Positions 1-64,000 of a DNA stretch of 64,000 nucleotides are shown in pieces (the stretch's first letter is position 1; every line of letters starts with the position of its first letter). Under the pieces are notes generated by a model, which had not been told where the DNA came from, searched no databases, and worked only from the letters and a program-made list of their open reading frames with translations. Source of the DNA: a bacterium. Lineage in GTDB: Bacteria > UBA8248. Both the position numbers and the translations under genes were made by a program. Location of the stretch: NCBI GenBank assembly GCA_965219955.1, contig OZ244799.1:736001-800000 (forward strand). Direction: 5' to 3'.

Positions 1-244
1 GGCTCATGGAGAAAAAGGGAATGAAGGGCCTCAAGCCCTCGTGGACGGCCGCGCGCGTTCGCCAGGCGTTCATGAGGCTCGTGCACAGGGTGGGGATGGA
101 GATGACGGCGATGGCCGTCGGCAAATCCCAGAAAATGGCCACGGTGGGCGTCGTGAGGGTGGCGAAGCCGAACCCGCCCACCGCCTTGAGGCCCGAACCG
201 ACGAACGCGGCGCAAAAAACCAGAATGTAGACCAGAGAACTCAA
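1..244 (-). CDS. TauE/SafE-family (sulfite exporter-like) membrane protein, 5' part; runs off the window
   Basis: Manual minus-strand translation from TTG at 244: LSSLVYILVFCAAFVGSGLKAVGGFGFATLTTPTVAIFWDLPTAIAVISIPTL... It is hydrophobic with the G-x-G-F-G motif of TauE N-termini. Not in the ORF track; start uncertain. Confidence 0.7.
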   Translation of the reverse strand, partial: MSSLVYILVFCAAFVGSGLKAVGGFGFATLTTPTVAIFWDLPTAIAVISIPTLCTSLMNAWRTRAAVHEGLRPFIPFFSMS

Positions 245-508
245 AATGACCCCGTAAAATAGAACTTTTACGCCAGGCGAGATGAGGCTGAAAGCGTCTC
301 TCGAAGACGTGAACGGCTCAATGCGAGAAATCCGCAAACATGGCGCTGAACCTTGACGCCGCTGCGATTATATCGGCATTATAACCGCCAACCCTGAGTA
401 CGGGAAATCTCACAGGCTTGTTTCATCGTCATGTGTCGGATGCCCCTTTCGACATCTGAAACCGAGCCGTCAACCACGGCTTCGGCGCACTGGAATCGAG
501 GGTTTCGA

Positions 509-1579
509 ATGGATTTTTCCTTGTTCTACATCCTGTATCGCCCCGAAGACATGACCGAGGTTCAGGTCCATGAGGATATGATCGTAGAGAGCATCCTGGC
601 GGATGAGTTGGGCTACTCTTGCGTCTGGTACGCCGAGCATCACTTCTCCCGGGTCGGGATGATCCCCGATCCGCTTCTCATCTGCGCCGCAGTCGCGCAA
701 AAGACGAAAAAAATTCACGTAGGCACGGCCATTTCCATCATGTCGTTCCACGATCCCATCCGCCTGGCCGAGCAGGCGGCCATGGTCGATCTCCTGAGCG
801 GCGGCAGGCTCGAGCTGGGTATCGGGCGCGGCTCCCAGCCCAAGGAGTTTCAGGGGTTCGGCGCCAAGCCGTCTGAAAGCCGCGAGCGCCTGAAAGAGGG
901 GCTCCATATCCTCTCCCGCCTTCTGGAAGGGGAGAAGGTGACGTTTGAGGGCCGGCATCATCAGTGCGCGGACGTCGAAATCTTCCCCAAGCCCCTGCAA
1001 AAGCCCAGGCCCCCCATCTGGCTGGCGGGAACGAGCCCCGAGACCTACACCTATGCGGGCGAGAACGGCTTCAAGGTGATGGCGTCTGCCGGCTTTACGG
1101 GTCCGGAAGTCTACAAGCAGAAGTTCGGGCTTTACGAGGACGCCATCCGAAAGTCGGGCGGCGACCCCGCCGGGATCGACAGGCCGCTCGTTCACCACAT
1201 CCATGTATGCGACGCCGAGGATGCGGACGAATGCTTCAACCTCACGGTGGAAGGCGAGGGCGAGTACCTGCGCTACCGGGCGAAGATGAACGAGGTGGAA
1301 ATGCCCGAGGAAGAGGCGAGGCACCTGAAGCGCAACTGGAGTTATGAACTGGACGTCGCCGAGATCGTCAGGGGCGGCGGCATCATCGCCGATCCGGGGG
1401 CCGTGGCCGAAGACATTTGCAGGCTGCGGGATGAGTACGGGGTCAATCACGTCATCCTGGCGCCCTGGCGCGGGCCGGACCACGCTTCGGTGATGCGCTC
1501 GATAGAGAGCTTTGCAAACGACGTCATGCCGCTGGTGAACGCCACCGCGCCCGTCGGCACAGGTGGAAGTCAGACTTGA
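509..1579 (+). CDS. LLM-class flavin-dependent oxidoreductase (luciferase-like)
   Basis: WYAEHHFS, PIRLAEQAAMVDLLSGGRLELGIGRG and PKPLQKPRPPIW motifs; start trimmed to ATG 509 (MDFSLF). Confidence 0.9.
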   Translation: MDFSLFYILYRPEDMTEVQVHEDMIVESILADELGYSCVWYAEHHFSRVGMIPDPLLICAAVAQKTKKIHVGTAISIMSFHDPIRLAEQAAMVDLLSGGRLELGIGRGSQPKEFQGFGAKPSESRERLKEGLHILSRLLEGEKVTFEGRHHQCADVEIFPKPLQKPRPPIWLAGTSPETYTYAGENGFKVMASAGFTGPEVYKQKFGLYEDAIRKSGGDPAGIDRPLVHHIHVCDAEDADECFNLTVEGEGEYLRYRAKMNEVEMPEEEARHLKRNWSYELDVAEIVRGGGIIADPGAVAEDICRLRDEYGVNHVILAPWRGPDHASVMRSIESFANDVMPLVNATAPVGTGGSQT

Positions 1580-1626
1580 TGTCTTGATGGTTTCTTTTGG
1601 TCTCAAAATTCAGGAGGCGCTTTGTC

Positions 1627-2607
1627 GTGGGAATCAGTTTTAGTCTTCATTTGGTGCCGGATGACATCCGGGTCGTGGCGGAGCGTTCGAAATACGCCGA
1701 GGACAACGGTTTCGAACAGGTCTGGATAGCGGAGAGCCACCTCACCTGCCGGGATCACAACATCGCGCTCGCCCTGGCGATAGAGAACACCTCGCACGTG
1801 AAAATCGGCCCCGGCGTGACGAATCCGGTGCTGCACGACGACAGCGTGGCGGCGAGCGCCATCGCCACGCTCGATGAACTCTCGGGCGGCCGCGTGCTGT
1901 TCGGCATCGGCTCGGGCGATACGCCCGTCTACACGCTGGGCAAGAAGATGGCCCGGCTCGCCCGGATGCGCGAATCCATCGCGGCCATACGCGCGTTCAC
2001 GCGCGGCGAGACGGTGGAATACGCCGAGGGCGTGAACGTGAACATGTGGTGTGAGCGGAATATCCCCATCTACACCTCCGCCGAAGGCCCCAGGACGCTC
2101 GCCATGTCGGCCGAAGTCGCGGAAGGCGTCATCGTGGGTTCTGGCGTCTACCAGGAGACGGTGGACTGGGTGATGAAGCACCTGAACGAGGGGATGGCGA
2201 ACCGCGATCCCTCCCTCGGCGAGATGGACGTCATATTCGGCGCGGTCGTCTCGGTGGATACCGACAGCGTGCGCGCGCGGGAGAAGGTGCGGGCGCGGGT
2301 GGCGAACCGCGCGCACCATAACTTCCGCATGACGCTCGACTCCGTGCCCGAGCCGTACAGGCCCGAAATCAAGCACCTCCTGGACAACTTCGACGTGAGC
2401 AACTGGCGGGATCCCAAGCACGTGCCCCTCATCACCGACTACATCCTGGACCGCTTCACCATCACGGGAACGCCCGAGGAGTGCGTCGACCGCATCCAGG
2501 AGATCGAGTCCTACGGGGTCAAGAGCATCATGATCGACCCCCCGAACCAGGATTTCGACGAATCTCTCAGAATGTTCACCGAAGAGGTTTTGCCCAGGTG
2601 CGTATGA
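1627..2607 (+). CDS. LLM-class oxidoreductase, Mer-like (possibly F420-dependent)
   Basis: IGPGVTNP, ATLDELSGGRVLFGIGSGD and GPRTL motifs; GTG start at 1627 after AGGAGG. Confidence 0.85.
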   Translation: MGISFSLHLVPDDIRVVAERSKYAEDNGFEQVWIAESHLTCRDHNIALALAIENTSHVKIGPGVTNPVLHDDSVAASAIATLDELSGGRVLFGIGSGDTPVYTLGKKMARLARMRESIAAIRAFTRGETVEYAEGVNVNMWCERNIPIYTSAEGPRTLAMSAEVAEGVIVGSGVYQETVDWVMKHLNEGMANRDPSLGEMDVIFGAVVSVDTDSVRAREKVRARVANRAHHNFRMTLDSVPEPYRPEIKHLLDNFDVSNWRDPKHVPLITDYILDRFTITGTPEECVDRIQEIESYGVKSIMIDPPNQDFDESLRMFTEEVLPRCV

Positions 2608-2655
2608 CCGCATCCCGGGCGGAATCGACCGCCTTTTTCATATGAGGAACCCAAC

Positions 2656-3054
2656 ATGGCGCTGATACCCGATTCTCATGCCGGCATTCTCGACACCAAG
2701 GCCCTCCTGTATCTGGGCACCCAGAACAAGGACGGCTCCCCGCAGGTTTCTCCCGTGTGGTTCGGCACCAACGGCGACATCATCGAGGTCAATTCGGCCA
2801 AGGGCCGCCTGAAGGACCTGAACATGCGGGCGCGCCCGCAGGTGTCCATCGCCATCGTCGACCCCGAAAACGCCTACAGGTGGGTGGGGATACAGGGTAC
2901 GGTGGTGGAGATCACCGAAAACGGGGCGGAGGAGCACATCGACGTCCTGGCGAACAAGTACCTGGGGGTGGACAGCTACCCGAACCGCCAGGAGGGGCAG
3001 GTGCGCGTGATCTACCGCATCCGGGCGGACAAGGTGTTCACCATGGGCGCGTAA
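2656..3054 (+). CDS. PPOX-class (split-barrel) putative F420-dependent oxidoreductase
   Basis: LGTQNKDGSPQVSPVWF...KDLNMRARPQVSIAIVDPENAYRWVGIQG matches the pyridoxamine-oxidase-like F420 family pattern; GAGG RBS. Confidence 0.85.
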   Translation: MALIPDSHAGILDTKALLYLGTQNKDGSPQVSPVWFGTNGDIIEVNSAKGRLKDLNMRARPQVSIAIVDPENAYRWVGIQGTVVEITENGAEEHIDVLANKYLGVDSYPNRQEGQVRVIYRIRADKVFTMGA

Positions 3055-3099
3055 GCCGCCCGGCGCGCACGATTTTTGTACGGGACGGAGACCTGAAAG

Positions 3100-4155
3100 A
3101 TGAAATTCTCGCTTTTCTATATTCCTGCTTGTCAGGAGGGAGAAAGCTACAAGCACGAGTTCGATCAGCTGATCGAACAATGCGAGGTGGCCGACGGACT
3201 CGGCTACGACACGGTGTTCCTCGCCGAGCACCACTTCTCCCGCGTGGGCATGTGCCCCGACGCCCTGATGGTCGCGCTCGCCATCGCGCAGCGAACGAAG
3301 AAGATCAGGATCGGCACGGCCATCTGCATCATGCCGTTCCACAACCCGGTGCGTCTGGCGGAGCAGGCCGCCCTGGTCGACGTGCTGAGCGGCGGCCGCC
3401 TGGAGTTGGGCGTCGGCAGAGGCTCCCAGCCCAAGGAGTTCCAGGGCTTCAACATCTCGCCGTCCGAGAGCAGGGAGAAGATGCAGGAGGGACTCGAGGT
3501 GATGACGCGCCTGCTGGAGGGCGAATGCCTCACCTATCACGGGAAGCACTACAGCTGCGTCGACGCGGAGATTTTCCCCAAACCCATCCAGAAGCCGCGC
3601 CCTCCCATCTGGCTGGCCGGCACGAGCCCCGAAACCTACGTCTTCGCGGGCCAGAGAGGGTACAACATCATGGCGTCGGGCACCTTCAAGGGGCCGGACG
3701 TGTATCTCGAGAAAATGGCGCTCTTCCAGGAGACGGTGCGGAACCGCGGCGGCGACCCGAGCGATTATCCCTCCCTCATGGCGCACCACGTCCACGTGTG
3801 CGACGACCCCGAACACGCCTGGCGGCAGATCGAACCCTCCGAATCCTGGTATCTCTCCTACCGCAGCGCGGTGAATTCCATCGAGATGCCGCTGGAGGAG
3901 AAAGAGGCCCTCAAGCGCAACTGGAGCTACGACGTCGACATCCGCCAGGTCATCGAGGGCGGCGGCGTCATCGGTCCGCCCGAGAAGGTGATCGCCGATC
4001 TCAAGCGGCTCCAGAAGGAGTTCCAGGTGAATCACATCATGATCTTCGTGCTGCGCGGCATCGCGCAGGACGAGGCGATTCAGTCGATAGAGCGGTTTGC
4101 GAAAGAGGTGATGCCCGCGTTCGCCGAAGAGCGCGCGGCGAGTTCCAGCGAATAA
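3100..4155 (+). CDS. LLM-class flavin-dependent oxidoreductase, paralog of 509-1579
   Basis: FLAEHHFS and RLAEQAALVDVLSGGRLELGVGRG; shares GSQPKEFQGF and LKRNWSY blocks with 509-1579. Confidence 0.9.
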   Translation: MKFSLFYIPACQEGESYKHEFDQLIEQCEVADGLGYDTVFLAEHHFSRVGMCPDALMVALAIAQRTKKIRIGTAICIMPFHNPVRLAEQAALVDVLSGGRLELGVGRGSQPKEFQGFNISPSESREKMQEGLEVMTRLLEGECLTYHGKHYSCVDAEIFPKPIQKPRPPIWLAGTSPETYVFAGQRGYNIMASGTFKGPDVYLEKMALFQETVRNRGGDPSDYPSLMAHHVHVCDDPEHAWRQIEPSESWYLSYRSAVNSIEMPLEEKEALKRNWSYDVDIRQVIEGGGVIGPPEKVIADLKRLQKEFQVNHIMIFVLRGIAQDEAIQSIERFAKEVMPAFAEERAASSSE

Positions 4156-4179
4156 CACCGGTATCGAGGAGAACGGAGA

Positions 4180-4779
4180 ATGTGGATATCCCCCTTAAGG
4201 CTGAATGACGCCCAGGAACCCGCGCGCGGGATTCTCGAGGGCATCCGGGCGAAACGAGGCGCGGTTCCCAAGCTGCTGCTCACGATGGCGCGCAGGCCCG
4301 AAGTGCTGAACGGACGCCAGACGATGAACATGGCCGTCCACGGCGGCAATTCGACGCTGGGCCAGAGGCGCGAGGAGCTGATCTCCTACTACGTCGCCAC
4401 CATCGGCGGGTGCTATGGCTGAACGATGAACCATGGCCAGGCTTTCCGTGCTGAAAGCGGCGACGACGTAACGCTGGCCGACGTGGCCACCGTGGTGACG
4501 GACAGGGACAATTCCCCGGCCCTCGACGATGCCGACAAGGCGATGCTCGCCTTCGCCGAAAAACTCACGTTCGACCACTACGCCATGAGCGAGGCGGACC
4601 TGGACGAGTTGCGCGAGGCGGGCTTCTCGGATGAGAACGTGCTGGACATCATCGGCTCCGTCTCGTACCGGAACATGAGCAACCGGCTGAACATCGCGCT
4701 CGGCCTGGACGCCATAGAACCCGAAGGCCCCGACGAGTTGATGGAGGTGGTGCGCTTCTCCCGAACCGCGCGGGCTTGA
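4180..4779 (+). CDS. AhpD/carboxymuconolactone-decarboxylase-family peroxidase-related protein, candidate selenoprotein (TGA 4420-4422 = Sec)
   Basis: ORFs 4180-4422 and 4426-4779 are in frame. The joined sequence EELISYYVATIGGCYG(U)TMNHG restores the AhpD E-x-C-x-x-C-x-x-x-H motif. C-terminal KAMLAFAEKLT...LREAGFSDENVLDII...NMSNRLNIALG is typical of the family. Confidence 0.85.
4436..4461 (+). promoter_or_regulatory. Putative bacterial SECIS hairpin
   Basis: GCC-[AG bulge]-GCTTTC-(CGTGCT)-GAAAGC-GGC; the G-containing apical loop starts 25 nt after the TGA. Confidence 0.6.
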
Positions 4780-4899
4780 AATCGTACATCCGTTCGCCGG
4801 CCGGGCAGGTCCGGGCCGGTGATTACCAGGCAAAATAATTGCCATCGTTCATTTGCGGCCCTCTGCGGACGCGATACAAAGCAGAAAGGAACAGTTTCC

Positions 4900-5670
4900 A
4901 TGTCAGACCTCACCATCCGTCCGCTGAACTGCGGCACCATTCACACGGATTACTCCAATATGGTGTATTGGACGAACTTCGGGACGAAACTCGAGATTCC
5001 CTCGTTCATCTACATGATCGAGGGGGCGAAGGACCACGACGGAAACGACGTGAAGGTCGTGGTCGACACCAGTTTCCTGGACCCCGAGCGCGGCGGCGCA
5101 CCCTGGCCCGCCAGCCGGGAACCCGGCCAGGGCGTGCGCGATCAGCTCGAAGGAGCGGGCTGGAAGCCCGAGGAAGTGGACATCCTCATCCTCACGCACC
5201 TCCACTGGGACCATTCGCAGAACTGCGACCTGTTCACCAACGCGATCAAGTACGTCTGGGCGGAGGAGCTTCAATACTCCATGTGCCCGGTGGCGCTGCA
5301 GGCGAAGCCCTACGACGCGCCGATCCACCCCAACACCCGCTGGCCGGTGATCGCCCAGCAGGGCATCATTTTCGAGCCCATCTGGAAGGACAATACCGAG
5401 ATCGTGCCGGGCGTCACCTATTTCCACACGCCGGGCCACACGCCGGGGCACTGCTCGGTCGCCGTGGAGACGCGCGTGGGCACCTACGTCATCGCCGCCG
5501 ACGTCATCCAGATCAACGAAGGCCTCGAGCGCCGTGTTCCCGCCGGCCAGATGTCGAGCATGCGCGACGCGATGGACTCCATCCACAAGTGCATCGAACG
5601 CGCCACGAAGGAGGAATACATCCTGCCCGGGCACGAGATTTCCGTGCTGGAGAAGGAAGTCTATCCATAG
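4900..5670 (+). CDS. Metallo-beta-lactamase-fold hydrolase, N-acyl-homoserine-lactonase-like
   Basis: THLHWDH, TPGHTPGH, AADV and PGHE metal ligands; ATG 4900 after AAAGGA. Confidence 0.85.
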   Translation: MSDLTIRPLNCGTIHTDYSNMVYWTNFGTKLEIPSFIYMIEGAKDHDGNDVKVVVDTSFLDPERGGAPWPASREPGQGVRDQLEGAGWKPEEVDILILTHLHWDHSQNCDLFTNAIKYVWAEELQYSMCPVALQAKPYDAPIHPNTRWPVIAQQGIIFEPIWKDNTEIVPGVTYFHTPGHTPGHCSVAVETRVGTYVIAADVIQINEGLERRVPAGQMSSMRDAMDSIHKCIERATKEEYILPGHEISVLEKEVYP

Positions 5671-5723
5671 GGGCGGATAACGCTCGCCGGTATGAGCGGG
5701 TGTCTGCATAAGGAGGATTCACG

Positions 5724-6101
5724 ATGGCGATGAGCGAGCGGGGCAGGGCCTTGTACGAGGAGATGAAGGCGGCGCGGGGGTTCATCTACCCGGCGTACGA
5801 ACTCCTGTGCGAGGTGGACCCGGAGCTTCTGGAGAACTACGAGAACCTGAAGAACCACATCATGAAGAAACAGGGCCCCTTTCACGAAAAATACAAGGAG
5901 CTCTTCATCGCCGTGGCGAGCGCCTCGCGCGACCCCTCCGACACCGAGGGCATCAAGAACCACCTCAAAAAGGCGCTGCAGCTCGGCGCGACCGTCGAGG
6001 AGGCGACCGAAGCGCTCGAGTGCATGCTGCCCCCCTGCGGCATGACGGCGCTCGTGGCCGGCTGCACGCAGCTCAAAGAGGTGATCGACGAGGGGTACTA
6101 G
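5724..6101 (+). CDS. Carboxymuconolactone decarboxylase (CMD) family protein
   Basis: KYKELFIAVASA...IKNHLKKALQLGATVEEATEAL pattern; AAGGAGG RBS. Confidence 0.8.
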   Translation: MAMSERGRALYEEMKAARGFIYPAYELLCEVDPELLENYENLKNHIMKKQGPFHEKYKELFIAVASASRDPSDTEGIKNHLKKALQLGATVEEATEALECMLPPCGMTALVAGCTQLKEVIDEGY

Positions 6102-6123
6102 AAGCAGGACTGAAAGCGGTTCG

Positions 6124-6157
6124 ACCGGGGGAGCCTGAAAACTCCCCCGGTTTTTTT
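6124..6157 (+). terminator. Rho-independent terminator closing the LLM operon
   Basis: ACCGGGGGAG-loop-CTCCCCCGGT followed by a T run. Confidence 0.85.
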
Positions 6158-6210
6158 GTGTGTGAGGGATGATGGTTCGAACATCGCTTCCTGCTGGTGC
6201 TGGAATTCTT

Positions 6211-6885
6211 TTCACTCCCCCCTTGAGGGGTCTGTTGAAAAAGTCCTGTCCGACCCTCGAGATTGTTCGCCGTAGGGACAGGCCTCCGTGCCTGTCCTGA
6301 CGAAGGACAACCACGAAGAGCAGGACAGGCACGGAGGCCTGTCCCTACAAAACCATCACGTCTGCGCCGCATGAACCTCCTTGCCGCCGATCCCGCATCA
6401 GGCTTTTTCAACAACCCCTTTGAGGGTCTGTTGAAAAAGTCCTCACATCTCTCTCGTCCTGAGTAGCGGCCCCTCGACTTCGCTCGGGGCAGGCTTTGCC
6501 CCCCATCTTCCTCATCCTGAGTAGCCGCCGAAGGCGGCGTATCGAAGGTCAATCGCGCCCAATGAGGAAGCGATTGCTCCGCATGTCGGAAGACGCCTTC
6601 CATCCTTCGATACGGCGCTTACGCGCCTACTCAGGATGAGGTTTTATGGCCACCTGCGCGGTAGGAAGGAGGGCCGCCGCGTAATCCCAATATGACCCGC
6701 TCCCGAATCAGGCTTCTTCAACAACCCCTCAAGGGGGAGTGGATTTCCCTGCTCCCTGGATGGCAAAGCCCTCAAGCGGGGAGGAATTGAACCTCTTGCG
6801 AACCTGCAGGGGGACCGGTCGCGTCTCCCTGCCACTTCCGTGGTTGTCCCTCAACAGGACAGGCGCGGGGGCCTGTCCCTGCCTC
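6211..6885. repeat. Composite intergenic repeat cluster (two tandem GTTGAAAA-TIR units, GTAG-type REPs, CCTCATCCTGAG hairpin element)
   Basis: TIR units at 6228-6418 and 6424-6728; the first is closely related to 54528-54738; multiple palindromes. Confidence 0.85.
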
Positions 6886-6951
6886 CGGCTACTCCAGGGT
6901 GAAAATCAATTTCCACCATGCTTTTCCCCCGGGAGTTGCGCATTCGCGATA

Positions 6952-6974
6952 AAGATGTATATAATATATATGTT
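6952..6974. promoter_or_regulatory. NsrR-type operator (11-1-11 inverted repeat)
   Basis: AAGATGTATAT-A-ATATATATGTT resembles the NsrR consensus AAGATGCATTTnAAATGCATCTT; lies immediately before the RBS of the Rrf2 gene. Confidence 0.75.
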
Positions 6975-6989
6975 TAGGAGGCGTGCTCC

Positions 6990-7430
6990 ATGCGGCTGAC
7001 CGTTCAGACAGACTATGCCCTCAGGATGCTGATGCATCTGGCCTGCCGCGCCGGTGCCCTGGTGACGATCCACGAGATCGCCGAGCGGTACGGGATCTCG
7101 AAAAACCACCTGGTGAAGGTCGCGCACGGGCTGGGCCGCGCGGGGTTCATTGAAACGCTCCGCGGGCGAAGCGGCGGCCTCAGGCTCGCCAGGCCGGCGG
7201 AGGAAATCCCCGTCGGGACGGTGGCGAGGCACACCGAACAAAACAGCGCCCTCGTCGAGTGTTTTCCGGGCGGAAGCGGGGGGTGCCTGGTGATGCCGCA
7301 CTGCAAACTGAAGGGCGTTCTGGCCGAAGCGCAGGAAGCCTTTTTCGCCGTTCTGGATCGCTATACCGTCCACGATCTGGTGAAACGCAATCCGGCGCTT
7401 CTCGAATTGCTTGCAGGAGACGGCGCATGA
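6990..7430 (+). CDS. nsrR: Rrf2-family NO-sensing transcriptional repressor (NsrR-like)
   Basis: MRLTVQTDYALRMLMHLA, ISKNHLVKV, RGRSGGLRLA and three Fe-S Cys (LVECF...GCLVMPHC). Confidence 0.8.
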   Translation: MRLTVQTDYALRMLMHLACRAGALVTIHEIAERYGISKNHLVKVAHGLGRAGFIETLRGRSGGLRLARPAEEIPVGTVARHTEQNSALVECFPGGSGGCLVMPHCKLKGVLAEAQEAFFAVLDRYTVHDLVKRNPALLELLAGDGA

Positions 7431-7876
7431 ACACCACGCATCTCAAAATCGTGGGAGAACGCCGGGCCGAGGTCCAGGCGAAAGCCGCCGCGATGGGGAT
7501 CGACGAGGCTTACGTCTCCGAACTCGTGAATGCCTTCTACAGCCGCGTCCGTGAAGACCGGCTGCTCGGGCCGATATTCGATGACGCCATCCGCGACAAC
7601 TGGGGGCATCACCTCGAGAAGATGAAGGATTTCTGGGCGACGGTGGCCTTGAACGCCGGGCGCTACTCGGGGGAGCCGATTCAGGCCCACAAGAAACTCG
7701 TGGAGGTCCAGCCGTGGCATTTCGACGTCTGGCTGGAAATGTTCGAAGAAACCTTGAAAGACACGGCGCCGACGCCGGAGGCGGCCGTCTATTTCATGGA
7801 GTACGCCGCGCAAATCGCCAAGGGGCTTCGAATCGCCATGTACGGCGCGGGCGGTTCCGGGCATCCGGTGGCGTGA
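7427..7876 (+). CDS. Group III truncated hemoglobin
   Basis: LVNAFYSRVREDRLLGPIF...WGHHLEKMKDFW...YSGEPIQAH...HFDVWLEMF; ATGA overlap with the upstream stop. Confidence 0.9.
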   Translation: MNTTHLKIVGERRAEVQAKAAAMGIDEAYVSELVNAFYSRVREDRLLGPIFDDAIRDNWGHHLEKMKDFWATVALNAGRYSGEPIQAHKKLVEVQPWHFDVWLEMFEETLKDTAPTPEAAVYFMEYAAQIAKGLRIAMYGAGGSGHPVA

Positions 7877-7961
7877 GCAATGATGCGGCATTTATCCTCG
7901 CGCCCATGTTCCGTGCCGCCGGCATCGGCGCATCACGCAATACCGGCAAGGAGGGTTCACT

Positions 7962-8243
7962 ATGAATGAGAGTGTTCCGGACGGGCTCGTCAAGTACTTC
8001 GAAAGCGAAGTCTTCACCGAGAAGACGGTTCCTGAAAGACTCCTGACCCTGCACGACACGAAGCCGGGAATATGGGCCCGAATCGTGGTGCTCGAAGGCC
8101 GCCTCGACTATGTCGTTCCCGATTTGCCCGAGCGGAACCGCCGCCTGGAATCAGGCGATTACGGCGTCATCCGGCCCGCCGAACCCCACCGCGTGGAACT
8201 CCTCGGAAAAGTCAGCTTCAAGCTGGAATTTCTGGGCGCGTAG
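7962..8243 (+). CDS. DUF1971 / YeaR-TehB N-terminal cupin-like protein
   Basis: FTEKTVPERLLTLHDTKPGIWARIVVLEGRLDY...PAEPHRVE. Confidence 0.8.
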   Translation: MNESVPDGLVKYFESEVFTEKTVPERLLTLHDTKPGIWARIVVLEGRLDYVVPDLPERNRRLESGDYGVIRPAEPHRVELLGKVSFKLEFLGA

Positions 8244-8262
8244 ACGCGGAGGACGCGGATGA

Positions 8263-8290
8263 GCAGGGGTGGTTCGCGAACCGCCCCTAC
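8263..8290. repeat. Single GTAG-type REP palindrome between convergent genes
   Basis: GCAGGGGTGGTTCGCGAACCGCCCCTAC; perfect version GTAGGGGCGGTTCGCGAACCGCCCCTAC at 50901-50928. Confidence 0.75.
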
Positions 8291-8303
8291 GGACTCAACC
8301 TTT

Positions 8304-9512
8304 CTACTCTTTATTACAATGCGCCCGCGCGGCGGTGGCGAACATGCCGGCGGCGTCGATAAGGTTCTGCGCTGGCACGCGCTCGTTCGGCAGGTGGGCT
8401 TCGGAGATGAACTCGCCGGGGCCGAAGAAGACGCCCGGAATCCCGTTCTCGATGAAGAGCCTGAGCGCGCCCGGAGACTCGATGCCGGGCAGGTACTCGT
8501 TCGGCGTCCCCCGCACGGCGGGCACGACGCGCTCCATGAGCTGCACGACGGGCTCTTCTTCCGCGATTTCCGTCACCTCGCGCGCCCCGCTCGGCATGAT
8601 CTCGACCGACGCGTCGAATTCCGGGTCATCCGCCGCGAGTTCTGCGAGGATGCCCTCTAAAGTCTCCTTGACGCCCGCTGAGGTCTGCCCCGGCAGCATG
8701 CGCACGTCGAAGGTGGCGCTGCACCGCCCGCCCACGACGTTCACGGCGGAGCCTCCGTTGATGGTGGAAAAGGCTAAAGTGCCGGGCCCCAGGAAGGGAT
8801 GCGGCGGCGGAGCGATGTGCTCGGCCCGGAAGGCGTCGATGATCTTCGCCATCTTCTCGATGGCGTTGATTCCCTTCTCGGGCACGCTCACGTGCACCGA
8901 GCGGCCGCGCACTTTTACTTCAAAGAACACCCGCCCCTTGAAGGAGCGGATGATGTTGTTGCCCGTCGATTCGGTGTAGAGGACCATGTCGCCGCCCAGT
9001 TCCCTGAAAACGCCGTTGTTGACCAGCGATTGCGCGCCGTAGTAATCGCCCTTCTCGCCGTCCGAGAGCAGGACCCAGGTGAGCGTGCCGTTCAGCGCGA
9101 TTTTCTCGTCCTTGAACGCTTTGAGCGCGCCGAGGGTGGACGCCAGCGCGCCCTTCATGTCGGCTGCGCCGCGTCCCCAGATTTCGCCGTTCTTGAGTTC
9201 GCCGCTGAAGGGGGGGACCTCCCAGGCGTCCACCTCTTCGGGGTGGACGGGCACGGTGTCCATGTGGCCGCCGATGACGAAGTGCCCGCCCGGGCCGCCG
9301 TCGCCCGTCTGGATGATGAAGTTGGGCATCCCGGCCTCGTATTCGTACGTGGTGATGTTATCGACGCCGATGGCTTTGAGTTCGGCGAGGATGCGCTCGG
9401 CCATGTCCGAGCAGTCGCCGGGCGGGTTTTCCGCCGGTATGCGAATCAGATCCTGCGCGAGATTGACGACGTAGTCCCCATCCACGGGAACCGGTGCGAT
9501 GGCGCTGTTCAT
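8304..9512 (-). CDS. M20-family metallopeptidase/deacylase (ArgE/DapE-like)
   Basis: GHMDTVP, IWGRGAADMKG, GRSVHVSVPEKGINAI and AHLPNERV. Confidence 0.9.
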   Translation of the reverse strand: MNSAIAPVPVDGDYVVNLAQDLIRIPAENPPGDCSDMAERILAELKAIGVDNITTYEYEAGMPNFIIQTGDGGPGGHFVIGGHMDTVPVHPEEVDAWEVPPFSGELKNGEIWGRGAADMKGALASTLGALKAFKDEKIALNGTLTWVLLSDGEKGDYYGAQSLVNNGVFRELGGDMVLYTESTGNNIIRSFKGRVFFEVKVRGRSVHVSVPEKGINAIEKMAKIIDAFRAEHIAPPPHPFLGPGTLAFSTINGGSAVNVVGGRCSATFDVRMLPGQTSAGVKETLEGILAELAADDPEFDASVEIMPSGAREVTEIAEEEPVVQLMERVVPAVRGTPNEYLPGIESPGALRLFIENGIPGVFFGPGEFISEAHLPNERVPAQNLIDAAGMFATAARAHCNKE

Positions 9513-9677
9513 GAAAAAACTCCTGTCAGATGGAATGAAATACTCGGGATGATGCTATCTTGATGTCAGCTGGATTCATAGCTCATTCACCAAAACGAAT
9601 CCCTCGTGCCTGGGTATTTCCGGCTCGCCCTTGAAATTTTTTATTCCAAGGAGGACTTCATAATTACTCCCCCTCAA

Positions 9678-9820
9678 GGGGCCGTTGAAAAAGTCCCGAT
9701 GAACGGGGATCGCAGGTTTTGTAGGGACAGGCCTCCGTGCCTGTCCTGACGAAGGACAACCACGGAGGGTTGTCCCTACAACCGCCAATCCTCTTTTATC
9801 AGGACTTTTCCAACAACCCC
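9678..9820. mobile_element. MITE-like TIR element with GTAG-REP cargo
   Basis: GGGGCCGTTGAAAAAGTCC...GGACTTTTCCAACAACCCC, flanked by CTCAA / CTCAG. Confidence 0.7.
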
Positions 9821-9866
9821 CTCAGGGTGGAAGTAATTGCATCATTCGAGCATGCAAGTCATCCCC

Positions 9867-11045
9867 CTACAAATTCAGCGCGAGGCGGCTCACGGTGATT
9901 TCGGTTTCCTCGAGGATTTCCGCCCGCGTCATCTTTCCGCTCAAGACGGCCGTCAACTCCTCGTGGAGCAGGTCCACGGCCTCATCCCGTGAGATTTCGC
10001 CGCGCATGACGCCGCTGATGTCGAGATCGGAGTTCTCCGCCATGCGCGCCGCCGTCCGGGGATTCGCCGTCACCTTGATGGTGGGGGAGACGGGATGGCC
10101 GATGGGGTTTCCGTTCCCGGTGTTGAAGACGATGGCCTGCGACCCGCACGCTCCGAGCGCGGTGACGTTCTCGACGCCCGCGCTCGGCGCGTCCAGGAAC
10201 ACGCAGCCGCGCTCATTCGTCAACTCACCGGGCACGATGACGTCCACGATATCGCGCGTCCCCGCTTTTTTCACCGCGCCCAGGCTTTTCTCCTCAATCG
10301 AGGAGAGCCCGCCCTGGATGTTGTCCTCCGTCGGGTTGCAGCCGATGATGTCCATCCCCATCTCGTGGGCGTAGTCCATCGTGCGCTTCACAGCATCCAG
10401 CAGCTTCCGCCGCACCTTCGGGCCGGCCGCCCGCTTCGCGAGAAGGTGCTCGGCGCCGACGATCTCCATGGTCTCGGAGAAGAGAACGACGCCCCCCGCG
10501 TCCACGATCCTGTCCGCAAGGACCCCGGTGACCGGGTTCGCCACCAGCCCGCTCGTGGTGTCAGAACCCCCGCATTCCGTGCCCAGGGTGATCTCGGACA
10601 GATCGCACCGCCCGCGCCTCGCGGCGCTTAAGTGTTGATACAATTTCTGGGCGATCTCCACCCCCCGGCTCGCCGTCTGGAGCGTGCCGCCCGTCTCGTG
10701 GACCGTGAGGGTCTCGATAGGCATCCAGGGCGATGCCTCCGCCGCCACGTCGGCCACGTCCTGCGCGCTCTTGGGCTCGAGGCTCACGACGATAGCCGCG
10801 CCCACGTTCGGGTGGCCCGCCGTGCGGCCCATGACCCGGTAGTGCTGTTTTTCATCCTCGCCGAAGAGGTTTCTCCCGAATGTCGTGTTCACGACGACCG
10901 CCTCGCGCACGAGTTTCCCGATGCGCCGCGCGAGGGGGTTGGCGTTGTCCATCGCGCTCACGACGACGAGGTGGTTCCGCGCGCCCGGCGCTCCGCTCGG
11001 CCGCCTGTAGCCCATGAAGGTGTTTCGCGGTTTTCTTCTCGGCAA
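9867..11045 (-). CDS. UxaA/GarD-family dehydratase, catalytic (beta) part without SAF domain
   Basis: FMGYRRPSGAPGARNH, GTECGGSDTTSGLVANP, GGLSSIEEKSLGA and FNTGNGNPIG; TTG start after AGGAG. Confidence 0.85.
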   Translation of the reverse strand: MPRRKPRNTFMGYRRPSGAPGARNHLVVVSAMDNANPLARRIGKLVREAVVVNTTFGRNLFGEDEKQHYRVMGRTAGHPNVGAAIVVSLEPKSAQDVADVAAEASPWMPIETLTVHETGGTLQTASRGVEIAQKLYQHLSAARRGRCDLSEITLGTECGGSDTTSGLVANPVTGVLADRIVDAGGVVLFSETMEIVGAEHLLAKRAAGPKVRRKLLDAVKRTMDYAHEMGMDIIGCNPTEDNIQGGLSSIEEKSLGAVKKAGTRDIVDVIVPGELTNERGCVFLDAPSAGVENVTALGACGSQAIVFNTGNGNPIGHPVSPTIKVTANPRTAARMAENSDLDISGVMRGEISRDEAVDLLHEELTAVLSGKMTRAEILEETEITVSRLALNL

Positions 11046-11169
11046 TCGCTGTCTCCTGTTTTGGGGGTTGGTGAAAACCCCTGATTTCGTGATTCCGGGT
11101 ATTTAGACGACTGGCTGGACAGGATACAACACTCCTCCTTGAGGGTCATTGCCAGCTGAGTAAAGAGGA

Positions 11170-11450
11170 AGAACCACTCCCCCCTTGCCAGGGGACAAGG
11201 GCAACCCCCCCTACCCCCCCTTGTCAGGGGGGCAAAAAAAAAGAAAGACCCCCTTGTCAGGGGGCAAGAAAAATCAAAACCCCCTCAGCCCGGCGGGGGC
11301 GCATCGCCTTTTCATACCCCCCTGTCAAGGGGGGTAGGGGGGGTTGGTTTTGTAGGGACAGGCCTCTGTGCCTGTCCTGATGGCAACTATCCTGCGAAGG
11401 ACAACCACGGAGGGCAGGACAACCCCGAGGAGGGGTTGTCCCTACAACCG
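11170..11450. repeat. Composite repeat cluster (CCCCCCTACCCCCCTTGTCAGGGGG units and GTAG REPs)
   Basis: Same modules recur at 15230-15540, 17195-17305, 31760-31855 and 51145-51245. Confidence 0.8.
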
Positions 11451-11487
11451 CCATTCTTCCTTTATCGTGCCTATTTCAACCACCCCC

Positions 11488-12327
11488 TCAATCCTCGAAC
11501 GGCGCGGGGCGGTGGCGGACGTTCACCTCGCGCGTCTTGATATACTCGATGACGCCGATGAGCCTTTCCACCACGGCTTCGTGGAAGGCGCGCCCTTTCT
11601 CCGGGGTGGCTTGCGTCGGGTCGCCGGATTGCCCCTGATCGCCGATCTCGGCCCGGTATTCCTCGACCGTCTTGGGGTAGAAAAAGCGCGGCGCGTCCAC
11701 CGCAGGATCCGAAATGTGGTGCCCCGTCATCCACTCGGGGTTCGGGTTCGAGCTCTGCGGCGTTGCTTTCTCCATGTCGACGAGGTGGGGATTCATGTGC
11801 AGCGCGTGCGAAGCTTCCAGCTCACACGCGTGGCCCTGTCCGCCGGGGGGCGTGGTTCTGATATCCGGGATCCTGTCGAAGGCGATGATGCCCACGTCCA
11901 CGATGGCGAGCGCCGCGCCCGTCCTCTGCCGCATCTGGTTGACGGCGATCTCGAGCGGCGCCAGGTTGGCCCGCCTGTGCCCGTTCACCAGGATCACCCG
12001 GTTGAAGCCGTGGTAGAGGAGGCTCGCCATGATGTCGGTCACGACGGCGGTCAGGGTCTCGGGCCTCAGCGTAACCGTGCCCGTGAGCGCCATGTGGTTG
12101 TTGGTCCAGCCGTACCAGAGGGTGGGGTAGACCAGGACGCCCGCGCGCTGCCCCGCGTCCCGGGCGACGTGGTGGGCGGCGAACGCGTCGTGGCCGATGG
12201 GCATGTGCGGGCCGTGCTGCTCCACGCTTCCCACGGGCAGAATCGCCATATCGTTTCCCGAATCGAGATATTCGCGCACCTCGCGCCAGCTTTTCTCATG
12301 CGCCCAGGGGGTTTCGGCGGTATCCAT
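11488..12327 (-). CDS. Creatininase/creatinine amidohydrolase family protein
   Basis: LPVGSVEQHGPHMPIGHD, VNGHRRAN and GHACELE; ATG 12327 after GAGGAG. Confidence 0.9.
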   Translation of the reverse strand: MDTAETPWAHEKSWREVREYLDSGNDMAILPVGSVEQHGPHMPIGHDAFAAHHVARDAGQRAGVLVYPTLWYGWTNNHMALTGTVTLRPETLTAVVTDIMASLLYHGFNRVILVNGHRRANLAPLEIAVNQMRQRTGAALAIVDVGIIAFDRIPDIRTTPPGGQGHACELEASHALHMNPHLVDMEKATPQSSNPNPEWMTGHHISDPAVDAPRFFYPKTVEEYRAEIGDQGQSGDPTQATPEKGRAFHEAVVERLIGVIEYIKTREVNVRHRPAPFED

Positions 12328-12371
12328 AGTGGTTCTCCTCTCGTGTGGGGGTTGTTGAAAACCCCCTCTTC

Positions 12372-12567
12372 GGGGCTGTTGAAAAAGTCCCCGGTCTGCC
12401 CCTCCGCAAACCGCCAACGCCTCTTGCCTCACCCTGAGTAGCCGCCGAAGGCGGCGTATCGAAGGGCGCGGAGAGTCGAACGCCTCGCGCCGGGTGAGGG
12501 GGCATCCTTCGATACGCGGCTCCGCCGCTACTCAGGATGAGGCGGAAGGGAGTTTTTCAACAGCCCC
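12372..12567. mobile_element. MITE-like TIR element; inverted near-copy of 15321-15514
   Basis: GGGGCTGTTGAAAAA...TTTTTCAACAGCCCC; cargo is the reverse complement of the 15321-15514 cargo. Confidence 0.75.
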
Positions 12568-12652
12568 CTCAAGGGGGGAGTGAACTTCAAAAGCGTGCGC
12601 TCAACTAGAATCACTCCACAGGGCTTTTTCAAAAACCCCATATGGGTTCGGC

Positions 12653-12985
12653 TCAAAACAACAGGCCCCGCAGGCCCGGAAACAGCATGAACGCGCAAAC
12701 GCCCGCGGCAAGACCGGCGAGCAGGTTTTTCCTCAAACCATAGAAGACGCCCACGCAGACCGCCAGACCCGCGAGGCGGTCGATGATGTGTGATTCCGCG
12801 AGCGCACCGCCGGGCAGCAGGATGATCTTCATCATCAACCCGGTGGCGATGGCGTAGGCCACGCAGGTCACCCACTCGAAGACGGGGCTGTCGTCCTCTA
12901 TCCGGCCCGCGATGAGCACGCCCATCCACCGCCACGAATACGTGCAGACGACGGCGATCCCCAATAAAATCGCGGCGTCAGGCAT
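12653..12985 (-). CDS. AzlD-family branched-chain amino acid exporter small subunit
   Basis: Small hydrophobic protein with TYSWRWMG; overlaps the AzlC-like gene. Confidence 0.75.
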   Translation of the reverse strand: MPDAAILLGIAVVCTYSWRWMGVLIAGRIEDDSPVFEWVTCVAYAIATGLMMKIILLPGGALAESHIIDRLAGLAVCVGVFYGLRKNLLAGLAAGVCAFMLFPGLRGLLF

Positions 12986-13703
12986 CCTTCTTCCTCATTC
13001 TCCCGACGCCGAACGCGAGCGTTCCGGCCAGGACGCCGCCCGTGAGGAGCCCCCAGTTGGTGGAGACCAGATAGCCCGCCGGCACGAGCGCGCAGCCCAA
13101 GACCACCGACAGGAGAACCGCGCGCCGGCTGCTCTGCGCGGCGAGCAGCAGCATGAAGAGCGGCGTGATGAGCATGAGCGCCCGTGCGATGAGGCCGGGC
13201 ATCCTGGCGGCCATCGTGTAGCCGAACGCCGTGCCGAGAAGCCCCAGTGACATGCAGGCGGTCGTGAAGCCGAAGAAATAGGCGGCGCGCAGGTTTTTCT
13301 CTGATACGTGGCGGCACATCTCGACGACCTGGACGAACGAGGTGACCGAGTTGACGTGGGCCATCCAGAAATGCACGTTCTCGACGCCGGGCCGTTTCCG
13401 CAGCAGCGGCATGGTGGCGATGGTGAGCGGGAACATCCGTACGTTGGCGATGGTGACCGAGGCGATGAGCGCGACGCCCCCGACGCCGGCGGCGAAAAGC
13501 TCCACGAAGGCCACCTGGCCCGGCGTGCTCCACATGCCGCCCGTCATGCCCAGCGCGATCAGGAGCGAGACGCCGCTGTCCTTCGCAAGCGCGCCGAAAC
13601 CCGACATGGCGGCGAAAAGCCCGATGCCGGGCGCCCGGACGCAATGCTTCATCCCCTGGCGGAAATAGGCGCCCCGGGTCTTTTCGGTGCGGCGGAAATC
13701 CAT
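12978..13703 (-). CDS. AzlC-family membrane protein
   Basis: AMSGFGALA, STPGQVAFVE and IANVRMFP; multi-TM. Confidence 0.8.
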   Translation of the reverse strand: MDFRRTEKTRGAYFRQGMKHCVRAPGIGLFAAMSGFGALAKDSGVSLLIALGMTGGMWSTPGQVAFVELFAAGVGGVALIASVTIANVRMFPLTIATMPLLRKRPGVENVHFWMAHVNSVTSFVQVVEMCRHVSEKNLRAAYFFGFTTACMSLGLLGTAFGYTMAARMPGLIARALMLITPLFMLLLAAQSSRRAVLLSVVLGCALVPAGYLVSTNWGLLTGGVLAGTLAFGVGRMRKKDA

Positions 13704-14854
13704 CAGGCGCTCATGATCTTTTCGAGCTTGTCGGCGGCCTTGAGACCGTGGCCCGTCACGGGGACGACGGCGGTTTCAGACGGGTTGACCTTCCCTTGTT
13801 CCTTCAAAAGTGCGAGCGCGGCGAAGGCGACGGCGCTCGTCGGCTCCATGAGGACGCCCTTCGCGCCGAACTCCCGGAGGAGGGGAGGGATGGCTGCGTC
13901 CTCCACCGATATGAAACAACCTCCGCTCTCGCGCACCGCCTCGCGCATCTGCTTCCAGCGCACGGGCGCGGCGATGGAGATGCCCTCCGCGATCGTGTCC
14001 TCAGGCAAAATCTCCGGCACGGCTTCGAGATTCTCCTCCCACATCCGCACCATCGGCGCGCAGTTGGCCGCCTGGGCCGCGAAGATTTTGGGGAGTTCAG
14101 CGATATAGCCGGCGCGTAAGAGTTCCGAAAAGCCGAGATAAGCGCCGAGCAAAGCCGAGCCGTGCCCGGCGGGGGCGACGACGGCGTCGGGTGCGCGGAA
14201 GCCCAGTTGCTCCCATACCTCGAACGCCCAGGTCTTGGTGCCGTGGTTGAACCAGGGGTTCCAGAAATGGGAGGCGTAGAAGCGCTCTTTCGCCGCATCC
14301 ACCGCGACGGCGGTGGATGCGGCCCGGGGGCCGGGGATTTTCTTGAGATTGGCGCCATAGGCGGTGATCTGCGCGCACTTGGCCGATGAAGTGGAGGCGG
14401 GCGTGTAGATGTCGCACTCGACCCCCGCGCGCGCAGCGTAGGCGGCGACGGCGGCGGCGGCGTTGCCCGAAGAATCCATGAGCACCTGCGCGAGACCCCA
14501 CTCCTTGAGCTTGCTCATCAGCACGGTGGCGCCGCGGTCCTTGAACGAGCCGGTGGGGAAGAGGAAATCGAGCTTGCAGAGGATTTCCATCCCCGAAAAG
14601 GGGAGGGGGACGAGCGGCGTCATCCCCTCGTTCATGGAGACGACGTTCGCATCATCATCAACGGGTATCGCCTCGCGGTAGCGCCAGAGAGTGGCGGGGC
14701 GGGTGGCCAATGATTCGCGGGTGAAGATGCCCCTCGGCGCCATCTCCAGCGGCCCGCCGCAGGCGCATCGCCAGCGGGGTTCACTCGGGGGGTAGTTCTC
14801 CCCGCAGTCGATACAGGCGAATTCCGCTTCACTCATTTTCTGGCGCCGATTCAT
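13703..14854 (-). CDS. Threonine synthase-like PLP enzyme
   Basis: N-terminal Zn-finger Cys, EGMTPL, PTGSFKDRG, DSSGNA, PAGHGS and EPTSAV; start may be 14836. Confidence 0.85.
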   Translation of the reverse strand: MNRRQKMSEAEFACIDCGENYPPSEPRWRCACGGPLEMAPRGIFTRESLATRPATLWRYREAIPVDDDANVVSMNEGMTPLVPLPFSGMEILCKLDFLFPTGSFKDRGATVLMSKLKEWGLAQVLMDSSGNAAAAVAAYAARAGVECDIYTPASTSSAKCAQITAYGANLKKIPGPRAASTAVAVDAAKERFYASHFWNPWFNHGTKTWAFEVWEQLGFRAPDAVVAPAGHGSALLGAYLGFSELLRAGYIAELPKIFAAQAANCAPMVRMWEENLEAVPEILPEDTIAEGISIAAPVRWKQMREAVRESGGCFISVEDAAIPPLLREFGAKGVLMEPTSAVAFAALALLKEQGKVNPSETAVVPVTGHGLKAADKLEKIMSA

Positions 14855-14949
14855 TCGTTATAGTTAGGGTAAATGACGTTAAAGGCTAAATGTTCCGCTT
14901 GCCTGAGTCCAGTCGCGCGGGGGAGATTCGGGTGGGAATGACCCTTTTT

Positions 14950-15600
14950 GGGGGGATGTTGAAAAAAATCCCGATGAATGAAGGTTCGACGTAAATGGGT
15001 AGGAGGCGGTTTTTTGTAGTGGACAATCCCTCCTCGGGATTGTCCACGCATATATGCGGCCCATAACGGGCGGCGAAAAAGGCCAAGTCGCATGGATGTG
15101 ACCCCTACAGGTGAAATGCGATTGACGCGCGAGGAATTGTAGGGACAGGTCGCGACCTGTCCCTACGGAGAAGGACAACCACGGGGGGATGTTCTTTTGT
15201 AGGGGACGCCTCTTTCGGCTGGAAAAGCAACCCCCCCTACCCCCCCTTGTCAGGGGGGTAAGAAAAGGCAAAGCCCCTCAGCCCGGCGGGGCGCATCGCC
15301 TTTCTATACCCCCCAGACAAGGGGCTGTTGAAAAACCCCCTTCCGCCTCATCCTGAGTAGCGGCGGAGCCGCGTATCGAAGGATGCCCCCTCACCCGGCG
15401 CGAGGCGTTCGACTCTCCGCGCCCTTCGATACGCCGCCTTCGGCGGCTACTCAGGGTGAGGAAAGAGGTGTTGGCGGTTTGCGGAGGGGCAGACCAGGCT
15501 TTTTCAACAGGCCCGACAAGGGGGGGTAGGGGGGGTTGCCTTTATGGGGAGCTTTCAGGGAGGTTGCCATTACCCTCTCAGGGGGTTTTTCAACAAGCCT
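14950..15600. repeat. Composite intergenic repeat cluster
   Basis: TIR ends, GTAGGGACAGGTCGCGACCTGTCCCTAC REP, CCCCCCTACCCCCC units and nested element 15321-15514. Confidence 0.8.
15321..15514. mobile_element. 194-bp MITE-like element with 15-bp TIRs and 5-bp target duplication
   Basis: GACAA|GGGGCTGTTGAAAAA...TTTTTCAACAGGCCC|GACAA; removing it restores the CCCCC-GACAA-GGGGGGTAGGGGGG repeat. Confidence 0.8.
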
Positions 15601-15709
15601 CCAGAAGAAGTGGTTCTTTTCTCACGCGCCGGTTGCCGATGCCGTTCGAAGAAATCGTGAACTCCGGTATATAATTCCGGTTCATCTCGAAAATTTCAGG
15701 AGACATTAG

Positions 15710-17011
15710 ATGGTAACGGACCCCAGGTTTTTTGCGAGAGACGGCCGCGCGGGCGACGCGGCGGCTGCGTTCTCCAGTGAGGAGCGCGACAGGCGGTGGA
15801 ACGCGGTGCGCGCCGCCATGGATGCGCGCGGGCTCGATTGCCTCATCGTCATCGGGCGCGGCTCGAACGGAAGCGGCGACACCCGCTGGCTCGACGGGGG
15901 CGATTACGGGGAGCGCAGCATGGTGTTCCCCCGCAAGGGCGCGCCCGTCACCTTCTGGCTCCTCCAGAACTGGGGCAAGTGGTACACCGAGTCGTGCTTC
16001 GAGGGGGTGCGCTACCGGGGGCACGAGGGGAAGGTGAGCATCGTGGCCTCAGACGCCGTCAAGGAACTGGGCTACGAGGGCGGGCGAATCGGCGTCGTCG
16101 GCCTGATCGGCGGGGGATACGGTTCCGAGGGCGCGATCCCCTACATGACGTACCGGAACCTGAAGCGCCTTCTGCCGGATGCGGAGTTCGCGGACGCTTC
16201 GGACATCCTCACGCGCCTCCGCATGATAAAGAGTCCTGAGGAAATCGAGATGCTCGAAAAGGCGGCCGAGATGGTGAACATCGAGATAGACGCCGTGCTC
16301 GGCTGCTGCCGCCCCGGGGTGCGGGAGAGCGAGGTGTACGCCGCGCTGTTCGGCGCCAGCCTGCGCGCGGGCGCGGAGCCGGGGCGCGACAGCTGGCTCA
16401 TCATGTGCTCGGGCAAGGGCTACCCGGTGAACAGAAGGCCCACGGACAGGATTCTGCGCACCGGTGACATGATGTGCATCGGTTACTACGCGCGCTACGG
16501 GGGCTACTGGAGCCATCCGCACACCTCGATGTCGCTGGGGCCGATGGATGAGGAATACAGGCCGCTTCGCGAGGCGGTGCGCGAAAGCCTCCACGCCGCG
16601 CTCGACGCCTTGAAGCCGGGCACGCCGTGGAGCGAGGTGGACCGCGCGTCGAACGAGGCGGTGCTGAGGGGCGGGTTCTACCACGAGATTCCCCAGGTGC
16701 ACGGGGTGGGGATCGACGGCATCGAGCCGCCCATGACGACGATATGCGCGGGCGAGATTCCCCGGAAATTCTCCTGGCGCGAGCCGTTCGTGGAGGGGAG
16801 CCTCGCCGAGAACCCCGAATGGCGCGAACTCGCGGGTGAGCGCTACGGTTTTCTGGCGGATTTCGAGGTCGAGGCGGGCATGTGCCTGGCCGTCGAGATC
16901 AAGGCCGCGCACGAGGACAGGATATTCATCGTCTTCGGCCCGCAGGTGATCGTCGAGGAGAACGGCCCGCGGGTCCTCACGCCCGAGGCGATGGACGTGA
17001 TCGAGTTGTGA
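15710..17011 (+). CDS. M24-family (Xaa-Pro peptidase/creatinase-like) hydrolase
   Basis: LRMIKSPEEI, RPGVRESEV, DRILRTGD and VHGVGID; N-terminal creatinase domain. Confidence 0.85.
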   Translation: MVTDPRFFARDGRAGDAAAAFSSEERDRRWNAVRAAMDARGLDCLIVIGRGSNGSGDTRWLDGGDYGERSMVFPRKGAPVTFWLLQNWGKWYTESCFEGVRYRGHEGKVSIVASDAVKELGYEGGRIGVVGLIGGGYGSEGAIPYMTYRNLKRLLPDAEFADASDILTRLRMIKSPEEIEMLEKAAEMVNIEIDAVLGCCRPGVRESEVYAALFGASLRAGAEPGRDSWLIMCSGKGYPVNRRPTDRILRTGDMMCIGYYARYGGYWSHPHTSMSLGPMDEEYRPLREAVRESLHAALDALKPGTPWSEVDRASNEAVLRGGFYHEIPQVHGVGIDGIEPPMTTICAGEIPRKFSWREPFVEGSLAENPEWRELAGERYGFLADFEVEAGMCLAVEIKAAHEDRIFIVFGPQVIVEENGPRVLTPEAMDVIEL

Positions 17012-17027
17012 GCGAACGCGGCCGTGG

Positions 17028-17385
17028 AGGGGTTGTTGAGAAAGCCCTCGTCAGTCGGTGTTGCGGTTGTAGGGACAACCCTCCGTGGTTGTCCTTTTGC
17101 AGGATGGTTCGAATCAGGACAGGCACGGAGGCCTGTCCCTACAGGGCGGCGCCTCCTCGGTCGGTTCGATTGCCCCCTCATTTGTTGAAAACCAACCCCC
17201 CCCTACCCCCCCTTGTCAGGGGGGTAAAAAAAGCGCCGCCCCCCCGTCGCCGGAGGGGTCTTGGTTCTTCTTGCCCCCCTGACAAGGGGGGGTAGGGGGG
17301 TTGCCTTTATCCCTTGAGGAGAGAGGCTTTTTCAATTCAAACCCTCATTCATCAATCGGGTTTGACCCTTAAGGGAGGAGTGAAG
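17028..17385. repeat. Composite intergenic repeat cluster
   Basis: GTAGGGACAACCCTCCGTGGTTGTCC / GGACAGGCACGGAGGCCTGTCCCTAC REP pair and inverted CCCCCCTACCCCCCTTGTCAGGGGG units. Confidence 0.8.
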
Positions 17386-17511
17386 TCTCTTTACTCCCGG
17401 GGGTCCGCCCACCGGCCGCCGCATCGGGAAAACCCCTTTCGGGAAGTCAGCCGTTTCCTTCACCGCTTTCATCGACGGCGCCCCCGGCGTCGCCGCCGAT
17501 TTCGCCGCCTC

Positions 17512-18810
17512 TCATAAGCCGCCGGGAGTCGGCGGCGCAATGGTGGCGACGAAGCCGCCCTTCATGGTCCCCTTCACGTCGAAGATGCCGCCGACCGTGT
17601 TCGCGTTCGTCCCCGTACTCGCTACCTGGCTGCGGAAGGCGCCCGTGAGCGTACGTCCGGCGGAATCGTCCGAAAACTCGCCGCCGACGAGGGCCAGGCC
17701 CGTCCAGCTCTGGTTGGGATAGCGATGTGGGGGGAAGCCGCCGCTAGGCGGCTGCGGGTCCCGCCCGCTGGTGGCCCAGGCGCTCCGGAGGTCCGTGAGC
17801 GACACGTCCACCGTGGGGCTCTCGCCGAAATTGACGGTGACCGCAGCGTCGCCGCCGATTTCGTCGCCCCTTGTCAGGTAAGAATAGAATGCGCTGTCGA
17901 AAGCGATGACCTTGCCGGTCCAGGTGGCGCTCGTTTCGCTCCCCTGGGGAGCGGGCTGCACGGCGCTCCCGGGCGCCTGGAGATAAGCTTCGGTCAGGAA
18001 GAAATCCTCGACGGTGAAGCCGTAATAAGGGCCGTATTCGGCGGCGGCCAGGAGCCAGTTCAGCACTTCCACCTTGTCACTGCCGTTCTTCGTCGACTGC
18101 ACTTTCTTGGCCCGGACGTGGACCGCCAGATCTCCGTCGCCGGCGTCGGCCGGATAGGTCAGCCACGTATTGTGGATGTGGACACCACCGTAATACAAGG
18201 AGTCGTAAGCGAATTTCCCGCTCCCCCCGCTGACCGGGAGGGTCAGGGTCCTGAACTGGCGTTTTCTTCTCCTCCGGACCACCACGTGCGGCCCGTTGTT
18301 TTTGCTGGCGCTGTGCCCCCCCGGCTGATAGGCCTCCAGCCCCCATAACCCGAGTGTATTGATGTCGATCGTCTCGTCCGTCTCCGAGGGAAACGGGAGC
18401 GTGGACGGATCCGTCACTACATACCTGGAGGCGGCCGATCCCGGAGTTCCCTGTCCCGGGGACGAGGGGTTGTCGGAAATCGTCGGGGGTTTTTCTCCGG
18501 GACCCGTCGGGGGCGTTCCCCCGGGAATCGACGGCGTATTCCGGGCGACCGGAGCCGCTTTCTCGACAACCGGAGCCGGCGCGACCGCGGCGGCCGCCTG
18601 GATGGAGAGGGCCGATCCCCCGAGGACGGTCCCGGCGTTCGTCGCGCCCGCCCCCCCGCCCCCGCCGCCGCAGGCGGAGAGGAGCAGGGCCAGGCCCGCG
18701 GCGGCGGCAACCCCCGGCAGTCCACCGCGGCCGGGGCGGCCCCGGCGGACCGGTCCGGCGGGGAGAGAATGGAGGGAATCGCTCTTTTGCTGCTTGTGAG
18801 AGTCGCTCAT
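17512..18810 (-). CDS. Putative surface lipoprotein with C-terminal TbpB-like beta-barrel
   Basis: ATG 18810 after AAGGAGGA; lipobox LLLSAC-GGGGGG; Pro/Ala-rich linker; ATWTG...TLTGAF...TVGGIF...GGFVA C-terminus. Confidence 0.7.
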   Translation of the reverse strand: MSDSHKQQKSDSLHSLPAGPVRRGRPGRGGLPGVAAAAGLALLLSACGGGGGGAGATNAGTVLGGSALSIQAAAAVAPAPVVEKAAPVARNTPSIPGGTPPTGPGEKPPTISDNPSSPGQGTPGSAASRYVVTDPSTLPFPSETDETIDINTLGLWGLEAYQPGGHSASKNNGPHVVVRRRRKRQFRTLTLPVSGGSGKFAYDSLYYGGVHIHNTWLTYPADAGDGDLAVHVRAKKVQSTKNGSDKVEVLNWLLAAAEYGPYYGFTVEDFFLTEAYLQAPGSAVQPAPQGSETSATWTGKVIAFDSAFYSYLTRGDEIGGDAAVTVNFGESPTVDVSLTDLRSAWATSGRDPQPPSGGFPPHRYPNQSWTGLALVGGEFSDDSAGRTLTGAFRSQVASTGTNANTVGGIFDVKGTMKGGFVATIAPPTPGGL

Positions 18811-18999
18811 TTTATCCTCCTTGCTCATCAAGAAACCGGAAGAACAGGCGGCGCCCTGCGTTGTCGTTACTCTTGGCGACGTTTCTTCATGCGCGCCATT
18901 TTGTAATGAATAGTCAAATAAAAAGATAGCCGTAATTAAACGTATAGTCAAATACGGGCAAAACGACCCTCCGAGCCGTGTCGCCGGGGGAGGGGTGTC

Positions 19000-19140
19000 A
19001 TGGCCGGGGTTGCATGTCACCGTGGAGGTCAAGGCCGCTCGCGGGGGCAGGACGTTCATCGCCTTCGGCCCGCGGGTGATCGCCGAGGAGACCGGCCCCC
19101 GGATTCCGACTCCCGGCGCGATGGACGTGACCGGGTTGTG
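19000..19140 (+). pseudogene. Degenerate copy of the 3' end of the M24 gene (16870-17011)
   Basis: VEVKAARGGRTFIAFGPRVIAEETGPRIPTPGAMDVTGL aligns with VEIKAAHEDRIFIVFGPQVIVEENGPRVLTPEAMDVIEL. Confidence 0.85.
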
Positions 19141-19634
19141 GAGAGATTCGGGGAATTCACGGCGGGGTGAAGTTCTGTAGAGCCGGACGTCGCGAGTAAT
19201 TCTCGCTTCCTCTTGAGAAGTGCTGTAGGGACAGGTCGCGACCTGTCCCTAGCATTGTGCCGGATGATGCGGCTGAGAAAAGAGCGAGATACTGAAACTC
19301 CACTCCCCCCTTGGGGGTTAAACTCACCAGCATGGTCAAGCTCTCACAAGTCCGCAATTTCCCGCATTTGCGGTCAGGGGCTGGAGGAAGATTCCAGGTG
19401 TGGCGACGCGTCGTGTCGACCGGATCAGGGCCAGGTGAATTTCTGTAAAATACGATAAAATACGATAAAATTGGATAAATTCAGGGGGTATTTCTGAAAA
19501 TTTCCAGGCGTAAAATCGGCGGAAGCGATTTCACGCGCGAGACGCACCATGCCGCATCCCGGTCGTCTCACATGAACTGAAAATGCGGGGAAATGCGCTC
19601 CGGTGAAGGAAGAAAACAGATTAGATTGTCAATC

Positions 19635-20168
19635 CTATCTTTTTGTATTCATGTCCATTAGTCGTTTTTTGAGAGCAGGTAGAAAGCCGCCGAGTTCGAT
19701 GATCTCTCTCAGCGCATCGGGCAGCGGGCCGGACTCGCAGCGCACGCCGCGGCTCAGGTTCTCGACCTCCCCGGTCCGGAAATTGACGCGGAGCTCATCC
19801 CCGTCCTCAACAAACGCGCCTATGTCATTGAAAAACGGGAGACTGGGCAATCCCGCCGCGACGATCATCCGGTAGGTGAAATGCGGGACGCTCTCCGCGA
19901 TGAGGCCCAGCCCCAGGCCCGCCATGCCCAGCAGGCCGTATATGTGCGGATTCCCCTGGCCGAACCGCTTTCCCGCCACCACGACGTCGCCCGGTTTCGC
20001 GCGCTCGGGAAAATCGGGGATCAGGTTCGTGAAGACGTGCTTTTTCAAGTAGTTAGGGTCCGAGACGCGCACGCCCCCCACGAAGACTTTTGCGAATTCG
20101 AGGATGTCGTCATCCAGAGAGAGGTTGTCGCCGAATTTCCAGCAACGCCCCTGCATCGTCCAGTTCAA
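19635..20168 (-). CDS. Aconitase-family (LeuD/HacB-like) small subunit
   Basis: GRCWKFGDNLSLDDDI, PGDVVVAGKRFGQG and GELRVNFRTG-type swivel-domain pattern. Confidence 0.85.
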   Translation of the reverse strand: MNWTMQGRCWKFGDNLSLDDDILEFAKVFVGGVRVSDPNYLKKHVFTNLIPDFPERAKPGDVVVAGKRFGQGNPHIYGLLGMAGLGLGLIAESVPHFTYRMIVAAGLPSLPFFNDIGAFVEDGDELRVNFRTGEVENLSRGVRCESGPLPDALREIIELGGFLPALKKRLMDMNTKR

Positions 20169-20178
20169 GATGCGCTCC

Positions 20179-21438
20179 TCAAGCCAGGAAATCCCTGGGG
20201 TCTGTGATCTCGCCCCGCACCGCGGAGGCCGCCACCGTGGCCGCGCCGGCGAGGTAGATCCGGGCCTCCCGGCTCCCCATCCTCCCCACGTCGTTTCGCG
20301 TCACCGTGGCGATGCAGGTCTCCCCGTCCGCCAGGGGGCCTCCCCTGCCGATGGCGCAGGGGCCGCATCCCGGCGGGCCCACCATGGCGCCCGCCTCGCA
20401 GAAAACGTCCATCAATCCATCCTCGACGCAGCGGGCGAGCACCTCCCGGCTGCCGGGCGTCACGATCATCCTCACGCCGGGCGCCAGCTTTTTGCCGCGC
20501 AGAATCTCCGCCGCCTCGGCCATGTCCTCATACTGATCCGCTGCGCAAGATCCCAGATACGCCGCGTGAATCGGCACGCCTATGGCCTCACCGAGCGGGG
20601 CCACGTTCTCGGGTCTCGGCGGTAGCGCGACGACGGGTTCCATCTCGGAAAGATCGAACTCGTAGGTTTCGGCGAATTCGGCGTCAGGGTCGCTTCTCAT
20701 CGCCTCGAAGCCGCCGATGTTTCTCTCGCGCATCCCTGCCGCCACGACCTCATCGGCGGGAACGATGGCGCTTTTCGCCCCGATCTCTATCGGCAGGTTG
20801 CAGAGTTTGACCCGCGTGTCGACCCCCAGACGGGCGAGAGCATCCCCGGTGTACTCGAAGACGCGGTAATCGGCGGCGTCTGGGCCGATTTCGTGAATGA
20901 TGCGGGCGGCGGCGTCCCGGATTCCCACACCCGGCTGGAGTTTCCCGCTCAAGTCGATCCGAATTGTCTCGGGAACTTTCAGCCAGTGGCTGCCGGTGGC
21001 GAGCACGGCGGGGAACTCGAAGACGAGCGCGAGGCCGAGACAGCCCACCGCGCCGTAGTTCGTGACGTGAATGTCATACGCCAGGACGCATTCACCTGGC
21101 TTTACGATGCCGATTTCCATCGGGAACACATGGCCCTGACCGCGGCCCGGCCCGAAAAAATGTTTTATACCCCAGCGTTTGACGATCTCCCTTATCTTTT
21201 TGGCGCGGTTCGCGACGGCGACGGTCTGGGGGATCGTGTCGTGATCGAAGCAGACGAACACGCGCTCGGGGTTCCAGGGGCGCTCCACCCCGAGTTCGGT
21301 GAGCTGGCGGTCGGCTTCCACGACGTAGAGGTCGTGAATCGTCGCCAGATCGGCCTCCGGGTAGACGATGTCGCCTGCGCGCAACTCCTCCCGGCCCGAG
21401 GCTCTAGCCATGATTTTCTCCGTCAGGGTCATGCCCAT
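20179..21438 (-). CDS. Aconitase-family (LeuC/HacA-like) large subunit, divergent
   Basis: MGMTLTEKI, KVPETIR, YLGSC, CGPC and GRMGS. Confidence 0.9.
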   Translation of the reverse strand: MGMTLTEKIMARASGREELRAGDIVYPEADLATIHDLYVVEADRQLTELGVERPWNPERVFVCFDHDTIPQTVAVANRAKKIREIVKRWGIKHFFGPGRGQGHVFPMEIGIVKPGECVLAYDIHVTNYGAVGCLGLALVFEFPAVLATGSHWLKVPETIRIDLSGKLQPGVGIRDAAARIIHEIGPDAADYRVFEYTGDALARLGVDTRVKLCNLPIEIGAKSAIVPADEVVAAGMRERNIGGFEAMRSDPDAEFAETYEFDLSEMEPVVALPPRPENVAPLGEAIGVPIHAAYLGSCAADQYEDMAEAAEILRGKKLAPGVRMIVTPGSREVLARCVEDGLMDVFCEAGAMVGPPGCGPCAIGRGGPLADGETCIATVTRNDVGRMGSREARIYLAGAATVAASAVRGEITDPRDFLA

Positions 21439-21585
21439 GGCGCATCCTGTCTTTGATTGAGGGAACCGAGCCTAGCATCCTGGCCGAGCAAAGAGAAGAG
21501 GAATTTGATACACTGGACCTTTACGACCTCAGAAAAATACGTTGATACTGCTGAATAATGCGGATTTAAGGCTTGGAGGAAAATC

Positions 21586-23481
21586 ATGGGTTATGCAGAC
21601 GTTTACGGTCGCTCCCTCTCGGAGGCGGAAGCGTTCTGGGCGGAAGCGGCGGAGGATATCCACTGGTATAAAAAGTGGGACAAGGTGCTTGACGACTCGA
21701 ACCCGCCCTTTTACCGCTGGTTCACGGGAGGCGAGGTCAACACCTGCTACAACACGGTCGACAGGCACGTCGAGGAGGGACGCGGGGATCAACTCGCGCT
21801 GATATACGACACCCCCATCACGGGCGAACCCACCCGGAAGATTACTTTTAGGGAATTGCAGCACAAAGTGGCGCATTTCGCGGGCGCTCTCAAGGCTCAG
21901 GGGGTGGAAAAGGGCGACCGCGTCATCATCTACATGCCGATGGTGCCCGAAGCCGCCATCGCCATGCTGGCCTGCGCGCGCATCGGCGCGGTGCACTCGG
22001 TCGTTTTCGGCGGCTTCGCGCCCAATGAGTTGGCCACGCGAATCGAGGACGCGAAACCAAAGCTCATGATATCCGCCTCGTGCGGCGTCGAGCCCTCGGG
22101 CGTCATCGCCTACAAGCCCCTGCTCGATGAGGCGATCAATTTATCCAGCACGAAACCTGACAAGTGCATCATCCTGCAGCGCCCTCAGGTCGAGGCGGAA
22201 CTCATCGAGGGCAGAGACATCGAGTGGAGCGATTCGCTCGAAGGCGCAGAACCTGCGGACTGCGTCCCCCTCGCCGCCACGGACCCCCTGTATATCCTCT
22301 ATACTTCGGGCACGACGGGCGAGCCCAAGGGCGTGGTGCGGGACAACGGCGGCCACATGGTGGCGCTCAAGTGGTCGATGCGAAACGTGTACGACGTGTC
22401 GCCGGGTGAGGTGTTCTGGGCCGCGTCCGACGTCGGCTGGGTTGTGGGGCACTCTTATATCGTATACGCGCCGCTGGCTCACGGCTGCACGACCATCCTC
22501 TTCGAGGGCAAGCCCGTGGGCACGCCCGACGCAGGCGTTTTCTGGCGTATCATCTCCGAGCACGGGGTGGAGGTTTTCTTCACCGCGCCGACGGCGTTCC
22601 GCGCCATCAAGCGAGACGATCCGGACGCCGAACTCATGAAGAATTACGACCTCAGTCATTTCCGCATTCTTTTCCTGGCCGGGGAGCGCTCCGACCCCGA
22701 TACGATCCAGTGGGCCGAAGAGCATCTCAAGGTTCCCGTCATCGACCATTACTGGCAGACGGAGACCGGCTGGCCGATGCTGGCGAACCCCATGGGCATC
22801 GAGCATATGCCCGTAAAATACGGCTCTCCCTCGAAGTCGGTGCCAGGCTACGATTTCAAGGTGCTCGACAGCGAGTGCCGCGAACTGGGCGCGGGTGAGA
22901 TGGGCGCGCTGTGCGTCAAGCTTCCCCTGCCGCCCGGTTGTCTGCCGACCCTCTGGAACGCGGATGACCGCTACGTCGACTCCTACCTGAGCGAGTACCC
23001 GGGTTTCTACAAGACGGGCGACGCGGGATACATGGACGAGGAAGGCTACGTCTACGTGATGTCTAGGACGGACGACATCATCAACGTGGCGGGCCACAGG
23101 CTCTCCACGGGCGGTATGGAGGAGGTTTTATCGGCCCATCCCGACGTGGCGGAGTGCGCGGTCATCGGCGTGAAGGACCAGCTCAAGGGCCAGCTCCCGC
23201 TCGGTTTCCTGGTGCTCAAGGCCGGCGTCGATAAACAAGACGAAGATATCGTCAGCGAGGTGGTGCAGCTCGTTCGTCAGCAGATCGGCGCGGTCGCCTC
23301 CTTCCGTCAGGCGACGGTGGTGAAGCGCCTGCCCAAGACGCGCTCGGGCAAGATTCTGCGGGGGACGATGGCGTGCATCGCCGATGGCGAGGAATACAAG
23401 ATGCCCGCCACCATCGACGATCCGGCCATCCTGCCCGAGATCACGGAAGCGCTCGCCGGGCTGGGTTATCCCCCCGCTTAG
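21586..23481 (+). CDS. prpE: Propionyl-CoA synthetase (acyl-CoA synthetase)
   Basis: YILYTSGTTGEPKGVVRDNGGH, IDHYWQTETGW, INVAGHRLSTG and LPKTRSGKILR. Confidence 0.85.
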   Translation: MGYADVYGRSLSEAEAFWAEAAEDIHWYKKWDKVLDDSNPPFYRWFTGGEVNTCYNTVDRHVEEGRGDQLALIYDTPITGEPTRKITFRELQHKVAHFAGALKAQGVEKGDRVIIYMPMVPEAAIAMLACARIGAVHSVVFGGFAPNELATRIEDAKPKLMISASCGVEPSGVIAYKPLLDEAINLSSTKPDKCIILQRPQVEAELIEGRDIEWSDSLEGAEPADCVPLAATDPLYILYTSGTTGEPKGVVRDNGGHMVALKWSMRNVYDVSPGEVFWAASDVGWVVGHSYIVYAPLAHGCTTILFEGKPVGTPDAGVFWRIISEHGVEVFFTAPTAFRAIKRDDPDAELMKNYDLSHFRILFLAGERSDPDTIQWAEEHLKVPVIDHYWQTETGWPMLANPMGIEHMPVKYGSPSKSVPGYDFKVLDSECRELGAGEMGALCVKLPLPPGCLPTLWNADDRYVDSYLSEYPGFYKTGDAGYMDEEGYVYVMSRTDDIINVAGHRLSTGGMEEVLSAHPDVAECAVIGVKDQLKGQLPLGFLVLKAGVDKQDEDIVSEVVQLVRQQIGAVASFRQATVVKRLPKTRSGKILRGTMACIADGEEYKMPATIDDPAILPEITEALAGLGYPPA

Positions 23482-23699
23482 TCTGAACCGGAGGGGATTC
23501 CCGGCGCGTCAATTTCGCAAGCCGCTCTGATTATCGGGCCCTTTCTGCCGGGGGGCACGCGCCCGCCCGAGCGGCCAGGCGGAGTGGGTCTTGGATGATC
23601 CTCGGGTTTATGCGAGCAAGATGAGCCGGGGGCGAGCCCGAGGTCCACTTCGGCGGGTGCTTTTCATGGCAGCGCTAACGCCGTCGTTCCTTTTATGGG

Positions 23700-24602
23700 G
23701 TGGTTTTGCTCAAATCCTTGGACCCGAACCTCCTGTCGTTCATCGCGGCGTTTTTCGTCGCCATCTCCCAGGTATTCTATCGGAAAGCGCTGATCCACAT
23801 CGGACCTGCGATTGCGGCCATCGCGATGAACGTACTCTCCGCGTTGTTGGCGGGCGTGCTCTACTTCGCATGGGACGAGAGCGTTACATGGCACTTGAAG
23901 GGCGTCATGTGGTACATGCTCATCGGCCTGTTCGGGAGTTCTATCGGGCGCTACATGATTTTCGGCTCGATGCGCCTGATCGGCCTGGCGCGAACGCAGA
24001 TCATGGTGCAGTCGGTCCTGGTGTGGTCGGCGCTCATGGGGGTGTTCATACTGGGCGAGCGGTTCTCGGCGGGCGTAGCCGTCGGTACGCTGGCCATCTT
24101 GATCGGGGCGATTCTTCTCGTCTACAAGAGAGAGTCGTCCAAGAGAGAGTCCGGCGAGAAGGATGTTTCACTCCTTTACTTTCTCGTTCCGGTCATCGCT
24201 TCCTTCCTGTTTTCCCTGACGTTTGTCTTTAGAAAATACGCCCTCCTCCTGATACCTTCTGAATCTTTGGGGATTGCGATTTCCACCACCACTGCGTCGG
24301 TCCTGCTCCTTCTCGCCATGCCGTTTACGAAGGAAGAAGGAGGGATGAAAGGCTGGAGCCTCAGAGGACTTGTGACGATAGCCTGCGGGGTTGTCGCGAA
24401 TATAATAGCCGCCCTTTGCTTCTGGGCAGCGTTCAGGGAGGGGGAGGTGGTGCAGGTGATACCCATCAACCGCCTCTCCGTCTTGTGGGTCATCGTCTTC
24501 TCCTGGATGTTCTTGAAAAAGCAGGAGAGCGTCACGCTGCGCATCGTGATCGGCGGCGTCTTGTCCGTGGTGGGCGCGTTCGCGATTGCTTGGGGGAAAT
24601 AA
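23700..24602 (+). CDS. DMT/EamA-family transporter
   Basis: About 10 TM segments in two repeats; ILGER and FLKKQE motifs; start uncertain. Confidence 0.85.
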   Translation: MVLLKSLDPNLLSFIAAFFVAISQVFYRKALIHIGPAIAAIAMNVLSALLAGVLYFAWDESVTWHLKGVMWYMLIGLFGSSIGRYMIFGSMRLIGLARTQIMVQSVLVWSALMGVFILGERFSAGVAVGTLAILIGAILLVYKRESSKRESGEKDVSLLYFLVPVIASFLFSLTFVFRKYALLLIPSESLGIAISTTTASVLLLLAMPFTKEEGGMKGWSLRGLVTIACGVVANIIAALCFWAAFREGEVVQVIPINRLSVLWVIVFSWMFLKKQESVTLRIVIGGVLSVVGAFAIAWGK

Positions 24603-24634
24603 AAGGCAGTTTCAAGAAGCCGGGGTGGTCGGGC

Positions 24635-25243
24635 TTATTTCTCCACCCATTTCGCCGAGAAGGGCACCTCTCCACCGAGGACGATCCCGGCGTCCGAATC
24701 CGCCCAGTCGGCGTAGAAAAGAAGCGCAGCCTCATAGCTCTTCGAGCGTGTGTTGCTCGTGCGCGTGTGGGTGATGACCAGATGGGCCAGCTCGGTGGCC
24801 TTGGGCAGTCCTTTCTCCCAGATTTTGTGTGCCCCGTAGACGCCGTGCTGAATCTTCTCGCCGAACTCGGTGATTTTCCCGGGCGGCACGCTGGTGCCCG
24901 TAGGAGTCCCGCCGGGGTGGGGCGCGGATTCGAGCGGTTTCGAGATGTCGTGCAGGATGCACGAGGCGATGAGCAGGTCGCGGTCGACCTCGACGCCGTG
25001 GAGACTTTCGGCGATACCGGCCATGGCGAGCGCCATCTTCGTGACGCCCTGAATGTGGCCGATGAGCGTCATGTGTTTTTCTTCTTTGAGGTTTTTGGGA
25101 ATGTCCTCGAAACGCTCCCAGGCGGTCTCCTGAGCCAGGTCCAGCCAGATATCGACCACCCCGTCACGCAAGGCGGGGTCTTGGATTTGCGCTACTTCGG
25201 GGAAAAGTGCCCGAATCTCGTCCGCGTTCGTCTGAATCGCCAT
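24635..25243 (-). CDS. HD-domain metal-dependent phosphohydrolase
   Basis: LIGHIQGV...SCILHDISK...HGVYG...THT...ADWAD. Confidence 0.85.
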   Translation of the reverse strand: MAIQTNADEIRALFPEVAQIQDPALRDGVVDIWLDLAQETAWERFEDIPKNLKEEKHMTLIGHIQGVTKMALAMAGIAESLHGVEVDRDLLIASCILHDISKPLESAPHPGGTPTGTSVPPGKITEFGEKIQHGVYGAHKIWEKGLPKATELAHLVITHTRTSNTRSKSYEAALLFYADWADSDAGIVLGGEVPFSAKWVEK

Positions 25244-25267
25244 GTTCTTCGCTCCGCCCGGTCTTTC

Positions 25268-25582
25268 TTAAGCGTCCGGGACTTCGAGGCCGACGAGGGG
25301 CCCGAACTGCTGACCTCCATAGCAGTCGCCGTCTTCGAGATCGCACGAAAATACGGGACGGGGAATGGAGATTTTAATCGCGCGCGCGGCATCGTGGTGC
25401 ACGAGCAGCACCTTCTCCTCGGCCAGGTTGTAGAGGCGGCAGAACACCTCTTTGGTGAGGACGTTCGATGCGACCACGCGCCGGTAGGTTTCTTCCTCGT
25501 CGAACATGACGTCGAACGTGAGGTTGAACGGCCCTGCGTTTTTCGAGCGAATCAGTTTTGCGAGTTCGCCGAGCGCCGCCAT
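25268..25582 (-). CDS. DUF4387 family protein (AtuA-associated ferredoxin-like)
   Basis: IRSKNAGPFNLTFDVMF...DCYGGQQFGPL; start overlaps the upstream stop (TGATG). Confidence 0.85.
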   Translation of the reverse strand: MAALGELAKLIRSKNAGPFNLTFDVMFDEEETYRRVVASNVLTKEVFCRLYNLAEEKVLLVHHDAARAIKISIPRPVFSCDLEDGDCYGGQQFGPLVGLEVPDA

Positions 25583-27039
25583 CAGTTCGCCACCTCCATC
25601 GTCTCGGTCGGGAACATCTCGTAGGGGTCGTCCGGGTAGACGACGTGGTTCAGGTTGAACCGGTATACGGGGCCTTTTTCGAGTTCCGCCGGCGTGAAGG
25701 GAAACGCCAGCGTCGAAATGAGACCGCCCCACTCGGGGATGGGGTAGTGGAGCGCGAAATGAGCCAGCGTGGCCGCCATCGTGTTCGCGGATACCTGATC
25801 TTGCGCCGTCACCTCGAAGAGGACGCCCACTTCGTGCGGAATCCGGCCCGCCTCTGGTTCGAGCGTTCCCATCACGGCGTCGCGCCCGAAAACGCGGATG
25901 GTGAGCTGATAGGCGGGCGGTGATTCGCGGTCGGGGAAGATTTCCTGAACGCGCGTCTCGAAGCCCTCTCTGATACCGTCGAGCCAGGAGTCGAGTTGCT
26001 TGAGGATCATGGGGTCGCGCACCCCGCCGATGATCACCGACTGGTAGCCGACGAGTTTGGCCCCCTCGAGCTTGATGGAATAACGCTCCGCCGTATGAAA
26101 CTCGGAACCCCCCACGCGCACGGCGCGCTCACTCTCCGCCGAGTAGGCCGAGCGGGTCGTGTCGAGGACGCCCGCGGGCTCGGTGATGCGGTAAGGGTCC
26201 GTGTTCTCATACAGGGTATGCGAGGCCACGCTCTGCGGGGTGCAGTACATCTGCGGGTTGAGCGGCTCGACCACGAAGTGATCGTCGCGAATCCAGGCGA
26301 AACAGCCATCCGGCCGCGCGCGGTGCACGGCGCAGGCCGCGCCGCATTCGAGTATCTTGGCCGCATGCCAGGCGAGGCCGCGGTCGGCGCCCATCCGCAC
26401 GGGATGGCAGGCGAAGACGGAGGTGTCGGAAGCCCTGCCGGCCAGCACCACGTCCGCTCCCTCGTCGAGCGCCCTGGCGATGGGTTCATCCCCCATCATG
26501 CCAACGATGTGCGCGCTGTTCTCGATGATCTCCTCATCGAGCGGGGGCGCCGGGTCGAGCGCCTGGATGCGGCCCTCTTTGTATCTTTTCTTGAGATACG
26601 CCTTGTCCTGTTCGCCGCTGACCAGGGCGAGGTTGAAGCTCAATCCCTCCTCGCGGGCGATTTCGAGACAAATATCGCGGGCCCACTCCAGCCCAGCGTC
26701 GCCGCCCGCCGTGCCGCATGAACCCACGATCATGGGGACGCCCAGGCTGTCACGCCCCTGGAGCATGAGTTTCAGGTCGCGCTTGGTCGCCGAGCGGGAG
26801 AAGTTCGGTGTTCCCGCGCCGAGAAAGGCGGGCCCGTTGTCCGTCGAGCCCCCGTCGCAGGCGATGACGTGGGGCTTCATGGACAACCCGCGCTCGAAGG
26901 AGCTTTCGGGGAAGCCTGAGCCGATGACGCCGCAAGGAGAGAGTACGCGCGCTTCCAAGGTTTGTTTCACTCCATTCTGGTGAGGTTCGTGCGCATCCTG
27001 CGATGAAGACGCGTCACGAGGCGGCCCGGATGCAGCCAT
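25582..27039 (-). CDS. AtuA/DUF1446-family protein
   Basis: IACDGGSTDNGP, VVLAGRASD, WHAAKILECGA and SVASHTLYEN; true start possibly GTG 26970. Confidence 0.85.
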   Translation of the reverse strand: MAASGPPRDASSSQDAHEPHQNGVKQTLEARVLSPCGVIGSGFPESSFERGLSMKPHVIACDGGSTDNGPAFLGAGTPNFSRSATKRDLKLMLQGRDSLGVPMIVGSCGTAGGDAGLEWARDICLEIAREEGLSFNLALVSGEQDKAYLKKRYKEGRIQALDPAPPLDEEIIENSAHIVGMMGDEPIARALDEGADVVLAGRASDTSVFACHPVRMGADRGLAWHAAKILECGAACAVHRARPDGCFAWIRDDHFVVEPLNPQMYCTPQSVASHTLYENTDPYRITEPAGVLDTTRSAYSAESERAVRVGGSEFHTAERYSIKLEGAKLVGYQSVIIGGVRDPMILKQLDSWLDGIREGFETRVQEIFPDRESPPAYQLTIRVFGRDAVMGTLEPEAGRIPHEVGVLFEVTAQDQVSANTMAATLAHFALHYPIPEWGGLISTLAFPFTPAELEKGPVYRFNLNHVVYPDDPYEMFPTETMEVAN

Positions 27040-27110
27040 GTCGAATAGCGGCGCATCCTACACCGATTTTCTCGTGAGAGAAAGACAGAAGACGTATCCG
27101 GGTCGCGGCG

Positions 27111-27812
27111 CTACTCTCCTTCAAATTTTCGGCGCACCGCGAGGAGCGCGGCGAGGTTGCTCGTCATCACGGGCAGGCCGGGGTAGCGGGCCTGAATCTG
27201 GGGCAGGGCGTCGACCGCGGGCAGGTTCGTGCAGGAGATGAAAAGGCAATCCGCTTTCTTCAGGTTCTCCGGAGAAATTTTCTCTTCCGCGAACGCGAGG
27301 ATTTTATCCGCCCGCGTGTTGCCGATCTCGATGTTGTCCGTTATCCCCATGCCGTCTATGGAGAGGACCTCCCGCCCGTCTTCTTCCAGGGACTCGCGAA
27401 TGGGCCCGTTCAACTCGTCGATATAGGGCGTGAGCACCACGAGCTTCTTCGCGTTCATTTCGGCGAATTCACGCGCGAGCGCCGAGAGAATGGTGGCTGT
27501 CTCCGCACCTGTCTGCTCCTCGATTTGCGCTTTTATCTTCTGGTCGTGCGATTGCCCGAAGAGTGCGCCGCCCGACGTGCAGCCGAAGACGCAAAAATGC
27601 GGCTCCACCGTCTTGAGCATCCGGTTCGCCTCGGGCAGGGATTCTTCGAGCATTCGGATTTCGGCCTGTTTCGTCGTCTCGTCCAGGAACATGCGGGAGG
27701 TGGCGACGTAGACACCCTCGGGCAGGTTCTTGTGGAAATCCCGCTCCATCGTGGCGTTCGAAGAGGGAACGAGAAGGCCGACGCGGAACTGGGCTTTTTT
27801 TGTCGCGGTCAT
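27111..27812 (-). CDS. Asp/Glu racemase superfamily, maleate cis-trans isomerase-like protein
   Basis: VGLLVPSSNATMERD, FGCTSG, LTPY, FISCTNL and TSN. Confidence 0.85.
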   Translation of the reverse strand: MTATKKAQFRVGLLVPSSNATMERDFHKNLPEGVYVATSRMFLDETTKQAEIRMLEESLPEANRMLKTVEPHFCVFGCTSGGALFGQSHDQKIKAQIEEQTGAETATILSALAREFAEMNAKKLVVLTPYIDELNGPIRESLEEDGREVLSIDGMGITDNIEIGNTRADKILAFAEEKISPENLKKADCLFISCTNLPAVDALPQIQARYPGLPVMTSNLAALLAVRRKFEGE

Positions 27813-28055
27813 CGCAGACTCCAGAGCGGCTAATGGGTTCAGGAATTGTAGAATAATTATTGAAGCTGTCCAAAGCGCTTTCACGCCCGCTGCCTGGAAT
27901 GGTTCAAGCAGTGTGCGCCATCGCCTCGCCTCAATACGCAAGGTGATGTAAAACTTGGGGACGCCGCACATTTCCTGGAAAACGATTCGCCGGGTCAGGA
28001 AGCGCATTTGAAATTTCGCAGCGGCATCATTTGAACGGACAGAAGAGGGGGTTAC

Positions 28056-29207
28056 GTGGATTTCAGGCTCGAAGACTCGGACCGCCTGCTCCAGCAGACG
28101 GCGCGGGAGCTGGCTATAAGGGAGTTCGCAAGTGACGCCTTCTCCTATGCGCGGACGGGCGAGTACCCCCGGCGCTCCATGAAGGTGCTGGCCGAGCACG
28201 GCATGATGGGGATGACGGTGGCCGAACCCCACGGAGGGGGGCAATCGATTTTCGAGGCCTGCCTGGTGATGGAGGCGGTCTCCCAGGTATGCCCCCACAG
28301 CGGCGACGTGGTGCAGATGGGAAACATGGGCCCCATCCGCGTGATAGACGAACTTGGCTCCGCCGAACAAAAGGAGCGTTTTCTGCCCCCGATATGCCGG
28401 GGGGAGAAGATCGTCTCCATCAGCATGACGGAGCCCGACGCCGGTTCGGCCGCCACGGATTTACAGACCACGGCGGAATATGACGGCGAGAGCGTCCTCG
28501 TGAACGGCCGGAAATGCTTCAGCTCCAACGCGCCGCACGCGGATTTGTTTGTCGTCTACGTCCGCTTCGGCCCCAGGACGCGCGATTGCGGCGCCGTGGT
28601 GGTGGAGACGGGAACGCCCGGCTTCACGAAGGGGAAGACCGAGCACTACATGAGCGGGGAGGCGCACTGCGCGCTTCATTTCGAGAACGCGCGTATCCCC
28701 AGGGAGAACGTGCTGGTGGATGAGGAGGGTTTCCGGGTCCTCATGCCCGTGTTCAACGTGGAGCGGCTCGGGAACGCTACGCGCTGTCTGGCCCTGGCGC
28801 AGGCGGCTTACGACATGACTGTCGCCCACACCGGCGAGAGGCGCCAGTTCGACCGTCCCCTGTGCGAGTTTCAGGGCGTGCAGTGGATGGTGGCGGACAT
28901 GCGGGTGAAGCTCGAGGCGGCGCGCCTGCTGCTCTACCGCGCGCTCTCGAACGCGCGCGCGGGCCTGCCCTCGGCGGTGGAGACGACGAGCGCCAAGCTC
29001 TACTGCAACGAGATGGCTCGCCTGGTGGCCGACGACGCGATTCAGCTTCACGGCGGGTACGGCTTTTCCACCGAGATGCCGCTCGAGTTCCTCTACCGCA
29101 AGATTCGCGGGTGGTCCATCGCGGGCGGCTCCACCGAGATGCTGAGAAACCGCCTGGCCTCCCTGATCTACGAGCGCCCCTTCAGCCAGCGCCCGCCAAA
29201 AGCGTAG
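28056..29207 (+). CDS. Acyl-CoA dehydrogenase family protein
   Basis: MTEPDAGS, NGRKCF, RRQFDRPLCEFQGVQW and AIQLHGGYG. Confidence 0.9.
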   Translation: MDFRLEDSDRLLQQTARELAIREFASDAFSYARTGEYPRRSMKVLAEHGMMGMTVAEPHGGGQSIFEACLVMEAVSQVCPHSGDVVQMGNMGPIRVIDELGSAEQKERFLPPICRGEKIVSISMTEPDAGSAATDLQTTAEYDGESVLVNGRKCFSSNAPHADLFVVYVRFGPRTRDCGAVVVETGTPGFTKGKTEHYMSGEAHCALHFENARIPRENVLVDEEGFRVLMPVFNVERLGNATRCLALAQAAYDMTVAHTGERRQFDRPLCEFQGVQWMVADMRVKLEAARLLLYRALSNARAGLPSAVETTSAKLYCNEMARLVADDAIQLHGGYGFSTEMPLEFLYRKIRGWSIAGGSTEMLRNRLASLIYERPFSQRPPKA

Positions 29208-29244
29208 TTTTCCTCAGCATGAATTTTTGGGGATTCGCCTGATC

Positions 29245-31356
29245 ATGAAACGCCCCACCGCCGAGAGCCTCGAGAAACTTCTCAAACCTGAGTCGGTAGC
29301 CGTGGTCGGAGCGTCGGCGAACCTCGAGCAATTCAACGGCCGCGTGGTGAAGAACCTGCTGCGCCACGGCTATGGGGGCAGGGTCTATCCCGTGAACCCC
29401 AAATACGAGGAAGTGGCCGGGCTGCGCTGCCGGCCGAGGCTCGGTGCGCTTCCCGAAGCGCCGGACGTCGCCTTCATCACCGTGGGGAAAGAGCGCGTGG
29501 CTGGTGTTTTGGCCGAGTGCGCCGATGCGGGAATAGGCGCGGCCATCATCTACACCGGCGGTTTTTCAGAAGCCGATGAGGCGGGCGCACGGCTGGAAGC
29601 CGAAATCCGGCGCATCGCCCGAGATGCCGGCATCCGCGTCTGCGGGCCGAACACGGCGGGCGTGCACGATTTTCATCACAACTTTCACCTGGCGGGCCTG
29701 ATCGCGCTCGACGTGGAGGAGATGCTGCCGGGCGGCGTCGGGGTGGTCTGCCAGAGCGGGAGCATCGGAGGCGCATTGCTCTCACGCGCGACGCAGCGCG
29801 GGGTCGGGTTCAGCCATCTCATCTCCTGCGGCAACGAGATGGACCTGGAAGTTTCGGATTATCTCGACTACCTCATCGACGACCCCCACACCCGGGCGGT
29901 CGCGGTCTATCTCGAAGGGGTGCGCGACGGGGAGAAGTTCAAAAAAGTCCTCCAGAAAGCCCTGCAGCGGGAGAAGCCCGTGGTCGTCCTGAAAGTGGGG
30001 GAAGCAAGCGAGGGCGCGCGCGCGGCCCTGAGCCATACAGGCGCCATGGTGGGCGAGGAGGGGGTGTATGAGGCGCTGTTCCGGAGGTGGGGCGTCACGC
30101 GGGTGGATGACCTGGAAGCGCTTTTCGAAGTCGCCCACATGTTCTGCGTCTCGGCGCTTCCCGAAGGAGATAGAGTGGGCGTCGTCACGACGACGGGCGG
30201 GGCCGGCGCCTTGATGGCCGACAAGTGCGGCGCCTTGGGCTTGGAGGTCGCCGATGCGGATGACGCCCTCAGGGTCCGGATGAAGCAGAAACACCCCGCC
30301 TTCGGGCGGATAGAGAATCCCCTCGACACCACCATCGCCGATATTCACCTGTATTCTGATTTTCTCGAATCTTTTCTCGATAGCGGCTGCTTCGACGCGG
30401 TGATCCCCATCGTGGGCTCGAGCGCGCAGTTTCGGCCCGAGATAGGGGTCGAGCCCATCGTGCGCTTGAAGCGGAAAAGCCCCGGCGTTCCCATGCTGGC
30501 CTATTTCAATCCCCATGCGGAAGATGCGCACAGGCTCCTGGCGAAGGAAGGAATCGCCTCTTTTCAATCCATCTCGGGCTGCGCCCGCGCGGCGGCGGCT
30601 CTGGTTCGGTATGCGAGAGTTTTGAAAAGAGAGAAAAAAACAGCATCGCGCCCTGCGTCTCAAGCGCCGTCCCCCTCGATGGCGGAAAAACTATCGACGG
30701 CAGGCGCCCTGAATGAGGCGCAATCTCTGGCGCTCGTCCGTGAATTCGGCTTGCCCGTGGTGGCGCACCGGTTTTGCCGTTCGAAAGATGAAGCCCGAAG
30801 CGCGGCGCGCGATTGGCGCTTCCCGCTCGTTTTGAAGGGAGTTTCCTCGAAAATTCACCACAAGACGGAGCGGGGGCTGGTGAAAACGGGCCTCGACGAT
30901 GAGGCGGCTTTTGAGGCCGCGCTCGCGGAAATCTCAAGTTTGAGGGAGACGTGCGATCTGGAAGGCTATCTGCTTCAGGAGCAGGTCGAGGGCGGTGTGG
31001 AATTCCTGCTCGGCGTGAAGCGAGACCCCCAGTTCGGCCCGGTAGTGACGATTGGCCTGGGCGGGAGGGATGTGGAATTGCTTGGCGACGTGAGCACCCG
31101 CGTCGCTCCGCTCACCCTCGATGACGCCTTTGAGATGATGGATGAACTCAAGTGCAGGAAGATATTCGAGGCTCACCGGGGGCGCGGGCCGCTGGATGCG
31201 GAAGCTCTCGCCGAGGCCATTTGCCTTCTGGGTGATGCCGCTTTCGCCTGTCGCGGGCAGATTGAGGAGATGGATTTGAACCCCGTTTTTCTGCGCGAGC
31301 AGGGTGGGGGATGCCTGGTGGCGGATGCGCTCATCATCACGGTAAATGATACCTGA
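29245..31356 (+). CDS. ADP-forming acetate/acyl-CoA ligase (fused alpha-beta)
   Basis: PESVAVVGAS, CQSGSIG, ALSHTG, ENPLD, HKTERG and MDLNP. Confidence 0.9.
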   Translation: MKRPTAESLEKLLKPESVAVVGASANLEQFNGRVVKNLLRHGYGGRVYPVNPKYEEVAGLRCRPRLGALPEAPDVAFITVGKERVAGVLAECADAGIGAAIIYTGGFSEADEAGARLEAEIRRIARDAGIRVCGPNTAGVHDFHHNFHLAGLIALDVEEMLPGGVGVVCQSGSIGGALLSRATQRGVGFSHLISCGNEMDLEVSDYLDYLIDDPHTRAVAVYLEGVRDGEKFKKVLQKALQREKPVVVLKVGEASEGARAALSHTGAMVGEEGVYEALFRRWGVTRVDDLEALFEVAHMFCVSALPEGDRVGVVTTTGGAGALMADKCGALGLEVADADDALRVRMKQKHPAFGRIENPLDTTIADIHLYSDFLESFLDSGCFDAVIPIVGSSAQFRPEIGVEPIVRLKRKSPGVPMLAYFNPHAEDAHRLLAKEGIASFQSISGCARAAAALVRYARVLKREKKTASRPASQAPSPSMAEKLSTAGALNEAQSLALVREFGLPVVAHRFCRSKDEARSAARDWRFPLVLKGVSSKIHHKTERGLVKTGLDDEAAFEAALAEISSLRETCDLEGYLLQEQVEGGVEFLLGVKRDPQFGPVVTIGLGGRDVELLGDVSTRVAPLTLDDAFEMMDELKCRKIFEAHRGRGPLDAEALAEAICLLGDAAFACRGQIEEMDLNPVFLREQGGGCLVADALIITVNDT

Positions 31357-31399
31357 TACGAATCAACACGCCTCGCTTTGCGGCAGAAGAAGGCTGCCC

Positions 31400-31920
31400 C
31401 TGTAGGGGCGCTGATGAAAAAGCCCCTGACTAACGAGGGTTCGACGCGTCCGCGGAGGAAGGGTTTGCCGCGGTGGGATTGTAGGGGCGGTTCGCGAACC
31501 CCGGACAGGCGTAGGGGCCTGTCCGGCTACGGGCGAACGCGCTTTTGTTCGTCATTCCGGCAATCAATGCCGACCGAGGAGGGAGGGATTGCCCGGAATC
31601 CATTTGTTTTGCCTTTGTTTTTTTCTTGTTGGTACCCCGCCAATGACGGGGAGATAAAAAGCAGGCGTATTGTCATTCCACTTGAAAATGGATTCCGGCT
31701 TACGCCGGAATGACGGCGGTGGCCAATTCCGATCAAGGGGGACTTTTTCAACAAACCCTTTACAGGGGGGCAAGAAAAATCAAAACCCCCCTCAGCCCGG
31801 CGAGGGCGCATCGCTTTTTTTACCCCCCTGTCAAGGGGGGGTAGGGGGGGGTGGTTTTCAGGGCGAGAGGAGCGTCCCCTCTGCCCCCTGAAAAAGGGTC
31901 TTTTTCAACGGCCCCCTATA
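31400..31920. repeat. Composite repeat cluster; 31458-31717 duplicated at 50878-51115
   Basis: REP plus GTCATTCCGG...CCGGAATGAC inverted element and TIR ends. Confidence 0.85.
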
Positions 31921-32044
31921 GGCCGAAAATCGCCGATTGACTTTGCAGTCAACAAGATTTAGTGTTCTCCATACCTTGGGCCCACAAGGAATCAAAAGAC
32001 ATTTTTCAGGGTTTTTCCGGCTGGTTTTGTAAGGATGGGGGTCT

Positions 32045-33034
32045 TTGAGCGCGCTTCTTGAAATCGAAGACTTGAGAACGCATTTTTTCACCACCTCCGG
32101 CGTCGTCAAGGCGGTCAACGGCATCTCCTACGACGTTCAGGAAGGCGAGACGGTGGCGATAGTCGGCGAGTCGGGCTGCGGCAAGTCCGTCAGCGCGCTC
32201 TCCGTTCTCGGCCTCATCCCGAATCCGCCCGGCCGCATCGTCGGGGGAGCGATACGCTTTCTGGGCGATGACCTGATTGGGCTGGACGATCTCCAGATCA
32301 GGGACATCCGGGGCCGCCAGATCGGTATGATCTTCCAGGAACCCATGACTTCCCTGAACCCCGTCCTGACCATCGGGTTGCAGCTCACCGAGACGATGGA
32401 GCACCACCTCGGCATGGACAGGGCCGATGCGGAGAAAAAGGCGGTCGAATACCTGCGCCTCGTGGGCATCTCCGAGCCCGAGCGGCGCATCCGGCAATAC
32501 CCCCACCACCTGAGCGGCGGCATGCGCCAAAGGGTGATGATCGCCATGGCGCTTTGCTGCGAGCCCAAGCTCATCATCGCCGATGAGCCGACGACGGCCC
32601 TCGACGTGACCATCCAGGCCCAGATTCTGGAGTTGATGAAAAACCTCACGAAACGCATGGGCGTGGCTCTCATCATCATCACGCACAACCTGGGCGTTGT
32701 GGCCCGGTATGCGGACCGCGTGAACGTCATGTACGCCGGAAAAATCATCGAACGCGGCCTGGCGGCGGACATCTACCGCGAACCCAGGCATCCATACACC
32801 CTGGGGCTGCTGAGTTCCGTGCCGAGGCTCGATCAGCCCAGGCAAAAGCGCCTGGACCCCATCGACGGCCAGCCGCCCGACCTCACGCGCCTGGGGCACG
32901 GGTGCTCTTTTCTGCCGAGGTGCAAGTTCGCGGTGGATAAGTGCGCGAGTGAGGTTCCGCCGCTCGAAACTGTAGGCAACGGCCATCTCTCCGCTTGCTG
33001 GGAACAGGAAAACCTCGAAACGGCGAGAGGATGA
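32045..33034 (+). CDS. Peptide/nickel ABC transporter ATPase (OppD/DppD-like)
   Basis: [25 protein letters not shown] and HPYT. Confidence 0.92.
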
Positions 33035-33038
33035 GCGA

Positions 33039-34073
33039 ATGACCCCCGGCGCATCCGCACTCGAAAGTGACGCTCGACTCTCCCGAAATGGAGAGCTTGG
33101 CGACGTGCTCGTGGACGTCAAGGGCCTCAAGATGCACTTCCCCATCACCGAGGGCATCGTTTTCAACAAGCTCGTCGGCCTCGTGAAGGCGGTGGACGGG
33201 GTGGATTTCCGCATCAGGCGGGGCGAAACGCTCGGCCTCGTGGGCGAGAGCGGCTGCGGGAAGACGACGACGGGCAGGTGCATCCTCCAGCTCGAACGCC
33301 CCACGGAGGGCGAGATATTCTTCGAGGGGGTGGACCTGACGAAACTCGATCAGGTGGCGCTGCGCGAGTACCGGCAGAAAATCCAGGTCATCTTCCAGGA
33401 TCCCTACAGCTCGCTGAATCCGCGCATGAAGATCGGCGAGATGATTGACGAGCCCATGTACGTCCACGGCATCGAACCCGACGCGCAGAAGAGGAAGCAA
33501 AGAGTCAGCGAACTGCTCAGCGTCTGCGGACTCAACCCCAAGATGGCCGACAGATACCCCCACGAGATGAGCGGCGGGCAGCGCCAGCGCGTGGGAATCG
33601 CCCGCGCCCTGAGCCTCGAGCCCGAGTTCATCATCTGCGATGAACCCGTCTCGGCGCTCGACGTGTCGATTCAGGCGCAAATCATCAATTTGCTCGAAGA
33701 TTTGAGAGAGGAATATAATCTCACTTACCTGTTCATCGCGCACGATTTGAGCGTGGTGAGACACCTTTGCCACCGCGTGGCGGTGATGTATCTGGGCCGG
33801 ATCGTGGAGTTGGCGGATTGCGACGAGTTGTACGACAATCCCATGCACCCCTATACGCGGGCGCTGCTTTCCGCCGTTCCGGTGCCGGACCCGGAAATCG
33901 AGCAGAACCGTGACATCAGTTTCGTCGCGGGTGAAGTGCCCAGCCCGATCAATCCGCCATCGGGCTGCGTGTTCCATCCCCGGTGCCCGATCGCCGTGGA
34001 GAATTGCTCGAAAGAAGTGCCCGCGTTACGAGAGCTGAAACCGGGCCATTGGGTGGCCTGTACGGAAGTCTGA
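33039..34073 (+). CDS. Peptide/nickel ABC transporter ATPase (OppF/DppF-like)
   Basis: [25 protein letters not shown] and SPINPPSGC. Confidence 0.92.
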
Positions 34074-34156
34074 AATTTTTTGCATTTGTAGTTTCGTTCG
34101 TTTTTGATTTGCGGTGCAGGAATTTTTCACCCCAGGAACATGAAAGGAGATTTCAC

Positions 34157-35776
34157 ATGAGAAACACCCGAATGAAAACCCTGCTGATTGCGGCGGTGGT
34201 GTTCGCCGTGGCGCTGTGGAGCTTTGCTCCCGCCGGGGCGGCCCCCAAGAAGGGCGGCACGCTCAAGTTCGTCGTCGGCAGCAAGATTCCCTCCTACGAC
34301 GGCCACATCGAATCCACCTTCGGGATGATTCACCCGATTCGCCCCTTCTACAGCCTGCTGATTCGCGTGAATCCCGATAACCCCGCATCGCCGACGGATT
34401 TCGTCTGCGACGTGTGCGAGGGCGGGATTCCGGCGCCGACCGAAGGGCATACGAAGTACACCTTCAAAATCCGCGGCGACATCTCGTTCCACAACGGCCA
34501 GAAACTCACCTCGGCGGACGTGAAGGCGACGTATGACAAGATCATCAGCCCGCCGAAGGGCATCGAGAGCAACCGCAAGGCGTTTTTCAGCATGGTGGAA
34601 TCCGTCACCGCGCCGGACCCGAAGACGCTGGTGTTCAAGCTGAAATACCCCACGGGCGCCTTCGTGCCTGCGCTCGCGCTGCCCTACAACTTCATCTACT
34701 CGAAGGCCGACCTCGATAAGCACGGCTACAAATGGCACCAGAAGAACGTGAACGGCACGGGCGCCTTCCGCTTCGTGCAGCACCAGCCGGGCGCGTTCGT
34801 CGAGGGCAAGCGGTACGATAAATACCACCACAAGGGCAAGCCCCACCTCGACGGCTTCCGGGCGATCTCCGCGCCCAAGATGGCCATTCGCCTCCAGGCC
34901 ATCCGCGGCGACCGCGCGGCCATCGAATTCCGCGGATTCCCGCCCAAGGCGCGCGACGACCTGAAGAAGGCGCTGGGCGACAAACTCACCGTCCAGGAGA
35001 GCGACTGGAACTGCAACCTCATGGTGACGCCCAACCACAAGCGCAAGCCTTTCGACGACGCGCGCGTGCGCCGGGCGCTGACGCTGGCGATCGACCGCTG
35101 GGGCGGCTCCAAGTACCTCTCGCGCATCGCCATCGTGAAGACCGTGGGCGGCGTGGTTTTCCCCAAACACCCCCTCGCGGCCACGAAAGAGGAATTGACG
35201 AAGATCGCGGGCTACTGGCCGGACATCAACAAATCCCGCGCCGAGGCCAAGAGGCTCCTCAAGGAAGCCGGCTACCCGAACGGCTTCGAGTTCACCCTGC
35301 ACAACCGGGGCGTGGATCAGCCCTACAAGGTCGTGGGCACCTGGGTCATCGACCAGTGGCGGAAGATCGGACTCAAGGTCAAGCAGTGGGTGCAGCCCTC
35401 GGGGCCCTTCTACGCCACGCTCAGAAAGAAGAAGAACTTCGACGTGTCCATCGACTTCAACTGTCAGTCGGTCATCAACCCGCTGGTGGACGTTTCGAAA
35501 TTCATCTCCGACGACAAGGCGGGCAACCAGCACGCGCAGTACCAGGACCGCCAGCTCGACAAGTGGTTCGAAGAGATGAACAAAGAGCCCGACGTGAAGA
35601 AGCAGCGCGCCCTCATGCGCAAGTATGAAAAGCGCGCGCTCGACGAGATGGCGCACCAGTTCGTGACGCTCTGGTGGTACAAGATCAACCCCCACCGCAG
35701 CTACGTGAAGGGTTGGAAGATCGCGCCGAGCCACTACCTGAACCAGCATCTGGACAACGTCTGGATCGACAAATAG
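34157..35776 (+). CDS. ABC transporter substrate-binding protein, family 5
   Basis: Signal peptide, PKKGGTL, FHNGQKLTSADV and PFDDARVRRAL; ATG 34157 after AAAGGAG. Confidence 0.9.
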   Translation: MRNTRMKTLLIAAVVFAVALWSFAPAGAAPKKGGTLKFVVGSKIPSYDGHIESTFGMIHPIRPFYSLLIRVNPDNPASPTDFVCDVCEGGIPAPTEGHTKYTFKIRGDISFHNGQKLTSADVKATYDKIISPPKGIESNRKAFFSMVESVTAPDPKTLVFKLKYPTGAFVPALALPYNFIYSKADLDKHGYKWHQKNVNGTGAFRFVQHQPGAFVEGKRYDKYHHKGKPHLDGFRAISAPKMAIRLQAIRGDRAAIEFRGFPPKARDDLKKALGDKLTVQESDWNCNLMVTPNHKRKPFDDARVRRALTLAIDRWGGSKYLSRIAIVKTVGGVVFPKHPLAATKEELTKIAGYWPDINKSRAEAKRLLKEAGYPNGFEFTLHNRGVDQPYKVVGTWVIDQWRKIGLKVKQWVQPSGPFYATLRKKKNFDVSIDFNCQSVINPLVDVSKFISDDKAGNQHAQYQDRQLDKWFEEMNKEPDVKKQRALMRKYEKRALDEMAHQFVTLWWYKINPHRSYVKGWKIAPSHYLNQHLDNVWIDK

Positions 35777-35883
35777 GCCGCACCGCCTCCCCCGCCGTCC
35801 GCTTGCCGGGCGGCGGGGGAGGGCGCTTCCTGGAGTTCCGGCTTCGGGAGTCGCGCATCGCGTGAAGCGCAAGGACGCACGAA

Positions 35884-36855
35884 GTGTACAAATACACGAT
35901 CAAGAGAATCCTGCTGATGTTCCCCACGCTCCTGGGCGCGGCGGTGCTGGTGTTCTTCATGCTGCGCCTGATACCCGGCGACGTGTGCGAGCTCCGCATG
36001 GCCGGCACGGGCATGTACGTGGACAAGGAAGCGATAGCGACGTGCCAGCAGAACCTGGGGATTGACGCGCCCATCTACGTGCAGTTCATCGATTTCATCA
36101 CCGGGTTCTTCACGTTCGATCTGGGCAATTCCATGTGGACGGGCAAGCCGATACTGCATGAGATCGGCCTGCGCTTCGAACTCTCGCTGCAGGTCGCCAT
36201 CATGGCGACGCTCACGGCCACCATCATCGCCATTCCGCTGGGCACGATCTCCGCCATCAAGCAGGACACCTGGATCGACTACGTCGTGCGCTCGTTCAGC
36301 ATCGCGGGCATCGCCATGCCTTCGTTCTGGCTGGGCATCCTGATCATCCTCGGTCTCTTGATCATGACGCAGAAATTCTTCGGCAACCCCTGGATGCCGC
36401 CGATTCACTACACCCCGATATGGGAAGACCCGGTGGCCAACCTCTCCCAACTCATCTGGCCGGCCGTCGCGACGGGCTATCGGTATTCAGCCGTCGCCAC
36501 GCGCATGACGCGCTCCGCTCTCTTAGAGGTTTTACGCGAGGATTACGTTCGCACCGCCCGCGCCAAGGGGCTGCTTGAAAAACTCATCATCAACCGCCAT
36601 GCGCTCAAGAATTCGCTCCTGCCCGTGGCGACGATTATCGGCCTGGAATTCGCCTTCCTGATGGGCGGGCTGGTGGTGACGGAGCAGGTCTTCAACCTGA
36701 ACGGCCTGGGGAAACTCTTCGTCGAGTCGGTGTCGAACCACGACTACACCATGACGCAATCCCTCGTCATGCTCGTGGCCGTCGTCTTCATCTTTACGAA
36801 CCTGTTCATCGACATCCTCTATGCGTGGCTCGACCCGCGCATTCGGTACAGCTAG
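35884..36855 (+). CDS. ABC transporter permease (OppB/DppB-like)
   Basis: EDYVRTARAKGL and DPRIRY. Confidence 0.92.
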   Translation: MYKYTIKRILLMFPTLLGAAVLVFFMLRLIPGDVCELRMAGTGMYVDKEAIATCQQNLGIDAPIYVQFIDFITGFFTFDLGNSMWTGKPILHEIGLRFELSLQVAIMATLTATIIAIPLGTISAIKQDTWIDYVVRSFSIAGIAMPSFWLGILIILGLLIMTQKFFGNPWMPPIHYTPIWEDPVANLSQLIWPAVATGYRYSAVATRMTRSALLEVLREDYVRTARAKGLLEKLIINRHALKNSLLPVATIIGLEFAFLMGGLVVTEQVFNLNGLGKLFVESVSNHDYTMTQSLVMLVAVVFIFTNLFIDILYAWLDPRIRYS

Positions 36856-36866
36856 GAGGTTTTCGG

Positions 36867-37769
36867 ATGGCGTCTCCAGGCGACCTCGCCGTCTCCGAGA
36901 TGGATTTCGACGCGCTACCGGAGCGTTCCTGGGTCGACAAGCTCAAGGATACGGCGCGGAAAAAACCGCTGGGCGCGGTGAGCGCGTGCGCCGTCTTCGT
37001 GATGATCCTGCTGGCCGCTTTCGCGAACGTGCTCACCTTCTACGACCCGGTGCAGAACGCCTTCGACAGCATGCACGTCGCCCCGGGCGCGGCCCACTGG
37101 TTCGGGACGGACCAGTTCGGGCGCGATATTTTCACGCGCATCGTCTTCGGCGCCAGAACGGCGCTGTTCGTGGGGTTTTCGGCCTCGATACTCGGTTCCT
37201 CCGCAGGCCTCATCCTCGGCGTGGGGAGTGCCTATTTCGGCGGGCGCTTCGACCTCATCTTCCAGCGCTTCATGGATATATTCATCTCGTTTCCGCTCAT
37301 CATCATGGCGCTCTCGGTGGTTTCCATCTTCGGCACGGGGACGCAGAACGTGATTCTGGCCATCACGATCCCGCTCATCCCCCGGTGCGCCCGCGTGGTG
37401 CGCTCGAGCGCGCTCGCGATTCGCGAGATTCCCTACGTGGACGCCGCGCGCGCCCTGGGCTTCGCGCACGTTCGCATCATCTTCCGGCACATGATCCCCA
37501 ACGTCATGGCCCCTTATCTCATCATGCTCACTTCGTTTCTCGGCCAGGCGATTCTGCTCGAAGCCTCGCTCTCCTACCTGGGACTCGGCGTACAGGAACC
37601 CACGCCCGCCTGGGGGCTGATGCTTCAGGGGGGCGCCGAGGAATACGCCGAGAGCGCGCCGTGGATTCCCGTTTTCCCCGGCCTCGCCATCACCGCCGCC
37701 GTCTTCGCCTTCAACCTCTTCGGCGACGCCGTACGCGACACGCTCGACCCCAGACTGCGCTCGGAATAA
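36867..37769 (+). CDS. ABC transporter permease (OppC/DppC-like)
   Basis: HWFGTDQFGRD, YVDAARALG and FNLFGDAVRDTLDPR. Confidence 0.92.
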   Translation: MASPGDLAVSEMDFDALPERSWVDKLKDTARKKPLGAVSACAVFVMILLAAFANVLTFYDPVQNAFDSMHVAPGAAHWFGTDQFGRDIFTRIVFGARTALFVGFSASILGSSAGLILGVGSAYFGGRFDLIFQRFMDIFISFPLIIMALSVVSIFGTGTQNVILAITIPLIPRCARVVRSSALAIREIPYVDAARALGFAHVRIIFRHMIPNVMAPYLIMLTSFLGQAILLEASLSYLGLGVQEPTPAWGLMLQGGAEEYAESAPWIPVFPGLAITAAVFAFNLFGDAVRDTLDPRLRSE

Positions 37770-37808
37770 TTTCGTACGGACCGGCTCTCGTTCCAAATGG
37801 CAGGGGAG

Positions 37809-38565
37809 GGGGCTGTTGAAAAAGTCCCGATGAACGAAGGGTGGCGAATTATGGCCGCGCTCGCCGCGGATGAAAATTTCAACCGTAGGGGCGTCGAACT
37901 TCCCAAAGAGGGAAGTTCGACCGTGCCCGCCCGTATCGGGAATGTCCATGCCCGTAAGAGGCCTCGGACAGGCACGGAGGCCTGTCCCTACGGCGAACAA
38001 TCTCGAAGGTCGGATAGGGGTTTTTCAATAACCCCTCGTCGGGGGGCGTCGCTTTTACCCCCCTGTGAAGGAGTTGTTGAATAAGCCCCGTATGCGTCCC
38101 TTGGAAACCGCCAACGTCTCTTTCCTCACCCTGAGTAGCCGCCGAAGGTAAAACGCGACTGAGAAAGGAGCGTTTGTATCGAAGGGCGAGGAACTCGCGC
38201 CGTGGCCAGAGGGCATTCTTCGATACGGCGCTTACGCGCCTACTCAGGATGAGGCGGTGCGGTTTTGATCGTCATTCCGGCGAAAGCCGGAATCCATTTG
38301 CGGATGTGGGTGAATACACAGCGGCGTTTCATTCCCCGCCGATGCGCAGGAACCCTGACGAAAGGCAAAAGGCGTAAAAATGGATTCCGGCTTTCGCCGG
38401 AATGACGGTGAACACTCTCGATTTTGGGGAGTCAGCAACTCCTTGGGGGGACTTTTTCAACAACCCCGTTAAGGGGGGTAGGGGGTGGTATTCCGGCGCC
38501 CCCTTCGACAGGCTCAGGGCAGGCTCTTGATACGGCCCTTGCGGGCCTACTCGGGATGAGGGTGT
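37809..38565. repeat. Composite repeat cluster; first unit (~37809-38035) is related to 60299-60530
   Basis: TIR ends, GTCATTCCGGCGAAAGCCGGAATCCA inverted pair (38271-38406) and CCTCACCCTGAG element. Confidence 0.85.
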
Positions 38566-38595
38566 TTTTCGTTTTCCTTACACTGAGGCGCCGCC

Positions 38596-39111
38596 TCAAA
38601 GATTCTTGAGTTGCCGGTTGCGCCTGCGCTCTTTTTTGGGGGCGCGCCTGGGGTTTCCCTTCTTCTTCGTGTCGTGCTTGGGCGTCCTGGGAGGTTCATC
38701 CTCCGGCGCGTCGTCTTCCATGAAGGCCGCCTGCTGGAGCCGATCCCGAAACTCGCCCGTCCGCAGGACCGCCGACGCGAAGGGCGCGGCCGCTTCTCCC
38801 AGCGCCCTGTCCGAAGTGACGAGAACGGCGTTCTTGTAGTGGCTCTTCAGGAGGCGCAGGATGAGCGCGTCTGCGATTTCGTGCCGGGAGAAGAGCACCT
38901 CGATATCGCCTGTGTTTTTGCCTCCTCCGTGATCATGATGGGATTTGCCGTCGAAAACCACGGTGATTCGGAGGTTTATCGGGGAATTCCTGCGGTAGCT
39001 CTGGAGCATCTCGATGAGGCCTTCACGACCGGCTTCCAGGTCCTGATGGAGAACGCGCCTGAGTTCGGGTATGGCGGGGATGAGGTTGTAACCGTCAACC
39101 ACGATGCGCAT
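38596..39111 (-). CDS. NYN-domain (YacP-like) ribonuclease
   Basis: IVVDGYNLI, VVFDG, AD and VTSDR; KKGNPRR tail. Confidence 0.85.
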   Translation of the reverse strand: MRIVVDGYNLIPAIPELRRVLHQDLEAGREGLIEMLQSYRRNSPINLRITVVFDGKSHHDHGGGKNTGDIEVLFSRHEIADALILRLLKSHYKNAVLVTSDRALGEAAAPFASAVLRTGEFRDRLQQAAFMEDDAPEDEPPRTPKHDTKKKGNPRRAPKKERRRNRQLKNL

Positions 39112-39130
39112 GACTTATCTCCGAAACCTC

Positions 39131-39955
39131 CTAGAAGGGCTGGAAGAGGACGTCCATGAGGGCGGTCGCTTTCTGCGCGTCTCCTTCGATGAGGAGAGAG
39201 CCTTCTGCGGTTTTCTGCGCGCGATCCGCTCTGCCCGCGCACAGGAGCACCATGTCGCTCGCAGATGCGGAAAGGGCGGCGTCGGGGGAGGCGGAGAGGC
39301 CCTCAATGGCCGACGCCTCGCCGCCTGCTATCGACATCTCCCATGCGGCATCCGGCTTGTTCGTCTCGAAACGGAAGGCGCCCGCAGGCCCGGCTGCGCC
39401 CGAGCGGTTGAAGTATAAAGGCAGTCTTGTTTTCAGGATTTCGACGAGCATGCCCAGCGAATCGGCCTCGAGCGGCGCATCCGGGTCGTTCTCCAGGTCC
39501 CACCCGTGGAGCGCCACCTCGTAGAGCCTTTGGGCGGGGAAGGTGCGCGCTTTCGTGTTCCCCTTCCGGTGCCAGAGATCGCGGTCCAGATCGCCGGGCT
39601 CCAGACGCTCGATTTCGGCCTGGAGGTCGTCCTGGCTTCTCTCTATCCAGTCGATTCGATCTTTTGGAGACATGGCGACGGATTTGCGGGTGATATCATC
39701 GCGCGCCGCCTGGAATTCTTCCGGCGTCTCTGCGCCGAGAGAGAGGATGACCTCGCCCCGGCGCGCCGCCCGGATGCGCTCCGCATAGGAGACGGCCCCG
39801 CCCGTCATGTGGCCGATGAGTTGGGCCGCGTTCCACCCGGGGCAGAAGGTGGGTTTCGTCCAATCGGCGTCCGAGAGTGCTCGAAGCTGTGTGATGAAGC
39901 GCGCGTTCTCGTGCGCGAGCCACCGAATCGCGGGAAGCAGGGGGGTGTCGTTCAA
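39131..39955 (-). CDS. MDMPI/DinB-like metal-binding protein with C-terminal SCP2-like domain
   Basis: DWTKPTFCPGWNAAQLIGHM and RLYEVALHGWDL. Confidence 0.8.
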   Translation of the reverse strand: MNDTPLLPAIRWLAHENARFITQLRALSDADWTKPTFCPGWNAAQLIGHMTGGAVSYAERIRAARRGEVILSLGAETPEEFQAARDDITRKSVAMSPKDRIDWIERSQDDLQAEIERLEPGDLDRDLWHRKGNTKARTFPAQRLYEVALHGWDLENDPDAPLEADSLGMLVEILKTRLPLYFNRSGAAGPAGAFRFETNKPDAAWEMSIAGGEASAIEGLSASPDAALSASASDMVLLCAGRADRAQKTAEGSLLIEGDAQKATALMDVLFQPF

Positions 39956-40054
39956 TTCGGAATCACCGCGGGCATAAAAATCGCCCCCAACGCGTGGGGG
40001 CGATGTAAGGAATACACGTTTCGCCTGAAAATCCGTGCGCCCGTAGCGTGCGCG

Positions 40055-40927
40055 CTATTCGCCGGCGGCGCGGATCCAGGCCTTGCCGATGGCGCGCGCG
40101 GCGTATACGCCGGCCAGATGGCGCCTGAAATCCGCTCCGGCGTAAAAATCATCGAGCGCGTCGACGCCTTCGCCGGCCGTTGCCGCCGCCTTGCGGATCG
40201 ATTCCGCGCTCGGCGCGGCGCCCGTAAGGGCGTCCTCGACGCTCGTGGCGCGATACGCTGTTGCGGCCACGCCTGTCACGCCGACGCGGATGCGCTCGAC
40301 AGCGCCGTCTGCGTCCAGCGCGAGCCGGGCCGCCACGCCGCATACCGCAAAACCGCTGGCCTGCTGGGCCGCCTTGAGATACGCGCTCGAACCCCGCGCG
40401 GCCGAAGCCCGTATGCGGACGGAGGTGATAATCTCGCCCGCGCCCAGGGCCGTCTCGTATGTTCCGGTGAAGAAGTCATCGGCGGCGATGACGCGCTCCC
40501 CGCCCGCGCCCGCGACGGTGATTTCCGCATTCGCCGCCAGGATGACCGCCGGGTAGTCGGCTGCGGGGTCGGCATGGGCGAGCGAGCCGCCCAGCGTCCC
40601 GCGGTTTCTCACCTGCACGTCGCCGATGGCGGCAGCCGCCTCGGCGAGGGAGCGGCATCTCCCCTGAACCGAGGCGGACGCCTCGATCTCGGCGTGGGTC
40701 GTCATCGCGCCGATTGTAATGCCGTCCTCCGATTCGCTGATGCCCGAGAGGCCCTCGATGCCGGCGATGTCGACGAGGACCCCGGGGTCGGCGAGCCGCG
40801 CCTTCATCACGGGCAGGAGGCTGTGGCCTCCGGCGAGGACTCGCGCGTCGTCTCCATGCTCTCCGAGCCTGGCGAGAGCGTCTTCTAGCGATTGTGCTCG
40901 AACGTAGTCGAAAGAAGCTGGAATCAT
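40055..40927 (-). CDS. coxM: Molybdenum hydroxylase FAD subunit (CoxM/CutM-like)
   Basis: LAGGHSLLP and QVRNRGTLGGSLAHADPAAD. Confidence 0.85.
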   Translation of the reverse strand: MIPASFDYVRAQSLEDALARLGEHGDDARVLAGGHSLLPVMKARLADPGVLVDIAGIEGLSGISESEDGITIGAMTTHAEIEASASVQGRCRSLAEAAAAIGDVQVRNRGTLGGSLAHADPAADYPAVILAANAEITVAGAGGERVIAADDFFTGTYETALGAGEIITSVRIRASAARGSSAYLKAAQQASGFAVCGVAARLALDADGAVERIRVGVTGVAATAYRATSVEDALTGAAPSAESIRKAAATAGEGVDALDDFYAGADFRRHLAGVYAARAIGKAWIRAAGE

Positions 40928-40930
40928 TTC

Positions 40931-43258
40931 TTAGGCCCTCTTCTCGGCGATGGCGCGCCACACCCTCTCGGGGCGCAGCGGCATGTCGATGTGCGTGATG
41001 CCGAATGGCGAAAGCGCGTCGATCACGGCGTTCACCACGGCGGGCGTGGAGCCGATGGTGCCGGCCTCGCCCACGCCCTTCGCACCCAGCGGGTTTACGT
41101 CCGTCGGGGTGGTGGTGTGCAGAAGCTCGAAACGCGGCAGACGGTTCGCCTTGGGCAAAGCGTAGTGCATGAACGAAGCGTTGAGCGGCTGTCCGCCCTC
41201 GCCGTAGAGCATCTCCTCCTCCAGCGCCTGCCCCATCCCCTGGGCGATGCCGCCGTGGATCTGCCCGTGCACGAGCAGCGGGTTGATCATGTTGCCGACG
41301 TCGTCCACCGCCACGTAGCGGAGGATTGCCACGTCGCCCGTCTCAGGATCCACCTCCGCCAGCACGATGTGCGTCCCGAAGGGGAAGGTGAAGTTGCTCG
41401 GCTCGAAGAAGTGCGTCTCCTCGAGGCCCGGTTCGGTGTCTTCGGGAAGCGCGATGGCGCTGTAGGCCATCATCGCGATATCGGCGAAGCCGGCCGATTT
41501 CTCGGGCGCGCTCCTGACGAAGACCCTGCCGTCCTCGAATTCGATGTCGTTCTCGTCCGCCTCGAACTCCATGGCCGCGAACTTGGCCATCTTGGCGCGC
41601 ACCTTGTCGCGCGCGTAGACGACCGCCGAGCCGCCCACCACGGTGCCCCGGCTGCCGAACGTGCCGACGCCGTAGGGAACCACGTCGGTATCTCCGTGGA
41701 CGACGGTCACGTCGTTCGCGTCGATGCCGAGGCCGTCCGCCACGATCTGGGCGAAAGACGTCTGCTGGCCCTGTCCGTGGGGCGATGCGCCCGAGAACAC
41801 GGTGGCCTTGCCGGTGGGCTCCACGCGCACGCGCGCGCTCTCCCAGCCCTGGCCGCCCAGCGCGGCGGAAGGACCCATGCCGCAAATCTCGACGTAGGTG
41901 GAAAAGCCGATGCCCAGGTACCTGCCGTCTTTTCTGGCCTCTTCCTGCTGGGCGCGCATGGCGGGGTAGTCCGCCGCCTCGAGCGCCCGGTCGAGCGCCA
42001 GGTGGTAATCCCCGCTGTCGTAGCTGAGTCCGGCTGAGGTGCCGAATGGGAACTCGGACTTGTCCGGGAAGTTCTTGCGCCTGAGTTCCACGGGGTCCAT
42101 GCCCAGTTCTACGGCCGCGATGTCCATCATGCGTTCGAGAATATATGTCGCCTCGGGACGGCCCGCGCCCCGGTAGGCGTCGGTCGCCACCTTGTTGGTG
42201 AACACGCCGGTGGCGTTCATCTCGATGTTGTCGATCTTGTAGGGGCCGGGAAGCATGAGGCCCGTGAGCGTGAAGATGGCCAAGGTGAGCAGCTGGTAAT
42301 AGGCCCCGCAGTCGGCGAGCACGTTGTAGCGGAACGCGGTGATGGTGCCGTCGTTCTTGAGACCCATCTCGATCTCGCCCACCTGGCCGCGTCCGTGGAT
42401 GGTGGTCAGGAAGTTCTCGGAACGGCTCTCCACCCACTTGATCGGCACGCCGAGTTCGCGCGTGACGAAGGCCGCGAGCGCCTCTTCGCGGTAGATGTTG
42501 AGCTTGCTGCCGAAGCCGCCGCCGACTTCCGGGGCGATGACGCGCATGCGGTTCTCCGGCATGCCGATCTGGCCCGCCACCAGCGTGCGCACTTTATGGG
42601 GCACCTGGGTGGAGGTCCACAGCGTCATCTTGTCCTCGCCGGGGAGGTAGTGCGCCAGGACGCCCCTGGGCTCGAGAGCCAGCGGAGCGACGCGCACGTT
42701 GGTCATCTTCTCCTTGACGATGACGTCGGCTTCCGCCATGCCGGCTTCCACGTCGCCGCCTGCGAGCCCCCATTTGAACGCCTCGTTGCTCTCATAGTCG
42801 TCGTGCACCTTGGTGGAGCCGGGTTCGATCGCGGCCTCCAAATCGACCACGGCGTCGAGCGGCTCGTAGTCGATCTCGACGAGAGCCGCCGCGTCGAGCG
42901 CGCCGTAGCGCGTCTCGGCGATCACCGCGACGACGGGTTCGCCCGCGAACAGCACCTGCTTGTCGGCCAGTATCGGCTGCACGGGGACCTTGGCGTCGGG
43001 CAGGACGGCGCCCACGGGAACGGGGCCGATGCCCTTCGTCTCCTCGTACGTGTAGACGGCGACGACGCCGTCCGCAGCCGCCGCCTTCGAGACGTCGACC
43101 GAGCGAATGTTGGCTTTGCCGTACGGGCTTCTCGCACACGCCATGTGCAGAGTGCCGGGTGGATTGAAATCGTCCACGTAGTGGGCGAGGCCCTGGATGA
43201 GACGCGGATCGTCTCGTCTTTTGATGGGCGCGCCGATGAATTTGGGTGCTTGCGCCAT
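40931..43258 (-). CDS. coxL: Molybdenum hydroxylase large subunit, form II CoxL-like
   Basis: VGGGFGSK, AYRGAGR and GAKGVGEAG; S-L-M gene order. Confidence 0.85.
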   Translation of the reverse strand: MAQAPKFIGAPIKRRDDPRLIQGLAHYVDDFNPPGTLHMACARSPYGKANIRSVDVSKAAAADGVVAVYTYEETKGIGPVPVGAVLPDAKVPVQPILADKQVLFAGEPVVAVIAETRYGALDAAALVEIDYEPLDAVVDLEAAIEPGSTKVHDDYESNEAFKWGLAGGDVEAGMAEADVIVKEKMTNVRVAPLALEPRGVLAHYLPGEDKMTLWTSTQVPHKVRTLVAGQIGMPENRMRVIAPEVGGGFGSKLNIYREEALAAFVTRELGVPIKWVESRSENFLTTIHGRGQVGEIEMGLKNDGTITAFRYNVLADCGAYYQLLTLAIFTLTGLMLPGPYKIDNIEMNATGVFTNKVATDAYRGAGRPEATYILERMMDIAAVELGMDPVELRRKNFPDKSEFPFGTSAGLSYDSGDYHLALDRALEAADYPAMRAQQEEARKDGRYLGIGFSTYVEICGMGPSAALGGQGWESARVRVEPTGKATVFSGASPHGQGQQTSFAQIVADGLGIDANDVTVVHGDTDVVPYGVGTFGSRGTVVGGSAVVYARDKVRAKMAKFAAMEFEADENDIEFEDGRVFVRSAPEKSAGFADIAMMAYSAIALPEDTEPGLEETHFFEPSNFTFPFGTHIVLAEVDPETGDVAILRYVAVDDVGNMINPLLVHGQIHGGIAQGMGQALEEEMLYGEGGQPLNASFMHYALPKANRLPRFELLHTTTPTDVNPLGAKGVGEAGTIGSTPAVVNAVIDALSPFGITHIDMPLRPERVWRAIAEKRA

Positions 43259-43261
43259 CTC

Positions 43262-43726
43262 TTAATCCCTCATCTGAGCCGCCGCCGCGGAAATTGCGTC
43301 GACGATGTTTTGATAACCCGTGCAGCGGCATATGTTGCCTTCGATGCCGTGCCTGATTTCCTCGTCCGTCGGATCGGCGTTGGACGCAATGAGCTGGTTC
43401 GCCGTCAGGATCATACCCGGCGTGCAGAAGCCGCATTGCAGTCCATGCTTCTCCCAGAATTGTTCTTGCAAGGGATGGAGTTGCTCACCGTTTGCGAGTC
43501 CCTCGATGGTCGTGACCTCACACCCTTGCGCCTGCGCGGCAAGGACGGTGCAGCTTTTCACCGCCTTGTCGTCGAGGAGCACGGTGCAAGCGCCGCATAT
43601 CGAGGTTTCGCAGGCGACGTGCGTGCCGGTGAGGCCCGCGTCATCGCGCAACAGGTGAACAAGAAGGGTTCTGGGTTCCACGTCGAACGTCCGGCTCTCG
43701 CCGTTGATGCTGATGTTGATTTCCAA
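43262..43726 (-). CDS. coxS: 2Fe-2S subunit (CoxS/CutS-like)
   Basis: CETSICGACTV, QCGFCTPG and GNICRCTGY; TTG start 43726. Confidence 0.88.
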   Translation of the reverse strand: MEINISINGESRTFDVEPRTLLVHLLRDDAGLTGTHVACETSICGACTVLLDDKAVKSCTVLAAQAQGCEVTTIEGLANGEQLHPLQEQFWEKHGLQCGFCTPGMILTANQLIASNADPTDEEIRHGIEGNICRCTGYQNIVDAISAAAAQMRD

Positions 43727-43989
43727 GGTCTTCGGGCCCCCCACACAAGAAAAAAGATCGAAGCGGAGTCCCCCAAGGGGAACCTTCCGCCTCACCGAAG
43801 AATTTCGTTCCTCCATGAGATGATCGAGTGAAAACATTATTGAGGATAGGGCGAGGCCGTGTCAAGACTCTAAATTTCGGGGGGCGTGAACCGGCGCGTT
43901 TCGAGCCGCGAACGAAAGCGGAAGGGATGCCCGCCCGCGAAGCGGCTCCCCCGGTTACCGCCTCGACGCCGCCCGCCCCGGGGCGGGCC

Positions 43990-45093
43990 TCACGGCCGTT
44001 GTCTTTCGGCGCCGAAGGCGCCCCTCAGTTCGCCGTGCCGGAACACGCCTCCGACCGACTCCGCCGCATTGCCCTCGTTGTCGTCGAAAAACCGGCCCCG
44101 GATGCAGTCCCCGCTTCCCGAGCAGTCGCCGAAACTCCCGTTCGAGACGGGGAGATCCTCCCAACTCATGTCGCTTACTTCCACCGGTATCAGAGCTCCG
44201 AAGGCGGGGTAGGAGAGAAGATTGTCGAACGTGGCGTCGAGGTTCGCGGCCGCGAAATCGTAGGTCAGCGTGGCGTCACCCGCGAGATAGCCGCTGCCGC
44301 CCAGGTCGAGTTTTCTGCCCGCCACATGCCCGGTCCAGACGGCCGTCCCCTCCCCGTCCTCGCCCACAGGGTTGACCCCCGACGGAACGCCGAAGACGAA
44401 CGGGGCGATGGTCTCATTGTCGTAGTCGTATGCGGTTGCGAAAAATACGCCGTCTACCCAGTTCGAAAAGGCGAACATGCTTGGGAAAGCCCAACCCGCT
44501 CCATTTCCTCTTCCCGCCTTCTTGCCGAAGACCTTCGTGATGCCGTCAGCCCACACCGCCGTCAGCCCCGAGGCGTTCGAGAAGTCCGTGCCTGCGGTGG
44601 GAAGCCCGAGCGAGGTTCTGATCGACGCCACGCCGTCCGTAGAGCCGTCGTACGACAGCACGTGCCCCTCGAGGTACGGCCTGAGGGCCGGATCGGCGTG
44701 GATGGATTGGAGGATCAGCGCAACCGCGTCGGCGTCGTCGCCGGACTCGATGCCGAAATCTTTCGGCTGAGGCGGCGGGGGCGGCGGAGGTGGTTGGGTC
44801 GGTTGGGGCGGCGTAGGTGGTTGGGGCGGCGTAGGATCCGGCGGGGGCGTCGGGGTCGGCGGAAGCGTGGGGGCCGGCCCTCCTCCTTCCGGCGCGGCGA
44901 CCGTAGCGCGGCCGCCACCGCTGCATCCGTGCAGCACCAGGGAACATGCGATCAGGGACGCAGCGGCGAACATTTGCAGTGATGAGCGGACACGGCGGCG
45001 CCGAAACGGCATGAACCACCCCTTCGCCGGGCTGGACGCCTCCTGGTTCCTCCCGGCGAACGCTTCTCGCGACTCACGGCAATCCGTATACAT
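43990..45093 (-). CDS. Putative surface lipoprotein with Pro-rich linker and TbpB-like barrel (array copy 3)
   Basis: Lipobox LVLHGC-SGGG, PTPPQP repeats and C-terminal GRFFD...AAESVGGVF...GAFGAER; AGGAGG RBS. Confidence 0.75.
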   Translation of the reverse strand: MYTDCRESREAFAGRNQEASSPAKGWFMPFRRRRVRSSLQMFAAASLIACSLVLHGCSGGGRATVAAPEGGGPAPTLPPTPTPPPDPTPPQPPTPPQPTQPPPPPPPPQPKDFGIESGDDADAVALILQSIHADPALRPYLEGHVLSYDGSTDGVASIRTSLGLPTAGTDFSNASGLTAVWADGITKVFGKKAGRGNGAGWAFPSMFAFSNWVDGVFFATAYDYDNETIAPFVFGVPSGVNPVGEDGEGTAVWTGHVAGRKLDLGGSGYLAGDATLTYDFAAANLDATFDNLLSYPAFGALIPVEVSDMSWEDLPVSNGSFGDCSGSGDCIRGRFFDDNEGNAAESVGGVFRHGELRGAFGAERQRP

Positions 45094-45139
45094 CCTTTGG
45101 GCCTCCTTTGGGTGACATATTTAATTTATCGGTCATATA

Positions 45140-45168
45140 ATAATATCAGCGAATGGTCATTCCGTCAA
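45140..45168 (-). promoter_or_regulatory. Sigma70-type promoter of the 45093 lipoprotein gene
   Basis: TTGACG-N17-TATTAT on the minus strand. Confidence 0.7.
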
Positions 45169-45204
45169 CATGTGTGGCCGCGGCGTGGAAGAGAGACTCG
45201 ACGG

Positions 45205-45336
45205 CGCCATCACCCACCGGCCGTGGGCAGCGTAGTCCGGGGTTTTGCCGCTTCCGCCGGAATCGGCGCAGGCGAGGAGAATGTCGGGCAGTATCCTCAC
45301 GTCCGAGGGGTGGCGGCCCGCATGGAGCGTCGGCCG
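45205..45336 (-). pseudogene. Internal fragment of a lipoprotein paralogous to 46797-48035
   Basis: PTLHAGRHPSDVRILPDILLACADSGGSGKTPDYAAHGRWVMAP aligns with PTLYAGRHPSDVGIEHDILLAHADSGGEGQSLEYAAYGWWAMAP. Confidence 0.85.
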
Positions 45337-45478
45337 GGGGCGCAAATTTCCCGGGCCCGTTCTTTTGCGAAACCGGGGAGCGCAGGCGCGAAGCGGTACC
45401 GGCGGGGCGGCTCGGCCTTGAAGCGGCTCGCCCGGCTACCGCCCTGACGCCGAGCGCGCCGGGCGGTTCGCGCGCTCG

Positions 45479-46666
45479 TTAGCGATGGGCGCCGAAAGAG
45501 CCACTCATCAAGCCGTGCCGGAACACGCCTCCGACCGCATCCGCCGGGTTGCCCGCGTTGTCGTCGAAAAACCGGCCCCGGATGCAGCTTCCGCTTCTCG
45601 TACCCGTACAATCGCCGAAACTCCCGTCCGAGACGGGGAGATCCTCCCAGGTGATGTTGCTTGGCCTTCTCGTCACATGGTCAAAATGGAAATAGCGAAG
45701 ATAGTGGAACAAGACGTCGAGGTTCGCGGCCTCGAAATCGTAGGTCAGCGTGGCCACTCCATCGAGATGGCCGAGCGACGGCCCGGCTTCTCTGCCTGTC
45801 ACAAAACCTCTCCAGACGGCCGTCCCCGTCGCGCCCGCGGGGTTGACCCCCGACGGAACGCCGAGGACGAATGGAGCGATTTCTCTCGAGTAGCTTGTGA
45901 TTGCGGTCCCGAAAAACAATCCGTCCACCCAGTTGGCATAAGCGACTACGTCATCCGGGAGCTGCCATCCCGCTCCAAACCCTTTTCCCGTGCTCCTTTT
46001 GAAGCGGAACTCGAAGGTTTCGTCCGCAAACACCGCCGCCAGCCCCGAGCCGTCCATGAAGTCCGAGCCCGTGGCGGGAAGTCCGAGTCGCTCCCTGATC
46101 GGCGGCGGTCTTTTGGCTGAGACACTGGGGTATCTCGCGTACGACAACACGTGCCCCCCGAGGTACGGCTTGAGGGCCGTATCGGCGTCGATGGACTTGA
46201 GAATCGATTCGACACCATTGGCACCATCGATGTTGGTGACGTACTGGATGCTGAACCTGGCCGCATCAGGCGGCTGGGGCGCCGGGGGCGACGGTGGAGC
46301 CGACAACGGAATTGGCGGGTCCGTCGGGGGCGACGGTGGAGTCGGGGTCGGTGGAGGCGTCGGCTCTGGCGGCGGGGTCGGCTCTGGCGGCGGGGTCGGC
46401 TCTGGCGGCGGGGTCGGCTCGGGCGGGGGAGTTGGCTCCGGCGGGGGCATCGTGGCCGGCCCTCCTCCTTCCGGCGTGGCGACCGGGGCGCGGCCGCCAC
46501 CGCCGCACCCGTACAGAACCAGGGAACATGCGATCAAGGACGCGGCGGCGATCGTACCCAGCGATGAGCGGGTGCGCCACCGCCGTCCGCGCCCGACATG
46601 CCGCCTGGCCGCCTCCCGGTTCGCACCTGCGAACACCCCTCGCGACTCACAGGAATCTGGATTCAT
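45479..46666 (-). CDS. Putative surface lipoprotein with (PEPTPP)n linker and TbpB-like barrel (array copy 2)
   Basis: Lipobox LVLYGC-GGGG; C-terminus closely similar to 43990-45093. Confidence 0.75.
   Translation of the reverse strand: MNPDSCESRGVFAGANREAARRHVGRGRRWRTRSSLGTIAAASLIACSLVLYGCGGGGRAPVATPEGGGPATMPPPEPTPPPEPTPPPEPTPPPEPTPPPEPTPPPTPTPPSPPTDPPIPLSAPPSPPAPQPPDAARFSIQYVTNIDGANGVESILKSIDADTALKPYLGGHVLSYARYPSVSAKRPPPIRERLGLPATGSDFMDGSGLAAVFADETFEFRFKRSTGKGFGAGWQLPDDVVAYANWVDGLFFGTAITSYSREIAPFVLGVPSGVNPAGATGTAVWRGFVTGREAGPSLGHLDGVATLTYDFEAANLDVLFHYLRYFHFDHVTRRPSNITWEDLPVSDGSFGDCTGTRSGSCIRGRFFDDNAGNPADAVGGVFRHGLMSGSFGAHR
46342..46446 (-). repeat. 18-bp coding tandem repeat (PEPTPP, about 5-6 units)
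   Basis: CGGGGTCGGCTCTGGCGG units. Confidence 0.9.
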
Positions 46667-46714
46667 CTTTCAGGTCTCCTTTAGATGATCATAATTAATT
46701 TATCGTTCAAATAA

Positions 46715-46744
46715 AATATACGCCGGAACGCTCATTCAAGTCAA
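46715..46744 (-). promoter_or_regulatory. Sigma70-type promoter of the 46666 lipoprotein gene
   Basis: TTGACT-N18-TATATT; homologous to the other two cassette promoters. Confidence 0.65.
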
Positions 46745-46796
46745 CATGCGTGGCGGCGGCGCGGAAATAGGACTCGGCGGCGCTGAAGGCCGCGCT

Positions 46797-48035
46797 TTAT
46801 GGCCGCTCCCTTCCGGCGCCGAAGCCGCCGACCACGACCATCTCTCCCATGGAAGGATCGGGATAGGCCTCGATGAGCCACCACTGGCCCGCCGTTTCCG
46901 CCGCTTCCGGACCGTAGAACGCGCCCTCGTACCTGCCCGCGGGCGTGGCGAACCGGGGGCCGGCTTCGGCTGCGCCCCGGACGGAAATCCAGCCCCGATA
47001 GCCGTTTCCCTCCACCGGAGCCGCCAGCAACTCGATCGTGTGCCACGCGCCCGCCCGGCTCGCATCGACCTGCAGGCTCCGCGGGTCTAAGGGCGCGATG
47101 CGCATGTTCCGGATCTCGCCGGAGACGGCGCCGGACGGACCCTCCAGCCGCGCCTCCAGCACGGCGTCGCCCTCCAGGGCCCAGCGGCCGTCCGCATCCT
47201 GGGCGTGGCCGGTGGCGCGGCCGCTCCAAATGGCCGTGAGCGGGACGGCGGGGGAGCCCGGCATGTCCCTCGGGAAGGTCTCCAGCCCGAAGCTCATGCC
47301 GGCGTGGGCGCTGAGCGTCCGGGTGGTGTCCGAAGCGCCGCCGCCGACCACCGGGGCCATCGCCCACCAGCCGTAGGCGGCGTACTCGAGAGACTGGCCC
47401 TCTCCACCCGAATCGGCATGGGCCAGAAGAATGTCGTGCTCGATGCCGACGTCCGAGGGATGGCGGCCCGCATAGAGCGTCGGCCAGACCAGCCCGGCGT
47501 CCGGAGCGCCCCACCCCGCCGACTCTTCGGTGAAGGGATAGGTTCCGCGAAGCCCGGCCCGGCCCCGTATGTGCATGACGTGGCCGCCGCCCGCCCCGGG
47601 CCACAGGTACACGTCGGAATCCAGGGTGGAGTCGTCGTCCACCCTCCAGGTCGACGGGTTCGGACGGGTGAACGTGTTCGGCGGGAGGAGAAGAAACGAC
47701 CGGGTGACGGTGAACTCGCGGACGACTCCTCCCTCGGGAGACGCCGCCTGTTCGCCGAGAACCTCGGGGAGGGTCTTTTGCAGATTCCGGTAGAGGTGGG
47801 GGCCGGGGAGGGCGGCTCCCGCCGTCTGCGCACTGTTTCGGCCGGACCCCCCTCCGCAACCGGACAGGGCAACGGCGCACAGAACGAACAGCACAACGAG
47901 GTGCATCGGCATCTTCGCGAGCGGGGAGGAAGACGGAGAAAACCGCCCCCGCCGCCCAGGCCCGCCATGCCGCCGGGCCGCCTCCCGGTTCACTCCGGCG
48001 AACACTCCTCGCGACTCACAGGAATCTGGGTGCAT
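46797..48035 (-). CDS. Putative surface lipoprotein with TbpB-like barrel (array copy 1)
   Basis: Lipobox VALSGC-GGGS; C-terminal YEGAFYGPEAAETAGQW...VVGGFGAGR, typical of Slam/T11SS-type cargo barrels. Confidence 0.78.
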   Translation of the reverse strand: MHPDSCESRGVFAGVNREAARRHGGPGRRGRFSPSSSPLAKMPMHLVVLFVLCAVALSGCGGGSGRNSAQTAGAALPGPHLYRNLQKTLPEVLGEQAASPEGGVVREFTVTRSFLLLPPNTFTRPNPSTWRVDDDSTLDSDVYLWPGAGGGHVMHIRGRAGLRGTYPFTEESAGWGAPDAGLVWPTLYAGRHPSDVGIEHDILLAHADSGGEGQSLEYAAYGWWAMAPVVGGGASDTTRTLSAHAGMSFGLETFPRDMPGSPAVPLTAIWSGRATGHAQDADGRWALEGDAVLEARLEGPSGAVSGEIRNMRIAPLDPRSLQVDASRAGAWHTIELLAAPVEGNGYRGWISVRGAAEAGPRFATPAGRYEGAFYGPEAAETAGQWWLIEAYPDPSMGEMVVVGGFGAGRERP

Positions 48036-48064
48036 CCTTCACGTCTCCTTCGGATGATATGAAT

Positions 48065-48114
48065 TTGAATAATCGTTCAATATGAAATATATGCCGGACT
48101 GCTCATTCCGTCAA
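48065..48114 (-). promoter_or_regulatory. Sigma70 promoter plus palindromic operator of the 48035 lipoprotein gene
   Basis: TTGACG-N17-TATATT; TTGAA-N6-TTCAA palindrome (48065-48080) over the predicted start site. Confidence 0.7.

Positions 48115-64000: not shown

Follow-up and report, generated by a model that had tools for sequence, protein, structure and literature searches.

The window, by which we mean the whole 64,000-nt stretch of DNA analyzed here (C1:736001-800000 of a single-contig genome of 4.28 Mb), very probably carries at positions 4180-4779 one gene for an AhpD-like (TIGR01926/COG2128) thiol-selenol oxidoreductase, in which an internal TGA codon is predicted from sequence comparison to be decoded as selenocysteine (Sec). 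The first-pass annotation had proposed that this gene is recoded rather than broken. All three refuting conditions named there were checked, and every outcome spoke for recoding. This proposal is supported by the Sec machinery of the genome, by the presence of the TGA in 27 of 27 orthologues, by dN/dS on both sides of the codon, and by homologues with Cys at the same position.

The read-through frame matches an AhpD-like family across the TGA

On the forward strand, the codons TGC TAT GGC TGA ACG ATG AAC CAT span 4411-4434, with the TGA at 4420-4422. ORF prediction using translation table 11 divides the region into two frames of 80 aa (4180-4422) and 117 aa (4426-4779). Reading through the TGA from 4180 to 4776 yields a protein of 199 residues, which contains C78-Y-G-U81-T-M-N-H85 and ends at a stop codon of its own, TGA at 4777-4779. 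A GAGGAG hexamer located 8 nt upstream of the ATG at 4180 (4166-4171, forward strand) resembles a ribosome-binding site and may function as such. Glu66, whose codon occupies 4375-4377 on the same strand, precedes Cys78 by 12 residues and lies at the position of the proton-relay Glu of AhpD-like proteins. In an alignment of 19 sequences, C78, position 81 and H85 show no variation, and E66 almost none. In the family alignment, the TGA falls on the invariant column of the second Cys, which is far beyond chance; the placement of the codon at the second Cys of C-x-x-C-x-x-x-H was borne out by both the sequence and the family alignment.

The read-through protein matched the Pfam CMD family with 25.3 bits (cut-off 23) over residues 40-121, a segment that spans the TGA. 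Its residues 2-176 also matched NCBIfam TIGR01926, named 'peroxidase-related enzyme', with 112.2 bits (cut-off 81.8), and when the whole genome was searched with TIGR01926, the place of this gene scored 104.4 bits. Sub-threshold matches were obtained to NF053654 and NF041238, two NCBIfam models named '(seleno)protein'. When the 80-aa and 117-aa halves were searched separately against Pfam, neither matched a family. The expectation that the continued frame gives a complete family member of ~199 aa was thus confirmed by the TIGR01926 score and by the CMD match across the TGA.

The claim that ORF callers had split the gene was also correct, since table 11 yields two ORFs and the public protein sets hold only C-terminal fragments among close relatives. 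In a collection of 5.8 billion proteins, the 14 closest clusters (63-96% identity) are fragments of 116-154 aa devoid of a Pfam domain, and all five of the fragment clusters that we fetched start with 'MNH'. Full-length matches in this collection start only at 42% identity, and these are Cys proteins.

The genome encodes a complete selenocysteine machinery

The complete set of selA, selB, selD and tRNA-Sec, which the first-pass annotation had named as the genes to look for, is present in the same genome. The tRNA-Sec scored 75.9 bits (gathering score 47) and was identified by ARAGORN as tRNA-SeC with the anticodon TCA. The selB (390.1 bits) and selA (578 bits) genes adjoin each other and both score above the cut-offs, and selD (332.7 bits, above the cut-off) has one in-frame TGA of its own. 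We propose that the UGA at 4420-4422 would be decoded as Sec by SelA, SelB, SelD and tRNA-Sec, aided by an mRNA structure in the ~40 nt after the UGA.

The internal TGA is conserved among orthologues

A protein search of 61 genomes, comprising the source genome and 60 relatives, gave matches in 48. Full-length orthologues with 84-98% identity were found in 21 of the 22 genomes of the same genus, the 22nd of which (G017, 79% complete) yielded a paralogue only. Orthologues at 59-76% identity are encoded in four genomes of two other genera. In both sets, every orthologue has one internal TGA. Forty loci were translated and are classified by their motifs into 27 CYGU, five UYGU representing a sister clade, five C-x-Y-U representing distant members, and three Cys types (CSFC in two and CEYC in one). 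The 27 CYGU orthologues come from 26 genomes, G014 carrying two copies. The motif column of the 40 loci is occupied by TGA in 37 and Cys in three, and by nothing else. Cys at column 81 was also found in four database proteins (P0016, P0019, P0022 and P0023) of the 19-sequence alignment.

All 27 orthologues retain the internal TGA, while their terminal stops are divided among TGA (12), TAA (11) and TAG (4). This variation against a fixed internal codon shows that TGA is an exchangeable ordinary stop in this lineage and that the internal TGA is under selection. The same counts bear on the reading in which the UGA encodes an ordinary amino acid, either by genome-wide reassignment or by near-cognate read-through as Cys or Trp. 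Low-level insertion of Cys or Trp at UGA does occur in selenium-starved bacteria, but the use of TGA as a terminal stop, the dedicated Sec machinery and the location of in-frame TGAs at redox Cys columns in the loci examined (13 CMD/AhpD loci and selD) make this reading very unlikely here.

To measure selection on either side of the codon, each orthologue was compared with the window copy. In 21 comparisons, dN/dS was 0.029-0.199 upstream of the TGA and 0.042-0.214 downstream; five orthologues were left out because of an 8-codon deletion (L039), saturated dS (L045-L047) or a one-codon register shift (L048). The alignment of homologues suggested as a check by the first-pass annotation accordingly gave TGA or Cys in the column and purifying selection on both sides of it.

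We also considered that translation ends at the UGA and begins again 3 nt downstream, at the AUG at 4426, to produce a split AhpD from two polypeptides. The order UGA-ACG-AUG is a compact stop-restart arrangement, and this is the gene model carried by the databases. However, four of the 27 orthologues, all of which keep the TGA, lack the ATG chosen by the ORF callers and have ATA (L033) or CTT, CTA and CTC (L045-L047) instead; the loss of the restart codon argues against a split gene. Such a split would also separate Cys78 and His85, which the structural model assigns to one helix, and neither half has a family match of its own. We consider this arrangement extremely improbable. A pseudogene with a nonsense mutation in the active site, as might be assumed from table-11 ORF callers stopping at 4422 and from the close relatives occurring in public protein sets as C-terminal fragments only, is refuted because the same TGA is kept in all 27 orthologues from 26 genomes and purifying selection acts downstream of it (dN/dS 0.04-0.21), and the gene order is conserved as well.

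A sequencing error at the TGA is excluded by its conservation in 26 genomes. The codon also lies within an independent DNA contig of a different run (X8 record 15, 4234-4514), which differs from the window only at 4266, so that the TGA is retained there. Contigs from RNA libraries also bridge the position of the TGA (X15 record 2, 4175-4493; X17 record 12, 4312-4498) and are taken here only as spanning it. All four runs compared consist of contigs rather than reads, and contigs, also those from RNA libraries, cannot establish transcription, strand, transcript ends or expression level; X16 has no contig over 4269-4842, a gap without significance. Part of the stretch was found in 20 runs of eight studies, and the runs containing at least half of its words are labelled as marine, coral or sponge metagenome, or with a coded organism. 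The public records carrying the orthologue (26 loci) are titled as MAGs of 'Nitrospinota', 'uncultured Nitrospinaceae' or 'bacterium'. Three such MAGs, belonging to the GTDB phylum UBA8248, are listed among the top ten bacteria by number of selenoprotein genes (48-54) in the BSepDB paper (PMC13326102).

A candidate SECIS hairpin lies downstream of the UGA

The bacterial SECIS has been described as a stem-loop that closely follows the UGA and whose small apical loop contains G (PMC1088965). Folding of the 54 nt downstream of the UGA gives, as the minimum-free-energy structure, a hairpin at 4436-4461 on the forward strand (model B), which consists of GCC, an AG bulge, GCUUUC, the loop CGUGCU, GAAAGC and GGC, with a free energy of -10.6 kcal/mol. 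Its loop begins at the 25th base after the UGA. The existence of the bulged hairpin and the position of its loop thus agree with the first-pass annotation, but its stability is not above chance. The fold of 61 nt had a z of -1.0, with 35 of 200 shuffles equally stable; 39.8% of 560 windows of 40 nt from the same CDS folded at least as well as the hairpin region, as did 32.4% of 3000 windows located 11 nt after random genomic TGAs. After these three controls, we dropped stability as evidence for a SECIS.

The pairing of model B was examined in an ungapped alignment of 37 Sec-containing sequences, of which 25 are distinct. Among the 25 distinct sequences, 78.7% of the cells were paired and both sides were changed in five of the nine pairs. 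The covariation was 0.182 compared to 0.093 in shuffled alignments, none of 500 shuffles reached this value and all six slid controls were lower, with the caveat that related coding sequences may surpass their shuffles in such counts even when no structure is present. Synonymous variability was calculated from 22 same-genus orthologues with L039 dropped. The 14-codon windows from codons 80 and 81 had a value of 0.023, the lowest of 186 windows (gene mean 0.129); codons 82-95 averaged 0.034, and the low zone reaches to about codon 110. The conserved peptide H-G-Q-A-F-R-A-E-S-G and the relatedness of the sequences confound both the covariation and the synonymous-site counts, and for this reason the hairpin at 4436-4461 is regarded only as a probable SECIS candidate.

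An alternative hairpin at 4432-4450 on the forward strand (model A), formed by CAUGG, a 9-nt loop and CCGUG, overlaps model B and has a free energy of -3.0 to -4.1 kcal/mol. The place of model A is positionally homologous to a strong hairpin of distant family members, e.g. CACGGAGAG-UCU-CUCCGUG. Its lower five base pairs are kept in nearly all of the 25 distinct sequences and show no excess covariation. Model A was rejected as the SECIS of the orthologue group of the window because of its weak energy and because 15-19 of the 25 distinct sequences leave the upper stem unpaired. The two models both fit the sequence and are mutually exclusive; the structure aiding Sec insertion would most likely be the hairpin at 4436-4461, with the one at 4432-4450 as the alternative. 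GGUC is absent from the loops of both models and present 20-24 nt after the UGA in eight of the 11 other CxxU AhpD/CMD Sec candidates of the genome. An Rfam scan of 3500-6500 with E values up to 10 gave no match in 4420-4480.

Predicted fold and catalytic residues

The AlphaFold model of the read-through protein (pLDDT 94.7, pTM 0.89) is all-helical, with helices 62-76 and 79-92 flanking the motif. Foldseek retrieved the AhpD-core structures 2prr, 3c1l, 6k40, 2pfx and 2oyo (E = 3.8e-9 to 8.2e-7, TM 0.69-0.75). The same entries were found by sequence search of the PDB (E = 5.8e-19 to 2.8e-13) and by profile search (E = 4.5e-66 to 1.3e-44). The model shows the features of the AhpD core, with the Cys/Sec motif opening the second helix, a Glu preceding it by 12 residues and a His following four residues later. 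The structures 6K40 (Deinococcus radiodurans AhpD), 3C1L (Mlr4105), 2PFX, 2PRR and 2OYO have the same fold and length as the window protein and an aligned Glu...C-x-x-C-x-x-x-H-G, but each has two Cys in the motif, the second of which is Sec in the window protein.

Sec81 would stand in for the second Cys of C-x-x-C-x-x-x-H, where the catalytic helix begins. In the mechanism that we propose, Sec81 would make the nucleophilic attack, and Cys78 would then resolve the intermediate by forming a selenenyl-sulfide. Koshkin and colleagues reportedly found in 2003 that in M. tuberculosis AhpD the nucleophilic attack comes from the second Cys. By comparison with the AhpD family, Glu66 and His85 may constitute a proton relay.

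The proton-relay pattern of AhpD-like proteins, Glu-12-Cys-x-x-Cys-x-x-x-His, is found in PA0269 and M. tuberculosis AhpD (PMC3141380). The latter (1GU9/1KNC), an AhpC-reducing adaptor, has the same catalytic helix-turn-helix with Glu118, Cys130, Cys133 and His137 in the same spacing (PMC3141380), and a profile match to the motif segment (E = 5.3e-5). It differs from the window protein in chain topology and resembles it only weakly overall (Foldseek E = 0.23, TM 0.46). The gamma-CMD branch of PF02627 belongs to the same Pfam family as the window protein, but gamma-CMD proteins are described as having no C-x-x-C proton-relay motif (PMC3141380). The Glu/Cys/Sec/His motif is complete in the window protein, which is therefore assigned to the AhpD-like branch and not to gamma-CMD.

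The gene is located in a conserved flavin-monooxygenase cluster

All genes from 431 to 6101 described here are encoded on the forward strand. Upstream of the selenoprotein gene, Pfam matches identified an LLM monooxygenase (431-1579), a second LLM (1597-2607), a PNPOx-like flavin-binding protein (2656-3054) and a third LLM (3100-4155), the last of which ends 24 nt before the selenoprotein ATG. Downstream, Pfam and NCBIfam matches identified a metallo-beta-lactamase (MBL)-fold, lactonase-like protein (4900-5670) and a small CMD-family protein without a TGA (5724-6101), which is followed by a repeat-rich spacer and then an Rrf2 regulator. The sole Rfam matches in 3500-6500 were microRNA-like and fell on a palindrome at 6259-6349.

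The four nearest neighbors are all kept in 19 of the 20 loci with 1.5-kb flanks, the 20th (L026) being cut by a contig end. In the seven loci with short flanks, which include those of the genera at 59-76% identity, the edges of the LLM and MBL genes are present in every case. The link of the selenoprotein to the flavin-monooxygenase cluster is therefore conserved, and we infer its functional meaning from this context. The canonical AhpC/AhpD system is characterized by linkage to ahpC, but we sought a peroxiredoxin (ahpC) among the genes at 431-11045 and found none. The lack of an ahpC neighbor and the conserved LLM/lactonase cluster make a role in a pathway likelier than classical AhpC recycling. 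The gene may serve the pathway of the LLM/PNPOx/lactonase/CMD cluster by reducing hydroperoxides or disulfides.

A more specific role can be imagined from these analyses. The CYGU protein could be not a general peroxide-defence AhpD but a dedicated selenol redox component of a conserved seven-gene pathway, which would clear flavin- or substrate-hydroperoxides or remove halogen or sulfur from a host-derived metabolite; it would represent a lineage-specific CYGU/UYGU subfamily with a diselenide-type sister. We consider this combination speculative and rather unlikely. The lineage is labelled Nitrospinota and is associated with sponges, corals and seawater. The removal of halogen or sulfur is suggested by analogy with the AhpD-fold debrominase Bmp8 and with Sec-dependent deiodinases. 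Bmp8 (6OHI/6OHJ), which is of marine origin, has the same fold as the window protein (TM 0.69, E = 1.2e-6) and a profile match of E = 6.3e-10, but their identity is 17-18%, and this likeness by fold and profile serves as a lead only. Bmp8 is said, from the work of Chekan and colleagues in 2019, to be a tetrabromopyrrole debrominase, a Cys-dependent reductive dehalogenase.

The gene belongs to a known selenoprotein family

The AhpD-like selenoprotein family (TIGR01926, CxxU) has been catalogued since 2005, and the window gene is another member of it. The remark in the first-pass annotation that AhpD-like selenoproteins exist is correct but understated, as the exact family and motif are catalogued, and the novelty that it implied does not hold. 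The Sargasso Sea study defined the 'AhpD-like protein' (COG2128, CxxU) as a new family of selenoproteins with 27 sequences (PMC1088965). In 2008, AhpD-like proteins with CxxU ('AhpD-like 1') were reported as the fourth most abundant selenoprotein family of the GOS data with 299 sequences (PMC2398784), and reviews of 2022 and 2026 list COG2128/TIGR01926 with CxxU and one Sec (PMC9312934; PMC13188914).

In the window gene, as in this family (COG2128/YciW, TIGR01926), a CxxU motif carries Sec in place of the second Cys and a hairpin, here a SECIS candidate, follows the UGA; widespread Cys homologues and an origin in marine or host-associated metagenomes are also shared. In contrast to distant family members, which have C-x-Y-U with Tyr at the third position, it has C-Y-G-U with Tyr at the second, and the upper SECIS stem of those members is degenerate here. 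It also differs from the family in being embedded in the LLM/lactonase cluster.

A sister paralogue carries two in-frame TGAs

The genome contains 12 further loci of the CMD/AhpD superfamily with TGA at the second redox position. The closest paralogue (~48% identity), located on the minus strand at C1:4094872-4095435, encodes G-G-U-Y-G-U-A-M-N-H-G and has two TGAs. Both TGAs are kept in 23 of 23 members from 23 genomes, and the terminal stops of these members are TAA in 17 and TGA in six. Two UYGU members were scanned against TIGR01926, and both pass with 86.9 and 100.5 bits. The neighbors of the UYGU paralogue encode a ThiE-like protein, an AIR-synthase-related protein and a CoA-transferase, which give no functional hint.

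The tables of two reviews list UxxU only for the Prx-like, putative mercuric reductase/metal-binding and FmdB families (PMC13188914, PMC9312934). UxxU in the AhpD-like family is absent from these tables, and the papers found on UxxU and bacterial selenocysteine do not name AhpD in their titles. Provisionally, the UYGU form of AhpD is one that has not been described previously. Of the two genes, this double-Sec paralogue, located elsewhere in the genome, offers selenoprotein specialists the more interesting lead.

Implications

In public databases, the domainless 'MNHG...' fragments of 116-154 residues hide both the enzyme and the selenium dependence of a selenoprotein-rich lineage from homology-based surveys. 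The gene in the window adds a well-documented case, represented in 26 genomes, to the family, and its conserved operon context could guide a first functional assay.

Genomic context of the selenoprotein gene

The AhpD-like selenoprotein gene (window 4180-4779, + strand), whose C-Y-G-U motif includes the TGA at 4420-4422, belongs to a cluster of seven genes on the same strand separated by short gaps (window 431-6101, + strand). The cluster encodes three paralogous luciferase-like monooxygenases, a PNPOx-like protein, the selenoprotein, a lactonase-like protein of the metallo-beta-lactamase fold and a small Cys-type CMD protein, and the synteny of its core holds across genera. The related genome G014 harbors two orthologue copies on separate contigs (L026 on C3 and L050 on C1), 96% and 94% identical to the window gene; either the gene has been duplicated or the bin is mixed. 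The orthologue of another relative, G008 (L039), lacks eight codons (..SEA-GFSD..) and retains the TGA.

A GC-rich hairpin devoid of a T-run (window 4794-4822) is located between the selenoprotein stop codon and the next gene, and the fold energy of the 63 nt 3′ of the stop is about -22.8 kcal/mol. Among metagenome contigs, positions 4780-4813, which flank this hairpin, show the highest variability of the stretch.

A repeat-rich spacer spans window 6209-6641. It contains a perfect 28 nt inverted repeat (6272-6299/6321-6348), microRNA-like in Rfam scoring, additional inverted repeats extending to 6641, and the palindromic units CTTTTTCAACA...CCCTTGAGGG (6209-6247 and 6403-6443). As a similar motif, CCCCCTTGAGGGGG, is found 3′ of another AhpD-like gene elsewhere in the source genome (G000), these units may be a dispersed REP-like element. 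A frame that weakly matches bacterial globins (window 7259-7876, + strand; 25.1 bits) begins inside the gene of an Rrf2-family regulator (window 6990-7430, + strand).

Selenocysteine candidates elsewhere in the genome

In G000, genes of the CMD/AhpD superfamily whose second redox position is a TGA (C-x-x-U) are greatly expanded, with 11 more loci outside the window, including 2972658-2973188, 1127660-1128175, 2871691-2872215, 2446124-2446561 and 4126985-4127218 of contig C1. A hairpin with an apical GGUC, read by eye from the sequences, lies 20-24 nt 3′ of the UGA in 8 of the 11. Several of these frames also run on beyond a second TGA close to the C-terminus, which may be a plain stop. The selD gene (C1:2942487-2943449, − strand; L019) likewise has a TGA within its own frame (K-A-G-G-U-G-S-K-L-G), with a strong hairpin after it.

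The closest paralogue of the window selenoprotein, with ~48% identity, is likewise outside the window (C1:4094872-4095435, − strand; L051:271-870, − strand). Its redox motif, G-G-U-Y-G-U-A-M-N-H-G, includes two in-frame TGAs (UxxU), both of which are retained in all 23 members from 23 genomes, and both members scanned exceeded the cut-off of TIGR01926, the 'peroxidase-related enzyme' model. In the two review tables consulted (PMC13188914; PMC9312934), AhpD-like proteins are entered solely as CxxU proteins with one Sec. The UYGU paralogue is possibly an undescribed diselenide-type AhpD.
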